Source: Sedimentisphaerales bacterium
GTDB taxonomy: Bacteria > Planctomycetota > Phycisphaerae > Sedimentisphaerales > SM23-30
Direction: 5' to 3'
Assembly (NCBI GenBank): GCA_963663965.2
Contig: CAXXFK010000032.1
Location: forward strand, 108,192-172,191
Length of the DNA stretch: 64,000 nt
Of the stretch, positions 1-64,000 are shown in pieces. The notes under the pieces were generated by a model that was not told the DNA's origin, made no database searches, and saw only the letters and a program-made list of their open reading frames with translations. Every line of letters begins with the position of its first letter. The stretch's first letter is position 1. The translations under genes were made by a program, and so were the position numbers.

Positions 1-47
1 AATACTCCCATATGGAAACAAAAGGTAATAAAATCCAATAAAAACAT

Positions 48-75
48 TTGCATTCCCGCTTCGCCGTGTCATAAT
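48..75 (+). promoter_or_regulatory. putative sigma70-type promoter of the first operon
   Basis: TTGCAT-N16-CATAAT with TG just upstream of the -10 box, ~55 nt before ATG 130. Confidence 0.35.
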
Positions 76-129
76 AGCTATAGTGAAAAAATTAATTTCT
101 TTTAAAACCCTTTTAATGGAGGTATCGCA

Positions 130-837
130 ATGAAAACCAAAGTAACAATCCTGGCAGCAATCGCATCCAGCCTGATGGTGTTTCTGCTCGCCGGATGCGG
201 TTCAAAACCCGCATCTAAAACCCAGACAACCGTTTTGCCCTCCGACGACCAGGCATCGTTAATGATGGCCGAGGGCATGATCCGCGAATCGCTGTTCGAC
301 AGCGCTCTGGCCGAGTTAAACAAGGTCACCAATAAGTCCGGTAGCAATTACCACTATCTGGTGGCCCAGTGCTATCTCGGTCAGGACAATACCGCCGAGG
401 CCTACACCCATATCGAACAGGCCCTGCAGAATAATCCCAACAGTTACCGGAATCTGTCAGTATTGGGCCAGATCCGGTTCCTGCAAAAACAGTACCCCCA
501 AAGTGCTGAAGCCTATCGCCAGGCGCTCAATTATGCCGCCAATGATGAAGTTCGCAGCCAGTTGCAGTACAACCTGGCCATGACCTGCATGGCGGCCGGC
601 CAGTTTACCCGCGCCGATGAACACTTTCAGGAGTACCTCAAGCATCAGAACTACGTCACCAACGATGACAAAATGACTGCCGGCGCCATCGCCTACGCCG
701 TGGGCGACCATAAACGCGCCTTTAATTACTGGAAAGACCTTTCCACCGATGACAAAAACAAAATCCTCGTCTCCGTACAAAGTGAATCCGAACAATATCA
801 GAATCTCGTAACCTCCAGTGAAGTAGAAAGGTGGTAA
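130..837 (+). CDS. TPR-repeat lipoprotein
   Basis: GGAGG RBS; lipobox LAGC; several TPR-like helix pairs (YHYLVAQCYLGQDNTAEAYTHIEQAL, LGQIRFLQKQYPQSAEAYRQAL). Confidence 0.85.
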   Translation: MKTKVTILAAIASSLMVFLLAGCGSKPASKTQTTVLPSDDQASLMMAEGMIRESLFDSALAELNKVTNKSGSNYHYLVAQCYLGQDNTAEAYTHIEQALQNNPNSYRNLSVLGQIRFLQKQYPQSAEAYRQALNYAANDEVRSQLQYNLAMTCMAAGQFTRADEHFQEYLKHQNYVTNDDKMTAGAIAYAVGDHKRAFNYWKDLSTDDKNKILVSVQSESEQYQNLVTSSEVERW

Positions 838-842
838 TCACT

Positions 843-1832
843 ATGAAACGCTCAATAACAATTCTCACACTCGTTATCTCTGTAATCGCTCCGACCGCTC
901 TGTTCGCGCAGTCGACAGTTGAAGGAACCGGCTACCTGCCCAAATTCGAACCCAAAAGCAACATGAAAGTTTTGGAGGAAAACCTCAAAAAGACCGGCGA
1001 ACTGGCGGACCTGCTCAAAAATGGCAACGACGAACTCAGCGAAGCCGTTAAACAGTACAAAGACAACCGCCAGCCGGATACCAAGGCCCGCGTCTACAAC
1101 CTCCTGGGAGAATTAGCCAATAAAACCGTCACTCAGATCGACAACATTGTTTCCAACAAAGACCGCATGAAAGACGGCATGCTCGAAATGAACTATAAAA
1201 TGGCCAAAATCAAGGCCTCGCTGGATGAACGCAACAACGCCTTCTCCCAGCACGACAAAACCATCCACCAGGAAGCGGACGAACTGAAGAAAGAAATGCA
1301 GGATCTGGCCCGTCAAATCAAAAATGATCCGGAAAACCAGGAACTCCGCTTCCAGTTCCGCAGCAAACTGATCAAACTCTACCACCTGGACAAACGCTTG
1401 AAAACCATCCAGGCCCACAAACGCCTGAATACTACTTTCGGCGAACAACTGGCCAAGATCGACACCTTCTTCCGTGACATGAATCAGAACATGGATCATT
1501 TCGTGATGAACCTGAAAATCCAGAAGCAATCGCTTATCGAAGAAATCAAACTGATCCAGTATTCCGCCGAACTCAATGACTGGCTGCTGGCCCAGACCGG
1601 TGACAGTCAATCGGCCTTCGCCATGATCGGCAAAATCAAGGACCTGAGTTCCGCTCTGAAACAGTTTGAAGTCGCCACCGACGCCATGATCTGCATGGAT
1701 GACATGAATGAAATCATCCAGACCCTTCCCGATGTCAGCGATCTGCTGGGTGAATCCAGCGGTCTCAACCTCAATGATCTGGATAAAATGATCGATACTT
1801 TCGCCAATATGGATGTCACTGCCAGCAAATAA
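843..1832 (+). CDS. secreted coiled-coil hypothetical protein
   Basis: Signal peptide MKRSITILTLVISVIAPTALFA|Q; long heptad-rich helical body; probable start ATG 843. Confidence 0.75.
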   Translation: MKRSITILTLVISVIAPTALFAQSTVEGTGYLPKFEPKSNMKVLEENLKKTGELADLLKNGNDELSEAVKQYKDNRQPDTKARVYNLLGELANKTVTQIDNIVSNKDRMKDGMLEMNYKMAKIKASLDERNNAFSQHDKTIHQEADELKKEMQDLARQIKNDPENQELRFQFRSKLIKLYHLDKRLKTIQAHKRLNTTFGEQLAKIDTFFRDMNQNMDHFVMNLKIQKQSLIEEIKLIQYSAELNDWLLAQTGDSQSAFAMIGKIKDLSSALKQFEVATDAMICMDDMNEIIQTLPDVSDLLGESSGLNLNDLDKMIDTFANMDVTASK

Positions 1833-1870
1833 TGATAGTAATATTAACCTACCTTCTCAAGGAGATAGCC

Positions 1871-2536
1871 ATGAAAAAATTCAATACCTTAATCGTTCTG
1901 ATCGTAACCCTCGCCGGCATCGGCGCGTTGCAGGCCCAGGAAACCCAATCCGGCTCGCTTATTCCCGAACTCAATAAGACGAATAACGGCGAAACGTCAC
2001 TGACCAATGCCATTGAACCAATTCAACAATATTATCAACAACTCGGTTGAAGGCGAATACGACAGCCTCAAACAGAATAACGAGTACAACAAACAACGGA
2101 TCGTCGAACTGCAAAAACAAATCGAACTCAAAAACAAAGAGCTCGAAATGATCCCTCAGATCGTCAGCCGCCAGTTTGATGAACTCATGCAGCTGTACGC
2201 CAACGCTTCTCAAAAAGAAAAGAACAAGGCCGCCGAAGACCTGCACCAGCGCTGGCAGATGCGTGAAAAAGAAATCCAGACGGAACTGAAAATGCTCAAC
2301 GAACAATTGTCGCTCGCCCAGACTCGCGAAATCGATTCCAACCAGGAAATGGCCCAGATCCGGATCAAGTCAGCCATTGAGAAATATCAAACCTGAACAT
2401 CCCGGAAGAACCGGCCGCGAAACCCGGCCCCGCCGGCCCCAACGAGCCCTATCAGATACTCATGGATATGTCTACCCGGCGTAAACTCGCCCAGATCCAG
2501 ATGTTCTGTCCCATCAAAGTCAAAACCATTCTCTGA
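1871..2536 (+). CDS. secreted coiled-coil protein, split by two single-base indels (~2045, ~2390)
   Basis: AAGGAG RBS, signal peptide MKKFNTL...ALQA|Q; frame continues as VEGEYDSLK... and then NLNIPEEPAAK...VKTIL* if one extra G and one missing A are corrected. Confidence 0.65.
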
Positions 2537-2573
2537 TTATTGCAAATTCTCGCCCAGGAAAGGATATGGTATC

Positions 2574-3155
2574 ATGAAAACGCTACTTACACTCACAGGC
2601 AACATCGATCCGATTATGGCAGCCCTCTTTCTCTTGTCGGTTATTTGCCTGGCGGCAATTCTGGATCGATTCCTCTTTTGGCTCTGCTCAGGACTTCGTT
2701 ATCGTCGCATCGATACGGAATTGTTTGGCCCCACTGAACCCGGCCGCCGCCTCTTATTGCAGCGTCTGCAAAACCGTAGGAACCTCCATTTCACTGAAGC
2801 GGTTATGGTGGCCGGGCTTCAGGAGCCCCATAGTGTAAGTCGTCTTCATCAGGCTGCGGGAGAACAGATCGAGTTGATGTCCAGGCGACTGGGCACGCTC
2901 GATCTGATCGCCCGTATCGCCCCCCTCGTCGGGATTCTCGGCACCGTCGTCGGCATGTCCCGCAGCTTCGGCGGCATCAGCGCCATTGTCACAGCCTCTC
3001 CCGACGCCATCAGCCAGGGCATCAGCCTGGCCCTGCGTACCACTGCCTGCGGCCTGGTTATCAGCCTGGCAGCCACCATTGCCGCGGTCACCTTCCGCAA
3101 AAAAATCCGTCAGGCCTCGCTGGATATGGGGAGGATTATCTGTGAATTCGAATAA
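2574..3155 (+). CDS. exbB: MotA/TolQ/ExbB proton channel family protein
   Basis: Signature IAPLVGILGTVVGMSRSF...ISQGISLALRTTACGLVI; 3 TM helices. Confidence 0.9.
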   Translation: MKTLLTLTGNIDPIMAALFLLSVICLAAILDRFLFWLCSGLRYRRIDTELFGPTEPGRRLLLQRLQNRRNLHFTEAVMVAGLQEPHSVSRLHQAAGEQIELMSRRLGTLDLIARIAPLVGILGTVVGMSRSFGGISAIVTASPDAISQGISLALRTTACGLVISLAATIAAVTFRKKIRQASLDMGRIICEFE

Positions 3156-3633
3156 TTCCAATCCGACTTTCGTACCGTTTGGCGCAAACCTCGCCGATAA
3201 TACGGCCTCGGCGGATCTCACCCCGATGCTCGACACGATCTTCCTGATCATCCTGCTGCTCTTGTCGACCCTGATCAACAGCACCATCGTCAGGGGATTC
3301 GAAGTGAGCCTGCCCGCCGTCAACGGAGAAATGGCTGTCCAGAAAGAACAGGACCGCATCGAAATCTCCGTGGATCAGACCGGCCAGGTCTATATCGGCA
3401 AAGAGATCATTTCACCCAATGCACTGGCCACAACGCTGTCTGATCAAGCCCGGCAATCACCCGATGCCCGCATCTTCCTGCGGGCCGACGATTCAGCCAA
3501 CTATGGCCGTGTCGCCCAGGTTCTCAACCTGATCTCCAGACACATGCCGGGCCATCCGCTTGTTATTATCGCCGAACAGGCCGCCCATCCAACCGCCACT
3601 ACCCAACCCCGAAAGGAGTCCGATCAATCATGA
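3142..3633 (+). CDS. exbD: ExbD/TolR biopolymer transporter
   Basis: DLTPMLDTIFLIILLLL TM with conserved Asp; V.LP; IFLRADDSANYGRV; GTG start at 3142 behind GGAGG. Confidence 0.9.
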   Translation: MNSNNSNPTFVPFGANLADNTASADLTPMLDTIFLIILLLLSTLINSTIVRGFEVSLPAVNGEMAVQKEQDRIEISVDQTGQVYIGKEIISPNALATTLSDQARQSPDARIFLRADDSANYGRVAQVLNLISRHMPGHPLVIIAEQAAHPTATTQPRKESDQS

Positions 3634-4656
3634 AAACTCGATGGATCATATGTCTGATACTCTCATTAGCTGTACATGCCGGCTGGTTATTTTACCAGAA
3701 CATTAAGACCTCCCAGGCGCCCGACCAGTCTCTGGCCCAGTCTTTAGCCAAAATCCAGTTGCTCATGCAAACCATACAACAGCAAGCCGAACCGCCGGCC
3801 CCAATCGAATCCAATGCTCCGGAAGAACCAACCCAGGCACAAAACGAACCACAACCCGAACTAACCCCCGAAATGGACACCGTCATTCCCGAAGAATTGA
3901 AATTCAAACCCAATTTAGAGGAAGGAGCTCTCGCAGAAAATGAAACCGAACTACCCCAACCCATCGAACCAGAATCCGAATCCGTCGCATCCCAGCCAGA
4001 ATCCCTCCAGCCAGCCGCCGAGGAACTTGTGGATCGAATACCGGCTGAAACAATCCGCCCGCAAACGAACGATAATCCTGAGGAACATCAGGTTTTTCGC
4101 CGACGATTGCTCCAGGACATGGACGAAAACTGGCAAAGCATTCCAGACCTTAATACAAAAATTCCGGACCTTGTTCAACTGCCTGATATCGACCGTCATT
4201 TCGGTATTGTTCTGATGGCCTACTGCTTTAAAGACCACAAACCCTCTGCGCCCTTCCTGGTCTTCGATCGTGAATCCGGGGCCTTCGTTCCCAACGATAC
4301 CCTCGACTTCTCACGCTTTTCCAATCGCATGAAGGAACGATCCCTCACTCCCGATCAGCAGCAGCAGCTCCAGTGTCGGAAAGAAGCCAGCCAGATTACC
4401 TCGCTGACCAAAACCGTCCGGCTTGATCCCGGTCGAAACCGACCGCTATTTCGCCGGAAAACAGATCGCCGCCATCCGCCAGGCCGGTGTATCACTCGAC
4501 AAAGTCGCCGCCACCAACGGCCACTACGAACTAAACTGCTCCGGCGGCTACAGCCTTATCATCGATACCGTGCATACGACCGATGGTCAATTAATCCCTG
4601 TCCAGGATGAAGAAGTCGTCTATTCCAAAGCGCAGTCCGTTTGCCAGAATATTTGA
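3630..4656 (+). CDS. TonB/TolA-like energy transducer with atypical C-terminal domain (indel at ~4418)
   Basis: N-terminal TM with SxxxH motif (ILSLAVHAG); Pro/Glu-rich linker; removing one C joins ORF 3630 to ORF 4423-4656. Confidence 0.65.
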
Positions 4657-4677
4657 TCTTTCTGAAAGGAGCTTACC

Positions 4678-5265
4678 ATGCCACGTTATGTCTATTATTT
4701 CGCCGCAACGTTAGCCGTTTTGATCGCCCTGTTATTGATCACCGAAAGGTGCCCCGGTCAGTCCATACCCGCCACGGATAAACTGCATGCCGCCTTTCTG
4801 ATCGAAGACCACACTCCATCCGAAACGGTACTCGACAAAAACTACGACGACCAGTCACTGCTGCACCTTATGCAGGCTGAATCCCATCGCTTCAATCGGT
4901 ATGACGTGCTTCCATTCCAACCCCTGCTGCTACAATACGACCGGGAACTGATTGACAACGCCGTGTTCGAACTTCTACTAACTGAAGATCTCGCCTACAC
5001 CATAGACCGCCTGCGCCAGATGGACAACGACCGTTACCGCCTCTCTGAATTCTGCCGGCTCGCCCGCCAGAACCAGATCGACTGCCTGATCGTCATCACT
5101 CTCACCAAGGGCTCCAAAACAAATGAGTATCGCTGCGACTACCTCGATACCGCATCCACCCAGTGCGTCCGCTATGACACGGTCACCATGACCAGAAACG
5201 AATCTCAGGCCACCTTGTGCCGCCAACTGACTCGCACACTCTGGAAACTGGCGCCCAAAGAATAA
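4678..5265 (+). CDS. exported hypothetical protein
   Basis: AAGGAG RBS; hydrophobic N-terminus; last gene of the operon. Confidence 0.7.
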   Translation: MPRYVYYFAATLAVLIALLLITERCPGQSIPATDKLHAAFLIEDHTPSETVLDKNYDDQSLLHLMQAESHRFNRYDVLPFQPLLLQYDRELIDNAVFELLLTEDLAYTIDRLRQMDNDRYRLSEFCRLARQNQIDCLIVITLTKGSKTNEYRCDYLDTASTQCVRYDTVTMTRNESQATLCRQLTRTLWKLAPKE

Positions 5266-5271
5266 CCCCCC

Positions 5272-5295
5272 GGCCACGTGAAAGTTCACGTGGCC
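5272..5295. terminator. hairpin between convergent operons
   Basis: GGCCACGTGAA-AG-TTCACGTGGCC perfect inverted repeat between stops at 5265 and 5321. Confidence 0.6.
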
Positions 5296-5320
5296 CTTCT
5301 GGTTCAGGCGCCGGGCCCGC

Positions 5321-7156
5321 CTATTCGGTCAGTTCTAACAAAGCCAGCTGCTTCAGCGTCAGAAAATCCTCATCGGTCGGCAACACCTTATCCGGATCAT
5401 GCAAACAATAATAATACCCCAGGGCCGCGTACTGGATCGCCAGTTCCTTCTCCTGCCGTCCCTGGTGATACCGGACTTTGTCCAGGTAATAACGTTGACG
5501 GGGTTCAAAGTAATCCATACACCAATTGACCACCTTTTCCACAACTTCCTCTTTAATTTTCCTTTCAACATCCAGCATCGTCTCTTTCTCCTCTAATGGG
5601 TCTTCTTTGATTCCCGCCACTTCAACCGCATCCTGATAGGTATCATCTATTTTGCATGGGGCTTTGAACTCCTCGCTTGCTACTACCCGGTCTTCCTCAG
5701 CTGAATACAAACGGGGGATTACTATTATCAATCCTTCCAGATGCTTCTCTCCCGCCTGATATTTTATTGTTTCAAACCGTTCTTTCTTTTTGCTCTTTTC
5801 AGGAATATACGGCCATCTGGTCTGATCGGCCCCATGGGTTGCCAGCATCAGATCATATTGGGGATTGGGCTCTTCATCGACTAACTTGACGACGGCCGTT
5901 TTGTCGACAACTTTACTATTATCGCTGGTTACAAAATTCGTTACATTCCCAAAAATGGCATATTGATGATTCAGTAAAACCACCGTTTTAACTAATCCGT
6001 TCTGATTGATATCAAATCTCGGCTTGGTCGGCTCATCAATATGAACTCCATAGGGCAAACGCTTTGTCAGGCGGGCGATAATGGAGGCAGTGATTTCCTT
6101 GCCGATATCCGATTTATCTTTGGGTGATTCAAAGTCCGCGACCCCGATTTTCACCTTCAGCAATTCTTGCATCCGGTCTTCACAAGCCACTTTAAGTTGA
6201 TCGATTTCTGCGTCTTTCGAATTGATCAGATCCGCTTTGGCCGACGCGACATAAGCCAGATAATCATGAGCTTGCGCCTGTTCCTTATAGCCCAGATTTT
6301 TATAATATTCCGCCCCGTCCTTTTGTATCCGCGCGTACAGATCATCGCAATTGCCCACCTTCACCTGATGGAACAACACATAAGCGCTGTAATACTGCTT
6401 ATTCTTCAGGTAGGCCTCCAGTTTGGCTCGCACCGCCTTTTCCGTCATCGCCTTTACCTTGTTCACGATGGGATCGGCGACTGTTTTCACCGGGACCGGA
6501 TCTTCCGCCAGCCACTTCCCAAGGGTCTCCTGCGCCAGCGCGTATTGTGCATTATCACAATTCGACTGAATCGTTTGCATATAATGCTGATCCCTGGCCT
6601 GAATAATTCCGGTGCGTTGCTGAACCAGGCCCTGATTCTCTGTATCGATGGCTATCGCCTGGGCAATCGCCGCGTAGCCGGCCTGCCAGTTGCCTTCCGC
6701 TTTCATGGTCTGCGCCACCGTCACATACTGGTCGCGCGCCTCTTTCAGCTTAACCAGCTGACTTTCATACCGCGACAATACTGCCGCGATTTCTGCCTTG
6801 CCATTATCGTAACGAGCTTTGGTTTTCAACAGGGTAATCGCGTTCTGATGTTCCACCAGGGTTTTGCCATCTTTCATCAACCGTTCCGCCTGGGCGACGG
6901 TCGCGCCGGTAATTTTGTCCTTTATCAAATCGATCTGCAATTGGACCTTCGCTTTCTCCGCTTCGCCCGAAAACGGTGCGCCCTGAACTTCATTCAAGCA
7001 GATCGTCAGCGAGTCCACCGCCTTCTCCCATTCTTCCGCCTGGACAAACGCCTCGCCATCCAGACAGGACTGGGGCTTCTGACATCCGGTCGAAAAACTG
7101 AAAACGACCAGTCCCGCTGCCAATAAAACCAACTGCCATCGATTACGATTTTTCAT
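5321..7156 (-). CDS. large helical/TPR-like lipoprotein with a CsgG/FlgO-like C-terminal region
   Basis: Lipobox STGC; helical repeats; KIGVADFESP...GKEITASIIARL and AIFGNVTNF resemble CsgG-family alpha/beta fold. Confidence 0.65.
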   Translation of the reverse strand: MKNRNRWQLVLLAAGLVVFSFSTGCQKPQSCLDGEAFVQAEEWEKAVDSLTICLNEVQGAPFSGEAEKAKVQLQIDLIKDKITGATVAQAERLMKDGKTLVEHQNAITLLKTKARYDNGKAEIAAVLSRYESQLVKLKEARDQYVTVAQTMKAEGNWQAGYAAIAQAIAIDTENQGLVQQRTGIIQARDQHYMQTIQSNCDNAQYALAQETLGKWLAEDPVPVKTVADPIVNKVKAMTEKAVRAKLEAYLKNKQYYSAYVLFHQVKVGNCDDLYARIQKDGAEYYKNLGYKEQAQAHDYLAYVASAKADLINSKDAEIDQLKVACEDRMQELLKVKIGVADFESPKDKSDIGKEITASIIARLTKRLPYGVHIDEPTKPRFDINQNGLVKTVVLLNHQYAIFGNVTNFVTSDNSKVVDKTAVVKLVDEEPNPQYDLMLATHGADQTRWPYIPEKSKKKERFETIKYQAGEKHLEGLIIVIPRLYSAEEDRVVASEEFKAPCKIDDTYQDAVEVAGIKEDPLEEKETMLDVERKIKEEVVEKVVNWCMDYFEPRQRYYLDKVRYHQGRQEKELAIQYAALGYYYCLHDPDKVLPTDEDFLTLKQLALLELTE

Positions 7157-7292
7157 AAATAAACCTCTCAATCATAGTATTTTCCTTGGAATCAAAAACT
7201 GTCTTATTGATTATTGTCATTTTATTCAGAAACAATCTTACTGTTTCAATCAACGTCAAAATCAAGCCTCTGAGTCTTCTTAACGCTTATCC

Positions 7293-7310
7293 ATCCCGAT
7301 CGATCGGGAT
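7293..7310. repeat. isolated copy of the TCCCGA-N4-TCGGGA palindrome
   Basis: ATCCCGATCGATCGGGAT; same core as copies at 61.8-63.5 kb. Confidence 0.6.
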
Positions 7311-7444
7311 TCGTGGTTCACTTCCTGGGTGTTTTCTGAGTGGCTTCGCTTTGTGTGAGATATTTTCTTATCGGGTGGCGGCTTGACCGCCCTGAGCTCA
7401 TTCGTAGTTCTGCTATAACAACTGCTTACCGGCGTTCCTCCGCG

Positions 7445-9355
7445 TCATTCCATCTCCCTCTGACAATCCACCACCAGCACCACCCGAAATCCAAGATTGT
7501 CACTGCTGCCTTTTGCCGGCACCCCCCGCCGGGCCGCCGACCGGCACAAAAATGGCATATCGCGCCAGGAACCGCCTCGCACCACCCTGGTCGTCCCCTG
7601 CGTATTGAGCGGATCGACAGCGGTCGCGTCGCTGTAATTCCCAAAGGAATCTTCACACCATTCCGCCACATTTCCGTGCATATCGTACAGCTGCCAGCGG
7701 TTCGGTTTCAACGCCCCCACCAGACCCGGCGATTTGACTTTAAGGGGATAGCTGCACCGGCAGATCTGATGCACGCCGCTCATATTGTCATTCCCGTTAT
7801 TATAGGCCGTATATCTCACCTTTTCATTGGGCTTCTCTATGGTGGCCCGGCACGCATATTCCCACTCTGCCTCGGTGGGCAATCGATAAGTCCGACCTTC
7901 CACCAGCGACAGCTTGCTGCAAAAGGTTTTCGCCTGATCCCAGGTAATATCTACGATCGGAAAATTGGGGTCCAATTGTTTATAGGTGCTGGGGTTCGTC
8001 TCCATCAAACGTTCCCACTGCCCCTGGGTTACCTCACAGGCGCCGATGAAAAACGATTTCGTCAGGATAACTTTATGACGGGGCCGCTCACTCTCATCAT
8101 GCCCTTCCTCATTGCTGTCACTGCCTTGTAGAAAGGTCCCCGGCTGAACGTGAACCAGCTTCATCCCGATCGAATTCACATAAGTCGGCATCGAACAGAT
8201 ATCAAACATAAGCGCTCGCAATTCCGCTGTCTTTTGAATCGCCCGCTCTCTTTGCTCGTTATATGGCGTTAATCGGTCCGGTTCCGCCGGCAAGGATTTC
8301 ATTTTCGCGTTTAACTCACCGATCGCTTCTTCCTGAACGGCCAGAGCCAGTTCCAAATCGTTAACCGGCTGCCAGTCTGGCCGGCGGTCCATCTCAACTT
8401 CGATCTCGTCCAGACGCTGCGCTATCGCACCCAGATGACTTAAGACCGTATCCCACGGATCCCGGTTGGCAAGAATCATCTGACCGCTCGTATACCCCCG
8501 CAAGATCGGGGTCTGTTCTTTGCCATTTGCCAGACACCAATTGGCGACCCCTTCGACCACATAGCCAAACAATTCATGGACTGTCACCTTGTGATCCTTA
8601 TTGCCGTCCACCTCCATATCCGCCATTCCCGCCAACCCCTTGATCAACTCCGCCGTAAACACTCCCAGCTTTTCGGCATCATTCTCGTAGGATAACTGGC
8701 TGGCATCACAACTGCTCATGGTCAGAAAACCGGCCTTATCGAAATTACGGCTGATATTATCCGCCGCGCTGGAACTGGCATCGGCATCCTTGCCCCCGCT
8801 GTGACAGGCATCCAGGATTAACAGCCGCTGCTTGGCCGCACTGGTCTCCAGTAACTCTTTGACCAGCGACATGGCGATCATCTTAGTCGTGTCTTTGCCA
8901 TCCGCCGCAGTATCCAGGGGTAACAGATAACCGGTATTGGTCCCATGCCCGGAATAATAGACAATCAGCAAATCATCCTTTTTCACCTTCCCGGTTATGG
9001 CAGTCAGTCGGTCCCGGATATTTGATGTTATCGGACTATTTACCCCCTCCGAATCGTCCGTCATCACAAAAACATGATCCGATTTAAATCCGACGGTTTT
9101 CAAACACTCAGCGAAATGGGTGGCATCGTTGCAGGCATATTGTAACTCAGGCACTTTCCAATTCTTATAATTCAATCCAATCACAATCGCCCAGCGATCC
9201 CCGATCGCACCGCCATTATTATCCGGGGGCACAATCTCAAACTGCTTACCGGCTGGCGACACTCCGGACTCTTGCGCCCACACAACCAGACCTGACATCA
9301 GCACAAACAAACTGATCCACACCTTAACGGTTCTCATTTTAATCGATCCAGCCAC
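7445..9355 (-). CDS. secreted caspase-like (peptidase C14) protein fused to a formylglycine-generating-enzyme (FGE-sulfatase) domain
   Basis: Signal peptide; WAIVIGLNY, YYSGHG (His) and LDACHSG (Cys) dyad; C-terminal RLPTEAEWEYACRA, LYDMHGNVAEWC, RVVRGGSW, LGFRVV; GTG start behind GAGGTG. Confidence 0.9.
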   Translation of the reverse strand: MAGSIKMRTVKVWISLFVLMSGLVVWAQESGVSPAGKQFEIVPPDNNGGAIGDRWAIVIGLNYKNWKVPELQYACNDATHFAECLKTVGFKSDHVFVMTDDSEGVNSPITSNIRDRLTAITGKVKKDDLLIVYYSGHGTNTGYLLPLDTAADGKDTTKMIAMSLVKELLETSAAKQRLLILDACHSGGKDADASSSAADNISRNFDKAGFLTMSSCDASQLSYENDAEKLGVFTAELIKGLAGMADMEVDGNKDHKVTVHELFGYVVEGVANWCLANGKEQTPILRGYTSGQMILANRDPWDTVLSHLGAIAQRLDEIEVEMDRRPDWQPVNDLELALAVQEEAIGELNAKMKSLPAEPDRLTPYNEQRERAIQKTAELRALMFDICSMPTYVNSIGMKLVHVQPGTFLQGSDSNEEGHDESERPRHKVILTKSFFIGACEVTQGQWERLMETNPSTYKQLDPNFPIVDITWDQAKTFCSKLSLVEGRTYRLPTEAEWEYACRATIEKPNEKVRYTAYNNGNDNMSGVHQICRCSYPLKVKSPGLVGALKPNRWQLYDMHGNVAEWCEDSFGNYSDATAVDPLNTQGTTRVVRGGSWRDMPFLCRSAARRGVPAKGSSDNLGFRVVLVVDCQREME

Positions 9356-9927
9356 CAGATCACCTCATTAATATTCGAATCCAGGCTTTCATTCCTTATT
9401 GGGCTCAGGCATTTTATCCGACAGCAATAGCCCACTGTCATAGTAAATTTTATTTAATAAATGCCGGCTGCTCCTATAGGCCTCAAAATAAAATTTTATC
9501 CTAACATCCCAACGCTTAACTTGCAAGAAAATATCCAGTTTCGATTTTTACCCGGGTTGGATGCGGTTGAAATTTTGACTTGTTTAAACTGAAAATCGTG
9601 TTAAAATAGATGAATAGTTATCGGTTTTGGCTCAAAAGTCATTGTATAGATAGTTCTTGGCCTCGGATTGGGGATCCTTTTGGCAACCCCATATCCTGGA
9701 CCCGCCTTTAATATAAATATTAAATATTATTATTGTAGCACTGCTTATTATGCTAAATAATTTATCTGGCGCTCGAAAAGAGATTATTTTGATTTACTTT
9801 GTCCCCGATAAACTGCCCGCCTTATGCTCCCCAGGTCTTCAGGTTTGTATGCGGCTACTCACACTTAATGAGTATTTCTAATAGGCGCGCTCAACTATAA
9901 AATTTCGTCTATCAGTGAGGCATAATC

Positions 9928-12900
9928 ATGATAAAGTTTAAATCTTTTGATTTGTATTGGATCATATCTGTCTGCATTGCCTTATCCTCACTCGCATCCG
10001 GAGCCATTATCTACGTAGATGACAATGCGCCCGGTTCCAATAACGGGACCTCCTGGGCCCACGCCTATCGCTCATTACAATCGGCCCTGAATGCGGCGAC
10101 TTCGGGCGCCAATATCTGGGTAGCCGCAGGGACTTACAAACCGTCCAGTAGCGATCCGGCAGTCAGCTTCACCCTGAAAAACGGGGTCAAACTCTATGGA
10201 GGTTTCGCCGGAAACGAACCGTCGAACTACAATCTCAACCATCGCGATCTCGAGAATAATGTCAGCTTATTATACGGCTTGCTGGGGAGCAATACCTACT
10301 CCTACAATATTGTATATGCCGGCGGATTGAGTGAAGCAACCGTATTGGATGGATTTGAGATTCAGGGCAGCGTGGCTCAAGGCAGTGCCGCCGCCCAGCA
10401 GTGCGGCGGTGGCATCTACTGCAATAACAGTTCAATGGTCATATCGAACTGCCGCTTTACCTTCAATTCGGCCCTCGATAAAGGGGGCGCCATCTACGTC
10501 AACGGCAGTAACAGTCCCAAAATCAGAAATTGCCAATTCATGTTTAATACCGGCATCAACGGCGGTGGTGCGATTTATGTCTATGGGGTAAATTCCAATC
10601 TTGAGATTGTCAACTGTGAGTTCATCTTTAATATGTCCCATCGATACGGGGCCGGACTCTACCTGTATAACAGTAGCGGCACCATTGCCAACTGCGCCTT
10701 CGGGAAAAACCGGGAATACGACGCCGGTTATCACTCTTACGGCGGCGGCATGATGGTGCACGCCTATAATAACACCTGGTTTTACAGCATGACCATTCCG
10801 GTCAATATCATCAACTGCTCGTTCTATGGCAACAGCACCAATACCGCAGGAGGCGTGTATGCCCAGTCCGACTATGCCGGTTTTCTGGGCTCAACCTATC
10901 TCAATTTAAATATTCTGAATAGTATCATCTATAACAATCCCGGCGGTGAAATCGCCCAGGTCCAGAATGGCGCCGGAGGAATCACCCTCAATGTGCAATG
11001 CTGTGATGTCAAGGGAGGCTATAGCGGATTGGGAAATTTCGATACCAATCCCCAATTTATCGATACCTATTCGGATGATAGCGACTATGAACTCGATTTA
11101 CGCTTGAAATACTATTCACCCTGTCTGGACCGGGGCGATAATGCCTATGTACTCTCCGGTTACAACGATACCGATCCCGATGGCCACAATCGGATACTGG
11201 ATGCCAACCGTGATGGTCTGGCGGCTGTGGATATCGGCGCCTATGAATATGTCGATGGCGGTCCCAGAACCATTTTTGTCAACGCCTCGGCCGCCGGCGG
11301 CGATGGATTGAGCTGGCCCCAGGCATTTCGTTATCTCCAGGATGCCCTGGGAGCGGCCCTGCCTGGTGATACTGTCTGGATCGCCAAAGGCAGTTACCAG
11401 ACAGATCGGGGCAATGGCATATCCGCCGGTGACCGAAACAGTAATTTCCTCCTGAAAAATAATGTCAAATTATACGGCGGCTTCGCCGGTTATGAAGATC
11501 CCGCCACCTTCGATCTGAACGCTCGTGATTTCACTACTAATGATACCCGGTTGCATGGCAATATCGGCTCCTCAGCGGTATCGGATAATGCCTATCATGT
11601 GCTTCAGGTTGCCGCCAACGCCCAGGCGGTGGTCGTGGACGGCTTTGAAATTGCCGGCGGTAACAGTTCCAGCGCCTCCAGTCCCGGCGACCGGGGAGGC
11701 GGTATTTTAATCAACAGCAATGCCAGAGTCGATATTCACAACTGTATTTTTGTCTCCAACCAGGCCGACCGCGACGGAGGCGCCCTGTATAGTTATTCCG
11801 GCGCCCTGCTCGATATCCGCAACTGCGTATTCGAAAATAATTACGCCCATAATTACAGCGGCGGCGCGATCTATGTCAATACCATCAACAGCGCGTCATT
11901 AATTCTGGGCTGTATCTTCAACGATAATCAGGTCGGCGGCTCATCCTACGGTGGAGCCGCCATCACCAACGCCTCAGCCAGTTATTCAATCATTAATTGC
12001 GTATTCCTGCATAACACCGCCGGCTACCTTGGCGGCGGGATTTACAATCACATATCATCGCCAGACATCATTAATTGCACTTTCAACCTTAACCAGGCCG
12101 CCAACGGCGCATCGATCTACAATTACAATTCCTCTCCCCATATTTATAACTCCATTCTCTGGGGCAACACCGCAACCACGTCCGGTCTGGAACTGGAAAA
12201 TGCCACTGGCAGTGCTCCAGTGGTCACCAGGTGTAACGTAGCCGGCGGCTATGCCGGCGAAGGCAACATCGACGCCAACCCCGGCTTCATCGGCGCCACC
12301 TACCGAATTACCCGCAGTTCGCCCTGTGTGGATGCCGGTAACAACACCCTCATACCCGGCGACATCCTGCAGGATATCGAAGGGAATCCACGCTATATCG
12401 ACGGAGACGGTGATGGCAACGCGATCATCGATATGGGAGCATTTGAAACCTCAACCCGGCTGCATCTCTTCGTTAATGACAATGCCGCCGGCAACAACGA
12501 CGGCGCCAACTGGACCGACGCCTTCACCTCGCTGGCCGACGCTCTCACCCTGGCCGAAGGCGGCGACACGGTCTGGGTAGCCGGCGGAACCTACCAGACC
12601 GATTTCATCGCCGGCGCCAATACCGGCAATAAATATCTGAGCTTTGCCATCCCCAACGGCCTCAATCTCTACGGCGGTTTCGCCGGCAATGAAGATCCGG
12701 CCGGTTTCGACCTGTCAACACGAGATTTCGTTACCAACGAAACCATCTTAACCGGTGAAATCAACGATCTGAACAGTATCGAAGACAACGCCCTTCATGT
12801 CCTCAAAGCCGAAAACCTTTCCGCCGCAACCATGCTGGATGGCTTCACCATTACCGGCGGTTATGCCGACGACGATGAATCAGACAATCTCTGGAGTCGC

Positions 12901-15900
12901 GCCGAGGCGGTGGACTGTATTGCGCGGACTCGGCCCTGTTGATTGCCAATTGCAACTTCATCGAAAACACCGCGCTGGAAAACGGCGGCGGACTCTATTA
13001 CATCGGTGACACCATACCAACGCTGTCAAATTGCCGCTTTATTCTTAATCAGGCCCGCTGGTGAAGGCGGCGGTGCGTATTTAACCTTCCAATCCCCTCT
13101 CGCCCCGGATATCATCAAATGTGAATTTATCGCCAACCACGCCGAAACAGCCGGCGGCGGTTTATCCCTCTTCTACAGTAACGCAAACCTGACCAACTGC
13201 CTGTTCAAAAACAACACCACCTCCGGCAACGGCGCGGGTCTCTATAACACGATCAGCTCACCAACCATTCTCAACGCCTCCTTCTATAACAACCAGGCAA
13301 CCGGAACCGGCGGAGCCATATATAACGATACCTCCTCGTCCCAACCCAGCCTGCTCAATAGCATTTTCTGGGACGACAGCCCCGATGAGATCGCCGGAGC
13401 TGGCGAAGCAACCGCGCAATATTGCGACATCAAGGGCGGCTTCGACGGGCATTGGCATCATCAATAGCGATCCACAGTTCATCAGCGCCGAAAACCTGAC
13501 CCTGCGCGCCGTCTCGCCCCTGTATCGATCAGGGCGTCAATGACTGGATACCCGATTCTCTCCAAACTGACCTGGCCGGCCGTCGAACGAATCCTCGACG
13601 GCAACCGCGACAAGGTCAAAGTCCGTTGACCTGGGTGCCTACGAAAGCGATATCGTCTCATCCCTGCAACGGGAAGTATGGGTTGATGATGACTACAGCG
13701 CCGGCGGCCTCAACGATGGCCATCAATGGGGGATCGACGCCTTCGATAATATCCAGGATGGGATCAACGCGATTAATCCGGCCGATCCAACCGATTTGAA
13801 TCTCTGGCCCCTGCCCGGCGTGGTCAATGTATTGCCTGGCGCCTATTACGAAAATATTCAACTGAAACGCTTTGTCCAGATTCACGGGGCCGGCGCGGAC
13901 ACAACGACACTCGTCGGCCTCGGCAACAACTCAGTTATAACCGCCCAGACCGTCACAGAAACCACCATAATCCGCGGCCTGACGATCACCGGCGGCACCG
14001 GCCGCGAAATCGATGATGGCTGGGGAACGATCACCCGCTACGGCGGCGCGGTCTTCTGTTCCAGTATCGGTTCACCGACATTCATCAACTGTGTCTTCTG
14101 CAACAACAGCGCCGATTACGGCGGCGGTATCTACACCATTTCCTCCGCGCCCAACTTTATCAACTGCACCTTCTCTGACAACAGCGCCAATGAAAAAGGA
14201 GCCGTTATCTACAGTACCCTGGGATATAAACCCACCTTCACCAACTGTATTCTCTGGGACCAGCCAACCGCCCCCGTCAAGGAAATCGAATACGACTGGT
14301 ATGAAGCCGCCCCCCTCGTCACCTGTTGCGATGTCTACCTGGAAAATGCCTCCAGTTCCTATTTCGGCGCCGGCAATATCAATCAGGATCCCCAGTTCAC
14401 CGACACCGGACCGGGCGGATTCCACATAAGCAATTCATCGCCCTGTATCGATGCCGGTTATAACGGCGCCATGTTCCTGCCGGATACCGATTTCGAAGGT
14501 CAACTTCGGGTATGTGATGGCAATTTCGATCAGATCCCGGTCTGTGATATCGGTGCGGATGAATTGATACAATCGGGTTACGTACCACCTGCCCTGGTTT
14601 GGGTGGATGATAACTGGGCCGCAACAGCCATCATCGGAGCAGACCCGGACGGTCCCGGCCCGGCCGAACGGTTTGGTTATGATTCGTTTGGCACGATCCA
14701 GGAAGCCATCGGCGCCGTCGCTCCCGGCGGCACGGTTCGCGTTCTGGCCGGCGCTTATGATGAACGTTTATATCTGCGCTCCGGCGTTGCGGTCATCGGT
14801 GCCGGCATAGACCTCTCCATCATCGATCGCAACTACACCGATACCGGCGCCACTTTTGTCTTCACCAACGCCGACACCCGGCTGGAAGGATTCACCCTGA
14901 GCCGCTGCAAAGGATCTCTCGATGGCGGCGGGGCCATCTTTATGCTGGGCGCCGATTCCACCATCGCCAACTGCGCCCTCCGGGATAACCAGGCGGACGC
15001 TTTCGGCGGCGGCATGCGCTGCTGGTTTTCCAGCCCGCTTATCTACAATGTCGAGTTCACCCGCAACCTGACGGGATTAAACACCCAGGGCTATGGTTCC
15101 GGTCTCAGTTGCCGCGAATCAACCGCCATGGTAGTCAATTGCATCTTCACCCGAAACGAAAAAGGCGCCGGCGATCACGAACATTTCGGCGCCGCAATTT
15201 ACAGCGAACTCTCCACCTGCACCATCCTGAACGGCACATTCTACCGCAACACAGCCAATTCCGGCGGCGGCTCGGTCTATAGCGGCCTGGAATCAGACCT
15301 GACCATCACCAACTCTATTCTCTGGCGGAATCTGCCTGATGAAATTGTCAGTTCATCGGAGAAAACTACCGTCTCATACAGCAATGTCTATCAAACTGCC
15401 GGCCTCTATCCCGGCGACGGAAACATCAATGCCGATCCCTTGTATACCGACGCCAACAACGGCGATTTCCGGTTAAAGGTCGGGTCGCCCTGTATCGATA
15501 CCGGTCTGGATGCGGCGGTCCCGATCTGGCTCACCTGGGATTTCCAAGGGGATCAGCGCAAGTTTGATTATCCCGAAGTCCCCACCCCGGACCATGCCCA
15601 ATCGGTCGATATGGGCGCCGATGAATTGGTGATACACGCCCTTGATGTCACCACCGCCCCACTAACCGACTTAACCGACATCAGCGCCCTGGGCGGCGGT
15701 TCGGTTTCCAGCCCCGTTACGGTGGAGGTAACCGAACGGGGACTCTGCTTTAACACCATTGGCAATCCCACCATCGCCGACGAAACGGTAACTGCCGGCT
15801 CGGGTCTTGGCGATTTCACCGCCCCACTCGACACCCTCACCCCCAATACCACCTATTATGTCAAGGCCTACGCCATTCAGTCGGACCTGGTCTTCTATGG

Positions 15901-17476
15901 TGAATCGATCACATTCAAAACACATGGCCCCCCGCTCATCACCACCGACGAAGTCACCGATATCGACGCTACCCAGGCCCTCTGCACCGCCACGATCACG
16001 GATGAAAACGGAGCCGCCATCAGCGAACGCGGCATCTGCTGGAACCTCTCCGGCGATCCGGATATCAACGATAACATTATTTTCGACCAGACCGACACCG
16101 CCCGGTTCAGCTGCCACATAACCGGCCTCGATCCCAATACTACCTGTTATGTCCGCGGATGGGCCTCAAATGCCTGCGGAACCGGCTACGGGACCATCCT
16201 GGAATTCACAACCTCAGAATTTCCCACTACCGTCTGGGTGGATGATGACTTCTCCCCCGACCCGGCCGACAACGACGGCCATACCTGGCAGTTTGATGCC
16301 TTCAATAATATCCAGCAGGCCATCAGTGCCGTCAATAAACCCGGCGGCGCCGTTCATATCAATCCGGGCGTCTATTACGAGAATATTCTTCTAACCAACG
16401 ATGAATCCCTGCTTTACAACGACCTCCAGTTAATCGGCGCCGGCCCGCACAATACCATCATCGACGGCGGCTGCAACAACCCCGTTTTGACGTTACAAGC
16501 CGTATCCTCCTGCACCATCCAGGGCCTCACCCTCCGCAACGGCAGCGGCCGCAGCCTCCAGGATAACCCCGATCTCGCCGAAGAAACCTACGGCGGCGGT
16601 CTCTTCCTGGCCACCAGTTCTCCTGTTGTTCTCGACTGTATCTTCGAACAGAACTCCGCCACTGTTCACGGCGGCGCGATTTTTGGTTTCCTGGGCTCCT
16701 ACCCCTTTATCAACCGCTGCATCTTCCGGCACAACACCGCCGGACTCTATGGCGGCGCGATCTGTAATTATGCCGCCATTGTCACCGGAGATCAGGCCCC
16801 CGAAATCAGCAATTGCCTCTTTACCGACAATCAGGCCGTGTTCGGCGGCGCCATTGCCAATGATAATTCTTATTTCGTCACGATCAACTCCTGCACCTTC
16901 ACCAGCAACCATGTCGTGCCATTGCCCGGCGTCTATGAAAACAACACCGGCGGCGCGCTCTTCAATGCCGCTTCCCTGGTAAATCTCTACAACAGCATCA
17001 TCTGGGCCAACGACCCCAACCAGATCGAAAGCGCTGCCGGCAGTATCACGACCGTCCAATATTGCGATGTCCAGGGTGGCTACGGAACCACCGAAGATCA
17101 CAACATCGATCTCGATCCCCAGTTCACCAGTCTCGACTCCCTCCAGCCGGCCCCCGGCTCGCCGGTTATCGACGCCGGCAATAACGACCTGATCCCGGAC
17201 AATATCACCACCGACCTGACCGGCTACGACCGGATCGCCGACGGCAACTGTGACAATACCATCCTCACCGATATGGGCGCTTACGAACTCAACTTCGCCC
17301 GCTCCGGCGACTGCGACGGCGACTGCGATATCGACCTGGCCGACTTCGACACCCTGTCCAACTCCTGGTACGATGACACCTGCAACGATTGCCCGGCCGA
17401 TATCAACGATGACCAATCCGTCGACCTGATAGACCTCTACATCCAGGCCGCCAATTGGCTGCTGGGAGTTCAATAA
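9928..17476 (+). CDS. giant (~2,500 aa) secreted beta-helix repeat protein with choice-of-anchor-Q-like module ends, two FN3-like domains and a dockerin-like tail; split by ~6 indels at 12.9-13.65 kb
   Basis: Signal peptide; six modules with GGAI/FxxN repeats, each ending SPCIDAG...DMGAYE-like; ERGxCW/F...L.PNTTYYV FN3-like units; GDCDGDCDIDLADF..DINDDQSVDLIDL tail; motifs read through across the ORF breaks. Confidence 0.8.
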
Positions 17477-17609
17477 AATAGAGACTGAATAAAGACCGCT
17501 TAAGGATTCTGCACCCGCTGCTCATGAAAATGGGAGAGTTTACCCACACGGTTTTATCTTTTAAACCATTATGCGTCAATATCAATAATTATCACACTGG
17601 GCGTATCTT

Positions 17610-18095
17610 CTAATCTGGTGAATACTCACTCTCCACCACCACCCCATCTCTGGTCTTGAAGATAATAGCCGTACAATTCCCCGCTTGCTGAGACATCAGT
17701 GAGACATGAATCCTGTTCTCCTCTTCAGTAATCCTGGGAAGCACAAAACCGCTCCCATCATACGCCTCTGTCACAACCCGCTCAATGGCATCGGCGGGCG
17801 TCCCCACCGGGATCCTCAACCAGGCCGCCCGCAGAATCCGTTCCGAAGGAGCCGGCAGCACGAAATTCGCCGCCAGTACCCCAAACACCACCACCCCAAC
17901 CCAGATGGCCTGTTGCTTCTTAATACTCGTGGCCCATACCCCATAGAATAACAGAGCCGCCATAACACAAAACAATAAATACCGATAAGTAAACGCAACA
18001 ACCCCCATCCACTGGTCCAGACCATATACGAACCATACCACAAAAGCAAGCAAACCAGTTAATAACACAACCAGGAACGTTTTCATATCAAACAC
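17610..18095 (-). CDS. hypothetical membrane protein
   Basis: Three hydrophobic segments followed by a small soluble domain; alternative ATG at 18086. Confidence 0.6.
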   Translation of the reverse strand: MFDMKTFLVVLLTGLLAFVVWFVYGLDQWMGVVAFTYRYLLFCVMAALLFYGVWATSIKKQQAIWVGVVVFGVLAANFVLPAPSERILRAAWLRIPVGTPADAIERVVTEAYDGSGFVLPRITEEENRIHVSLMSQQAGNCTAIIFKTRDGVVVESEYSPD

Positions 18096-18414
18096 CTGAC
18101 AAGTTTTCTTCTGTATTCAACTCTGATATTATATAATTCTTTATATAAGAACAGGTATTCCATTTAAACTTTGATGATTATATAAAATTACTTCCCTGAA
18201 GTCAAATCTACCTTTTTCAGTGACGCTGCCCCAACTTTCACATCTCCGATCTAATTTCCTGCTGTAATTGTGAATTTTCATTTTGGCAAAATTTTATCTT
18301 GAATGGTATACCGTTTACGTTTGAAAATACCCGCTGGGCCGTAAAATAAGTCTTTTACGAGTCATTACTTATGTTGCGAGCGACCGGGCATTCCATACCC
18401 ATTGGGTATAATAA

Positions 18415-18993
18415 TCAAAACGGCCTGATTTCACCCCAATGCGCGACCGGCTTCGCCTGACCACCAATCCTTGCCGCGCGATAGGTGGTAATGAGAAATT
18501 CTCTAGATGACTTATCTTCTCCCCCCTGGGATAAAACCAACGAAATCCGCATCAAACCATCGTATCGATTGTAATCCTCAACGGTCACTTCTCTATGGTT
18601 TCGATCATAAAAATAAAATTGCAATTCCTGTATTGTTCCTCCAATCATCTCCATCTCCCCGCATCGTCCATAATACAGATTCCCATCACAACCGGTTCGA
18701 CAAATCTGAATATTGCCGGCGCTATCTCGAAATCGAATAAATCCCATCCCATCACGGGAATTCCTCACTTCCAGCACTTGCGCGATACGAGACAACTGGG
18801 TATATAAAAAGTCGCGCAGCAATCGCTCCTTTTTATCCATACGATCGGCTGCTGTTGTCATCGCATCCACGGATGATATCATGCGCACTGGAGGCGCGAA
18901 AACCACCCATAGCACCCAAAAGATGGCAATCCCGATGATCGTTTCAATCGGCGTCCATGAATGATATTTAACTTGACCAGACCGCCATGACAT
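18415..18993 (-). CDS. pilin/pseudopilin-like protein
   Basis: S|WTPIETIIGIAIFWVLW with Glu at +5 and a hydrophobic helix; GAGGA RBS; follows a pilin gene. Confidence 0.55.
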   Translation of the reverse strand: MSWRSGQVKYHSWTPIETIIGIAIFWVLWVVFAPPVRMISSVDAMTTAADRMDKKERLLRDFLYTQLSRIAQVLEVRNSRDGMGFIRFRDSAGNIQICRTGCDGNLYYGRCGEMEMIGGTIQELQFYFYDRNHREVTVEDYNRYDGLMRISLVLSQGGEDKSSREFLITTYRAARIGGQAKPVAHWGEIRPF

Positions 18994-19005
18994 GATTGGA
19001 TTCCT

Positions 19006-19347
19006 CTATTGCCAATGAGTACAACCGACGCGATGGTTCTTGGAATTATAGTAATAGTTCCCTCCCAAAGGGCACCTGAGCGGACCATCAGGAAAAAATT
19101 CACTGGGGCGCTCTGGAGTCCCCAATACGCGAACTATCCACTCGCTTTCGGTTAATTCATGATCCGCCTGGTTCGCTTCCAATAATTGACCGGTGGCATA
19201 ATCCAGCATTTCCAAATTGGTCGCGCAACATTTTTTATCTCCATTACTGGCGCTTTGGGCCAGTTTGGGTATTGATATCAATGCGATAGCAATTAGAAAA
19301 ATGCCTGTGATCAGTATTTCCAGATTGGATAAACCCTGGTTTCTCAT
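19006..19347 (-). CDS. type IV pilin-like protein
   Basis: MRNQG|LSNLEILI class III signal (G-1, E+5); C..N motif and C-terminal CPLGGNYYY...CTH. Confidence 0.75.
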   Translation of the reverse strand: MRNQGLSNLEILITGIFLIAIALISIPKLAQSASNGDKKCCATNLEMLDYATGQLLEANQADHELTESEWIVRVLGTPERPSEFFPDGPLRCPLGGNYYYNSKNHRVGCTHWQ

Positions 19348-19377
19348 AGCCTGACAATCGGCCCATCCGTATTTTGA

Positions 19378-19566
19378 TTAATGGGTTATCCCGATAGCCG
19401 TCTGATTATCCGGTTGCATGGGTGGATTTCGGTATTTCTCGCTTTTTTCCACGGCTTGCAAACAGCACCAGATGGCCGCTTTGGTCTTCGCGTCAATCTC
19501 TTTATCTTTCAATAACAGATTGGCTTCATCAATGAGTTTTTTTACATAATCTGGACCAAATCTCAT
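19378..19566 (-). CDS. small hypothetical protein
   Basis: ATG 19566 behind AAGGGAG; 62 aa, co-oriented with the pilin genes. Confidence 0.45.
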   Translation of the reverse strand: MRFGPDYVKKLIDEANLLLKDKEIDAKTKAAIWCCLQAVEKSEKYRNPPMQPDNQTAIGITH

Positions 19567-20050
19567 TGGGGGCTCTCCCTTCTTGGCTTTGTAATCCAAA
19601 GTATTATTTCAGTCACTATCGTTATACTCGACACAATCAACCACCCAATTTAAGATTAAACCCAATCCTGATCCGATAACCCCGTTTCTTGCCACTTTAT
19701 CGGACCTCTTACCGAGATAGATTCTTTTAGCCCGCCGATAGCCATCCCGGTTGCCTTATGAGATATCACATTAAATGCTCAACCTGTTTCAGGAAATTGA
19801 CAGATGTGATTCATAAAAAATACCTGGAAAATTATCAAGCGAACCTTACCGTACCAGAAACAAACAGATAGCATCAATGCATTCTGTACCTGGCGGATGA
19901 AGGAATCATGTTATTCCGCCCTGACCGATACCTTGAATCGGATGGACAGAAAAATCCTGAAACAATAAGAGCGCCAGTCCTATTGATTTTCGCAGCGAGT
20001 CTGCGCGATAAAGCAGCAGCAAGGCCGTGATAGTAAACTCCAATTGGTCT

Positions 20051-21358
20051 CTAGGTTAACTTCAGTAAGCCGGGCAACCAGGTTGCGAGTTCCGGTATAT
20101 AGGTACATATCAGCAACGTGATGATCATTGCGGCATAAAAGGGAAGGATATGCTTCATGACCTTTGTCACGGATGTTTCAGCGATACCACAGCCCAAAAA
20201 CAGGCAGGTGCCAACCGGAGGCGTACATAAGCCAATGCAGAGATTCATAATGATGATAATCCCGAAATGCAAAGGCGAAATGCCGAATTGTTTGACGACC
20301 GGCAAAAAGATGGGTGTAAAAATCAATACGGCCGGTGTCATGTCCATAAAAGTACCCACCGCCAGCAAAATCAAATTGATGATTAATAAAATAATGACCT
20401 TATTATCGCTCAAACTTAATAATTGCGCCGTAATCGTCTGCGGCAGATTCTCTTCCGCCATCAGCCAGCTCATCGCCATACTGGTCGCGATCAGTAAAAA
20501 CACGACAGAGGTCATCACGCCGCATTGCAGAAAGATCCCCGGCAACTCTTTCAATTTGACTTCTTTATAGATAAAAGCCAGAATCGCTGCGTATAGAACA
20601 GCGATAGCGGATGCTTCCGTGGCAGTAAACCATCCCAGCAAAATTCCGCCGATTACGACGATGACCAATCCTAACGCAGGCAAGGCGCCCAGGAATCGGA
20701 TAAAGCCCTCTTCAAAAGAGAAAGACTCACCCTTGCCATAATTGTGTTTGACGGAGATGAAACCGCTCACCAGGATCAAACCCAGGCCCACTAAAACACC
20801 TGGCAATACGCCGGCGATAAATATTGCCGCGATGGAGACGATTCCGCCGGTCGCCAGAGAATAAACAATCATCACATTACTGGGAGGAATCAACAAACCC
20901 GTAGTGGCCGCCGTGACGGTCACTGCAGCATTAAAATCCCGATCATAGCCCATTTTGTTCATCAGCGGGACCATAAATCCACCCACCGAAGAAACGGCGG
21001 CCGCCGCGGATCCACTGATTGCGCCAAACAGCATACAGGTCACGATATTCACAAAGGCCAGACCGCCTTTGAAACGCCCTACCAGCACATTCGCGAAATC
21101 GATCAACCGGCGCGCAATACCTCCATGTCCCATAAACAAACCCGACAAAATAAAAAACGGAATGGCCAGCAGGGAAAACTCATCAATTCCCGTCGCCATC
21201 TTATGCGCCACCGCCACAAAGGCCGGCATCCCGCCATACATCAGATCAACAACGAGCATGGCCAGTACGGTCGCAATTCCCATACAGAATGCCACCGGGA
21301 CGTTCAACACCAACAACACAATAAAAGTTACAATCAGCACTAATACGGCTAATGACAT
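20051..21358 (-). CDS. dctM: TRAP transporter large permease
   Basis: LLAIPFFILSG, GAISGSAAA, LIPPS, TPPVG motifs; start MSLAVL at 21358. Confidence 0.95.
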   Translation of the reverse strand: MSLAVLVLIVTFIVLLVLNVPVAFCMGIATVLAMLVVDLMYGGMPAFVAVAHKMATGIDEFSLLAIPFFILSGLFMGHGGIARRLIDFANVLVGRFKGGLAFVNIVTCMLFGAISGSAAAAVSSVGGFMVPLMNKMGYDRDFNAAVTVTAATTGLLIPPSNVMIVYSLATGGIVSIAAIFIAGVLPGVLVGLGLILVSGFISVKHNYGKGESFSFEEGFIRFLGALPALGLVIVVIGGILLGWFTATEASAIAVLYAAILAFIYKEVKLKELPGIFLQCGVMTSVVFLLIATSMAMSWLMAEENLPQTITAQLLSLSDNKVIILLIINLILLAVGTFMDMTPAVLIFTPIFLPVVKQFGISPLHFGIIIIMNLCIGLCTPPVGTCLFLGCGIAETSVTKVMKHILPFYAAMIITLLICTYIPELATWLPGLLKLT

Positions 21359-21359
21359 A

Positions 21360-21890
21360 TCAGACTTCCTTACCTGAATCGTTTGAGTTGGTACCGCTAT
21401 TCGTGTCTTGAACACGCTTCAAGGCGTTCAGTCGTTCAGACAATCCCAATAAAGAATACAAAACCATAAAACTTCCGCTAATCGGCACCGCCAGATAAAC
21501 ATAGCCCATTTTCAATTTCAATGCCGGGGATATCTGACCCAGATCGAAAATCGTTTTCACCAGATCGATCCCTCCATAAACCATGACCAGGGCGGAAAAC
21601 AGCGCGATACAGATAAAAACAAAGACTTCCGTTCCAATCCGGGTTCGCTGAGGCAGTTTACTGACGAAATAATCGATGCCCAGATGAGCGCCCCGGCCCA
21701 AGGCGACGGCGCCTCCCAGCAACGCCACCCAGATTAATAAGAAAGTGGCCATTTCTTCCGTCCATTTACTGGGGGATCGCATGATAAAACGAGTGAATAC
21801 CTGCCACAATACATCCAGCACCAGCACCGCCACTGATATCATCAACAGCACTTCCAGTATTTTATCCAGAATGAGTTTCAATTGCTTCAT
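21360..21890 (-). CDS. dctQ: TRAP transporter small permease
   Basis: QVFTRF, WTEE, HLGID, SPAL motifs; 4 TM. Confidence 0.93.
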   Translation of the reverse strand: MKQLKLILDKILEVLLMISVAVLVLDVLWQVFTRFIMRSPSKWTEEMATFLLIWVALLGGAVALGRGAHLGIDYFVSKLPQRTRIGTEVFVFICIALFSALVMVYGGIDLVKTIFDLGQISPALKLKMGYVYLAVPISGSFMVLYSLLGLSERLNALKRVQDTNSGTNSNDSGKEV

Positions 21891-21894
21891 GGTT

Positions 21895-22878
21895 TTAATG
21901 TACCTCTTGTATTTGTTCGATCAACTGACCGATTTCCGTACCCTCAAATTCTTTCCAGATGGGTCGGACCGATTCTCGAAAAGGTTCTTTATCGGGATAA
22001 ATAACTTCCACACCCTCCGCCTTCACCGCTTCCAAATCCGCTTTTTCCGCCTCCGCCCACAATGTGATATTGTAATCAACCGCTTCTTCAATCGATTCAG
22101 TCAATATCTGCTGAAATTCCTCGGATAACTCGTCCCATACCCGGGTACTCATTAATAGCATATCCGGTAAACGCGTATGTTCATCGAGACTGTAATAGTT
22201 GCAGATTTTATAATGCTGACTGGTCTTATACGAAGGCGGATTATTCTCCGCGGCATCCACAACGCCCTGATCCAGCGACGTATAAAGCTCACCCCACGCG
22301 ATCGGCGTCGGCGATCCCCCCATGGCGTCAATCATTTTTGTGGCCATCACACTTTTCATCACGCGTACTTTCAACCCCTTTAAATCCGCCGGAGTATTAA
22401 TGGGCTTTTTCGCATAGAAGCTGCGCGCGCCCGCGTCAAAATAACACAATCCTTTCAGACGATAATTAACCCCCGCTTCCAATAACGCCTTCCCGATAGG
22501 TCCCCGGGCCACTTTCCAGAAATGTTCGGCATCCCGAAAAAGATACGGTACCCCAAAAACCTTCAACTCTGGTACAAATCCCTCCAAAGGCCCGGTTGAC
22601 GTTTTGGTCATGGCCAGATAACCCAGTTGCAATGCCTCGATACATTCTTTTTCAGTACCCAGTTGCTCACTGGGATAAATCTCCACAATTAAACGGCCGC
22701 CTGATTTCTCCTTCACCCGCTCAGCCATAAACACCATCGTCTTATGGACCGGGTGTTCCGTATTCAAACCATGGGCCAGTTTCAGAATTCGCTCTGCTTT
22801 GGCTTCTTCTTGCTTCTCACAACCCACTGCTAAACATAATCCCATAAATAACAATAAGATAAATAAATATCGATTCAT
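21895..22878 (-). CDS. dctP: TRAP substrate-binding protein (lipoprotein)
   Basis: AVGC lipobox; LKLAHGL, DLKGLKVRV, ELYTSLDQGVVDAAEN. Confidence 0.95.
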   Translation of the reverse strand: MNRYLFILLLFMGLCLAVGCEKQEEAKAERILKLAHGLNTEHPVHKTMVFMAERVKEKSGGRLIVEIYPSEQLGTEKECIEALQLGYLAMTKTSTGPLEGFVPELKVFGVPYLFRDAEHFWKVARGPIGKALLEAGVNYRLKGLCYFDAGARSFYAKKPINTPADLKGLKVRVMKSVMATKMIDAMGGSPTPIAWGELYTSLDQGVVDAAENNPPSYKTSQHYKICNYYSLDEHTRLPDMLLMSTRVWDELSEEFQQILTESIEEAVDYNITLWAEAEKADLEAVKAEGVEVIYPDKEPFRESVRPIWKEFEGTEIGQLIEQIQEVH

Positions 22879-23085
22879 AATATCCTGCTCGATTATTACC
22901 TGATTAAATTATCTCAATACTCGATATAATTGACTTACAATACTGCATAACTTTATCAACGTCAAGTTTTTATCCAGAAATACTCTCCCTCACATTGACT
23001 TTGATTTATGAAAAGGTATCATTAATCATAATAAACGATAATAACCCTGTTATTGTTTCATGTTTTTATTACCCAGGAGGACCCG

Positions 23086-23571
23086 ATGCGTCATTCTTCA
23101 ACATTGTTCCCAATTCTCATATTATATCTTATTGTCATCATGGGTTGTTCTGCCCCGGACTCCGATAAGACTGTCGAAAATCGCCTTAAACGTGATAATG
23201 ATCTTTGGGTACAACGCCAGATCGAAGAGGATGGTTTATCGGTGACCCTGTGGAAAAAAGATTTCTCAGAACCGGAAAAAGGACAGGATAAGATTGACAA
23301 TCAAATCAAACTTATTTCTTTGCTGGAATCAAACCTGGATTCCAATCGACAAAAATTAATTGAATGGGAAATACAATCTCCTCCTGATAAGGCGATGATC
23401 GAACACTATCGCCGGCTGGTTCGCAGCCAGGAGATCCAACTGGCGCGCGAACGGTCAAAATTGGCGGAATTACAGGGAAAACAATCGGTATTCGATTCTT
23501 CTTATAATCATTCCGGTTCCGACTGGTTTGATCAGCATGCGAATGAAGACAACCGGGATTCCCGCCGCTGA
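23086..23571 (+). CDS. hypothetical coiled-coil lipoprotein
   Basis: AGGAGG RBS; IMGC lipobox; upstream TTGACT-N16-TATCAT at 22995-23022. Confidence 0.65.
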   Translation: MRHSSTLFPILILYLIVIMGCSAPDSDKTVENRLKRDNDLWVQRQIEEDGLSVTLWKKDFSEPEKGQDKIDNQIKLISLLESNLDSNRQKLIEWEIQSPPDKAMIEHYRRLVRSQEIQLARERSKLAELQGKQSVFDSSYNHSGSDWFDQHANEDNRDSRR

Positions 23572-23599
23572 GGCCTTGCCCTGATTATTGAAATACCAG

Positions 23600-24103
23600 T
23601 CACCGGTTGATAACCTGTACCTGATTAAGCCTGATCCTGCCGTTGTCAAATGTCACTTGAGTGACCAGGCCCTGGGCCACACCCGGATCTTTGGGACATT
23701 TCAACTCAAAGCGATAACATTGGGTAGTTCGGTCCCAAAGGGCTTGATTGGCTGATACGGCGCTCAAATCAAACAGTTGAACACCCTCAGATTCATATCG
23801 TTGCGCGTTTCGAACATCATTGTTGATACCGGATTTATAACGGTATAATTCAAAGCGGAATTGCCCCAGGGCTTTTATGGAATCTCCAAACGCATCCCGA
23901 ATCTGCACATAAACCAGCAATTTCAATTCCTCTGTCGATTGCGACCCACCCTCATTTTTCACGATTCGGCTAAAAGAATTCTGAATGATCGCCTCTGCCG
24001 GCCAGATGCAGTCAGCGCCTTTAACCGGAGGTTTGTTTGACCGTGATGGGCATCCCATCAATCCTGTCATCAAAATAAACAATAGTGCCATCCGACTATA
24101 CAT
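23600..24103 (-). CDS. hypothetical lipoprotein
   Basis: LMGC lipobox; overlaps the ribBA stop (translational coupling). Confidence 0.65.
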   Translation of the reverse strand: MYSRMALLFILMTGLMGCPSRSNKPPVKGADCIWPAEAIIQNSFSRIVKNEGGSQSTEELKLLVYVQIRDAFGDSIKALGQFRFELYRYKSGINNDVRNAQRYESEGVQLFDLSAVSANQALWDRTTQCYRFELKCPKDPGVAQGLVTQVTFDNGRIRLNQVQVINR

Positions 24104-25328
24104 GACGCAGATTATGCCCCATTTTGGTTCGCTTGGTTTTCATATAACGCCGGTTGTTATCATTGGGCTCTATTTCGATGGGAACCTGTTCCTCAATCGC
24201 AATGCCATAGACGCTTAATCGCTCCGTTTTAACCGGATTATTTGTCAACAAACGAATCCGCCGTATTCCCAGGTCGCGGCAAATCTGCGCGCCAAGTCCA
24301 TAATCCCGTTTGTCGGCATCATATCCCAGCCATTCATTGGCTTGCACCGTATCCATGCCGATGTCCTGCAAACGATACGCGCGCAGTTTGGCGGCCAGTC
24401 CGATACCGCGCCCTTCCTGACGCAAATAGATTATTGCCCCAAGTCCTTCTTTCTCGATTTGCCGCATCGCCTCATGCAACTGGCTGCCGCAATCGCAACG
24501 TCTTGAGTGAAACACATCGCCAGTCAGGCATTCACTGTGAACCCGGACCAGCACGGTTTGGTCCGTTTCAATCACTTTCCCATCTGGTCCAATCCGCCCG
24601 ATATCTCCTTTACAAAGCGCCAGATGCGTTTTATCGTCCACCATGCTGTCATAACTGATGAGTTTAAATATGCCGCAATCGGTTGGCAAGTCCACGATAT
24701 CCGTTCGTTGCACCAGTAGTTCCCGGCGCAAGCGATATTCAATCAGATCGGCTATGGTAGCTATCTTTAAATCATGTTCTTTGCAAAATTCAATCAATTC
24801 AGGCACTCTGGCCATCGTGCCATCGTCATTCATAATTTCACAAATCACACCCGCCGGTTTCAATCCAGCCAGGCGCGCCAGATCGACAGCGCCTTCCGTT
24901 TGGCCGGCCCTTACTAATACCCCACCATCTCTGGCGCGCAATGGGAACATATGGCCGGGACGAACCAAGTCACTTGGCGTACAATCCTCTTGCATGCATT
25001 GCAGGATTGTTCTGGCACGATCTGCTGCCGATATGCCCGTGCTGGTTCCTTCACGGGCATCGATCGTGACAGTAAAAGCGGTTTGTAACAACGCAGTATT
25101 ATTCACAGCCTGTGCGTATAAATTCAGCTCATCACAACGCTGCTCGGTCATGGGCAGGCAGATCATCCCCCGGCCAAAACGGGCCATAAAATTAATGATT
25201 TCCGGCGTTACCTTCTCTGCGGCACAAACCAGATCCCCTTCGTTCTCTCGGTCCTCAGCGTCAACCAGAACGACCATTTTCCCTTCTTGAATATCTTCAA
25301 TCACTTCTTCTATTGAATTAAAACTCAT
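24096..25328 (-). CDS. ribBA: bifunctional DHBP synthase / GTP cyclohydrolase II
   Basis: [46 protein letters not shown]. Confidence 0.97.
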
Positions 25329-26032
25329 TTTCTATTGACACCTTCTATGTCTCTTGCCTTCAGCATCCGGTTACAACTTCAAGCCACCTAACTGGTTATT
25401 ATTATGCGTCTTAACCATATAACGTTATATCGTAGCCAATTATTATAGCAAATCCGCCAGCCAAAATAAAACCTTATTTAATAGACTGCCATAAAAGCAA
25501 ATTAGCACCTCCATCTAGCTTTACTTCGGTTTGAAATCCAGTTATACCCAATGGGTATGATAATTCCCGATCGCTCGCAAGATAAGTTTTTACTCGTGTA
25601 GAACTTATATCACGGTCCAGTGGGCTTTTCAATGGTAAGCAGTTTTATTACTCCATAGGTCACCTCCAGTCGCCTGAGATACCCATCAACATACGATTAT
25701 CTGAAATGGAAAAAATCCAGATAAAATGATCCCAAACCTTTTCCTATCAGGTTCCGGTTATTGGAACTTTTTATGTCCCGCATGAAATCCAACTCCCCAA
25801 GTCTCTGTATATCAATATGATACACAATATTACCCCAAAAGGATAATGGGCAATAGGACGGTATATTAAACAGTTATTTTATTAACAAAATGACAAATGC
25901 CTGATTTCAAAATTAAAAATAGCCGCTGACCAATCGGACTCCATTAACCTAAAATAAAATGCCCCTTGACTTTACGATTTCAAGAGGTTTAATGGTATTC
26001 CTTATTATTTAACTAAACACAGGAGATTTTTT

Positions 26033-26812
26033 ATGCAAATCAAGAAAAGTTTACTTAGTCTTTGTGGCTTACTTTTTGTAGGCGGATTGATCGCTGCCAC
26101 CCAGTCCTGGCCGGTTCATTCCATGGAACGCCCAAATCCGACTCCCATCACCCCCGGAAACGAAGTTGGCGCCGCTCCTTCTGATGCCATCGTATTATTC
26201 GATGGATCTGATCTTTCCAAATGGGCCAGCACCAAAGCCAACGAAGATGCGGCCACCTGGAAAGTGGAAAATGGCTATTTTGAAGCCGTCCCCAAAGCCG
26301 GCAGCATAACAACACGTGACAGTTTTGGCAGTTGCCAGCTTCATATCGAATGGCGTACCCCTACGGCAGCTGAAATGACTGGTAAGACCGGACAAAACCG
26401 GGGCAACAGCGGCGTTTTTCTAATGAGCACCTACGAGATACAAGTGCTCGATTCCTATACTGAGGATAATTATAAAGACAACAAAACTTATGCCGATGGC
26501 CAGGCCGCTTCGGTTTACGGTCAGAATCCGCCCCTGGTGAATGCCTGCCGAAAGCCCGGACAATGGCAAACTTATGATATCGTTTTCCATCGCCCCATCT
26601 TTGATGGTAACGGCGCCGTTACCCGCCCTGCTACTGTGACAGTCTTCCAGAATGGTGTTCTGGTTCAGGATCATTTTGAGATAACTGGCGCTACTGCCCA
26701 TAAACAAGAGGCCACGTATCATTCCCATCCGGATAAACTGCCGATTCAACTTCAGGATCATGGCCAGCCTACCCGTTTCCGTAACATCTGGATTAGACCC
26801 CTGGCGGATTGA
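26033..26812 (+). CDS. DUF1080 (3-keto-glycoside hydrolase family) secreted protein
   Basis: APSDAIVLFDG, LHIEW, GNSGV, YEIQVLD, LQDHG..RFRNIWIR. Confidence 0.9.
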   Translation: MQIKKSLLSLCGLLFVGGLIAATQSWPVHSMERPNPTPITPGNEVGAAPSDAIVLFDGSDLSKWASTKANEDAATWKVENGYFEAVPKAGSITTRDSFGSCQLHIEWRTPTAAEMTGKTGQNRGNSGVFLMSTYEIQVLDSYTEDNYKDNKTYADGQAASVYGQNPPLVNACRKPGQWQTYDIVFHRPIFDGNGAVTRPATVTVFQNGVLVQDHFEITGATAHKQEATYHSHPDKLPIQLQDHGQPTRFRNIWIRPLAD

Positions 26813-26892
26813 AACCCTGATCCAATGTAAATACCCGATTAGATAGCCAGAGAATTCAGACCTTCTCTCTTGCTATAAAAATTAGTCAGACC

Positions 26893-26923
26893 AATTCAGG
26901 GCACGGTTCGCGTGCCCTGAATT
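26893..26923 (+). terminator. hairpin downstream of the DUF1080 gene
   Basis: AATTCAGGGCACG-GTTCG-CGTGCCCTGAATT followed by TT. Confidence 0.55.
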
Positions 26924-26956
26924 TTATCCCTCAAAATAGAAAGTGAGTACTTCATC

Positions 26957-28054
26957 ATGAAAGTTCCGTTGCTCGACTTGACATGCCAGTATAAATCTCT
27001 CCAATCCCAGATTGAACCGGCGGTTATGGCGCTGATGGAAAGCCAGTTATTCGTGTTGGGTAAACCCGTTTCCGAACTGGAAAAGAACCTGGCAAAATAC
27101 CATCACTGCAACGCTGCCGTGGGTATGAGCAGCGGAACGGATGCCCTGATCGCCTCTTTGATGGCTTTCGATATCGGCCCTGGTGATGAAGTCATTGTCC
27201 CCACCTTCACTTTCTTCGCCACCGCCGGCTGCGTCCATCGGGTTGGAGCGACACCTGTTTTTGTTGATATTGATGCCGACACGTTCAATATGGATCTGGC
27301 GGCCTTCGAAGCGGCCATTAACTCCCGCACCAAAGCCGTCATCCCGGTTCACCTTTTCGGCCAGATGGCGCCCATGGCTGATATCATGGCGATCGCCCGT
27401 AAACACAATATCAAAGTGATCGAAGATTCCTGTCAATCGATCGGCAGTGTCCAGAATGGAAACTATACCGGGCAACTGGGCGATTGCGCCTGCCTGAGCT
27501 TCTACCCCAGCAAAAACCTGGCGGGTTTTGGCGACGGCGGCATGGTGCTTTGTAATGACGAAGCTTATGCCCAGAAACTCCGCTATATCCGCATGCACGG
27601 CGAAGACAAACGCTATTATCACAGTATGATTGGCGGCAACTTCCGGTTGGATGCCCTCCAGGCCCTCGTACTCGACATTAAATTACCGCACCTGGATAAG
27701 TGGGTAGAACTTAGAAAAAGACACGCAGCCATTTATGATCAAATGCTCTGCCAGGAGGTCACTACCCCTGTCATTATGCCGGGCAATACCAGCGTTTATA
27801 ATCAATACGTAATACGTGCGCCTCGGCGTGATGAATTGCAGATGCACCTCGCCGAAAACGAAATCGGCTCAGGGGTTTATTATCCTGTGCCGCTCCACCT
27901 GCAGGAATGTTTCAAGCATCTGAATGGCAAACCGGGTGATTGCCCCATCGCCGAAAGAGCCTGTCTCGAAGTGCTCGCCCTGCCGGTCTATCCCGAACTG
28001 GCCGATGAACAAATTGAATATGTTGCCGAAACGATCAACCGATTCTATCAATAA
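26957..28054 (+). CDS. DegT/DnrJ/EryC1/StrS PLP-dependent sugar aminotransferase
   Basis: SGTDAL, PVHLFGQ, IEDSCQ, SFYPSKNL (PLP Lys), NFRLDALQA. Confidence 0.95.
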   Translation: MKVPLLDLTCQYKSLQSQIEPAVMALMESQLFVLGKPVSELEKNLAKYHHCNAAVGMSSGTDALIASLMAFDIGPGDEVIVPTFTFFATAGCVHRVGATPVFVDIDADTFNMDLAAFEAAINSRTKAVIPVHLFGQMAPMADIMAIARKHNIKVIEDSCQSIGSVQNGNYTGQLGDCACLSFYPSKNLAGFGDGGMVLCNDEAYAQKLRYIRMHGEDKRYYHSMIGGNFRLDALQALVLDIKLPHLDKWVELRKRHAAIYDQMLCQEVTTPVIMPGNTSVYNQYVIRAPRRDELQMHLAENEIGSGVYYPVPLHLQECFKHLNGKPGDCPIAERACLEVLALPVYPELADEQIEYVAETINRFYQ

Positions 28055-28196
28055 ATGTAAATTAATTGTAATTCGCAATGAATGGATTTGAATGGCCGTT
28101 TTGCCTGTCAGACAGCGTGTCCTTTTATAAAAAAGGCAAAATACATTGAATTCCGATAATTCGTTTATCTATTTTGCCTGTTACGGTTGATCAGGA

Positions 28197-29471
28197 ATGA
28201 GCGATACCAATCCATATTCACAACCGGCTCCTGCGCGTTTGCATCATAACGCCGCATGGGCAATTGTCGGAAATGTCTTCTATACTCTCGGACGAGTAGC
28301 CGTAATCAGCCTCTTGGCCAAAGCCTGGCCTTCCGATCAGGTCGGCGAGGTTATTTTTGCGTTATCGGTGGTCACCCCATTATCATTCCTGATCAACATG
28401 GAAATCCGCTCTGTCTATGTCACCGATGCCGCGCATACCATCCAGCCGGGTTTGTGCCTGCACACCCGCCTGCTTACGAATTCGTTCTTTATCATCGTAT
28501 TAATCCTCCTGAGTGCCTTTTTCTTCTTTCACGACGGCATTTTTACTGCAACAATTATCATGATGTGCGGTCTGTTGCGTATCATGGATTCCTGGGCCGA
28601 TATCTACCTGGGAGTCATGCAGAAAAACGAACAGATGCGTTTCTGGTCCTGGTCACAAATTATGAAGACCTCTCTGGTGGTAATCTGGGTATGCCTCATG
28701 TGGGTATGGAAGGTCTCGATTCTCTTCCTGCCGGTTGGCTGGACCGTATGCACCGCGGTCATAATCTGGTTTTATGACCGCCCCACTGCCGCACGGCTGG
28801 CCAACCTGAGCCTGATAAGCCATCGACAGCAGATCAAGCAATTGCTGAGGAAGGCGCTGCCGCTGGGAATCTTTGTTACGACGACCAGTCTCAATATTTC
28901 CATCGCCCCGATTATTATCAATAAACACCTCGACAAGAGCCAGGTAGCCTACTATGGCGCCATGATGATGTTTATCAGCGGCATGTGTGCTATCCAGAAC
29001 GGTTTGAACCATTCGATTTTACCCCGCCTGGCTGGCTATTTTCAAAATCAACGGTTCAAATTCTGGCAGCTGCTGGGAATTGTCATTGCCTTATCCTGGG
29101 CCGCTTTGGCTCTGGTGATTGTAAGCGTCTGGTGGCGGGGCGAATGGATTCTGAAGGTCTTTTTCAAGGCCGAATATGCCCAGCAAGCCGACATTTTTTT
29201 ATTAATCATTATAGGAGGATGGCTGATTCTTACCAGTATGATCCTTGGGGATGCGATCATCGCCGCCCATCGCTATCAGAGTCGAATGATTGCGGTGATT
29301 CTCGGCTTACTGATCAATACCCTGATCTGCTGGTTCGGCATCCCCAGCCATGGACTTTATGCCGCCGCCTGGGCCGGCATTGCCTCACCGGCTGCGGTCA
29401 GCATTTACTGCCTCACAGTGCTTATCATAACGAGTCTGGATAAGTCCGCTATTCATACACGCCCGGTTTAA
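28197..29471 (+). CDS. Wzx-like oligosaccharide flippase
   Basis: About 12 TM segments; N-terminal NAAWAIVGN pattern of PST exporters. Confidence 0.75.
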   Translation: MSDTNPYSQPAPARLHHNAAWAIVGNVFYTLGRVAVISLLAKAWPSDQVGEVIFALSVVTPLSFLINMEIRSVYVTDAAHTIQPGLCLHTRLLTNSFFIIVLILLSAFFFFHDGIFTATIIMMCGLLRIMDSWADIYLGVMQKNEQMRFWSWSQIMKTSLVVIWVCLMWVWKVSILFLPVGWTVCTAVIIWFYDRPTAARLANLSLISHRQQIKQLLRKALPLGIFVTTTSLNISIAPIIINKHLDKSQVAYYGAMMMFISGMCAIQNGLNHSILPRLAGYFQNQRFKFWQLLGIVIALSWAALALVIVSVWWRGEWILKVFFKAEYAQQADIFLLIIIGGWLILTSMILGDAIIAAHRYQSRMIAVILGLLINTLICWFGIPSHGLYAAAWAGIASPAAVSIYCLTVLIITSLDKSAIHTRPV

Positions 29472-31758
29472 CCGGCATCGCCATGGCGCCATTTGGCAAT
29501 AAGGTCATTAATTTCTCTAAGGTGCTGGGTACCTTTTCCTGTTTATCCAGTTCATTCGCAAAAGTCACAACATTATTCGACATACTCCGATAAAGTTCGC
29601 CGCAATGGATCGCTCGATTGCCCCCGATAAAATTCTGGTCGGCCGGCTCACCCATTAAAAATTTAAGCATGGGATAACGACGTTGCCACTCCTCGCTTTG
29701 CCAGGGCGTGGTTTTCATATTATTTGAAATCGCCGAATGATTCGCCAGCATATCCAGCCACCGTTTCTGACCCCAGCCGCTATGGCTGAACATCAGCGGG
29801 CAGTCGACAAACAGATTGTTCTCAACAAAACTATGTTTTCCTCCGTGAATCTGCACGCCGCCAAAACGGCCACCCCCGACTCTTTCAAAAATATTATCAT
29901 TAATCATGAATCCGCTGATCGCGTCATCCAGACGCACCCCCGCCACCATACCATGTCGCCCTTTAATGTCATGAAACCAGTTCCGCCGGATGACATTGCC
30001 TCTCAATACCGGATTTCCCCAGGTATCGAACACCCCCTGGTCATCCGATTCGCTCACGCAATCAAAAAACTCATTGAGTTCAAACACCGATTCACTGCAT
30101 CCAACCCGAATCGCACTGCTGGGAATCTCGCTGAACCGGTTATGCCGGACGCGCAAGCCCATACCATTCGCTACCAGCGCCGGGGTATAGGTCCGGTCAA
30201 TCCGTGAGAGGTCTCTAATCTGACAATTTTCTATAATTGTCCCGGAGGGAATCAGCTTTTGCCAGTCACCACTATTCACGACCATCCCGCCACGCCCCAT
30301 ATGCTCAATTTCGACCGAATGCAGCAGATGACCTGATCCGCCATTAATAATCACGCCATCACCGCTGGCTGCCCGAATGGTACAATTCACCATTGTGATA
30401 TGATCGCAATCATTGAATATGATGCCATCTCCCCGAATATACTCTAAGTCTAAATCGCAAACAGTTAGATAATGACATTGCTTGGCCGTCATAACCGGAC
30501 CAAACGCACTCAAAACACAAGCATCTCGATCGAATCCATCCGGTGGCAGCAGCCGGATAACCTGATTCGCAATATCCAGATGATATTCACCCGGCTGATC
30601 GATTTCTGACAATGCGTTGAGCGCGTGCCATTGACTGTCTTTAAATCCGTAATTATTCAACGGGGGTTCCAGTTCGATCTTTCTAGCAGCCTTATCAATT
30701 CTCTTCACTTTCTCATACGCGTCCGCCCACTGATAGCACCAATAACCATGTAACCACAGATCTGTCTCATCCGCCCAGCGTAATGGGCGATCATCACTGA
30801 ATCCATCCAAAGCCAGTCCAACATCCCCCTCATTGGGCCAGCGCGCCATCATTTGCGCCTTTCCCTGATAAAATAACTCGGGAACTCGTAAATTGGAGGT
30901 CCCCTCAATCCCGTGCTCGCGTCGCTGGCTGGAAAAACCACCCAGAACCAGTTCATCGATTTGAGGCAATCCCTGCTCCTTGAGCGAAACCCTGAGAACT
31001 TTACCCCGCACCGATTCCGGCAACCGCTCCAATATGGCAGGATCCGATTCAATCTGCCATCGCGTCAAAGCGATCCCTCCTGATAGAGTAATTCTTCTTT
31101 GAGATGACTCCCCCCGGATAACCAATGGATTCCGCTCCGTGCCACTATCTTCATTAGTCAATTTAATCGTCTGCGGTACTGAAAATTGGTCGCCTTTCAG
31201 AACGATTTCTATGGCCCCTTCAGTAAGCGTATTACTCTTTCGCATGTCTCTGATCCGGTTTAATGCCTCGTCAACCGTAACGAATGGCTTATGCAGGCTG
31301 CCATCTCCTCCCTCTTTCTGATTCATATCAACATAGCACTTCAATGCGGTTTTGGTGCCGGCCACCGGTTTAGGTGTCCGCTGCCAGCTGGCCGGTCGTT
31401 TTCCGGCCAGCAAATCTTGCAACTCTTGAATCCACAACCGGTCGTGTTCCGGTAAATATTCCAGATTCTTCAATTTCCCGATGGCCTCCAGGCACGCTGA
31501 TTTATCTCCGGCCTGATAAGCAGTAATTGCCTCCCGGGTTAATATCAATGGCCGAAACCATTCTGAAATCGCCTGATTACCGGCCAGCGTACGATAGAGA
31601 TGGCTGGCTTCAACAAATTTACCCTCTCTTTCCAATTGAGTGGTCTGCATAAACACCTTTTCTGAATCAGTCATTTCTGACTGCCCCCAGATGGTACCGG
31701 CCCCGATTAAGATAAAAATGCTAGATAGATACCAATGACGGAAGATATAATTTTTCAT
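29449..31758 (-). CDS. secreted right-handed beta-helix protein (GH141-like/lyase-like)
   Basis: Signal peptide; GDGSLHKPF.T, ARWPN, LSEIDQPGEY, ESDDQG, DDAISG motifs. Confidence 0.8.
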   Translation of the reverse strand: MKNYIFRHWYLSSIFILIGAGTIWGQSEMTDSEKVFMQTTQLEREGKFVEASHLYRTLAGNQAISEWFRPLILTREAITAYQAGDKSACLEAIGKLKNLEYLPEHDRLWIQELQDLLAGKRPASWQRTPKPVAGTKTALKCYVDMNQKEGGDGSLHKPFVTVDEALNRIRDMRKSNTLTEGAIEIVLKGDQFSVPQTIKLTNEDSGTERNPLVIRGESSQRRITLSGGIALTRWQIESDPAILERLPESVRGKVLRVSLKEQGLPQIDELVLGGFSSQRREHGIEGTSNLRVPELFYQGKAQMMARWPNEGDVGLALDGFSDDRPLRWADETDLWLHGYWCYQWADAYEKVKRIDKAARKIELEPPLNNYGFKDSQWHALNALSEIDQPGEYHLDIANQVIRLLPPDGFDRDACVLSAFGPVMTAKQCHYLTVCDLDLEYIRGDGIIFNDCDHITMVNCTIRAASGDGVIINGGSGHLLHSVEIEHMGRGGMVVNSGDWQKLIPSGTIIENCQIRDLSRIDRTYTPALVANGMGLRVRHNRFSEIPSSAIRVGCSESVFELNEFFDCVSESDDQGVFDTWGNPVLRGNVIRRNWFHDIKGRHGMVAGVRLDDAISGFMINDNIFERVGGGRFGGVQIHGGKHSFVENNLFVDCPLMFSHSGWGQKRWLDMLANHSAISNNMKTTPWQSEEWQRRYPMLKFLMGEPADQNFIGGNRAIHCGELYRSMSNNVVTFANELDKQEKVPSTLEKLMTLLPNGAMAMPVKPGVYE

Positions 31759-31906
31759 GACTAGCCCTTTCGTTTATATCAATAAACAGACGCTCAATGA
31801 ACAATATTGCAGCTAAGAAATGAAATAATATACCTGAACCGTATCAAATTAGAAAGAAAAACGTAATGCCGGCAAGTTCCCTGCCATCCTCGATCAGACC
31901 AGCCAG

Positions 31907-32152
31907 TTATGCCCTGACATCACAACATTGGCCTAAGCCGGAAACCACCGCCCCCATCGTCAACTCCGGTTGTACGCTTCCTTGTTGTGCCACATCCAAA
32001 GCGCTATCCAATAGTTTCAACGCCATTTCTCCCTGCTGTCGATTGGCATCCAGGCTCTTTTTCGCAATCTTAACCTGAATCTGATTACTGACATTTGCCG
32101 CAGAAAGCTGACTGTTCAGGATGTCGCTGTTTATATTACTGATCGATGACAT
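31907..32152 (-). CDS. yjfB: YjfB-family putative motility protein
   Basis: QIQVKIAKKSLD...QGEMALKLL...GLG...DVRA pattern; sigma28-like promoter upstream. Confidence 0.75.
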   Translation of the reverse strand: MSSISNINSDILNSQLSAANVSNQIQVKIAKKSLDANRQQGEMALKLLDSALDVAQQGSVQPELTMGAVVSGLGQCCDVRA

Positions 32153-32182
32153 AATAACTCTTTGGTTTTCTTTATTAATTAC

Positions 32183-32210
32183 TTATCGGCCATCTCCGCT
32201 ACAAAGTTTA
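32183..32210 (-). promoter_or_regulatory. sigma28 (FliA/SigD)-type promoter
   Basis: TAAA-N16-GCCGATAA on the minus strand, 30 nt before the yjfB start. Confidence 0.7.
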
Positions 32211-32310
32211 ACTTAGAAAATCCAAATATCAACACCCATATAACATGCTGCAATAAAAAGACTTACAAGCACAACCCCCTGTGTTTAGCTATTCTCGATT
32301 AAATTTCCTG

Positions 32311-33609
32311 TTAAAAACTATATCGAACACCTGCATAGACATTGCTGTTATCCTGAAATTGCCCGAAGAAGGTATGCGGCTGGTCCCCGCTGAAAATGTT
32401 CCCCCCGACTTCGTAAGACAGGTGATCGCTCGCCTTATAATTGATATTAGGCCGCAGATACATATCCTGATCGGAGGGTGAATAATATCCGAAAAGACCC
32501 AACCGCAAATTCTGATTGAGCGCCAGTTTGGTCAATCGCAATGTAATTAAGTGCCTGTTCTCATCCCGGGACGGACCACCCGGCCAGAATTCCTGATATT
32601 CACTATAGCTCATCATATGCTCAACATAATACTGAATCCCGCCTGTCAGATCTTTGACGATTTCCTGAGTATAGCCAGCCAGAAAACGCATCTCTGAGTT
32701 ATTGATCATGGGATCCTCGCCATTATCGTCGTCATCACTACGATAATAGCCATATTCCAGATTGCCAATCCCTTTCAGAATATTGCCTCGCACACTGAAG
32801 CCGATCACGGTAAGATCCGGAAAAATGGCCCGCCCCCCGGCATTCATCCCACCCGGGCTCTTCCAGAATCCCTTATAACCATAAACGGCCAGTTCAATAT
32901 TTTCGATATTTCGATACAACCGGACCGCCAGTTCACTGTCGTCAATCCATTCATCCGGTTTGTGAGTTTGTATGACGGCATTCTCACCGGCAATTTCTCC
33001 CATTCCACCATTCCAGTAAGAGATGCGCTCTCCGGTGATATAACGATCGGAATCGAATTGAGGCGTGAAAACAATATCCAGATTTACTGATTCGCTGAAC
33101 AGGCTCACTTTCAAGGCATCCGAGGGCGCCTTGAGATATTCCGTATCGCGGCCGATAAAAAACGACTGCCAGTCCTTGGGAAACATATCGTTAATAAAGA
33201 TCAGATCGCCGGTCCCCCACGTCAGGATTTGCCGGCCAATCCAGAAATCCATAAAATCCGTCGGACGCGCCCCCAAATAAAACTCACGGATATCATAGTC
33301 ACCTTCTTCCATAACGCCATCACCATACAGATCGCCCTTGAACTTGAGATCCGCATCACCCAGGTAAGAAGCCAGATCCAGTTGCAAACGGCTTTCCAGT
33401 AACGAAAAATCCTTTTCATTACGGTCGCTGGTCACCCGATACCCGGCCCGGTTATCCCAGTAACCATGTATGGTTGGAATCAAGTCTTCTACCCAGCCGG
33501 GCAGAGACTGACGACTGGATTCCTCCTGGGTATCATCCTGAGCCTGCAAAGACATGGTAAATAGACTGACTAAAACGAATGCGACTAGGGAGTAACAATA
33601 CTTCTTCAT
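32311..33609 (-). CDS. outer-membrane beta-barrel protein (DUF1302-like)
   Basis: Signal peptide; IGRQILTWGTGD; amphipathic strands; C-terminal YSF. Confidence 0.75.
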   Translation of the reverse strand: MKKYCYSLVAFVLVSLFTMSLQAQDDTQEESSRQSLPGWVEDLIPTIHGYWDNRAGYRVTSDRNEKDFSLLESRLQLDLASYLGDADLKFKGDLYGDGVMEEGDYDIREFYLGARPTDFMDFWIGRQILTWGTGDLIFINDMFPKDWQSFFIGRDTEYLKAPSDALKVSLFSESVNLDIVFTPQFDSDRYITGERISYWNGGMGEIAGENAVIQTHKPDEWIDDSELAVRLYRNIENIELAVYGYKGFWKSPGGMNAGGRAIFPDLTVIGFSVRGNILKGIGNLEYGYYRSDDDDNGEDPMINNSEMRFLAGYTQEIVKDLTGGIQYYVEHMMSYSEYQEFWPGGPSRDENRHLITLRLTKLALNQNLRLGLFGYYSPSDQDMYLRPNINYKASDHLSYEVGGNIFSGDQPHTFFGQFQDNSNVYAGVRYSF

Positions 33610-33683
33610 AAAGCTTCCTCACGCCTGGATGTCTTCTTTTATCTTCAACGAAATGCCTATATTTACCCTGCAAATTTCTGCTA

Positions 33684-34502
33684 TTAACGCCTGGCCTCCC
33701 TGGGGGGCTTGCGTAAATAACGCTCGGTGAAAATATCTTCCAGCTTAATATTATATTGAACCTCACTGAATTCCATTTCCGTAACACTTTCCGTCTTCAA
33801 ATCACTCACCTTGGATTTCATAACCGTCGGGAATTTCTCCTCACCCACGGTGATGGTCTCAATCTTCAAGGATTCAACAATACGATATTTCTTATCCTGA
33901 CTGTCATAATATTCCATCTTCATGGGAATAAACGTCTGGCGATCGATAAAAACATCAAAATACTTGAACTCCACGGTATCCGGTTTCAACGGGGTGTTGC
34001 GAACCACGTAATATTGATCGGTGGTCTCTTTCAGTTCATGTTTGTCCTCCAGCAGACTGCGCCCGGACACATCCTCGTACAGGAAGTCCGACCCGACAAA
34101 GCTGGTCCGCTTGTCACTGGCTGCGATACGTTTGACCAGATCCAGATTCGGCAGATACAGCCAGCGGTCATCATCTTTTTTGGGATCCGTATGCTTATGT
34201 ACCATAAACACCATACCGCGCACATCCGCCGGGCGGTCAAAATAAACATAATACTTCTGATCACCGCCATCCTGGTCATCCTTCCGCAACACGACAAACT
34301 CCCGCTCGCGCGTCCTGCCCTGTTTGTCCTTGATCGTCATCTTGACCTTCGCCTTGCCATCAATGCCCTGATAATAACTCATGAAATTGGCTTTTTCGAT
34401 GATCTGATCGACTGTTAATGGTCCGTCATTCTCTTGCGCTGCTTGAACCGTTAAGGCCCCGGTCGCCACCAACAGGGATAGGATTGCCAATCTTGTTTTC
34501 AT
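33684..34502 (-). CDS. outer membrane lipoprotein-sorting (LolA-like) protein
   Basis: Signal peptide; PADVRG, DDRWLYLP...KRI, SFVGSDFLYED, IFTERYL. Confidence 0.88.
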   Translation of the reverse strand: MKTRLAILSLLVATGALTVQAAQENDGPLTVDQIIEKANFMSYYQGIDGKAKVKMTIKDKQGRTREREFVVLRKDDQDGGDQKYYVYFDRPADVRGMVFMVHKHTDPKKDDDRWLYLPNLDLVKRIAASDKRTSFVGSDFLYEDVSGRSLLEDKHELKETTDQYYVVRNTPLKPDTVEFKYFDVFIDRQTFIPMKMEYYDSQDKKYRIVESLKIETITVGEEKFPTVMKSKVSDLKTESVTEMEFSEVQYNIKLEDIFTERYLRKPPREARR

Positions 34503-34605
34503 AATGTACCTCACATTTCACGTAGAACGAATTCTATTCTTATCAAGCCTCGAATACAGTTAACTTAAACGGATACTTTTTAATAATATTGCATAAAATG
34601 CAAAA

Positions 34606-37470
34606 CTAAACAGATTCCGAAGAATTCTCAATTCCCCCCTTTTGACTGTCAATCAATTTGCAGGCGTTACGACGCGATAACGTGCCACAAATCAAACCTA
34701 ATACCGGCACCAGCGCCAGACTGATCCAGGTGAGTTTCGTTACTCCCAGGTTCCAGTACTGATGCAGATTAATCGCGATGAGCGCCACAGTGGCAATGGA
34801 AATAATTAAACAGGAACCACAATTACAGGTGACCGTCTGCACTTTTTCACTGGCTTTAAATAGCCAACCTGACATAATCCGTATGAGTGCCGGTAACACC
34901 AGCATGGTCGCGACTCCGGAAAGCGCCATAATCGCACACAGAAAGATGCCCACGGTCTTGTAAGGAACCAATGGCGCTGCCAGCAACGGCAAAAAGCCAA
35001 TGGCAATCACCAGCACATTGCGGCTGATCGCCCGGGCCGGCTCGCCAAACATTTCACGATTGGCGGCCTCCCAGTTGCCGTGCTGACGATACGCCTCGCG
35101 GGACCGTTCCAGAAAATGAATGGCAAAATCAACCGCCATCCCCAGGGTCAATGCGCTCAACACCGCCACGGGCATATCGTAATCCTTGCCAATCAAGCCG
35201 ATAATACCATAAATCACCGCAATGGTAATCGTCAGCGGAATCATACACAACAATCCCCACAAGGGCGACCGGAACAGAATTGCCATCATAATAAAGACCA
35301 CCAGAAAACTGCCCATGAAGGATTGCAGCATGCCCGTGACCATCTTATCCTGCCAGATGACATTGATATAGGTTAAACCCGCCCAGTGATGAGCCAGTGG
35401 CGCCGGGGGCGTATTCTTTTTGAAAAACGTTTCTACTGCGGCAACCACTTTTTGCATATCCTTATTGTCGCCGCTGGTCAACTGGATCCAGATATTGGCC
35501 TTATCGTAATCCGGTGTTACCAGATGCCATAAATCCTGCGGCCGGTGACTGCCCTGGTATTGTATCAGCGTCTCGCCCACAGCCTGCAATCGATCGGGTA
35601 TCTGATAATTCTCTGGTTTGCCGTCAATGAGCTCCTGGTTAACTTTCTTAACTACATCCACCACAGAACTTGATTTTCCTACCACATCTAGATCTTGTAA
35701 ATAGTGTTGCAGTGATGCAATATACTGCAAAACATCCGGACGCTTGAAAAGTTTCAATCTCTCTTTTTCCAGGCCGATAAAAGTCAATATTTCATCCAGG
35801 GCATCAAATTCCACATCCGAAGCCCCTTTCATGACAGCCTCAATCTGATCATTAATTTTCTCAAACAGTTGATCAACAGATTCTGCTCCCCCTGCCTGTT
35901 CGATCATACCAACCAACTGGGCCTGGTATTTGGCCAGCTCCGGGTAATCCCCTTTGAGGGTTCCGATTTCTGTCTTCACTTTCTCTTTGAGTTCGCTTGC
36001 CAGCCTGGATACCGACAGATCACTGCCTGATCCTTCCAGCACCAGGTACGCCATATACGTACCGCCAAAATGATCATTCAATACCTTATCCGCCACCCGG
36101 ATCGGATGGCTGGGAGCAAACCATTTGACCGGATTGTCATTAATCTGGATTCGGCTGATTCCGTATACCGAGATCCCGACCAATACCACAAATACCGCCA
36201 GGATCGGCTTAGCGCCCTTGTAAACCCACTGCCCCAACCCATGCAGCCAGTTTGACATCACGGATGGTTTCTCATCATGATGAGCGGCCAGACCAAAATT
36301 CTCCAGCGATTTGTCTTTGATAAACATGACATAGGCTGGAACAAATACGATCGTTAATACCCATGCGATCATAATCCCGATACCGACAAACAGTCCAAAA
36401 ACCTGCACCGGCGGGATCGGGGTCAAAGCCAGGGACAAAAAGCCGGCCGCCGAGGTCAATGAAGTGTAAAGCATCGGTACAAATAAGCTATCCATTACCT
36501 CCAGTATCGTAGCCTTCTTCCCTTTCTCCCTGGTATAACGATCGAAAAATTCCGATAAGATATGCACCGAATCTACTACCGCAATCGGCATCAGAAATAT
36601 CGGAATCATTGAGCTCATGATATGAACCGGGTGGCCAAATCCAATCAACAATCCCATCGTGGAGATCACTGATACCATTGCCACGATCATGGGCGAAATA
36701 ATCAGTACCAGCTTACGGAAAAACAGCAGCATCAGGACAAAAATCGTCAGCATGGCTAATGGAGCCGATATCGCCATCTGGATAAACATCTCCACCCCGA
36801 AGGTATCCTCCGCTACCGGCAATCCCGTAATGTGATATTCTTCATCACCGGAAAATTCGGCGATTTTCTTATTTAAGGCGGTATAAACCCGGTAACTCAG
36901 AGCTTTGCTGGTTAATGGCAAATACAGACACAGCGCCTTGCCGTCTTCCGAGACCAGAGTGCCTTTTAAAATAGGATTCGATAACACCCGATCTTTAATT
37001 TCTGCGGCCTGTTCCGCGGTATACGGGGGCTTGCCCATCAGCCACTCGAATTTAACAAATCCGGGACTGTCTCCCTGTCCGATATGATCCACCATACTGG
37101 GCGCAATGATATCCGCCTCGATAACACCAATCGATTTATCCGGATTCTCCGGATCATCCCATTGCAGTTCAGTAGCGGCAAAATCCGCTAACTGGTAGAC
37201 TTTTTCAAGTGAAGCTGGATTAAAAACACCTTCCGGATCATGCTCGTTTACGATACCCAGCACAACCATATCGCTTAAGTCAAACCGTTCTTTGTTCTCA
37301 TCATGAAATACCCTGACCGGTTCATCTTCCGCCAGCATATTTTCCGGATCGGTATCCACTTTGATCATCGGTATCATAGCCCCGGTGATCACCGTAAACA
37401 GGACCATCAGCCAGGTGACTGTTTTGGGATGCCCGATAGCGATACCGGTTATTTTATGTTTAATATCCAT
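34606..37470 (-). CDS. MMPL/RND-family exporter
   Basis: Two TM clusters with IAVVDSVH and GMAVDFAIH motifs and two large periplasmic loops. Confidence 0.92.
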   Translation of the reverse strand: MDIKHKITGIAIGHPKTVTWLMVLFTVITGAMIPMIKVDTDPENMLAEDEPVRVFHDENKERFDLSDMVVLGIVNEHDPEGVFNPASLEKVYQLADFAATELQWDDPENPDKSIGVIEADIIAPSMVDHIGQGDSPGFVKFEWLMGKPPYTAEQAAEIKDRVLSNPILKGTLVSEDGKALCLYLPLTSKALSYRVYTALNKKIAEFSGDEEYHITGLPVAEDTFGVEMFIQMAISAPLAMLTIFVLMLLFFRKLVLIISPMIVAMVSVISTMGLLIGFGHPVHIMSSMIPIFLMPIAVVDSVHILSEFFDRYTREKGKKATILEVMDSLFVPMLYTSLTSAAGFLSLALTPIPPVQVFGLFVGIGIMIAWVLTIVFVPAYVMFIKDKSLENFGLAAHHDEKPSVMSNWLHGLGQWVYKGAKPILAVFVVLVGISVYGISRIQINDNPVKWFAPSHPIRVADKVLNDHFGGTYMAYLVLEGSGSDLSVSRLASELKEKVKTEIGTLKGDYPELAKYQAQLVGMIEQAGGAESVDQLFEKINDQIEAVMKGASDVEFDALDEILTFIGLEKERLKLFKRPDVLQYIASLQHYLQDLDVVGKSSSVVDVVKKVNQELIDGKPENYQIPDRLQAVGETLIQYQGSHRPQDLWHLVTPDYDKANIWIQLTSGDNKDMQKVVAAVETFFKKNTPPAPLAHHWAGLTYINVIWQDKMVTGMLQSFMGSFLVVFIMMAILFRSPLWGLLCMIPLTITIAVIYGIIGLIGKDYDMPVAVLSALTLGMAVDFAIHFLERSREAYRQHGNWEAANREMFGEPARAISRNVLVIAIGFLPLLAAPLVPYKTVGIFLCAIMALSGVATMLVLPALIRIMSGWLFKASEKVQTVTCNCGSCLIISIATVALIAINLHQYWNLGVTKLTWISLALVPVLGLICGTLSRRNACKLIDSQKGGIENSSESV

Positions 37471-37502
37471 ATCGTTATGCTCCTTAGATAATCTCGTGTT
37501 TG

Positions 37503-37979
37503 TTAATCCTCGATAATACCCTTTAACATCTGCTTCTCCTCAGCGACAACGGCCCCACCCATCACGCGGGCGATATTCCCACCAAAGAGCTTCGCCATCA
37601 ATGCCATATTCATCTCCGAAAACCAGACCCCGCCATGATCATCCTCCCAGACCGCCATCGTACAAGGCATCAAGCAGGAAATGTGCCTGTCCGTCGTTAA
37701 AACCTCTTTCGCATACTGTGGTTTACATAACTTAACCAGTGATACCCGGGGTTTGAACTCTACATTATGCTTGGCCATGGATTGATTTAAATGCCAGACC
37801 TCTTTGGCTACCCAGCCATTGTCTTTGACCGATTGCTCCAGCCGGTTGACTGTTTCTTCAAATCCAAGCAGGCTCTTCTTCTTGACGATCATCATTCCCG
37901 GCATGAGTTTTACTACCAGAACCCCGCAAATAACAACGCCTGCGACAAAACCGATTACCAAAGCCAGATAGGGATTCAT
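37503..37979 (-). CDS. DUF302 domain protein
   Basis: FEETVNRLE, KLCKPQYA, LMPCTMAVWE; N-terminal TM; AGGAG RBS. Confidence 0.8.
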   Translation of the reverse strand: MNPYLALVIGFVAGVVICGVLVVKLMPGMMIVKKKSLLGFEETVNRLEQSVKDNGWVAKEVWHLNQSMAKHNVEFKPRVSLVKLCKPQYAKEVLTTDRHISCLMPCTMAVWEDDHGGVWFSEMNMALMAKLFGGNIARVMGGAVVAEEKQMLKGIIED

Positions 37980-38052
37980 GAGCGATCTCCTTGAGCTCTT
38001 CGTTATCTTTATGTATTTGTACACTTTATTTCGATCATTTCAATATAAATTT

Positions 38053-38373
38053 TTATAACGTCTCTAATGTTTTTTTGATGGTCTCCACAGTCTGTATCCC
38101 CGTCATTTTACGTAAGACATGACCATTTTTAACAAATACCAGCGTTGGAATGGCTCTCACCCCAAATTGTGCGGCTAATTGAGGATTTTCATCGACATCC
38201 ACCTTCCCGAACACTGCCTTTTCGCCCAGCTTGCTGGCGGCTTCTTCAAATATCGGCCCCATGGCCCGGCAAGGACCGCACCACGGCGCCCAGAAATCGA
38301 TGACCGCAAGCGACTCTTTAATTGCGTGACTGTAATTCTTATCGTTTAATTTTCTGACTTGTTCTGTTTTCAT
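38053..38373 (-). CDS. trxA: thioredoxin
   Basis: DFWAPWCGPC active site; IPTL. Confidence 0.95.
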   Translation of the reverse strand: MKTEQVRKLNDKNYSHAIKESLAVIDFWAPWCGPCRAMGPIFEEAASKLGEKAVFGKVDVDENPQLAAQFGVRAIPTLVFVKNGHVLRKMTGIQTVETIKKTLETL

Positions 38374-38427
38374 GGTATTTCTCCTGTAATAGAGTGATCA
38401 ATTTATTAAGTTTACACCTATTAACAA

Positions 38428-38443
38428 AGCAATATCTATGCCA
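38428..38443 (-). promoter_or_regulatory. sigma54 promoter of the trxA-DUF302-MMPL operon
   Basis: TGGCATAGATATTGCT (GG-N10-GC). Confidence 0.75.
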
Positions 38444-38659
38444 CTAGAACAAAAACAACCCATAAATTTCACAAGATATTATATTATAGATAGTTATATA
38501 TAGTCAAAAGTGAGACAGATAAACAACCACCATCTGGACAGCCGATGAGTATGCGCATACATCACAGAAAAGAGTATACAAAACTAGAAAGTTTACACAA
38601 ATAAGATCTTCCAGAAAGTTCTCTAACCTTTTAAAAGATCGCTCGAACCGGCTTTTCCT

Positions 38660-39502
38660 TTACTTCCCTTTGGAATCTTGGGGTTCTCGAAATACTCTTA
38701 CATAATCGATGATATACTTCTGCGGGAAAATTGAATCATCAATCTGACGGCCCCAACTGCCGCCCAATGCCAGATTGATCAATAAATAGTGTGGCTGGTG
38801 AAATGGATTACCCTCTCCCTCTCCCGCTTTGTTCAGCATAAATGTGTGATATTTATTGTCATCGAAATAAAAATCGATTCGTTCCTGATTCCATTCAATG
38901 GCATACACATGAAATGCCTGATATGGCGCTGGAGTGGTTATTTTCCCCCCATTCGATGCGTGTTTACCATCCAGCGAATAATGGGTTGTTGCGTGCACTC
39001 GATTGGGATCGTGACCGACATATTCCATAATATCAATTTCTCCGCATCGGGGCCATCCGACCTGGTCATGATTTTCCCCCAGCATCCAGATCGCCGGCCA
39101 TACCCCTTTGCCCTGCGGCAGTTTGGCCCGCACTTCAATGCGTCCATATTGCCAACTCTCAATATGTTTGGTAATCAGGCTGGCCGCCGTATATTCAGCG
39201 TATTCACGCTGGGTTTGCCATCTATCTGATCCGGGCTTGTATCTGGGATTCTTATAACGCTCTTTCCGCCCCTCAATAATCAAAAAACCATTTTCAACCC
39301 GGGCATTAGCCAATCGTCCCCGGGTATAATATTGCATCTCCTCATTGCGTACGAAACCCACTTCATAATCCCATTTCTTCTGATCAGGTAATCCCTGATA
39401 ATCAAATTCATCCGACCAGATCAATGCCCAGTCAGCAGCGCTGCCAAGGGTTATCCCGACACAGAATCCCAGCAATACAACGATAAACATTACTTTTTTC
39501 AT
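38660..39502 (-). CDS. glycoside hydrolase family 16 (beta-glucanase-like)
   Basis: WSDEF, WPAIWML, catalytic EIDIME, NLALGG; signal peptide. Confidence 0.93.
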   Translation of the reverse strand: MKKVMFIVVLLGFCVGITLGSAADWALIWSDEFDYQGLPDQKKWDYEVGFVRNEEMQYYTRGRLANARVENGFLIIEGRKERYKNPRYKPGSDRWQTQREYAEYTAASLITKHIESWQYGRIEVRAKLPQGKGVWPAIWMLGENHDQVGWPRCGEIDIMEYVGHDPNRVHATTHYSLDGKHASNGGKITTPAPYQAFHVYAIEWNQERIDFYFDDNKYHTFMLNKAGEGEGNPFHQPHYLLINLALGGSWGRQIDDSIFPQKYIIDYVRVFREPQDSKGK

Positions 39503-39697
39503 GATTGTCCTGTTCTTTATATGGCGTTTATAATCATCCCTTTAAACCACATCATAATAAACTTCAACTGACATGTCAATTCGTCATCCCATCACCGGAA
39601 ATATCCCTCGCCTTAAACCTGAAAAAAGGATTTTATGCCTTTCAGTTAGAAACGCCTGTTTTTAAAGGGGGGACATAAAGGTGAAAAACCAACCGTT

Positions 39698-40348
39698 TTA
39701 GTTCAATTCAAATTCCGCAGCGACCGGCAAATGATCGGAAAATACAAAATCCAGCAACTCAAAGCGCTTTAATTCAAACTCCCGGGAATAGTAGATATGA
39801 TCTATACACCAGAATCCATTGATCATTGGCCAGGAAGCCTTAACCCGTTTGCCAGATCGACATTCAGACATACGGCCACAGGCCTTGAGTGCGTGTAATT
39901 CCTTTTGGCGATGCGATGCATTGAAGTCCCCAGCCATAATCAGGGGTTCCTCGTGTATCCGTGGAAAATGACTTAAAGCTAGTAATTGGCTGTTTCTCTT
40001 TTTGTAACGGTTAAAAGTCCACGGCGCGGAGGTATGAATGGCCGCCAGCTTGAAGCCTCGCCCGTATTCAATCCGCATAATCCCCTGAGGGCGCCCCTCA
40101 AAGACCCCTTCATTAATCTCCTGATAATCAGATATCGGGTACTTGCTGTACACCACCAGACTGCCTACCGGATTGGGCGATACCGATTGTTGATAATCAT
40201 AATTGCCCAGTAGCTCCTGGACCTGATCAATCTTCCTATCCGGCATCTCGGCAAAGATCAACACATCCGCATCTTCTTGCTTTAAGGATTCCACGGCCCA
40301 GAAAAGCCGGGGATTTAAATTCCAGATATTCGAAAATATGATCTTCAT
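39698..40348 (-). CDS. endonuclease/exonuclease/phosphatase family protein
   Basis: AGDFN, IDHI, SDHLP motifs. Confidence 0.85.
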   Translation of the reverse strand: MKIIFSNIWNLNPRLFWAVESLKQEDADVLIFAEMPDRKIDQVQELLGNYDYQQSVSPNPVGSLVVYSKYPISDYQEINEGVFEGRPQGIMRIEYGRGFKLAAIHTSAPWTFNRYKKRNSQLLALSHFPRIHEEPLIMAGDFNASHRQKELHALKACGRMSECRSGKRVKASWPMINGFWCIDHIYYSREFELKRFELLDFVFSDHLPVAAEFELN

Positions 40349-40530
40349 CTATAATATTTATTGGCTGATGACTGGAGTGATCTTAGATTAATTCACTGGA
40401 GGAATGTCGCTCTCTCGCTTACCACTTCACTGCATTGCAATATTATACCTGATAAATACGATTTTAGCAACTCCCATAAGCGCCACTTTTCAGACAATAT
40501 ACACATAATCCCTTTTACAATAATAGATTA

Positions 40531-40731
40531 TCAACATTCTGCCGCTTCCATAATCGGCTCCAGTAATGCGACCTGATTAATGCAGGTCAGAATTCTGTCG
40601 CGTAATTCTTTATCGGACATCCCATATTTACGCCCCAACTGCATAATTTGTTCACGTAACGGGCTGGATAATAACATAAAGTAGATATCCTCAGCGAACT
40701 TGCCTGTTTGTAATCCTATTACCAATTCCAT
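40531..40731 (-). CDS. small hypothetical protein
   Basis: AGGAG RBS; 66 aa, helical. Confidence 0.5.
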   Translation of the reverse strand: MELVIGLQTGKFAEDIYFMLLSSPLREQIMQLGRKYGMSDKELRDRILTCINQVALLEPIMEAAEC

Positions 40732-40924
40732 AATATTTGCTCCTGATTATTTCAGCTTATCATTAACATCAGTACACTCATAATGAATGACAGTGATAAA
40801 TCCAAAACATTACAGCAAATATCGTCTTTTACACGGTTTTGACACGCAACCGATAGATCCCCCAATATCTCCGAAACAACCACACAATCCATAACCCACA
40901 CAATCACAATTAGTTAAACATCAT

Positions 40925-41917
40925 TTATCCATCAACAATATTCCAGAACAACTCAGGATCAATCCCCTTTTGAACCAGCCAGCGTTGTATCATCTGACTG
41001 GCCATAGGGAGCGAATTAGCCAGTTCCCAACGCCCGGTCTTTCGTAAAGTAACCAATCCAAGATACATTTCCCGACTCCAGAGCATTTGATATTGATCAT
41101 CTACGATCCTGATCTGCTCACGAGGCATAGACTCGTCCGCACCAATCCAGCGAACAGTCGCAATCTGTGGATGACCTGGATAATTCTCGAGGTCCTTTGG
41201 AATGTCACCATTAGCAATGACCTCAAAGGGCTGTAAACTTACCCGTCCTCTCTTAAAACCCGCCGGTTCCATAATCGGGTAAGTAAATTCTATTCCATCT
41301 GTACTATTCGCTTCCTGCCCCAAACGAACAAAAAGATCAAATAACGGGGGCGGAACAAGATTCATCGGGACTAACTGATCGGCCAATGGAATCAGATAAC
41401 CGGGAGAATAATTCGAATTGGCGGTTAATACCCCATCTTTATAGCTGAATGCCTGCTCTAATTTCAATCCGCTTTCGATACGGACTTCTGAACTGGTCCA
41501 GATCCGCATGTCATCCCGAATAAAACAATCTGATTCTCTCTGACGTCCGATATCGGTCATGAAAAAATATTCGCGTATGCGATAACTGACCTGATCACCC
41601 TGATCCCAGATCGGTTCCTGATAGAGCACGTCAAATCCCACAACACCCTTTTCCGATTCGATCAGGTACATTCGCCCAAATACTTCGCCTTTAAAATAAT
41701 AGGTTAACTTTCGCTTCGAAACTTGTTCAATGATTTCCGCGCCTTTTAAACGCATACGCTCCCGGCCGGACCGCGAATAAACCATCCACCAGGCAGCCCC
41801 CAGACACATAATCAGCAACAAAGCCAATACGATCGTGGTACGAGCAGCCAGGGCTGTTTGTTTATGCATGACTTCATTGGGACGATAAACGCTGTTTGTC
41901 GGGCCTTTATCTAACAT
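40925..41917 (-). CDS. membrane-anchored hypothetical protein
   Basis: One N-terminal TM followed by a soluble domain; start codon uncertain. Confidence 0.6.
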   Translation of the reverse strand: MLDKGPTNSVYRPNEVMHKQTALAARTTIVLALLLIMCLGAAWWMVYSRSGRERMRLKGAEIIEQVSKRKLTYYFKGEVFGRMYLIESEKGVVGFDVLYQEPIWDQGDQVSYRIREYFFMTDIGRQRESDCFIRDDMRIWTSSEVRIESGLKLEQAFSYKDGVLTANSNYSPGYLIPLADQLVPMNLVPPPLFDLFVRLGQEANSTDGIEFTYPIMEPAGFKRGRVSLQPFEVIANGDIPKDLENYPGHPQIATVRWIGADESMPREQIRIVDDQYQMLWSREMYLGLVTLRKTGRWELANSLPMASQMIQRWLVQKGIDPELFWNIVDG

Positions 41918-42051
41918 AAGATCATTGTATCCTGTCCGGCCGAAATATCAACATTTTTAACTGACTTGATCTTGATCCCTCATAATCAAATAAATTCATA
42001 TCCAATTTATTGGCAATAAATTATGATATTCATATGCATTATTATCCATAA

Positions 42052-43557
42052 TTATCGCTTGCTGAGAAACAGAGACTCCCAGTCTGGCTGATCATGTTTT
42101 AGCAATAATTCACGAATTTTTCGTGATTCATCAAAATTATTGAGCGCCAGTTGAGTTTGCGCCAGACCAAATAATGCCACTTTGTTCTGAGGATCGGCAA
42201 TTCGGCACAACTCATATTCCCGGGCGGCCAATTCGTAGTTCCCGTTTTTGTAATAAATATCCGCCAACTCTAAACGTGCCGATAAATTTTTGGGTTCCAT
42301 ATCTAATGTCGCTTGTAATGACATGATTGCTAATTGCCATTCTCCACGCATGCTGTACAAGCGGCTCTTGCGATAGTAATAATGACTGTCTTTTTGCAGG
42401 GGTTCAACCACAACCTCCTTTTCTTCCGGGGCATTGGGATCAACAACCGAGATGCATATTTCATTGCCAACCGTTGCCTTTGGCGCGCCTGATATTTGTT
42501 TCTCATGATCTTCAAGGGCTTCCTGGTGATTGGCTTGATCATCTTTTCTGAGACAAATCTGACTTGCTACCAGAATTCCACCGGATTCTCCATCATTTGC
42601 GCTTATTGCACCCTGAAGGCGACACGGTTCATCTCTTTTTCCGCCCTCCTGAACCGAGACCTTCGTTTGGGATGTTGTTGATTGAAACCCTGTCCCACCA
42701 TCCAATTCGACAGGAGGTTCCTCTGATAACAGTTGATGTCCATTGGGATCTGTCAAGAGGAGACCTCCGAGGGGCTTGACCTCAAAAAAATCCGTATAAG
42801 CATCAGCCGTTCTCCCCGCCCGATCCTTGATTTCGATAATGATCCTGATGGATTCACCTGCCGCCGATACGGGTATTCGCCAATACCGGGTTCCACTGGC
42901 AGAACACCTTTCTCCGATAATCCTGCGAGGAGATGAATCGTGTGATGGTTTGGATTCCCAATAAATCGTCACCGGTTTATCGGACAATTGCGCGTCGAAT
43001 CCCACCCAGCTGAATGTGAACGTGCTGCCGACTTCCTGTTGCCCTTCTATTGGGTCATGCTGTAAATAAATACTCGGATCTGTCTGGTCAAAAAACAAAG
43101 CTATCTGCGGCTCAACGCAAGCCGGAATGACCCCGGGTGACCTGGCGGACTGGCTTTTCGCTGGATCTAAAGGGATTGAACGCAAACCGTCTGAAGTAAC
43201 CGCAATGATTAGTAGCCGGTAAAGTCCATCTGACGGAGGCGTAAATAAGACAGGTGACAATTTGTCATTGTCATAACCATAAAACCGCCAATCATGACTC
43301 TGGCCAGACTGATACCATATCTCGATATGGTCCGGGTGACTGAATGGGCCATTAAAACGATACTCAATATTTACCGATGATCCCAGTATGACACAACTTC
43401 CCTCTGGCGGTCCCTCCTCCCCCTTTAAACTCATGCCTTGCCCCCAAAGATCGATACTTACTGCCAATAAACAAATGATCCAAATGACAATAGGTCTGTT
43501 ACAAAAGCTGTTACAAACTTGATAATTATATGCAAAATCAGGATTTCGGCACTCCAT
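42052..43557 (-). CDS. exported protein with beta-sandwich-like N-region and C-terminal TPRs
   Basis: Hydrophobic N-segment; IEIWY...SPVLFTPPSDGLY; TPRs LELADIYYKNGNYELAAREY, LFGLAQTQLALNNF. Confidence 0.7.
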   Translation of the reverse strand: MECRNPDFAYNYQVCNSFCNRPIVIWIICLLAVSIDLWGQGMSLKGEEGPPEGSCVILGSSVNIEYRFNGPFSHPDHIEIWYQSGQSHDWRFYGYDNDKLSPVLFTPPSDGLYRLLIIAVTSDGLRSIPLDPAKSQSARSPGVIPACVEPQIALFFDQTDPSIYLQHDPIEGQQEVGSTFTFSWVGFDAQLSDKPVTIYWESKPSHDSSPRRIIGERCSASGTRYWRIPVSAAGESIRIIIEIKDRAGRTADAYTDFFEVKPLGGLLLTDPNGHQLLSEEPPVELDGGTGFQSTTSQTKVSVQEGGKRDEPCRLQGAISANDGESGGILVASQICLRKDDQANHQEALEDHEKQISGAPKATVGNEICISVVDPNAPEEKEVVVEPLQKDSHYYYRKSRLYSMRGEWQLAIMSLQATLDMEPKNLSARLELADIYYKNGNYELAAREYELCRIADPQNKVALFGLAQTQLALNNFDESRKIRELLLKHDQPDWESLFLSKR

Positions 43558-43623
43558 TGCCAGGTTCCATCTTTCATTTTTTTGATTGGAATTTAAACAG
43601 ACTATCCATCAGTTCCATATTTA

Positions 43624-43651
43624 TTATCGGATTATAGGACCTGAATCTTTG
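43624..43651 (-). promoter_or_regulatory. possible sigma28-type promoter
   Basis: CAAA-N16-TCCGATAA upstream of ORF 43557; imperfect match. Confidence 0.3.
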
Positions 43652-43802
43652 CCTTTTTTTATAAAAATTATGGAAAAGATGATAAAAAATTTGCCCGCTT
43701 TCCATTTATTTTGCATTTTTAAATAGAATTTCCCTGTTTCGCTTGTCTTGGCTCGCTTAACGATTAGCCACTGACCTTTAAGAAAGGAATAATCATAAAC
43801 AG

Positions 43803-44762
43803 ATGAACAATACAATCCCCAGTCAAATTGCTAATGATTTTTACAAAACCCTGTTGGATAATATCTTCGATGCGGTCTACATGGTGAATAATCAGGGCAT
43901 CATTGTTTACTGGAACGACAGTTGTGCGCGTTTGACAGGCTTTGGCTCAGAAGAAATGGTTGGCCAGTTTTATCAGGACACCCTGTTTGGTAGTACCACC
44001 GACGGACATCCAGATAACTATAATGGGATCGATATTGCGCTGACTACCGGAATGCCTGGAACATGGAAGGGCCAGATTTGTCGTCGCAATGGTCAACGTC
44101 TTCCAGTCGAATCTCATGTGTCTCCAGTACGTGATCATAATGCTGATACAATTGGAGTGGTCGCTGTTTTTCGTGATATTTCTGCCCATGTGGCCCTGGA
44201 AGACGCTCATCGCAAAATGCTGGCAACAGCCAGACTTGATCCTCTAACCGGACTGCATAATCGACTTTCGATCAACGAAATACTGGGAGTCGAACTGGAC
44301 AGGGCCTCCCGTTACAATCAACCATTATCCGTTGTGATCGTTGATATTGATCATTTTAAACGTTTTAATGATAATTACGGCCATGAAACAGGCGATATTA
44401 TCCTGAAAAACGTGGCCGATGTATTTTTTAATAATTTACGTAAGCCGGATATTGCCGGACGCTGGGGTGGCGAAGAATTTATTATCATTGCTCCAGGCAG
44501 CGATGCCATCGATGCGGCTCGCATGGCGGAACGGTTGCGCAAATTTATCCATGACGTTCATACCCAACATTGTGCAGATCAGGTAACGGCCAGTTTCGGG
44601 ATCGCCCAGTATTCACACGGCCTGATGCGCGATCAGTTAATCTGCCTGGCTGACCGGGCAATGTATCAAGCCAAAAATGGGGGGCGAAATCGTGTAGTGG
44701 TATCTCGTGAGGATGACGACCTGCACATCCTGCCCGACTATGAACATAAACCAAAACTATAG
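43803..44762 (+). CDS. PAS-GGDEF diguanylate cyclase
   Basis: PAS domain (IVYWN...LTGF); DPLTGLHNR, DIDHFK, RKPD I-site, GGEEF. Confidence 0.93.
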   Translation: MNNTIPSQIANDFYKTLLDNIFDAVYMVNNQGIIVYWNDSCARLTGFGSEEMVGQFYQDTLFGSTTDGHPDNYNGIDIALTTGMPGTWKGQICRRNGQRLPVESHVSPVRDHNADTIGVVAVFRDISAHVALEDAHRKMLATARLDPLTGLHNRLSINEILGVELDRASRYNQPLSVVIVDIDHFKRFNDNYGHETGDIILKNVADVFFNNLRKPDIAGRWGGEEFIIIAPGSDAIDAARMAERLRKFIHDVHTQHCADQVTASFGIAQYSHGLMRDQLICLADRAMYQAKNGGRNRVVVSREDDDLHILPDYEHKPKL

Positions 44763-44860
44763 AACAACTTAGATCATATTTCTTAAAAAAGAATAAAAAT
44801 TCTGTTTTTATATTTGACTCAACCTGTGATTTTTGATAAAAAGTTTAGCTCTTCAACGAA

Positions 44861-44935
44861 GGCCCCTTCGTCTAGCCAGGTCTAGGACACAGGGTTTTCA
44901 TCCCTGCAACACGGGTTCGAATCCCGTAGGGGTCA
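44861..44935 (+). tRNA. tRNA-Glu (TTC)
   Basis: Acceptor GGCCCCT/AGGGGTC; anticodon arm CAGGG-TTTTCAT-CCCTG; T-loop GTTCGAATC; CCA not encoded. Confidence 0.96.
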
Positions 44936-44943
44936 TTTTGACC

Positions 44944-44976
44944 AAGCCTCTTCAATCAAATGAAGAGGCTTTTTTT
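44944..44976 (+). terminator. intrinsic terminator after tRNA-Glu
   Basis: AAGCCTCTTCA-loop-TGAAGAGGCTT followed by a T-tract. Confidence 0.85.
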
Positions 44977-45251
44977 AATTCGATTAGCATCAATCACGAT
45001 CCCCTGATCCAGCCACCCGCCTCCTGGTATATTCGTTAAAACCGGTGCTGAAATTCCCTCGATAATTCCCTGGTCCGTATCGATACCATAAATGATTGAA
45101 ATGCCCGTTTGGTATAAATTCCCAAACCAGCTATCGGACCTTTATAAATAAAGTTGGCCGGGACTATGAATAAAAATCCACAGCCCCAGCCACCGTCAAA
45201 TAAAGGATATTGCGAAAGCACCCTGGTATACAGGGTAAAAATACTCAAACT

Positions 45252-46664
45252 TTAACAATCGTAATACAAATGAAATTCAAATGGATGCGGCCGAAGCGCC
45301 ATTGGGCTCAATTCTTCATCCCGTTTCCAGGAAATCCATGACTGAATCAATTCTTTACTAAAAACCCCGCCTCGTGTCAGGAATGCGTGATCGGCTTCCA
45401 ATGCGTCGATGGATTCTGCCAGCGAACCGGGAACTTTGGGAATATTCTCCAGATCGGCGCCCTTCAGTTCATAGATATTCTTATCCAAGGCCTTGGGCAA
45501 TGGCAGATCCGACTCAATCCCATCGATCATGGCCATCAGCATCGCGGGCCATAACAGGTAACCATTGGCAGTTGGGTCCGGACAACGGAATTCGACCCGC
45601 TTGGCCTTGGGGCTATTACTGTACATGGGGATGCGGCAGGCCGCCGAGCGGTTCCGGGCGCTAAGCACCAGATTGACTGGCGCCTCGAATCCCGGCACCA
45701 GACGCCGATAACTGTTGGTCGTGGGCGCGCCGAAAGCCAGGATGGCCGATGCGTGCTTGAGAATACCGGCGATCCCCTTCAACGCCGTTTCACTCAATCC
45801 GGCATAACCCTCGCCCGCCATCAGGGTGTTGCCCCCCTTCCAGATGGAAATATGGCTGTGCATGCCCGAACCGTTATCATCAAAAACCGGCTTGGGCATG
45901 AAGGTAACCGATTTGCCGTTGCGGCGCGCAACATTTTTAATCACATATTTGTACCACATATACTGATCGCACATCTTGGTCATTTCCGCGAATTCCATAT
46001 CGATCTCGCTCTGACCGGCGGTCGCGACCTCATGATGATGCGCCTCAACCCGGATTCCCAGTTTCATCATCTCATAGACCATCTCACCACGCAGATCGTG
46101 GTAGGTATCGGTCGGACTGACCGGGAAATACCCGCCCTTGTAACTGGGTTTATAACCAAGGTTCGGCTCCTCAAAGCGCGCCGTATTCCAGGAACCCTCG
46201 ACGGAATCGATTTGATAATAGCCGGTGTGCTGATTCTGTTCATAGCGGACTTCATCAAATATAAAAAATTCGGGTTCCGGACCGATAAAACAGGAATCGG
46301 CTATTCCGGATTCTTTTAGAAACTGTGCGGCTTTCCTGGCGGTAGTTCGTGGACACTTGCCATAAGGTTCGCGTGTTTCAGGGTCGACAATATCTGCCAG
46401 CACGCTGACTGTCGGTTCGGCAAAGAACGGATCGATCACGGCAGTATTCGGATCGCATACCGCCAGCATGTCCGATTGATGAATCTCCTGCCAGCCGCGA
46501 ATCGACGATCCATCAAAACCCAGACCGTCACTGAAAATACTTTCATCCAGTGTTTGGACTGGATAGGAACAGTGCTGCCAGGTTCCCAGTAAATCGCAGA
46601 ATTTCAGGTCCACCATTTTTGCGCCATTTTTGTCACAATATTCGAAAAATTCTTTGGGGGTCAT
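45252..46664 (-). CDS. glnA: glutamine synthetase type I
   Basis: FDGSSI, GPEPEFF, HHEVA, FMPKP...NGSGMH, NSYRRLVPGFEAP, EFRCPD; DKNIYEL adenylylation-site region. Confidence 0.97.
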   Translation of the reverse strand: MTPKEFFEYCDKNGAKMVDLKFCDLLGTWQHCSYPVQTLDESIFSDGLGFDGSSIRGWQEIHQSDMLAVCDPNTAVIDPFFAEPTVSVLADIVDPETREPYGKCPRTTARKAAQFLKESGIADSCFIGPEPEFFIFDEVRYEQNQHTGYYQIDSVEGSWNTARFEEPNLGYKPSYKGGYFPVSPTDTYHDLRGEMVYEMMKLGIRVEAHHHEVATAGQSEIDMEFAEMTKMCDQYMWYKYVIKNVARRNGKSVTFMPKPVFDDNGSGMHSHISIWKGGNTLMAGEGYAGLSETALKGIAGILKHASAILAFGAPTTNSYRRLVPGFEAPVNLVLSARNRSAACRIPMYSNSPKAKRVEFRCPDPTANGYLLWPAMLMAMIDGIESDLPLPKALDKNIYELKGADLENIPKVPGSLAESIDALEADHAFLTRGGVFSKELIQSWISWKRDEELSPMALRPHPFEFHLYYDC

Positions 46665-46802
46665 CGATTTAACTCCTGTGTTAAAAGGTTAAATTTTTGC
46701 ACCGGCAAGGCGCGCCTGGAAAACTTCAGGGCTTCCTTTATTATCATTTTCGTATTCGATGGCTATCACATAACGGGCCTGAAAGGGATCGGGCCGAATC
46801 GC

Positions 46803-47147
46803 CTAAATCGCCTCACCTCCGGTTTCCCCAGTTCTGATTCGAATGCATTGTTCCAGATGGGTGACAAATATTTTGCCATCACCAATACTGCCCTGATCAC
46901 CATGACGAGCCGATTTCAATATCGCTTGGATGGTTGGCTCGACAAAATCATCATTGCAGGCGATATCGATCCTGACTTTGGGAATCAAGGCCGGCACAAC
47001 GGCCTGCCCACGATATAAATCGACTTCCTCTGCGCGGCCGCGACCTGTGCATCGGCTTACGGTAATGCGATAAATCTCGGCTTTGATCAACTCCTCCCTG
47101 ACGCCATCCAGTTTATCCGGCTGGATAATTGCCGTTATTAATTTCAT
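46803..47147 (-). CDS. glnK: PII nitrogen regulatory protein (copy 1)
   Basis: MKLITAIIQP, T-loop [17 protein letters not shown]. Confidence 0.95.
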   Translation of the reverse strand: MKLITAIIQPDKLDGVREELIKAEIYRITVSRCTGRGRAEEVDLYRGQAVVPALIPKVRIDIACNDDFVEPTIQAILKSARHGDQGSIGDGKIFVTHLEQCIRIRTGETGGEAI

Positions 47148-47215
47148 AGACAAGCCCTTAATCAGGTTTATCTGGCGAATTTAGCTGGCATTCTAAAGAC
47201 ACCTTTATTTAACAA

Positions 47216-47231
47216 AGCAAATCGCATGCCA
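47216..47231 (-). promoter_or_regulatory. sigma54 promoter of glnK1-glnA
   Basis: TGGCATGCGATTTGCT. Confidence 0.85.
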
Positions 47232-47307
47232 GTCAATATTTTAAAGCGATTATGCGTTTTTACGCTCAGATTCATACCTTTGACAGCTATGGCTAAAATA
47301 CCATGCA

Positions 47308-47346
47308 ACAATTCTGTTTGAACACTCTGAAGCACAACATATTTGT
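47308..47346. promoter_or_regulatory. paired ACA-N4-TGT upstream activator sites
   Basis: ACAATTCTGT (47308) and ACATATTTGT (47337), 29 bp apart. Confidence 0.65.
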
Positions 47347-47482
47347 CAGGCCTCCATTTCCTCTTCCTGTGGGATTCAAGGGTTTGTTTCCGTTTATTGT
47401 TTCAGGGTTCTTATACCGGCCGCAGCATGAGGCGGTTTTATCCACCCTGCTGCAGCCAGTAACCTGCTTACGGTTTATCATA

Positions 47483-48808
47483 TTAATTCAAGTTCAGTAA
47501 ACCATAGCCATGTTCACCATGCAAACTATGGTCCATACCGGCCTTTTCATCATATTCGTTTAATCGGAATCCAACCGTTTTTTGAACAATAACACAGATC
47601 ACCAGAGTTCCGATGGCCGCCAGAACGATAGTGACTGAGATCCCTTTTAACTGCACCAGAAACTGATCCAGTGCCGACCAGGCTCCTGTTGAACTGAGTT
47701 CCGCCGCCTCGTTCATCCAGCTTTTTCGCACAAAAAACGATAATAATAAGACTCCCATTCCACTGCCCACCCCATGAATTCCAAAACAGTCCAGACTGTC
47801 ATCATACCCAAACCGCTCCTTTAATTTCAATGCGTAATAACACAATAATGCGGAACACGCCCCCATAATCAGGGCGCCGGTGGGCTGCACAACGCCGGCG
47901 GCGGGTGTGATGACCACCAGCCCTGCCAGTATTCCGGACACAAATCCCAATGAAGTCGCCTTTCGAAACTTGATCGCTTCAATCAGCATCCAGGTTAACG
48001 CGCCGCTCGCGGCGGACACCTGGGTCATGGTCAGGGCCCTGGCAGTATCTAATCCGCTATGAATGGTTGATCCTGCATTGAAACCAAACCAGCCGGCCCA
48101 GAGCAATCCGGCTCCCATCATGGTCATGACCAGATTATTGGGATGCATGGCTGTTTTTGGATATCCGCGTCGCGCTCCCAGGAACAACGCGACGACCAGG
48201 GCGCTGACCCCCGCCGAAACATGGATCACCAGGCCGCCCGCCAGATCGATCACGCCATTGGCCCCGCTGTTATACAACCAGCCGTCAGATCCCCAGACCC
48301 AATGACACAACGGACAATAGACCAGAATAAACCAGAGGCAGATAAATAAACTGTAGCCGCGGAAATAAACCCGCTCTGCCAAGGCGCCCGCGATCAAGGC
48401 CGGGGTAATAATCGCGAATTTACCCTGAAACATAGCCAGAACATATTCCGGAACCCCGTTAACTATGGAATCGTCAATCCCCCTGAGACAGAAATAATTC
48501 CAGTCCCAGCCGATAAATCCACCCAGAATATTCTTTCCAAATGCCATCGAATACCCGCAGATCATCCACAAAACGCCAATCAATGCCATCGCGACAAAGC
48601 TATGCATCATCGTTCCCAAAACATTTTTCGTCCTCACCAGACCGCCATAAAACATGGCAAGTCCCGGCACCATCAGCAATACAAAAGCCGTGGATGTCAA
48701 CATCCAGGCTGTCGTTCCCGTATCGACATCAGACCCATCGTTCGCGTAGACACCGCTGGTCAATATCAATAATAACACCAGGGCCTGGAATAAATGCAAT
48801 TTCTTCAT
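47483..48808 (-). CDS. amtB: ammonium transporter (copy 1)
   Basis: PGLAMFYGG, FQGKFAIIT, twin His (VIHVSAG, GIHGVG), WFGFNAGS; ATG 48808. Confidence 0.95.
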   Translation of the reverse strand: MKKLHLFQALVLLLILTSGVYANDGSDVDTGTTAWMLTSTAFVLLMVPGLAMFYGGLVRTKNVLGTMMHSFVAMALIGVLWMICGYSMAFGKNILGGFIGWDWNYFCLRGIDDSIVNGVPEYVLAMFQGKFAIITPALIAGALAERVYFRGYSLFICLWFILVYCPLCHWVWGSDGWLYNSGANGVIDLAGGLVIHVSAGVSALVVALFLGARRGYPKTAMHPNNLVMTMMGAGLLWAGWFGFNAGSTIHSGLDTARALTMTQVSAASGALTWMLIEAIKFRKATSLGFVSGILAGLVVITPAAGVVQPTGALIMGACSALLCYYALKLKERFGYDDSLDCFGIHGVGSGMGVLLLSFFVRKSWMNEAAELSSTGAWSALDQFLVQLKGISVTIVLAAIGTLVICVIVQKTVGFRLNEYDEKAGMDHSLHGEHGYGLLNLN

Positions 48809-48990
48809 GCAATCAATCCCTTTAATTCCATAAGTCCAGACCGGTTGCGCAAACCGTACGATATGCAGTACGCGTATCGACACTGATACTGTCATCGCAC
48901 GGCGATTGACTCGCCGGCTGTATTCCGTTTATAGGTTCTAGGCCGGCTTACATACCGGCTGCCTGTTGGTTCAATAATGGCCGATCAGGA

Positions 48991-49006
48991 AGCAATAAAT
49001 ATGCCA
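48991..49006 (-). promoter_or_regulatory. sigma54 promoter of amt copy 1
   Basis: TGGCATATTTATTGCT. Confidence 0.8.
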
Positions 49007-49356
49007 CAATAACCCAACTCAATTCACAGAATTGTCGGCATCATCCCCAATAAATAGATATGACCTATCCAATTACAGGCCATTGCCACATTATCCCAGA
49101 AATGATCAAATCGGAGGGGTCTCCCTTGGTTTCATAACAGATGGGAGTGCATAACTCTTTTATAAACACGAAATTATCTAAATACTCAGCCAGCGGCGGT
49201 TCTGAACCGGTGCCTGATATTTTTGTTCCTCAATGGCAAGGCAATCGTTATCGTTAGCTGATAGGAATGACATTCTGACAATATTTTCACACAAAACAAA
49301 ATGGTCAACTTTGACAAATTATGCACACTGTTTTCATTAAACGAATCCATAGAACG

Positions 49357-49397
49357 CTACATATTTGTAGTGCTTTGCGTGTTCACAACATTTATGT
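49357..49397. promoter_or_regulatory. paired ACA-N4-TGT sites
   Basis: CTACATATTTGTAG (core 49359) and ACATTTATGT (49388), 29 bp apart; a single site ACAGAATTGT at 49026. Confidence 0.65.
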
Positions 49398-49513
49398 CAC
49401 AGCCATGAATGAACGTTTCTGTTCGCTAAATCTGGTATTTACCGGTTCTGTTTCTTCTGATTATTTATCAATATCTGCCAGTCCAAACTGTTGTTTTCGC
49501 TGCCAGTCTATAA

Positions 49514-49858
49514 TCATATCGCTTCTCCGCCAGATTCGCCGGTTCGGATGCGAATACATCGCTCTAAATTGGTAACGAATATTTTTCCATCGCCAATCGT
49601 TCCAGCCTCCCCATGCCTGGCGGCTTTCAGAATGGCATCAATCGTAATGTCAACAAAATTGTCATTGCACGCAATATCGATGCGTACTTTTGGGATTAAT
49701 GCGGGAACGACTGTTTGTCCCCGGTATAGATCGGTTTCTTCGGCCCGCCCCCTTCCGGTACATCGACTGACAGTAATACGATAGATCTCGGCCCGTACCA
49801 GGGCTTCACGGACTTCATCAAGTTTATCAGATTGGATGATAGCTGTGACAAGCTTCAT
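49514..49858 (-). CDS. glnK: PII protein (copy 2)
   Basis: Close paralog of copy 1; YRG T-loop, IGDGKIFV. Confidence 0.95.
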   Translation of the reverse strand: MKLVTAIIQSDKLDEVREALVRAEIYRITVSRCTGRGRAEETDLYRGQTVVPALIPKVRIDIACNDNFVDITIDAILKAARHGEAGTIGDGKIFVTNLERCIRIRTGESGGEAI

Positions 49859-49889
49859 AATTTTATTCCTGCTTTAATTAAGTTTTGAT

Positions 49890-51173
49890 TTAATTCAAAT
49901 TCAATAATCCATAGCCATGCTCACCATGCAAACTATGATCCATACCGGCTTTTTCCTGGGATTCCGCCATTCGGAAACCCACCGTCTTTTCTAATAGGAT
50001 ACAAAGTATCAGGGAGACTACTCCGGCGTACGCGATACTGATTAAAACCCCTTCCGTCTGATACCATAATTGCTGGGCAAATCCGTGTACCTCAACGGAT
50101 TCGGGTCTGAGGAAAAATGTCAGCCCGATTGCCCCGATAATTCCGGCAATCCCATGAATACCAAACACATCCAGAGTATCGTCGTATCCGAGTCGTGATT
50201 TGATCAGAACGGCGCCATAACAGAAAAACGCGGCAATGGTCCCCAACGCGATCGCGCCGATGGGCGGCACATCGCCGGCCGCCGGTGTAATGGCAACCAG
50301 GCCCGCAAGGATACCGGAAACCAATCCAAGACTCGTGGCTTTTTTATGATGAAAGGCCTCAATCAACATCCATACCAGTGCCCCGGTAGCGGCGGCGATC
50401 TGGGTCACGGTCAGGGCCTGGGCGGTTTTCAATCCGCTGGATACCGAACTGCCGGCGTTAAATCCGAACCAGCCCACCCAGAGCAGACCGGCGCCCATAA
50501 GTGTCATGACCAGATTATTGGGATGCATGGCCGTTTTCGGATACCCCCTGCGAGCGCCCAGATACAAGGCGATAACCAGACCCGCGACACCCGCTGAAAT
50601 ATGAATAACGGTTCCTCCGGCAAAATCAATGGCTTTACCCGTTAAAAAACCGCCGCCCCACACCCAGTGCGCCAGCGGATTATAAACCAGTAAACTCCAT
50701 AATGCGATAAAGATACAATAGGCTTTGAACCGGACACGTTCCGCAAACGCCCCGGCGATCAAAGCCGGAGTAATAATCGCAAACTTACCCTGGAACATGG
50801 CGAATACCAGGGATGGGATTCCCAGGTTTTCATCAATTTTTGAATCCAGCCCTTTCAGGAATAGCCAGTCACTGTTCCAGCCGCACCAGCCATGGCTATC
50901 ACCAAAACACATGGCATAACCACAGACGGCCCATACCACACCAATGATGGCCATCGCCGCGAAACTGTGCATCATCGTCCCGATAACGTTCTTGGTGCGA
51001 ACCAGTCCACCGTAAAACATACCCAATCCCGGCACCATCAATAAGACCAGTGCCGTCGAGGTTAGCATCCAGGCGGTCGTACCGCTGTCACAGGCCACCT
51101 CATCGGCGGCAAATAAAGTTGACGTACATAACAAAAATAATAAACCAGACAAAACCAGCTGTTTTTTCTGCAT
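49890..51173 (-). CDS. amtB: ammonium transporter (copy 2)
   Basis: DFAGG, twin His, same C-terminus as copy 1 (HSLHGEHGYGLLNLN); ATG 51173. Confidence 0.95.
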   Translation of the reverse strand: MQKKQLVLSGLLFLLCTSTLFAADEVACDSGTTAWMLTSTALVLLMVPGLGMFYGGLVRTKNVIGTMMHSFAAMAIIGVVWAVCGYAMCFGDSHGWCGWNSDWLFLKGLDSKIDENLGIPSLVFAMFQGKFAIITPALIAGAFAERVRFKAYCIFIALWSLLVYNPLAHWVWGGGFLTGKAIDFAGGTVIHISAGVAGLVIALYLGARRGYPKTAMHPNNLVMTLMGAGLLWVGWFGFNAGSSVSSGLKTAQALTVTQIAAATGALVWMLIEAFHHKKATSLGLVSGILAGLVAITPAAGDVPPIGAIALGTIAAFFCYGAVLIKSRLGYDDTLDVFGIHGIAGIIGAIGLTFFLRPESVEVHGFAQQLWYQTEGVLISIAYAGVVSLILCILLEKTVGFRMAESQEKAGMDHSLHGEHGYGLLNLN

Positions 51174-51261
51174 ACCTGTGGTTCCTTTTAATTTTAAAGA
51201 GTATTCCGTTTGATAACTGATGCCTTCAACATCAAGAGATATTCTGTGCAGAAATACTTTT

Positions 51262-51277
51262 TGCAAATGATATGCCA
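51262..51277 (-). promoter_or_regulatory. sigma54 promoter of amt2-glnK2
   Basis: TGGCATATCATTTGCA. Confidence 0.85.
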
Positions 51278-51445
51278 AAAATGGAAATGAATGTCAAATA
51301 CTGGATAAGCAGCTCATTCTCATAATAGCCAAATAAACCATAAGTAACCAATAATTAAATAGTTACAAATATTCAGTGCGAGCCAGAAACAAAGAAACAA
51401 TTTTTTCATAAACGAAAAAACCCTTTACCCCACCGGCCAGCAACA

Positions 51446-51484
51446 ACATATTTGTCTTTATTATCCTTCGAATTACACAAATGT
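51446..51484. promoter_or_regulatory. paired ACA-N4-TGT sites
   Basis: ACATATTTGT (51446) and ACACAAATGT (51475), 29 bp apart. Confidence 0.65.
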
Positions 51485-51503
51485 AAGTCATTCTCATAAA
51501 ATC

Positions 51504-51534
51504 AAAAAAAACCAGGTCCATAATGGATACCTGG
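51504..51534 (-). terminator. intrinsic terminator after the porin-amt3-glnK3 unit
   Basis: Minus strand CCAGGTATCCA-TTA-TGGACCTGG followed by T8. Confidence 0.65.
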
Positions 51535-51619
51535 CGTTTTGAATTGGCGGTTTTACCAATTCGTTTTATCTATACTCTCTCTCAATTTCAAAAAAAATAA
51601 TGGTGCCAAATTTATTTGA

Positions 51620-51740
51620 TTAAGCGTGCCCTGTCAGGTTGGACAGGACACGCAAACGGAATTAAAGGGAACCGTCAGGCCAGAATTAGAGGCACATGTG
51701 GTTTTTGCGGAGTTCCTGAGGTTCCCCTCCACAGGTCAAC
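51620..51740 (-). ncRNA. candidate 3'-UTR-derived small RNA downstream of glnK3
   Basis: Hairpin, single-stranded GGUUCCCUUUAAUUCCG, then hairpin; G.U pairs are valid only on the minus strand; the seed is complementary to amt leaders. Confidence 0.45.
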
Positions 51741-51744
51741 ATCA

Positions 51745-52086
51745 TCAGCCGATCGCGTCATTGCCTTCTTCGCCGGTTCGGATACGAATACACCGTTCCA
51801 GGGGCATGACAAAAATCTTGCCATCGCCGATCTCTCCGGTTTTGGCGCCGGCGATAATCGCATCGATCGTAGGCTGAACATAGTCTTCATTTACCGCGAT
51901 TTCCAGGCGGACTTTCTTCAGCAGATTCACTTCCATCGCGACGCCGCGGTAAGATTCATGATAGCCCATCTGTTGGCCGCAGCCCAGCGCGTTGGTTACG
52001 GACATTTTGAAAATCCGGGCTTTATATAACGATTGTTTGACATCGTTGAGTTTATCCGGTTGTATGTATGCAACTATAAGTCTCAT
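51745..52086 (-). CDS. glnK: PII protein (copy 3)
   Basis: [29 protein letters not shown]. Confidence 0.95.
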
Positions 52087-52173
52087 GGTATTATTATCTC
52101 CTGATTAGCCGGCGTTTTTTTATGCGCGCCGGATAGGGTTATTATTTATTTAACGGTTTTGAAATTCCTGTTA

Positions 52174-53547
52174 TTACTGATTGCTGAAGATCTGGAAGCC
52201 ATAGTAAGCCTCGTTGCCGTGTTCGCTGATATCCAGGCCACGCATTTCATCTTCTTTAGAGGCTCTCAGTCCAATCGTAAATTTGATCAGATTGAACAGG
52301 ATCATGCCGCAGCCAAACGCCCAGACAAACATGGCGCCCGCACCGGTCAGCTGTGTGATAAACTGACCCATGACACTGTAATCCTCTGATGGCCCATTCT
52401 GGAAAAAGCTCAAGGCCAACGTGCCCCAGACACCGCAGACACCATGCACACTCACGGCGCCCACCGGATCATCAATCTTGAGGACTTTGTCGACAAATTC
52501 AACCGCCAGTACCACCAGAAGACCGGCAACGCCGCCAATGACGATGGCGCCGATCGGTGTCACACAATTGCATCCGGCGGTTATCGCCACCAGACCGGCC
52601 AGTACACCGTTCAAACTCATACCGGTATCCGGTTTCCCGAATCGTATCCAGCTGACGATCATCGCCACAATGGCGCCGGCAGCCGCCGCCAGGTTGGTGG
52701 TCATGGCGATATAACCAATGGAGCTGTCGCCCGTAGTCGTACTGCCTGGGTTAAAACCAAACCAGCCAAACCACAGGATAAATACGCCCAGTGCGGCTAA
52801 TGGGATATTATGCCCCGGTATCGCGCGTGATTTGCCATCCGGCCCGTATTTACCAATACGCGGTCCCAGGGTAATCGCCCCGGCCAGCGCCAGCCACGCC
52901 CCGCAACTGTGTACGACAGTCGAGCCGGCAAAATCCAGAAATTTCATTTTCTCCAGCCATCCTTCTCCAATACCAAACAGACTTCCCCACGCCCAGTGTC
53001 CGCTGATCGGATAGATCAATCCGCAGATCACCGCGCTATAGGCCAGGTATCCGGTAAATTTGGTCCGGCCCGCCATCGCGCCCGAGACGATCGTCGCGGC
53101 CGTTCCGGCAAACACGCACTGGAATATCCAGAAAGTCCAGTTCAATTCACTGGCGCTGTAATCGCTGGCGGCAAAATGAGTCGTGCCAAACAGCACACCG
53201 CCGGCGCCGAACATCAGACCAAAACCGATCAGCCACCAGGCGATCGTACCCATGGAAAAGTCCATCAGGTTCTTCATCATGATATTACAGGCATTTTTGG
53301 CGCGGGTAAAACCAGTCTCCACCATCGCAAATCCCGCTTGCATAAAGAACACCAGAAACGCCGCCACGGCAGTCCAGACGATATTCAAATTCACCTGCAA
53401 GTCGGCCACGGTTGGCCCGGGATCTTCCACGGCTTCAACCACGGTTTCCACGGCTTCTACCGGCGTGTCCTGAGCGGCGGCGTATGCGGCAAACAGGCCT
53501 AGCACACCTATTATTACTATTATATATCTAAAATATCTTTTACACAT
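52174..53547 (-). CDS. amt: ammonium transporter (copy 3, different subfamily)
   Basis: VFFMQAGFAMVETG, DFAGSTVVH, VHGVCG; ATG 53547 behind AAAGGGA. Confidence 0.95.
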   Translation of the reverse strand: MCKRYFRYIIVIIGVLGLFAAYAAAQDTPVEAVETVVEAVEDPGPTVADLQVNLNIVWTAVAAFLVFFMQAGFAMVETGFTRAKNACNIMMKNLMDFSMGTIAWWLIGFGLMFGAGGVLFGTTHFAASDYSASELNWTFWIFQCVFAGTAATIVSGAMAGRTKFTGYLAYSAVICGLIYPISGHWAWGSLFGIGEGWLEKMKFLDFAGSTVVHSCGAWLALAGAITLGPRIGKYGPDGKSRAIPGHNIPLAALGVFILWFGWFGFNPGSTTTGDSSIGYIAMTTNLAAAAGAIVAMIVSWIRFGKPDTGMSLNGVLAGLVAITAGCNCVTPIGAIVIGGVAGLLVVLAVEFVDKVLKIDDPVGAVSVHGVCGVWGTLALSFFQNGPSEDYSVMGQFITQLTGAGAMFVWAFGCGMILFNLIKFTIGLRASKEDEMRGLDISEHGNEAYYGFQIFSNQ

Positions 53548-53621
53548 AATCAAATCCCTTTCATCGTTTTTTCATCACAATTAAAAAATATTGTCTGTTA
53601 TCCCTTTAATTCCGGGGGGAG

Positions 53622-53652
53622 GAGCGCGGAGCATGGAGGCTGCTCCGCGCTC
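53622..53652. other. strong intercistronic hairpin without a U-tract
   Basis: GAGCGCGGAGCA-N7-TGCTCCGCGCTC between the porin and amt3. Confidence 0.6.
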
Positions 53653-53702
53653 GAAAATTAAACACTAAAATGAATATATGGTATCATAAATTGGGTTTCA
53701 AT

Positions 53703-54527
53703 TTAGAAACTGAAGCTGACGCTTAAGCCGCCAAACAGCTCCTTGTCGTCGCCATAGGTACACACGGATTCTTCCATGATGATCACATAATTCAGGAACG
53801 GCTTGACACTGATGGCATCGGTCACGGGAATTTCAGAAGATACCCCCAGGGTGGCGTAAGACCAGTCGCTTTCCGCGCCAAACTGTCCGTCGTCATAGTT
53901 GATATCGCCATACAGGCTCAACGCGATATCTTCAGTCACCGGAACATCGGCGCTCAGGGACAACGAGTGGAACCAGCCTGGCGTGGTGCCGTCATTGCCC
54001 CAATCGATTCCAGAGTGGGTGCCCCACAGCCAGCCAACATAATATCCCGGCACAATCGCTACCTCGCCCACCTTGAACAGGTTGGGCAGAGAGATACTGG
54101 CGCCAATTTCCTGGCTATCGCCATCGGTATTATCCGGGAAATAGAAATAAATATAGTTGGTGCTGACATCAAGGGCATACGCTTCTTCCGGCATCAGGGT
54201 AGTGCCATAGGAAAAGGTAAAATCCAATTCATCCCAGGCGTTGATATGACCGCCGCCCTCACCTAACGGGAATGAACCCCACACATTAAACCCAAATCCT
54301 TCCAGACCAACCTTGGAAAGGTCGAAATCAACACTCGGTTGAAATGCCGGTTGGTCATCAAACAGATCACGGCCACGCCAGATATACTGGGTGGCATATG
54401 CGGCGTCGAAAGTAATACCCATCGATTCATCCGCCTCTTGCGCCTTAATCGAGTTACAATCCGTAAACAGGATCGTCAGCGCTAGCACAGCAGTTAAACC
54501 AGCCATTTTGCTCATTCTTTTAATCAT
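53703..54527 (-). CDS. TorF-like putative outer-membrane porin
   Basis: Signal peptide; TQYIWRG...PAFQPS, ELDF motifs; C-terminal FSF; first gene of an amt-glnK unit. Confidence 0.75.
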   Translation of the reverse strand: MIKRMSKMAGLTAVLALTILFTDCNSIKAQEADESMGITFDAAYATQYIWRGRDLFDDQPAFQPSVDFDLSKVGLEGFGFNVWGSFPLGEGGGHINAWDELDFTFSYGTTLMPEEAYALDVSTNYIYFYFPDNTDGDSQEIGASISLPNLFKVGEVAIVPGYYVGWLWGTHSGIDWGNDGTTPGWFHSLSLSADVPVTEDIALSLYGDINYDDGQFGAESDWSYATLGVSSEIPVTDAISVKPFLNYVIIMEESVCTYGDDKELFGGLSVSFSF

Positions 54528-54639
54528 ACCTGCAGTTCCTTTCTTAAAAAACAAAAACACAAAACAACTAAATCCAAAGACACAACATTTTAAATAAGCT
54601 GGCCAGGCAATCTTGTCATCTTCACTTAATTTTCAATAA

Positions 54640-54655
54640 AGCTAATTGCGTGCCA
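54640..54655 (-). promoter_or_regulatory. sigma54 promoter of porin-amt3-glnK3
   Basis: TGGCACGCAATTAGCT. Confidence 0.8.
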
Positions 54656-54732
54656 GAAATAATAAATTCTTTAAGATAATATTACACAGCCATTTACGAA
54701 ATCAATAAGATTTTTAAAAAAAATTTTGAATT

Positions 54733-54777
54733 ACATAAATGTAATTATTGACAACTTTGTACACACTTTTGTATAAT
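54733..54777 (+). promoter_or_regulatory. sigma70 promoter of the activator gene, overlapped by ACA-N4-TGT sites
   Basis: TTGACA(54748)-N18-TATAAT(54772); ACATAAATGT 54733, ACAACTTTGT 54751, ACACTTTTGT 54763. Confidence 0.75.
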
Positions 54778-54845
54778 TTCCCAAGTGTTATCACAATTTT
54801 TACCTATTACTAATTGATCTGAACTTTATTGTTTAAGGGAACCCG

Positions 54846-56375
54846 ATGAGTTCGATTCATGTAAAACAGCTTGAAACACTTTACAAAATTAGCAATATTA
54901 TCGCTTCCGGTACCCAGCAAAAGCTCATTTTCGCTGAAGTTCTCGATACGTTAGAGAATGATTTGGGTATGAAACGCGGCACGATTACCCTGCTATCGTC
55001 CCAAAGTGACGAAATTGTCATAGAAGTTGCCCATAATCTATCTGATCAGAATAAACATATCCGATTTCGGACGGGCGAAGGCATCACCGGCCAGGTGGTT
55101 CAGTCCGGCAAAGCCCGCATCGTACCCAAAGTATCCGAAGAACCCCAGTTCCTCAATCGCATCAATCGCATAAAAAATTCCAGCGAAGAAATGAGCTTTA
55201 TCTGCGTACCCATTTCCAGCGGGAATGATGTCATAGGGACAATCGCTATCGATCGACCCTGGGATCCTGGCATTAATCTCGAAGAAGATATGCGTTTATT
55301 GAGTATTGTCGCCAGTATGATCGCGTATGATGTCCGGATCCGCCGGGAGCAGGAACAAAAATTCCAGGAATTTGAAGACGAAAACTTACGACTCAGAAAT
55401 GAGCTGGAAGACCGGTTCCGTCCGGAAAATATCATCGGAAATTCCAATGCCATGCGCGAAGTCTATCGGGCGATCCATCAGGTCGCCCCAAGCGATACCA
55501 CGGTTTTGATTCGCGGGGAATCGGGCACGGGCAAAGAACTGGTCGCTCACGCCATCCATTATACCAGTCCCCGGGCCAAAAGACCTTTTGTCCGGGTCAA
55601 TTGCGCGGCCATGAGCGAAAGCCTCCTTGAAAGCGAATTGTTTGGCCACGAAAAAGGCGCTTTCACCGGCGCGATACAATCCCGTATCGGCCATATCGAA
55701 GAAGCGGAAGACGGCACATTATTTCTGGATGAAATCGGCGATTTTTCACCGGCCATCCAGGTAAAGCTCCTGCGCGTACTGCAGGAAAGGGAATACAAAC
55801 GGGTCGGCAGCAATCAAACACTGAAATCAAACGCCCGGATAATCTGCGCCACCAACCGGGACCTCGAAAAGGCGGTCGCCAACGGGCAGTTCCGGCAGGA
55901 TCTCTATTATCGAATCAATGTGTTCCCGATTTTTCTGCCTCCGCTCCGGGATCGTAAAGATGATATCCTGCAACTGGCGGACTATTTTGTCGAGCGCTAC
56001 GCCAAAAAACTGAACAAAGATGTCCGACGAATCAGTACGCCGGCCATTAATATGATGGTATCCTATCATTGGCCCGGTAACGTTCGCGAACTGGAAAACT
56101 GTATCGAACGGGCAGTGCTTCTGAGTTCTGATGGCGTTATCCAGGGACACCACCTGCCCCCCACCCTGCAAACCTCCGATGCCTCGGATACTATCGGCAC
56201 CGGTTCTTTCCGTGAGCGGGTGGGATTATTCGAACGCGATCTGGTCATCGATGCTCTCAAACGTAATGATGGTAATATTTCAGCGGCAGCCCGGGATTTG
56301 CAATCAACCGCACGGATTGTCCGCTATAAAATAAGCGAATTAGATATTGACTATAAACGTTATTGCCGTAAATAG
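54846..56375 (+). CDS. NifA-like sigma54-dependent activator (GAF-AAA+-HTH)
   Basis: GAF domain ([15 protein letters not shown]); [40 protein letters not shown]; Fis-type HTH. Confidence 0.93.
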
Positions 56376-56526
56376 TATACTGGATAGTCCTGCCGGAATA
56401 TGCCGGGAATGACTCTGATCCGCATGGCAAGAATTGCGTTTCCCGACAGATACTCTGGCAAATTTTTGGGACCAGCTATCCCGTAGTATCCGTTTTTGAT
56501 AACCCACTGACTAACCGGGAGCCACG

Positions 56527-57897
56527 ATGCTTCGTACCGAAGATATTCTGACCACTGTCCGTATGTTACAAGCCGAAAATCTTGATGTTCGGGCCGTTAC
56601 CATGGGAATTGATCTCAATGAATGCGCCGGACCGGATATCAAATCGATGTGCCGGAAGGTGCTGCATAAAATCACCAGCAGGGCTGCCGGCCTGGTGGCT
56701 GTCTGCGATCAGGTCAGTTCCAGATATCAGATTCCGATCGTCAATAAACGACTGGCGATTTCACCTGCCAGTCTTTTACTCGAAGGGCACGGTCCGGCCG
56801 CAGCCCTGGAACTGGCTCGCACCCTGGATGAGGCGGCCGGCAAAATCCGGGTCGATCTTCTGGGTGGATTTACCGCCCTGGTTGAACGAGGGAAAACGGC
56901 TGGTCAGCACGTATTGCTGGATTCATTGCCGCAGGTTCTCAGTCAGACCCAGAGGGTCTGTTCTTCGGTTAACGTAGCCACTTCCAAAGCCGGTATTAAT
57001 ATGAATGCCGTCCGTGAAATGGGTATTATTATTAAAAAAATCTCGGAAGCGACCGCCGATTCCGGTGGATTCGGCTGTGCGAAACTGGTCGTTTTTGCCA
57101 ATATTCCTTATGACAACCCGTTTATGGCCGGCGCTTTTCTGGGACATGGCCAGGGAGATAGTGTCATCAATATTGGCGTCAGCGGGCCGGGGGTGGTCAA
57201 ATCGGCTCTCGAGAGTGTGCGGGCCGCCGGTCCTTGTACCCTGGACGAACTGGCGGAAAATATCAAATTGACCGCGTTCCGGGTGACCCGGGTGGGAGAA
57301 TTGATCGGCCGTGAAGTCGCGCGCACCCTGAAAATACCGTTCGGAATCGTTGACCTGTCGCTGGCTCCCACCCCCAAAGTTGGAGATAGTATCGGCGAAA
57401 TCTTTAATGCCATGGGGATTGATGCTGTGGGCGGAGCAGGCACCACCGCGGCGCTGGCAATGCTCAATGACGCCGTTAAAAAAGGCGGTTTGTTTGCCAG
57501 CAGTTCCGTGGGTGGACTCAGTGGAGCCTTTATTCCTGTTCTGGAAGATGCCAATCTCGCCGAAGCCGCCCGCCGGGGCTATTTGTCTCTGGAAAAGCTC
57601 GAAGCCATGACCTCCGTCTGTTCCGTGGGCCTGGATATGATCCTGCTCCCGGGTGATATTGATCCGGCCACGATCGGCAACATGATCGCGGACGAAATGG
57701 CTATCGGAATGATTAACAATAAAACCACAGCCGCCCGCCTGATTCCTGTTCCAGGCAAAAAAGCCGGGGACGAAGTCTCTTTTGGCGGTTTGTTTGGCGC
57801 CGGGCCGGTGATGGCTGTTCGGAATTCCGGCCGGAATGCTGACTTTATTAATCAAGGCGGCCGCATCCCCGCGCCCATTCATAGCTTGAACAATTAA
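56527..57897 (+). CDS. DUF711/UPF0210 (PFL-like) family protein
   Basis: NLDVRAVTMGI, PIVNKR, DNPFMAGA, VDLSLAPT, LEAMTSVCSVGLDM, GGRIPAP. Confidence 0.92.
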   Translation: MLRTEDILTTVRMLQAENLDVRAVTMGIDLNECAGPDIKSMCRKVLHKITSRAAGLVAVCDQVSSRYQIPIVNKRLAISPASLLLEGHGPAAALELARTLDEAAGKIRVDLLGGFTALVERGKTAGQHVLLDSLPQVLSQTQRVCSSVNVATSKAGINMNAVREMGIIIKKISEATADSGGFGCAKLVVFANIPYDNPFMAGAFLGHGQGDSVINIGVSGPGVVKSALESVRAAGPCTLDELAENIKLTAFRVTRVGELIGREVARTLKIPFGIVDLSLAPTPKVGDSIGEIFNAMGIDAVGGAGTTAALAMLNDAVKKGGLFASSSVGGLSGAFIPVLEDANLAEAARRGYLSLEKLEAMTSVCSVGLDMILLPGDIDPATIGNMIADEMAIGMINNKTTAARLIPVPGKKAGDEVSFGGLFGAGPVMAVRNSGRNADFINQGGRIPAPIHSLNN

Positions 57898-57927
57898 TTT
57901 GATGTTTATCGAGATAGCGAGGTTATC

Positions 57928-58512
57928 ATGAGCAAAAAAATCATTTTCTTATGCGGATCTCCCCGCGCCAACGGCAATACCAATACGCTGGTAAACTGGG
58001 TCGCCCAGGCGGCCCAAGAGGCCGGGGCCATAACCGATATCGTCAGTGTCGTAGGCATCGAGAGCCGCTCCATCGGCTGTCGCTGTTGCCTGGGATGTCA
58101 GAATTCAGACAAATATGAATGTGTTATCAGTGATGATGTCAGCGATCTGATGAAAAGAATATTGCAATATGACATCATAGTATTCGCCACGCCGGTTTAT
58201 TTCTTTGGCCCCAGCGCCCAGTTAAAAAACGTCATGGATCGCATGTTCTGTCATATCAAAATGAATCCACAGGATGGCTCTTATACGATGGCCCGTAACG
58301 ATCTGTCCTACGGCCTGATTGCCTCAGCCGGGGGCGATCTGGATGGAGGTCTTAACCTGACTCGGGACACCTTTCAGATGCTGGCGGATTTTACCGGACG
58401 CCCTTTCAAACCCCTGTTTCTGCCTTTGGCGCCTATGGACCCTGCGGAACTCCAAAACAATATTGAAATCAGGAACAGGGCCCGGATATATGGCCGGGAT
58501 TTAGTCAGCTAA
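57928..58512 (+). CDS. iron-sulfur flavoprotein / flavodoxin family
   Basis: GSPRANGNT; CxxCxxC-x7-C; ATPVYF...LK...DR. Confidence 0.88.
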   Translation: MSKKIIFLCGSPRANGNTNTLVNWVAQAAQEAGAITDIVSVVGIESRSIGCRCCLGCQNSDKYECVISDDVSDLMKRILQYDIIVFATPVYFFGPSAQLKNVMDRMFCHIKMNPQDGSYTMARNDLSYGLIASAGGDLDGGLNLTRDTFQMLADFTGRPFKPLFLPLAPMDPAELQNNIEIRNRARIYGRDLVS

Positions 58513-58628
58513 AGATTGCCTCAAAAAAAGCAAAATGATCCTTTGATCCTCTTTGGAGGCTATACTTAAATATCGAATAACTAATTTTGTGCTGACCATT
58601 TACACACTCAATACGGATAGTATGCCAA

Positions 58629-60653
58629 TTGTTTAATCATTTTTGTAAAAGAAAAGCCGATGCCAGGCCAGTCGCCCTCTGGAAAAGCCTGCTGGTGAAT
58701 CTGGTCGTTGTCATGGTCATTCTGGTGGCAAGCATCATGGTCATCATGATCTCAAGCACCCGTAATCTGGCGGACCGGTTGTCTCACACCATCATTTCCC
58801 GGACCATAGATCAGGTCGAAAACAAAATGGAAGTGTTTTTCGAACCGGCGCTGACCGAATTGAATCTCCTTTCGAACTGGATCAAAGAAGGAATGATCGA
58901 TCCGGTCTGCCAAACCGAAACGCTGCAACTCCTGAAAACACTTGTCGAACCGGTCGATCAGATCGCAACAGTAAAACTCGCGACCGAATCGGATCAGGTG
59001 ACGATGGTTCGGCAGGCCGAGGCCATGGTTTGTCTGGAAAAAGCGGCATCTGACCAAAGGGAATTGCAGACGCGCCTGCGCAATCTTCACAAACTGGAAG
59101 GCCCCAACCGCTATCACTTTTATCAGGAAATGGCGAAACAGTCATCGACTCTTTTTGATAACAAATCTGGAATCTATTGGGCGGAAACCCAGCTGCCGGT
59201 CAGGGAAGGGTATCGTGTATTCAGTATCTTTCGTTTTTGTACCACTCAGAATGGATTGCCATGCGTGGTCAGTTTCGATATATCGTTCAGAAAAATGGTT
59301 GAATATGCCCAGAATATCCAGGTCTCCCAGAATGGGGATTTGTTTATCTTGTCCGAACGCCGGGATGTGCTGGCCATGACCCGCACGGGATTTATTGGCC
59401 GGCGCTTCATCGCTCGTGAACCGGGTTCGATCGACCAGCAAGATCAGGACATCGCCACCATACGGTCCGCCTGGCAGAATTATCTGACCAAACGATCCTC
59501 CCAGGATGAAAACAGACCGATCATACGCTTCAACAGTAACGGCAAGGCCTGGTGGAGTGCGGTGGACAAGTTTTTCGCCGGCAACATCAAAGAACTGGCT
59601 ATTCTGGTCGTTGTCCCCGAATCCGACCTGGTGGTAAATATGGACCAGCGGCGGATCTGGATCCTGTCGACGGTATTCCTGGTGTTAACCGCCGGCATTA
59701 TCCGGGCCATTCACATCGCCCGCAAATACAGCAGACCGATCGAATCGCTCGTCCGCCAGAGCGATCGGATAAGCCGGGGTGATCTGGATACCTACGAACC
59801 GGTTGGCAGTTGTGATATTCACGAAATCTATCAGCTGGCCCAGGCCCACGAAAGAATGAGAGCCGGCCTGAAAACCCTGATGCGGCTTGAAGGGGAACTG
59901 CAACTGGCGCATCAGATTCAACAAAAAACCATCCCCGATCAACTGCCGCACATTGATGGATTCGATCTGGCCGCCTGGACTCAGCCCGCGGAAAAAACCG
60001 GGGGGGACATTTACGATATCTTTGGCTATGAACAGGATGAAGCGGGCAATGTTCGCCTGAATTCCGGTCCGGGCGCCAAGGCCATGCTGGTCCTGGCGGA
60101 CGCTTCCGGACATGGTATCGGCCCGGCCTTGTCGGTCACCCAATTAAGAGCCATGATTCGCATGGCCGCCAGACTGACCTGGGATATCGAACACATCGCT
60201 CAGCATATTAATGAACAGATTACTGCTGACCTCCCCGAAGGACGCTTTATCACCGCCTGGCTGGCGGAAATTGACCGTCAATCCGGATGCCTGAGTTGGT
60301 TCAGCGCTGGCCAGGCGCCACTTTTTTACTATCATGCCGCGACTGCCGATTTGGTCCAGTATGGGGCCGATACCATCCCGTTCGGCATCCTCGATTATCT
60401 CGATAATATTAAATTGCATCGAATGGAAATGGCGCCCGGCGATCTGATGGTTGTTGTCTCAGATGGTATTTTCGAGGCGTTTAACGATCAAGAGGAACAA
60501 TTCAGCCTGGAAAGAGTCCGGGCGCTGATCGCTAGAAATTACGATAGTTCCGCTCAGAATCTACTTCAGACCATTCGTTATCACACCGAACAGTTCATGG
60601 GCAACACCCCTTCCCGGGATGATCAGACCATTATTGTCATTAAAAAAATCTGA
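58629..60653 (+). CDS. membrane sensor PP2C/SpoIIE phosphatase with HAMP domain
   Basis: TM-periplasmic-TM-HAMP; GGDIYD, ADASGHG, SDG, DDQT; start codon uncertain. Confidence 0.9.
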   Translation: MFNHFCKRKADARPVALWKSLLVNLVVVMVILVASIMVIMISSTRNLADRLSHTIISRTIDQVENKMEVFFEPALTELNLLSNWIKEGMIDPVCQTETLQLLKTLVEPVDQIATVKLATESDQVTMVRQAEAMVCLEKAASDQRELQTRLRNLHKLEGPNRYHFYQEMAKQSSTLFDNKSGIYWAETQLPVREGYRVFSIFRFCTTQNGLPCVVSFDISFRKMVEYAQNIQVSQNGDLFILSERRDVLAMTRTGFIGRRFIAREPGSIDQQDQDIATIRSAWQNYLTKRSSQDENRPIIRFNSNGKAWWSAVDKFFAGNIKELAILVVVPESDLVVNMDQRRIWILSTVFLVLTAGIIRAIHIARKYSRPIESLVRQSDRISRGDLDTYEPVGSCDIHEIYQLAQAHERMRAGLKTLMRLEGELQLAHQIQQKTIPDQLPHIDGFDLAAWTQPAEKTGGDIYDIFGYEQDEAGNVRLNSGPGAKAMLVLADASGHGIGPALSVTQLRAMIRMAARLTWDIEHIAQHINEQITADLPEGRFITAWLAEIDRQSGCLSWFSAGQAPLFYYHAATADLVQYGADTIPFGILDYLDNIKLHRMEMAPGDLMVVVSDGIFEAFNDQEEQFSLERVRALIARNYDSSAQNLLQTIRYHTEQFMGNTPSRDDQTIIVIKKI

Positions 60654-60667
60654 CCCGATCGTCAGGC

Positions 60668-61588
60668 TTATTTTTCGGCTTTTTTGCTTCGGGATTCCGC
60701 TTCAATGTAAATACGTTTCACCGTGGGAAACTGGTTTTTGATGTCACTGTCAAGGCTGGCAATGGTCGTTTCGATTTCTGACGCGGTTAATCGATCGGCA
60801 AAATCAACGCTGATCGTCACCAGGATGAATTCCGGCCCCATATGCATCGTCAGCACTTCATTGATCGCCTCGATAGAGGCCATCCCATCCACAATTTCTC
60901 GAATCCCCTGGACAATCCACTGATTGGCGCTCTCTCCGATCAGCAGCCCTTTGGTTTCATAAGCCAGCCAGCCGGCCGTTCCCGCCAGAATCAATCCGAT
61001 CATCATCGACGCAAGGCCATCGATAAAATGCCATCCGGTCAACTGACTGAGGAATATCCCCAGAAAAGCCACCAGTAATCCCAGCATGGCGGCGGAATCC
61101 TCAAATAAAACGACAAAGATCGAAGGATCTTTCCCTTTATGAACCGCTTCAATATATCCCCATTTTCCCTTGGCTTTGGTAAACTCCACCAAGGCAAAAT
61201 ACCAGGCGGCCCCCTCAAAAGCCATTGCCATTCCCAACACAATATAATTTAAAACCGGATTCTCCATCGCGTGGGGATGGCGGACCTGCTGATACCCTTT
61301 GACCAGCGACACACCCGCACCGACTCCGAATATCATAATTGCTACCACAAAACTCCAAAAATAGATCTCCTTGCCATGCCCGAACGGAAAACGGTCGTTG
61401 GCCGGCTTATGAGACTGCTTGATGCCAAATAGCAATAAAATCTGATTGCCGGTATCAACCAGGGAATGGATGCCTTCCGAAAACATCGCGGAACTGCCGC
61501 TGATCATCGCGGCCGCAAATTTGGTTAATGCAATCAGCGTATTCCCCGCCAGGGCGGCATAGATTACTTTCTTTGATGAACCTGCCAT
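60668..61588 (-). CDS. cation diffusion facilitator transporter
   Basis: SSAMFSEGIHSLVD, PFGHGKE, EDSAA; C-terminal dimerisation domain. Confidence 0.92.
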   Translation of the reverse strand: MAGSSKKVIYAALAGNTLIALTKFAAAMISGSSAMFSEGIHSLVDTGNQILLLFGIKQSHKPANDRFPFGHGKEIYFWSFVVAIMIFGVGAGVSLVKGYQQVRHPHAMENPVLNYIVLGMAMAFEGAAWYFALVEFTKAKGKWGYIEAVHKGKDPSIFVVLFEDSAAMLGLLVAFLGIFLSQLTGWHFIDGLASMMIGLILAGTAGWLAYETKGLLIGESANQWIVQGIREIVDGMASIEAINEVLTMHMGPEFILVTISVDFADRLTASEIETTIASLDSDIKNQFPTVKRIYIEAESRSKKAEK

Positions 61589-61837
61589 AGTATGTCAGTC
61601 TCCTGGTATATTTGTTTCGTTAAAATTTTAGCGTCCATTCGTGGTTCGCATATTTTATCTTCGTGCCTTCATGTGAACCTATTTTCCTTTTTTTTCGTAC
61701 TACAATCCATCATTTCTTTGTTTTCTTAGCAAGCTTTTTGTTCTTATGTTTTATAAGCAAAGTAATGACTACATCTTACAAGATATTTTAATGATCCCGA
61801 ACTTTTGATCCTGTTGATCGGCTGAAAGTCCCGGATA

Positions 61838-61868
61838 TTGAGCAAAGCGAAATCCCGAGCCCTCGGGA
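61838..61868 (+). mobile_element. 31-bp mini-element (TTGAGC.AGCGAAA + TCCCGA-N4-TCGGGA)
   Basis: Stand-alone copy; further copies at 62244, 62541, 62856 and 63434; precisely absent at 63146|63147. Confidence 0.55.
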
Positions 61869-62116
61869 TCGGGATTATCCTGTCTAAATGGCTGTTTATC
61901 TTAGTGGCTTGGTGCGATAGCGTACGAACCGGGCCCAACCAGCCAATTTATTTTGACTGTTAATAAGGTACGAATGAAATGGAAGCCAGCAAAAACAACA
62001 CAACCCGGCAACCCAAACGTAAAAGGCCCGAAGGTCGAAGATCCGCCTCAGGAGGAGCCGACCGTTTCTAGCCGGGGTCGTAAGACCGCCGGTCAACGAT
62101 TGTTTTTTAATTTTTT

Positions 62117-63471
62117 CCACGCCTCGCAGAGGCGTACCGACAGGATTTCGCACCGAAGGCGAAAGATAACGTAGCATGGGCAACCCCCGGTTGCCCATCC
62201 TGGTTTAACCAGCCATGAGCGCAGCGAATACCAACACAAAACGTTGAGCACAGCGAAATCCCGATCTATCGGGAAACCCAATGATGAAAATAATGACCCT
62301 AACCTTACCAACGAAATGAGCTTAACAAAAAATAAAAACTCATCCGCCTCAAGGCGGATACAAATAATATCTCGAAGAGATCAAAAGCGCCTAGCCCGCC
62401 AATTCATTGGCGGGAAAACTTTGCTACTTCCTGCTTGCTACTTTGATTAATCCACGCCTCGCAGAGGCGTACCTGCAGGATTTCGCACCGAAGGCGAAAG
62501 ATAAAACCACCATGAGCGCAGCGAATACCAATACAAAACGTTGAGCGCAGCGAAATCCCGAGCTATCGGGAAACCCAATGATGAAAAAATGTCACTCTAA
62601 CCTCAGCGTTAAAATGAGCTTAACAAAAAATAAAAAAACATCCGCCGAACGGCGGATACCCAAAGCGGCCCAACGGGCAAGTATAAAATAGCCCAGGGCA
62701 GAGCGAGTCCCGATCCATCGGGACGAGCGCCACCCTGGGTAACAAACACGAAATTAAATTTTTAACCCACGCCTCGCAGAGGCGTACCGACAGGATATCT
62801 CGCAAAAGAGATAGATAAAACCAAACATGAGCGCAGCGAATACCAATACAAAACGTTGAGCACAGCGAAATCCCGATCTATCGGAAACCCAATGATGAAA
62901 ATAATAACCCTAACCTCACCAAAGAAATGAGCTTAACAAAAAATAAAAACTCCTCCGCCTCAAGGCGGATACAAATAATATCTCGAAGAGATCAAAAGCG
63001 CATAGCCCGCCAATTCATTGGCGGGAATACCCGAACCCGAGTTTGAAACTTTTAACCCACGCCTCGCAGAGGCGTACCGACAGGATATCTCGCAAAAGAG
63101 ATAGATAAAACTAACCATGAGCGCAGCGAATACCAAATTCAAAACGAACCCAATGATGAAAAAATGTCACTCTAACCTCAGCGTTAAAATGAGCTTAACT
63201 AAAAATGAAACGAACATCCGCCAAATGGCGGATACCCAAAGCGGCCCAACGGGTCGGCATAAAATAGCCCAGAGGGGCAGAGCGAGTCCCGATCCATCGG
63301 GACGAGCGACACCCTGGGTACCAAACCCGAAATTAAAATTTTAACCCACGCCTCGCAGAGGCGTACCGCCAGGTTATCTCGCAAAAGAGATAGATAAAAC
63401 TAACATGAGCGCAGCGAATACCAACACAAAACGTTGAGCACAGCAAAATCCCGATCTAACGGGAAACCCAA
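62117..63471. repeat. tandem array of ~290-335-bp composite palindromic units in A-B-A-B-partial order
   Basis: Anchor CCACGCCTCGCAGAGGCGTACC at 62117, 62452, 62767, 63057 and 63346; alternating A/B interiors; many hairpins per unit. Confidence 0.9.
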
Positions 63472-63480
63472 CATGAATAA

Positions 63481-64000
63481 ATATCAAATCGCCCAGTCAG
63501 ACCGAACCCCTCCTCGCCGGCGAACAGACCCGTTTTTGTCGGCGCGGACCGCAAGCTTACTCTTTCTCGCGCCGGGTCGCAAAACGCCCGCCTGTGTTCT
63601 GTTGAAATCACCCACATGGTCCCGGACCAGATCCCCGGCAACCTCTATTTTGGCTATAGCGCCGCCAATACCGGCCATATCGACGAAGATTATCACCACC
63701 GCTACCAGTGGAACGACAATCTCCCCGATTCGCGCTGTACCCGGGTCATCGACAAGACGCAGGATGGCGACAGCCCAGATGCTGACATCCCTGTCGAAGT
63801 CTATTACCGCTACGACGCCTTCGGCCGGCGCGTGGGGCCATTATTACAAATGGCCCACCGGTAGCGGCAATCCTGCCAGTCTGCCGGCCTCCAGCGAATT
63901 CCACGACAAGGAACTGGTTTACGACGGGGTCATGCTCGTGGAGGAATGGTATGCCGATTCGGCCCCGGCCGCGCTGCAAAACAAGCTCAAACACCGCTAC
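63481..64000 (+). pseudogene. Rhs/YD-repeat protein fragment, 5'-truncated or frameshifted, running off the window
   Basis: YYRYDAFGRRVG, then after a 1-nt shift at ~63835 ...LVYDGVMLVEEWY...KHRY; no clear upstream start. Confidence 0.65.

Follow-up and report, generated by a model that had tools for sequence, protein, structure and literature searches.

The described RNA closest in design to the element reported here is s-SodF of Streptomyces coelicolor, which is ~90 nt long, has been shown experimentally to be processed from a 3' untranslated region (3'UTR), and is perfectly complementary to the 5' end and ribosome-binding site (RBS) of the gene for an alternative enzyme doing the same job, in a host without Hfq (PMC3919588). 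OppZ and CarZ of Vibrio cholerae are likewise 3'UTR-derived and pair with an intercistronic region of their own operon (PMC7398697). GlnZ of the Enterobacteriaceae, a 3'UTR RNA of the nitrogen-starvation operon of glnA, keeps its seed and terminator conserved amid variable sequence, targets sucA as well as the nitrogen-transport gene glnP, and represses the latter (bioRxiv 10.1101/2022.04.01.486790). HM1_A of the archaeon Haloferax mediterranei shares with the element here a proposed role in the regulation of an amt gene by a small RNA; it differs in being a cis-antisense RNA over the archaeal amt1 gene (141 nt) and in not deriving from a 3'UTR (PMC5852579). The comparison literature also includes the review PMC13501541 and PMC11266412. 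In the open-access literature (main texts), we found neither a description of a glnK-3'UTR RNA aimed at amt genes nor a described case of a base-pairing sRNA system in Planctomycetota.

The locus analysed here, the 3'UTR of glnK3 in a genome of the Sedimentisphaerales (G000), resembles s-SodF in design and not in sequence: in a genome where Hfq was not found, a 3'UTR complements the 5' end or RBS of an isofunctional gene. In both, the seed lies partly in a stem-loop followed by a terminator hairpin, and the s-SodF seed starts ~20 nt after the stop codon, as it does in the elements of families f4 and f7 described below. The s-SodF system concerns Fe and Ni isoenzymes under Nur, whereas the genes here encode Amt paralogs that share a sigma54 regime. 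The present case also differs in that one seed has several predicted targets, that an anti-seed lies upstream, and that the seeds found at this locus across one order are dissimilar in sequence; moreover, s-SodF was shown by experiment whereas the glnK3 3'UTR RNA is predicted from sequence. A site between the porin-like gene and amt3 parallels the oppA-oppB site of OppZ/CarZ; OppZ, however, depends on Hfq, and here pairing within the own operon is confined to few genomes, the main predicted targets being other operons. We do not count the element as one of the Hfq-dependent OppZ type. GlnZ derives from glnA, whereas the present element comes from glnK, is aimed at amt leaders, and has a seed that turns over together with its targets; we rejected membership in GlnZ because the source is glnK3 and not glnA, which lies 5 kb away.

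Our main reading, to which we assign a probability of about 0.7, is that the 3' end of the porin-amt3-glnK3 mRNA contains a seed directed at the amt1 and amt2 leaders and, once processed, works in trans as a small RNA blocking the translation of both genes. Many bacteria carry several amt-glnK operons and, to our knowledge, the ranking among amt paralogs is poorly known; the element offers a concrete, one-way, and testable RNA mechanism for such a ranking. It would constitute a base-pairing sRNA system in Planctomycetota, apparently needing neither Hfq nor ProQ, and the dissimilar seeds at one locus, each with its own targets, form a natural series for the origin and co-evolution of 3'UTR seeds.

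The Nitrogen Gene Cluster and Its Predicted Promoters

The window, a stretch of 64,000 nt (G000, contig C32, positions 108192-172191), carries on its minus strand, in this order, a porin-like Gcw_chp gene, amt3, glnK3, amt2-glnK2, amt1, glnK1, and glnA; a tRNA gene (44861-44935, plus strand) lies just past glnA, at the edge of the nitrogen cluster. The first gene of the source operon (53703-54527, minus strand) encodes a Gcw_chp-family protein, which scores 24.8 bits with PF09694 against a cut-off of 24; the label porin comes from the initial annotation. It is followed on the same strand by amt3 (52174-53547), a "type A" ammonium transporter above the cut-off of TIGR00836, and by glnK3 (51745-52086), a PII gene whose 3'UTR holds the element. 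With TIGR03644, amt3 reaches 394 bits versus 155 and 177 for amt1 and amt2, all of them below the cut-off. The predicted target genes amt2 (49890-51173) and amt1 (47483-48808) are also on the minus strand.

A gene for a NifA-like GAF-AAA-HTH sigma54 activator (54846-56375, plus strand) diverges from the porin-amt3-glnK3 operon at 54846, and the activator likely drives that operon. Upstream of the activator gene lies a perfect sigma70 consensus promoter (12/12; 54748-54777, plus strand). The predicted promoter of the porin-amt3-glnK3-RNA unit is a sigma54-like -24/-12 site (54641-54655, minus strand) with one mismatch to the consensus, and scanning the window with this consensus also placed minus-strand sites before amt2-glnK2 (51263-51277) and amt1 (48992-49006), and a further one upstream of glnK1. 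As the scan gave six matches in the window with 4.4 expected, support for these sites comes from their position. A separate promoter for the RNA was looked for, and no sigma54-like site was present in 51745-52400.

Structure of the glnK3 3'UTR

The element is located between the glnK3 stop codon and the operon terminator, on the mRNA strand. The seed is found at 51673-51657 (minus strand), where the initial annotation placed it, and directly 3' of it folding gives the 12-bp terminator-type hairpin (51653-51624, minus strand) proposed there, with one U.G pair that leaves the helix continuous on the minus strand and broken on the plus strand. The minus-strand fold beats shuffles with z -4.1 versus -2.1 for the plus strand (full-UTR MFE -46.4). 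The hairpin has no U-tract in G000, whereas its homologs in G009 and G231 do; four of its 12 pairs change on both sides among the three homologs, a number that is not beyond shuffles (47/500). A second hairpin with an 8-U tail (51534-51504, minus strand), recognized from sequence and fold and absent from the listing of a simple terminator scan, is likely the true operon terminator and would give a longer form of ~240 nt.

The proposed open structure needs revision because of an internal anti-seed (51729-51715, minus strand), which in the predicted fold of the uncut UTR pairs with 51679-51664 and thereby hides the 5' half of the seed, so that the seed is not single-stranded as had been claimed: the unpaired probability is ~0 for its first 7 nt, and ~8-10 nt stay free ahead of the 12-bp hairpin. 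A first hairpin proposed at 51733-51706 is not in the MFE fold. Forcing the seed open in the full UTR costs ~9.5 kcal/mol, and opening the seed loop costs 6.7 kcal/mol in the uncut UTR versus 0.7-3.0 kcal/mol in the processed form lacking the anti-seed. In that predicted form the seed sits in a stem-loop (51676-51654, minus strand) with a 5-bp stem (51676-51672 with 51659-51655) and a 12-nt loop (51671-51660); homologous stem-loops are present in G009, G070, and G231. The seed of G009 is also masked by an upstream anti-seed, one that is non-homologous to that of G000, and the modeled masking in both genomes suggests activation by cleavage. G000 encodes RNase E/G and Rho, and searches of this genome (94.6% complete) for Hfq (PF17209) and ProQ (PF04352) found neither; the candidate sRNA is likely Hfq-independent.

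In agreement with the initial annotation, we found no start codon within 20 nt after the plus-strand copy of the seed, on which ground we rejected a plus-strand small ORF using the motif as its RBS. The covariance models of Rfam 15 gave no match at 51500-51745 up to an E value of 5, and none at gathering score in eight related loci; no dispersed repeat family of the UTR was found in the G000 genome.

Predicted Targets in the Genome

The 13-mer of the seed occurs three times in 7.24 Mb, always within this cluster (the seed itself, the amt1 RBS, and the porin-amt3 spacer), and the 14-mer twice. At amt1, the seed pairs 13/13 with 48817-48829 (minus strand), a site at -21 to -9 from the ATG at 48808 that covers the Shine-Dalgarno sequence (SD). 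The 14/14 match in the porin-amt3 leader (53601-53614, minus strand) stands as well, but is not on the RBS, being 54-67 nt upstream of the amt3 start. For amt2, the reported 13/14 match at 51180-51193 is accompanied by a second perfect 10-nt site (51203-51212) and by pairing up to the AUG, both missed earlier; the predicted two-part target (51212-51203 plus 51193-51175, minus strand) extends over the SD to the AUG at 51173 and makes amt2 the strongest nitrogen-gene duplex. A 12-bp hairpin (53623-53652, minus strand), directly 5' of the 14-nt porin-amt3 site, could mark a processing or stabilizing point.

We ranked these sites among 5078 crude gene starts from our own ORF caller (-70 to +20; glnK3 is not included). 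Perfect runs of at least 10 nt are found at only seven starts: amt3 (14 nt), amt1 (13 nt), two unrelated genes (12 nt), and amt2 together with two others (10 nt). By duplex energy, amt1, amt3, and amt2 rank 21, 39, and 48. When target windows are restricted to 30 nt over -60 to +20, amt1 ranks 10, whereas amt2 falls to 534 because its site is split and amt3 to 1109 because its site is outside the range. Of 85 seeds shuffled by dinucleotides, not one brought the three amt leaders together into the top 2% (best 13.4%; for the real seed 0.4% each). Cofold gains are -21.5 for amt2, -19.3 for an rplT-pheS site discussed below, -16.1 for porin-amt3, -14.4 for amt1, and -14.2 for a type III glutamine synthetase gene (GSIII), and fall to -10.0 for glnK2 and -6.4 for the activator.

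From these ranks, shuffles, and cofold gains, the amt targets hold and two other proposed targets do not. The 9-nt match at the activator (54835-54843) exists, but this 9-mer occurs 47 times in the genome and the activator start ranks 599/5078; glnK2 ranks 1730/5078. Both were rejected on genome-wide rank and cofold gain, and the predicted target list narrows to the amt genes. The idea of a glnK 3'UTR RNA feeding back on the Amt/PII island therefore survives as antisense to amt leaders, which is strongly supported, and loses its activator and glnK2 arms.

Homologs of the Seed in Related Genomes

A model built from G000, G009, and G231, the last of these recognized by eye, and searched over 151 genomes added G070; none of the six next-best hits, which we inspected, lies behind glnK. 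The G000 type is a separate sequence family with four known members. A family pattern allowing three mismatches and its reversed control yielded similar numbers of hits, G009 and the rplT-pheS site being the exceptions, and a metagenome pattern scan gave two hits, both inside coding sequences of unrelated loci.

In G009, which belongs to another genus of the same family, the same seed and hairpin carry substitutions that are mirrored in the amt leader, and this leader pairs with its own seed over ~27 bp including the SD. The duplex reaches -36.7 with the 33-nt G009 seed versus -20.5 with the 26-nt G000 seed, the lengths being different. G009 has a 13/13 site in its amt3-glnK3 spacer, a sequence found in that genome only there and at the seed. 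Reciprocally, the G000 and G009 seeds give -23.2 versus -19.6 on G000 amt1 and -22.4 versus -15.8 on the porin-amt3 site; amt2 does not discriminate (-20.8 versus -20.6). The covariation of seed and amt leaders foreseen for relatives is thus seen in G009, as it is in the f4/f7 family below. G231 is the exception: the homologous seed and hairpin are kept, but the genome has one amt gene, and no strong cognate site was found in four leaders. The G070 homolog pairs best, over 18 bp, with a sigma54 leader upstream of GSIII and not of an amt gene; G009 has no GSIII match. The G231 and G070 cases count against a strictly amt-only role. In G070, the first glnK 3'UTR (L341) also has a second related pyrimidine-rich seed before a U-tailed hairpin, partly complementary, by eye, to the early coding region of the second amt.

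glnK 3'UTRs and amt Leaders across the Order

Across the order, we annotated ~100 fetched regions and 78 named loci and dropped 16 duplicates; of 66 glnK-to-amt junctions, seven were dropped for want of a sigma54-like site, leaving 59 to be scored. When a match is defined as at least 10 nt of perfect antisense between the first 120 nt after the glnK stop codon and the next leader, a threshold and window chosen after a first look at the junction data, 28/59 junctions match, compared with two in sense, three in the reversed control, and a mean of 1.4 (maximum 4; 100 rounds) with shuffled UTRs. Cross-family control pairs match at this length in 3.5% of 2604 cases. Extending the UTR to 200 nt gives 30/59 in antisense versus 4 (sense), 4 (reversed), and 3.0 (shuffles), and with one junction per genus the counts are 12 versus 1 and 1 of 27 genera. 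It should be noted that about half of the 59 junctions have no 10-nt match, and that junctions beating shuffles are unevenly spread over families (f4, 10/10; f7, 12/24; f1, 4/10; f8, 1/2; f6, 1/9; others, 0/4). Strong sites fall over -20 to +3 of an SD-backed start in 19/27 evaluable cases, with 6.4 expected by random placement, and a sigma54-like promoter faces the amt gene in all 59 scored junctions.

In the f4/f7 seed family (26/28 junctions kept, 10 genera), five of the nine core columns (3, 5, 6, 8, and 11) each show Watson-Crick pairs of two types. Pairing reaches 88% for own pairs versus 75% across genera, a comparison that leans favourable as target placement was optimized on the core. 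The profile R2, built from the 26 f4/f7 sequences, finds many f4/f7 UTRs and misses the window as well as L016, L247, and L341, so that at least two sequence families, plus f1 singletons, occupy the same slot. RNAalifold gave no consensus pairs on a MAFFT alignment of the 26 f4/f7 UTRs, and their shared structure therefore rests on single-sequence folds. G.U versus A.C counts in the flanks (43 versus 39.6 expected) gave no RNA-specific bias.

Several individual loci are of note. In L033 and L181 (both f4), the glnK 3'UTR contains two seeds, one for the 5' end of the next amt leader and one for the SD of another amt. In genus g5 (L018, L020, L026, and L028), a conserved pre-terminator motif resembles the complement of amt leaders 0.17-1.4 Mb away; these unlinked matches of 9-12 nt, whose controls were not clean, are no better than some cross-genome pairs and are at most suggestive. 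In L017 (G012), the 11-nt target in the leader of the amt gene after glnK3 overlaps a possible uORF of eight codons, 26-36 nt before the amt start. In L021 (G017), amt3 is in several frames and is followed by a partial amt-glnK duplication, possibly assembly errors.

Predicted Pairing in Trans and within the Source Operon

For 12 genomes whose amt-glnK operons lie on two contigs, we compared the UTR of the type-A operon, that is, the operon whose Amt resembles amt3 (65-70% identity), with amt starts on the other contig. It matches such a start in 8/12 over 10-16 nt, these eight unlinked cases stemming from two genera and three of them (G257, G267, and G277) lying within 4 kb of a contig end; in the reverse direction, from the UTR of the other operon to the type-A operon, the count is 0/10 evaluable. 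G204 is at least 77 kb from any contig end on both contigs, and G256 has ~40 kb free downstream. One seed matches two different amt genes in G267, G246, and G277, and genera g34 and g67 differ by one compensatory pair.

Pairing with the amt leader of the own operon behaves differently: across the order, antisense and sense matches are equal (11 versus 11 of 76), and outside the order there are 1 versus 2 among 44 loci. We therefore rejected own-operon pairing as a general rule. Predicted feedback of the RNA on its own operon, part of the original proposal, is clear only in G000 and G009, and with pairing elsewhere at background it is best seen as a local feature. Targeting of amt leaders is strongly supported: the match is rare in the genome, the amt starts rank high among all gene starts, seeds and leaders covary in relatives, and some targets lie on other contigs. 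We take the complementarity between glnK 3'UTRs and amt leaders, judging from these sequence comparisons, to be a real and selected feature. Its general logic appears to be cross-regulation of sister amt paralogs by a predicted RNA.

Alternative Explanations

The pairing might be real with no sRNA released, the intact mRNA 3' end pairing in cis with its own upstream spacer or, in read-through, with the next amt leader. Perfect matches within the source operon of G000 and of G009, the adjacency on one strand of most scored junctions, and the missing U-tract of the G000 hairpin fit this explanation, which we nonetheless consider unlikely: amt1 is 2.8 kb and two promoters away, one seed can have two targets, and given the targets on other contigs (G204 and G256 being far from contig ends) and the background level of own-operon pairing, neither cis read-through nor DNA inversion is a general explanation. 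Inversion belongs to a wider group of DNA-level readings, in which the matches would be inverted repeats: a dispersed repeat, sites for proteins that bind in either orientation, or the two ends of a promoter segment that can invert. In the adjacent cases a sigma54 promoter does lie between the copies, and the null flank G.U result would agree with this. However, sense-strand matches do not exceed background, some partners are found on other contigs, the sites of G000 amt2 and G009 amt are interrupted by bulges or splits, no repeat family of the UTR was found in the genome, and every scored promoter points toward the amt gene. We regard the DNA-level readings as very improbable. Contigs from two DNA runs of a single sample contained no inversion joints, an uninformative result at their depth of 2-4. 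Chance pairing of a pyrimidine-rich, anti-SD-like stretch with purine-rich leaders has in its favor the likeness of the seed core to an anti-SD sequence, and the 9-nt match at the activator is of that kind; it is largely refuted by the seven starts reaching a 10-nt run, of which three are amt genes, by the low shuffle, sense, reversed, and cross-family controls, and by the compensatory changes.

Another rival accepts pairing in trans and alters its outcome: amt mRNAs would be activated or stabilized, or amt leaders would control the source mRNA, acting as sponges or as triggers for the opening of the masked UTR. The G000 UTR does resemble a toehold switch, with half of its seed masked and ~8-10 nt free, some sites are off the RBS (53601, and the second seeds of L033 and L181), and sRNA154 of Methanosarcina stabilizes nitrogen mRNAs (PMC9765008). 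On the other side, 19/27 strong sites cover the SD or start codon, and the predicted folds of the amt1 and amt2 leaders do not surpass those of shuffles (z -0.8 and -0.2), which leaves no strong inhibitory structure to open. Pairing over an SD or start codon generally blocks ribosomes, and we find this alternative, too, improbable compared with a processed RNA that represses amt1 and amt2 in trans.

Proposed Mechanism and Further Candidate Targets

Under this preferred reading of repression in trans, we infer a discrete RNA, its induction through sigma54, its processing, chaperone-free pairing, repression, and a purpose. When nitrogen is limiting, transcription of the porin-amt3-glnK3 operon would be driven by sigma54 and the NifA-like activator, and in the uncut UTR the anti-seed would mask half of the seed. 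An endonucleolytic cut between ~51714 and 51680, possibly by RNase E/G, would release an RNA of 65-95 nt or longer, with the seed in an exposed loop ahead of a stable hairpin. Loop-initiated pairing over 13 to ~30 bp, likely without Hfq or ProQ, would then occlude the ribosome sites of amt1 and amt2, so that, in a hierarchy running one way, the sister Amt operons would be damped by the operon of the type-A transporter; in G000, the site in the porin-amt3 spacer may let the RNA damp amt3-glnK3 as well. The purpose might be to favor the porin-coupled type-A transporter and to limit total Amt.

A much broader scenario, which we consider doubtful, would have the Sedimentisphaerales use a chaperone-free RNA hierarchy among ammonium transporters, with a glnK 3'UTR slot that repeatedly gains new seeds co-evolving with amt leaders and, in G000 and G009, a seed locked by an anti-seed until cleavage; the G000 RNA would also reach GSIII and invade the terminator between rplT and pheS, which would link nitrogen starvation with the translation apparatus. 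We treat GSIII and rplT-pheS as leads. The best ungapped seed complement in the genome (20/21 nt) is at this non-nitrogen locus (contig C21, 84892-84912, minus strand; L051), where it lies in the free stretch and the 5' arm of a terminator predicted in the rplT-pheS spacer. It has a blastn E value of 0.085 for a 246-nt query and is absent from that spacer in 5/5 relatives; it could reflect chance or an antitermination target peculiar to G000. The GSIII start (contig C29, ~161969, plus strand; L280) pairs with the seed in two blocks, over the SD and the first codons, and ranks 9, 5, and, after accessibility correction, 1 of the top 300.
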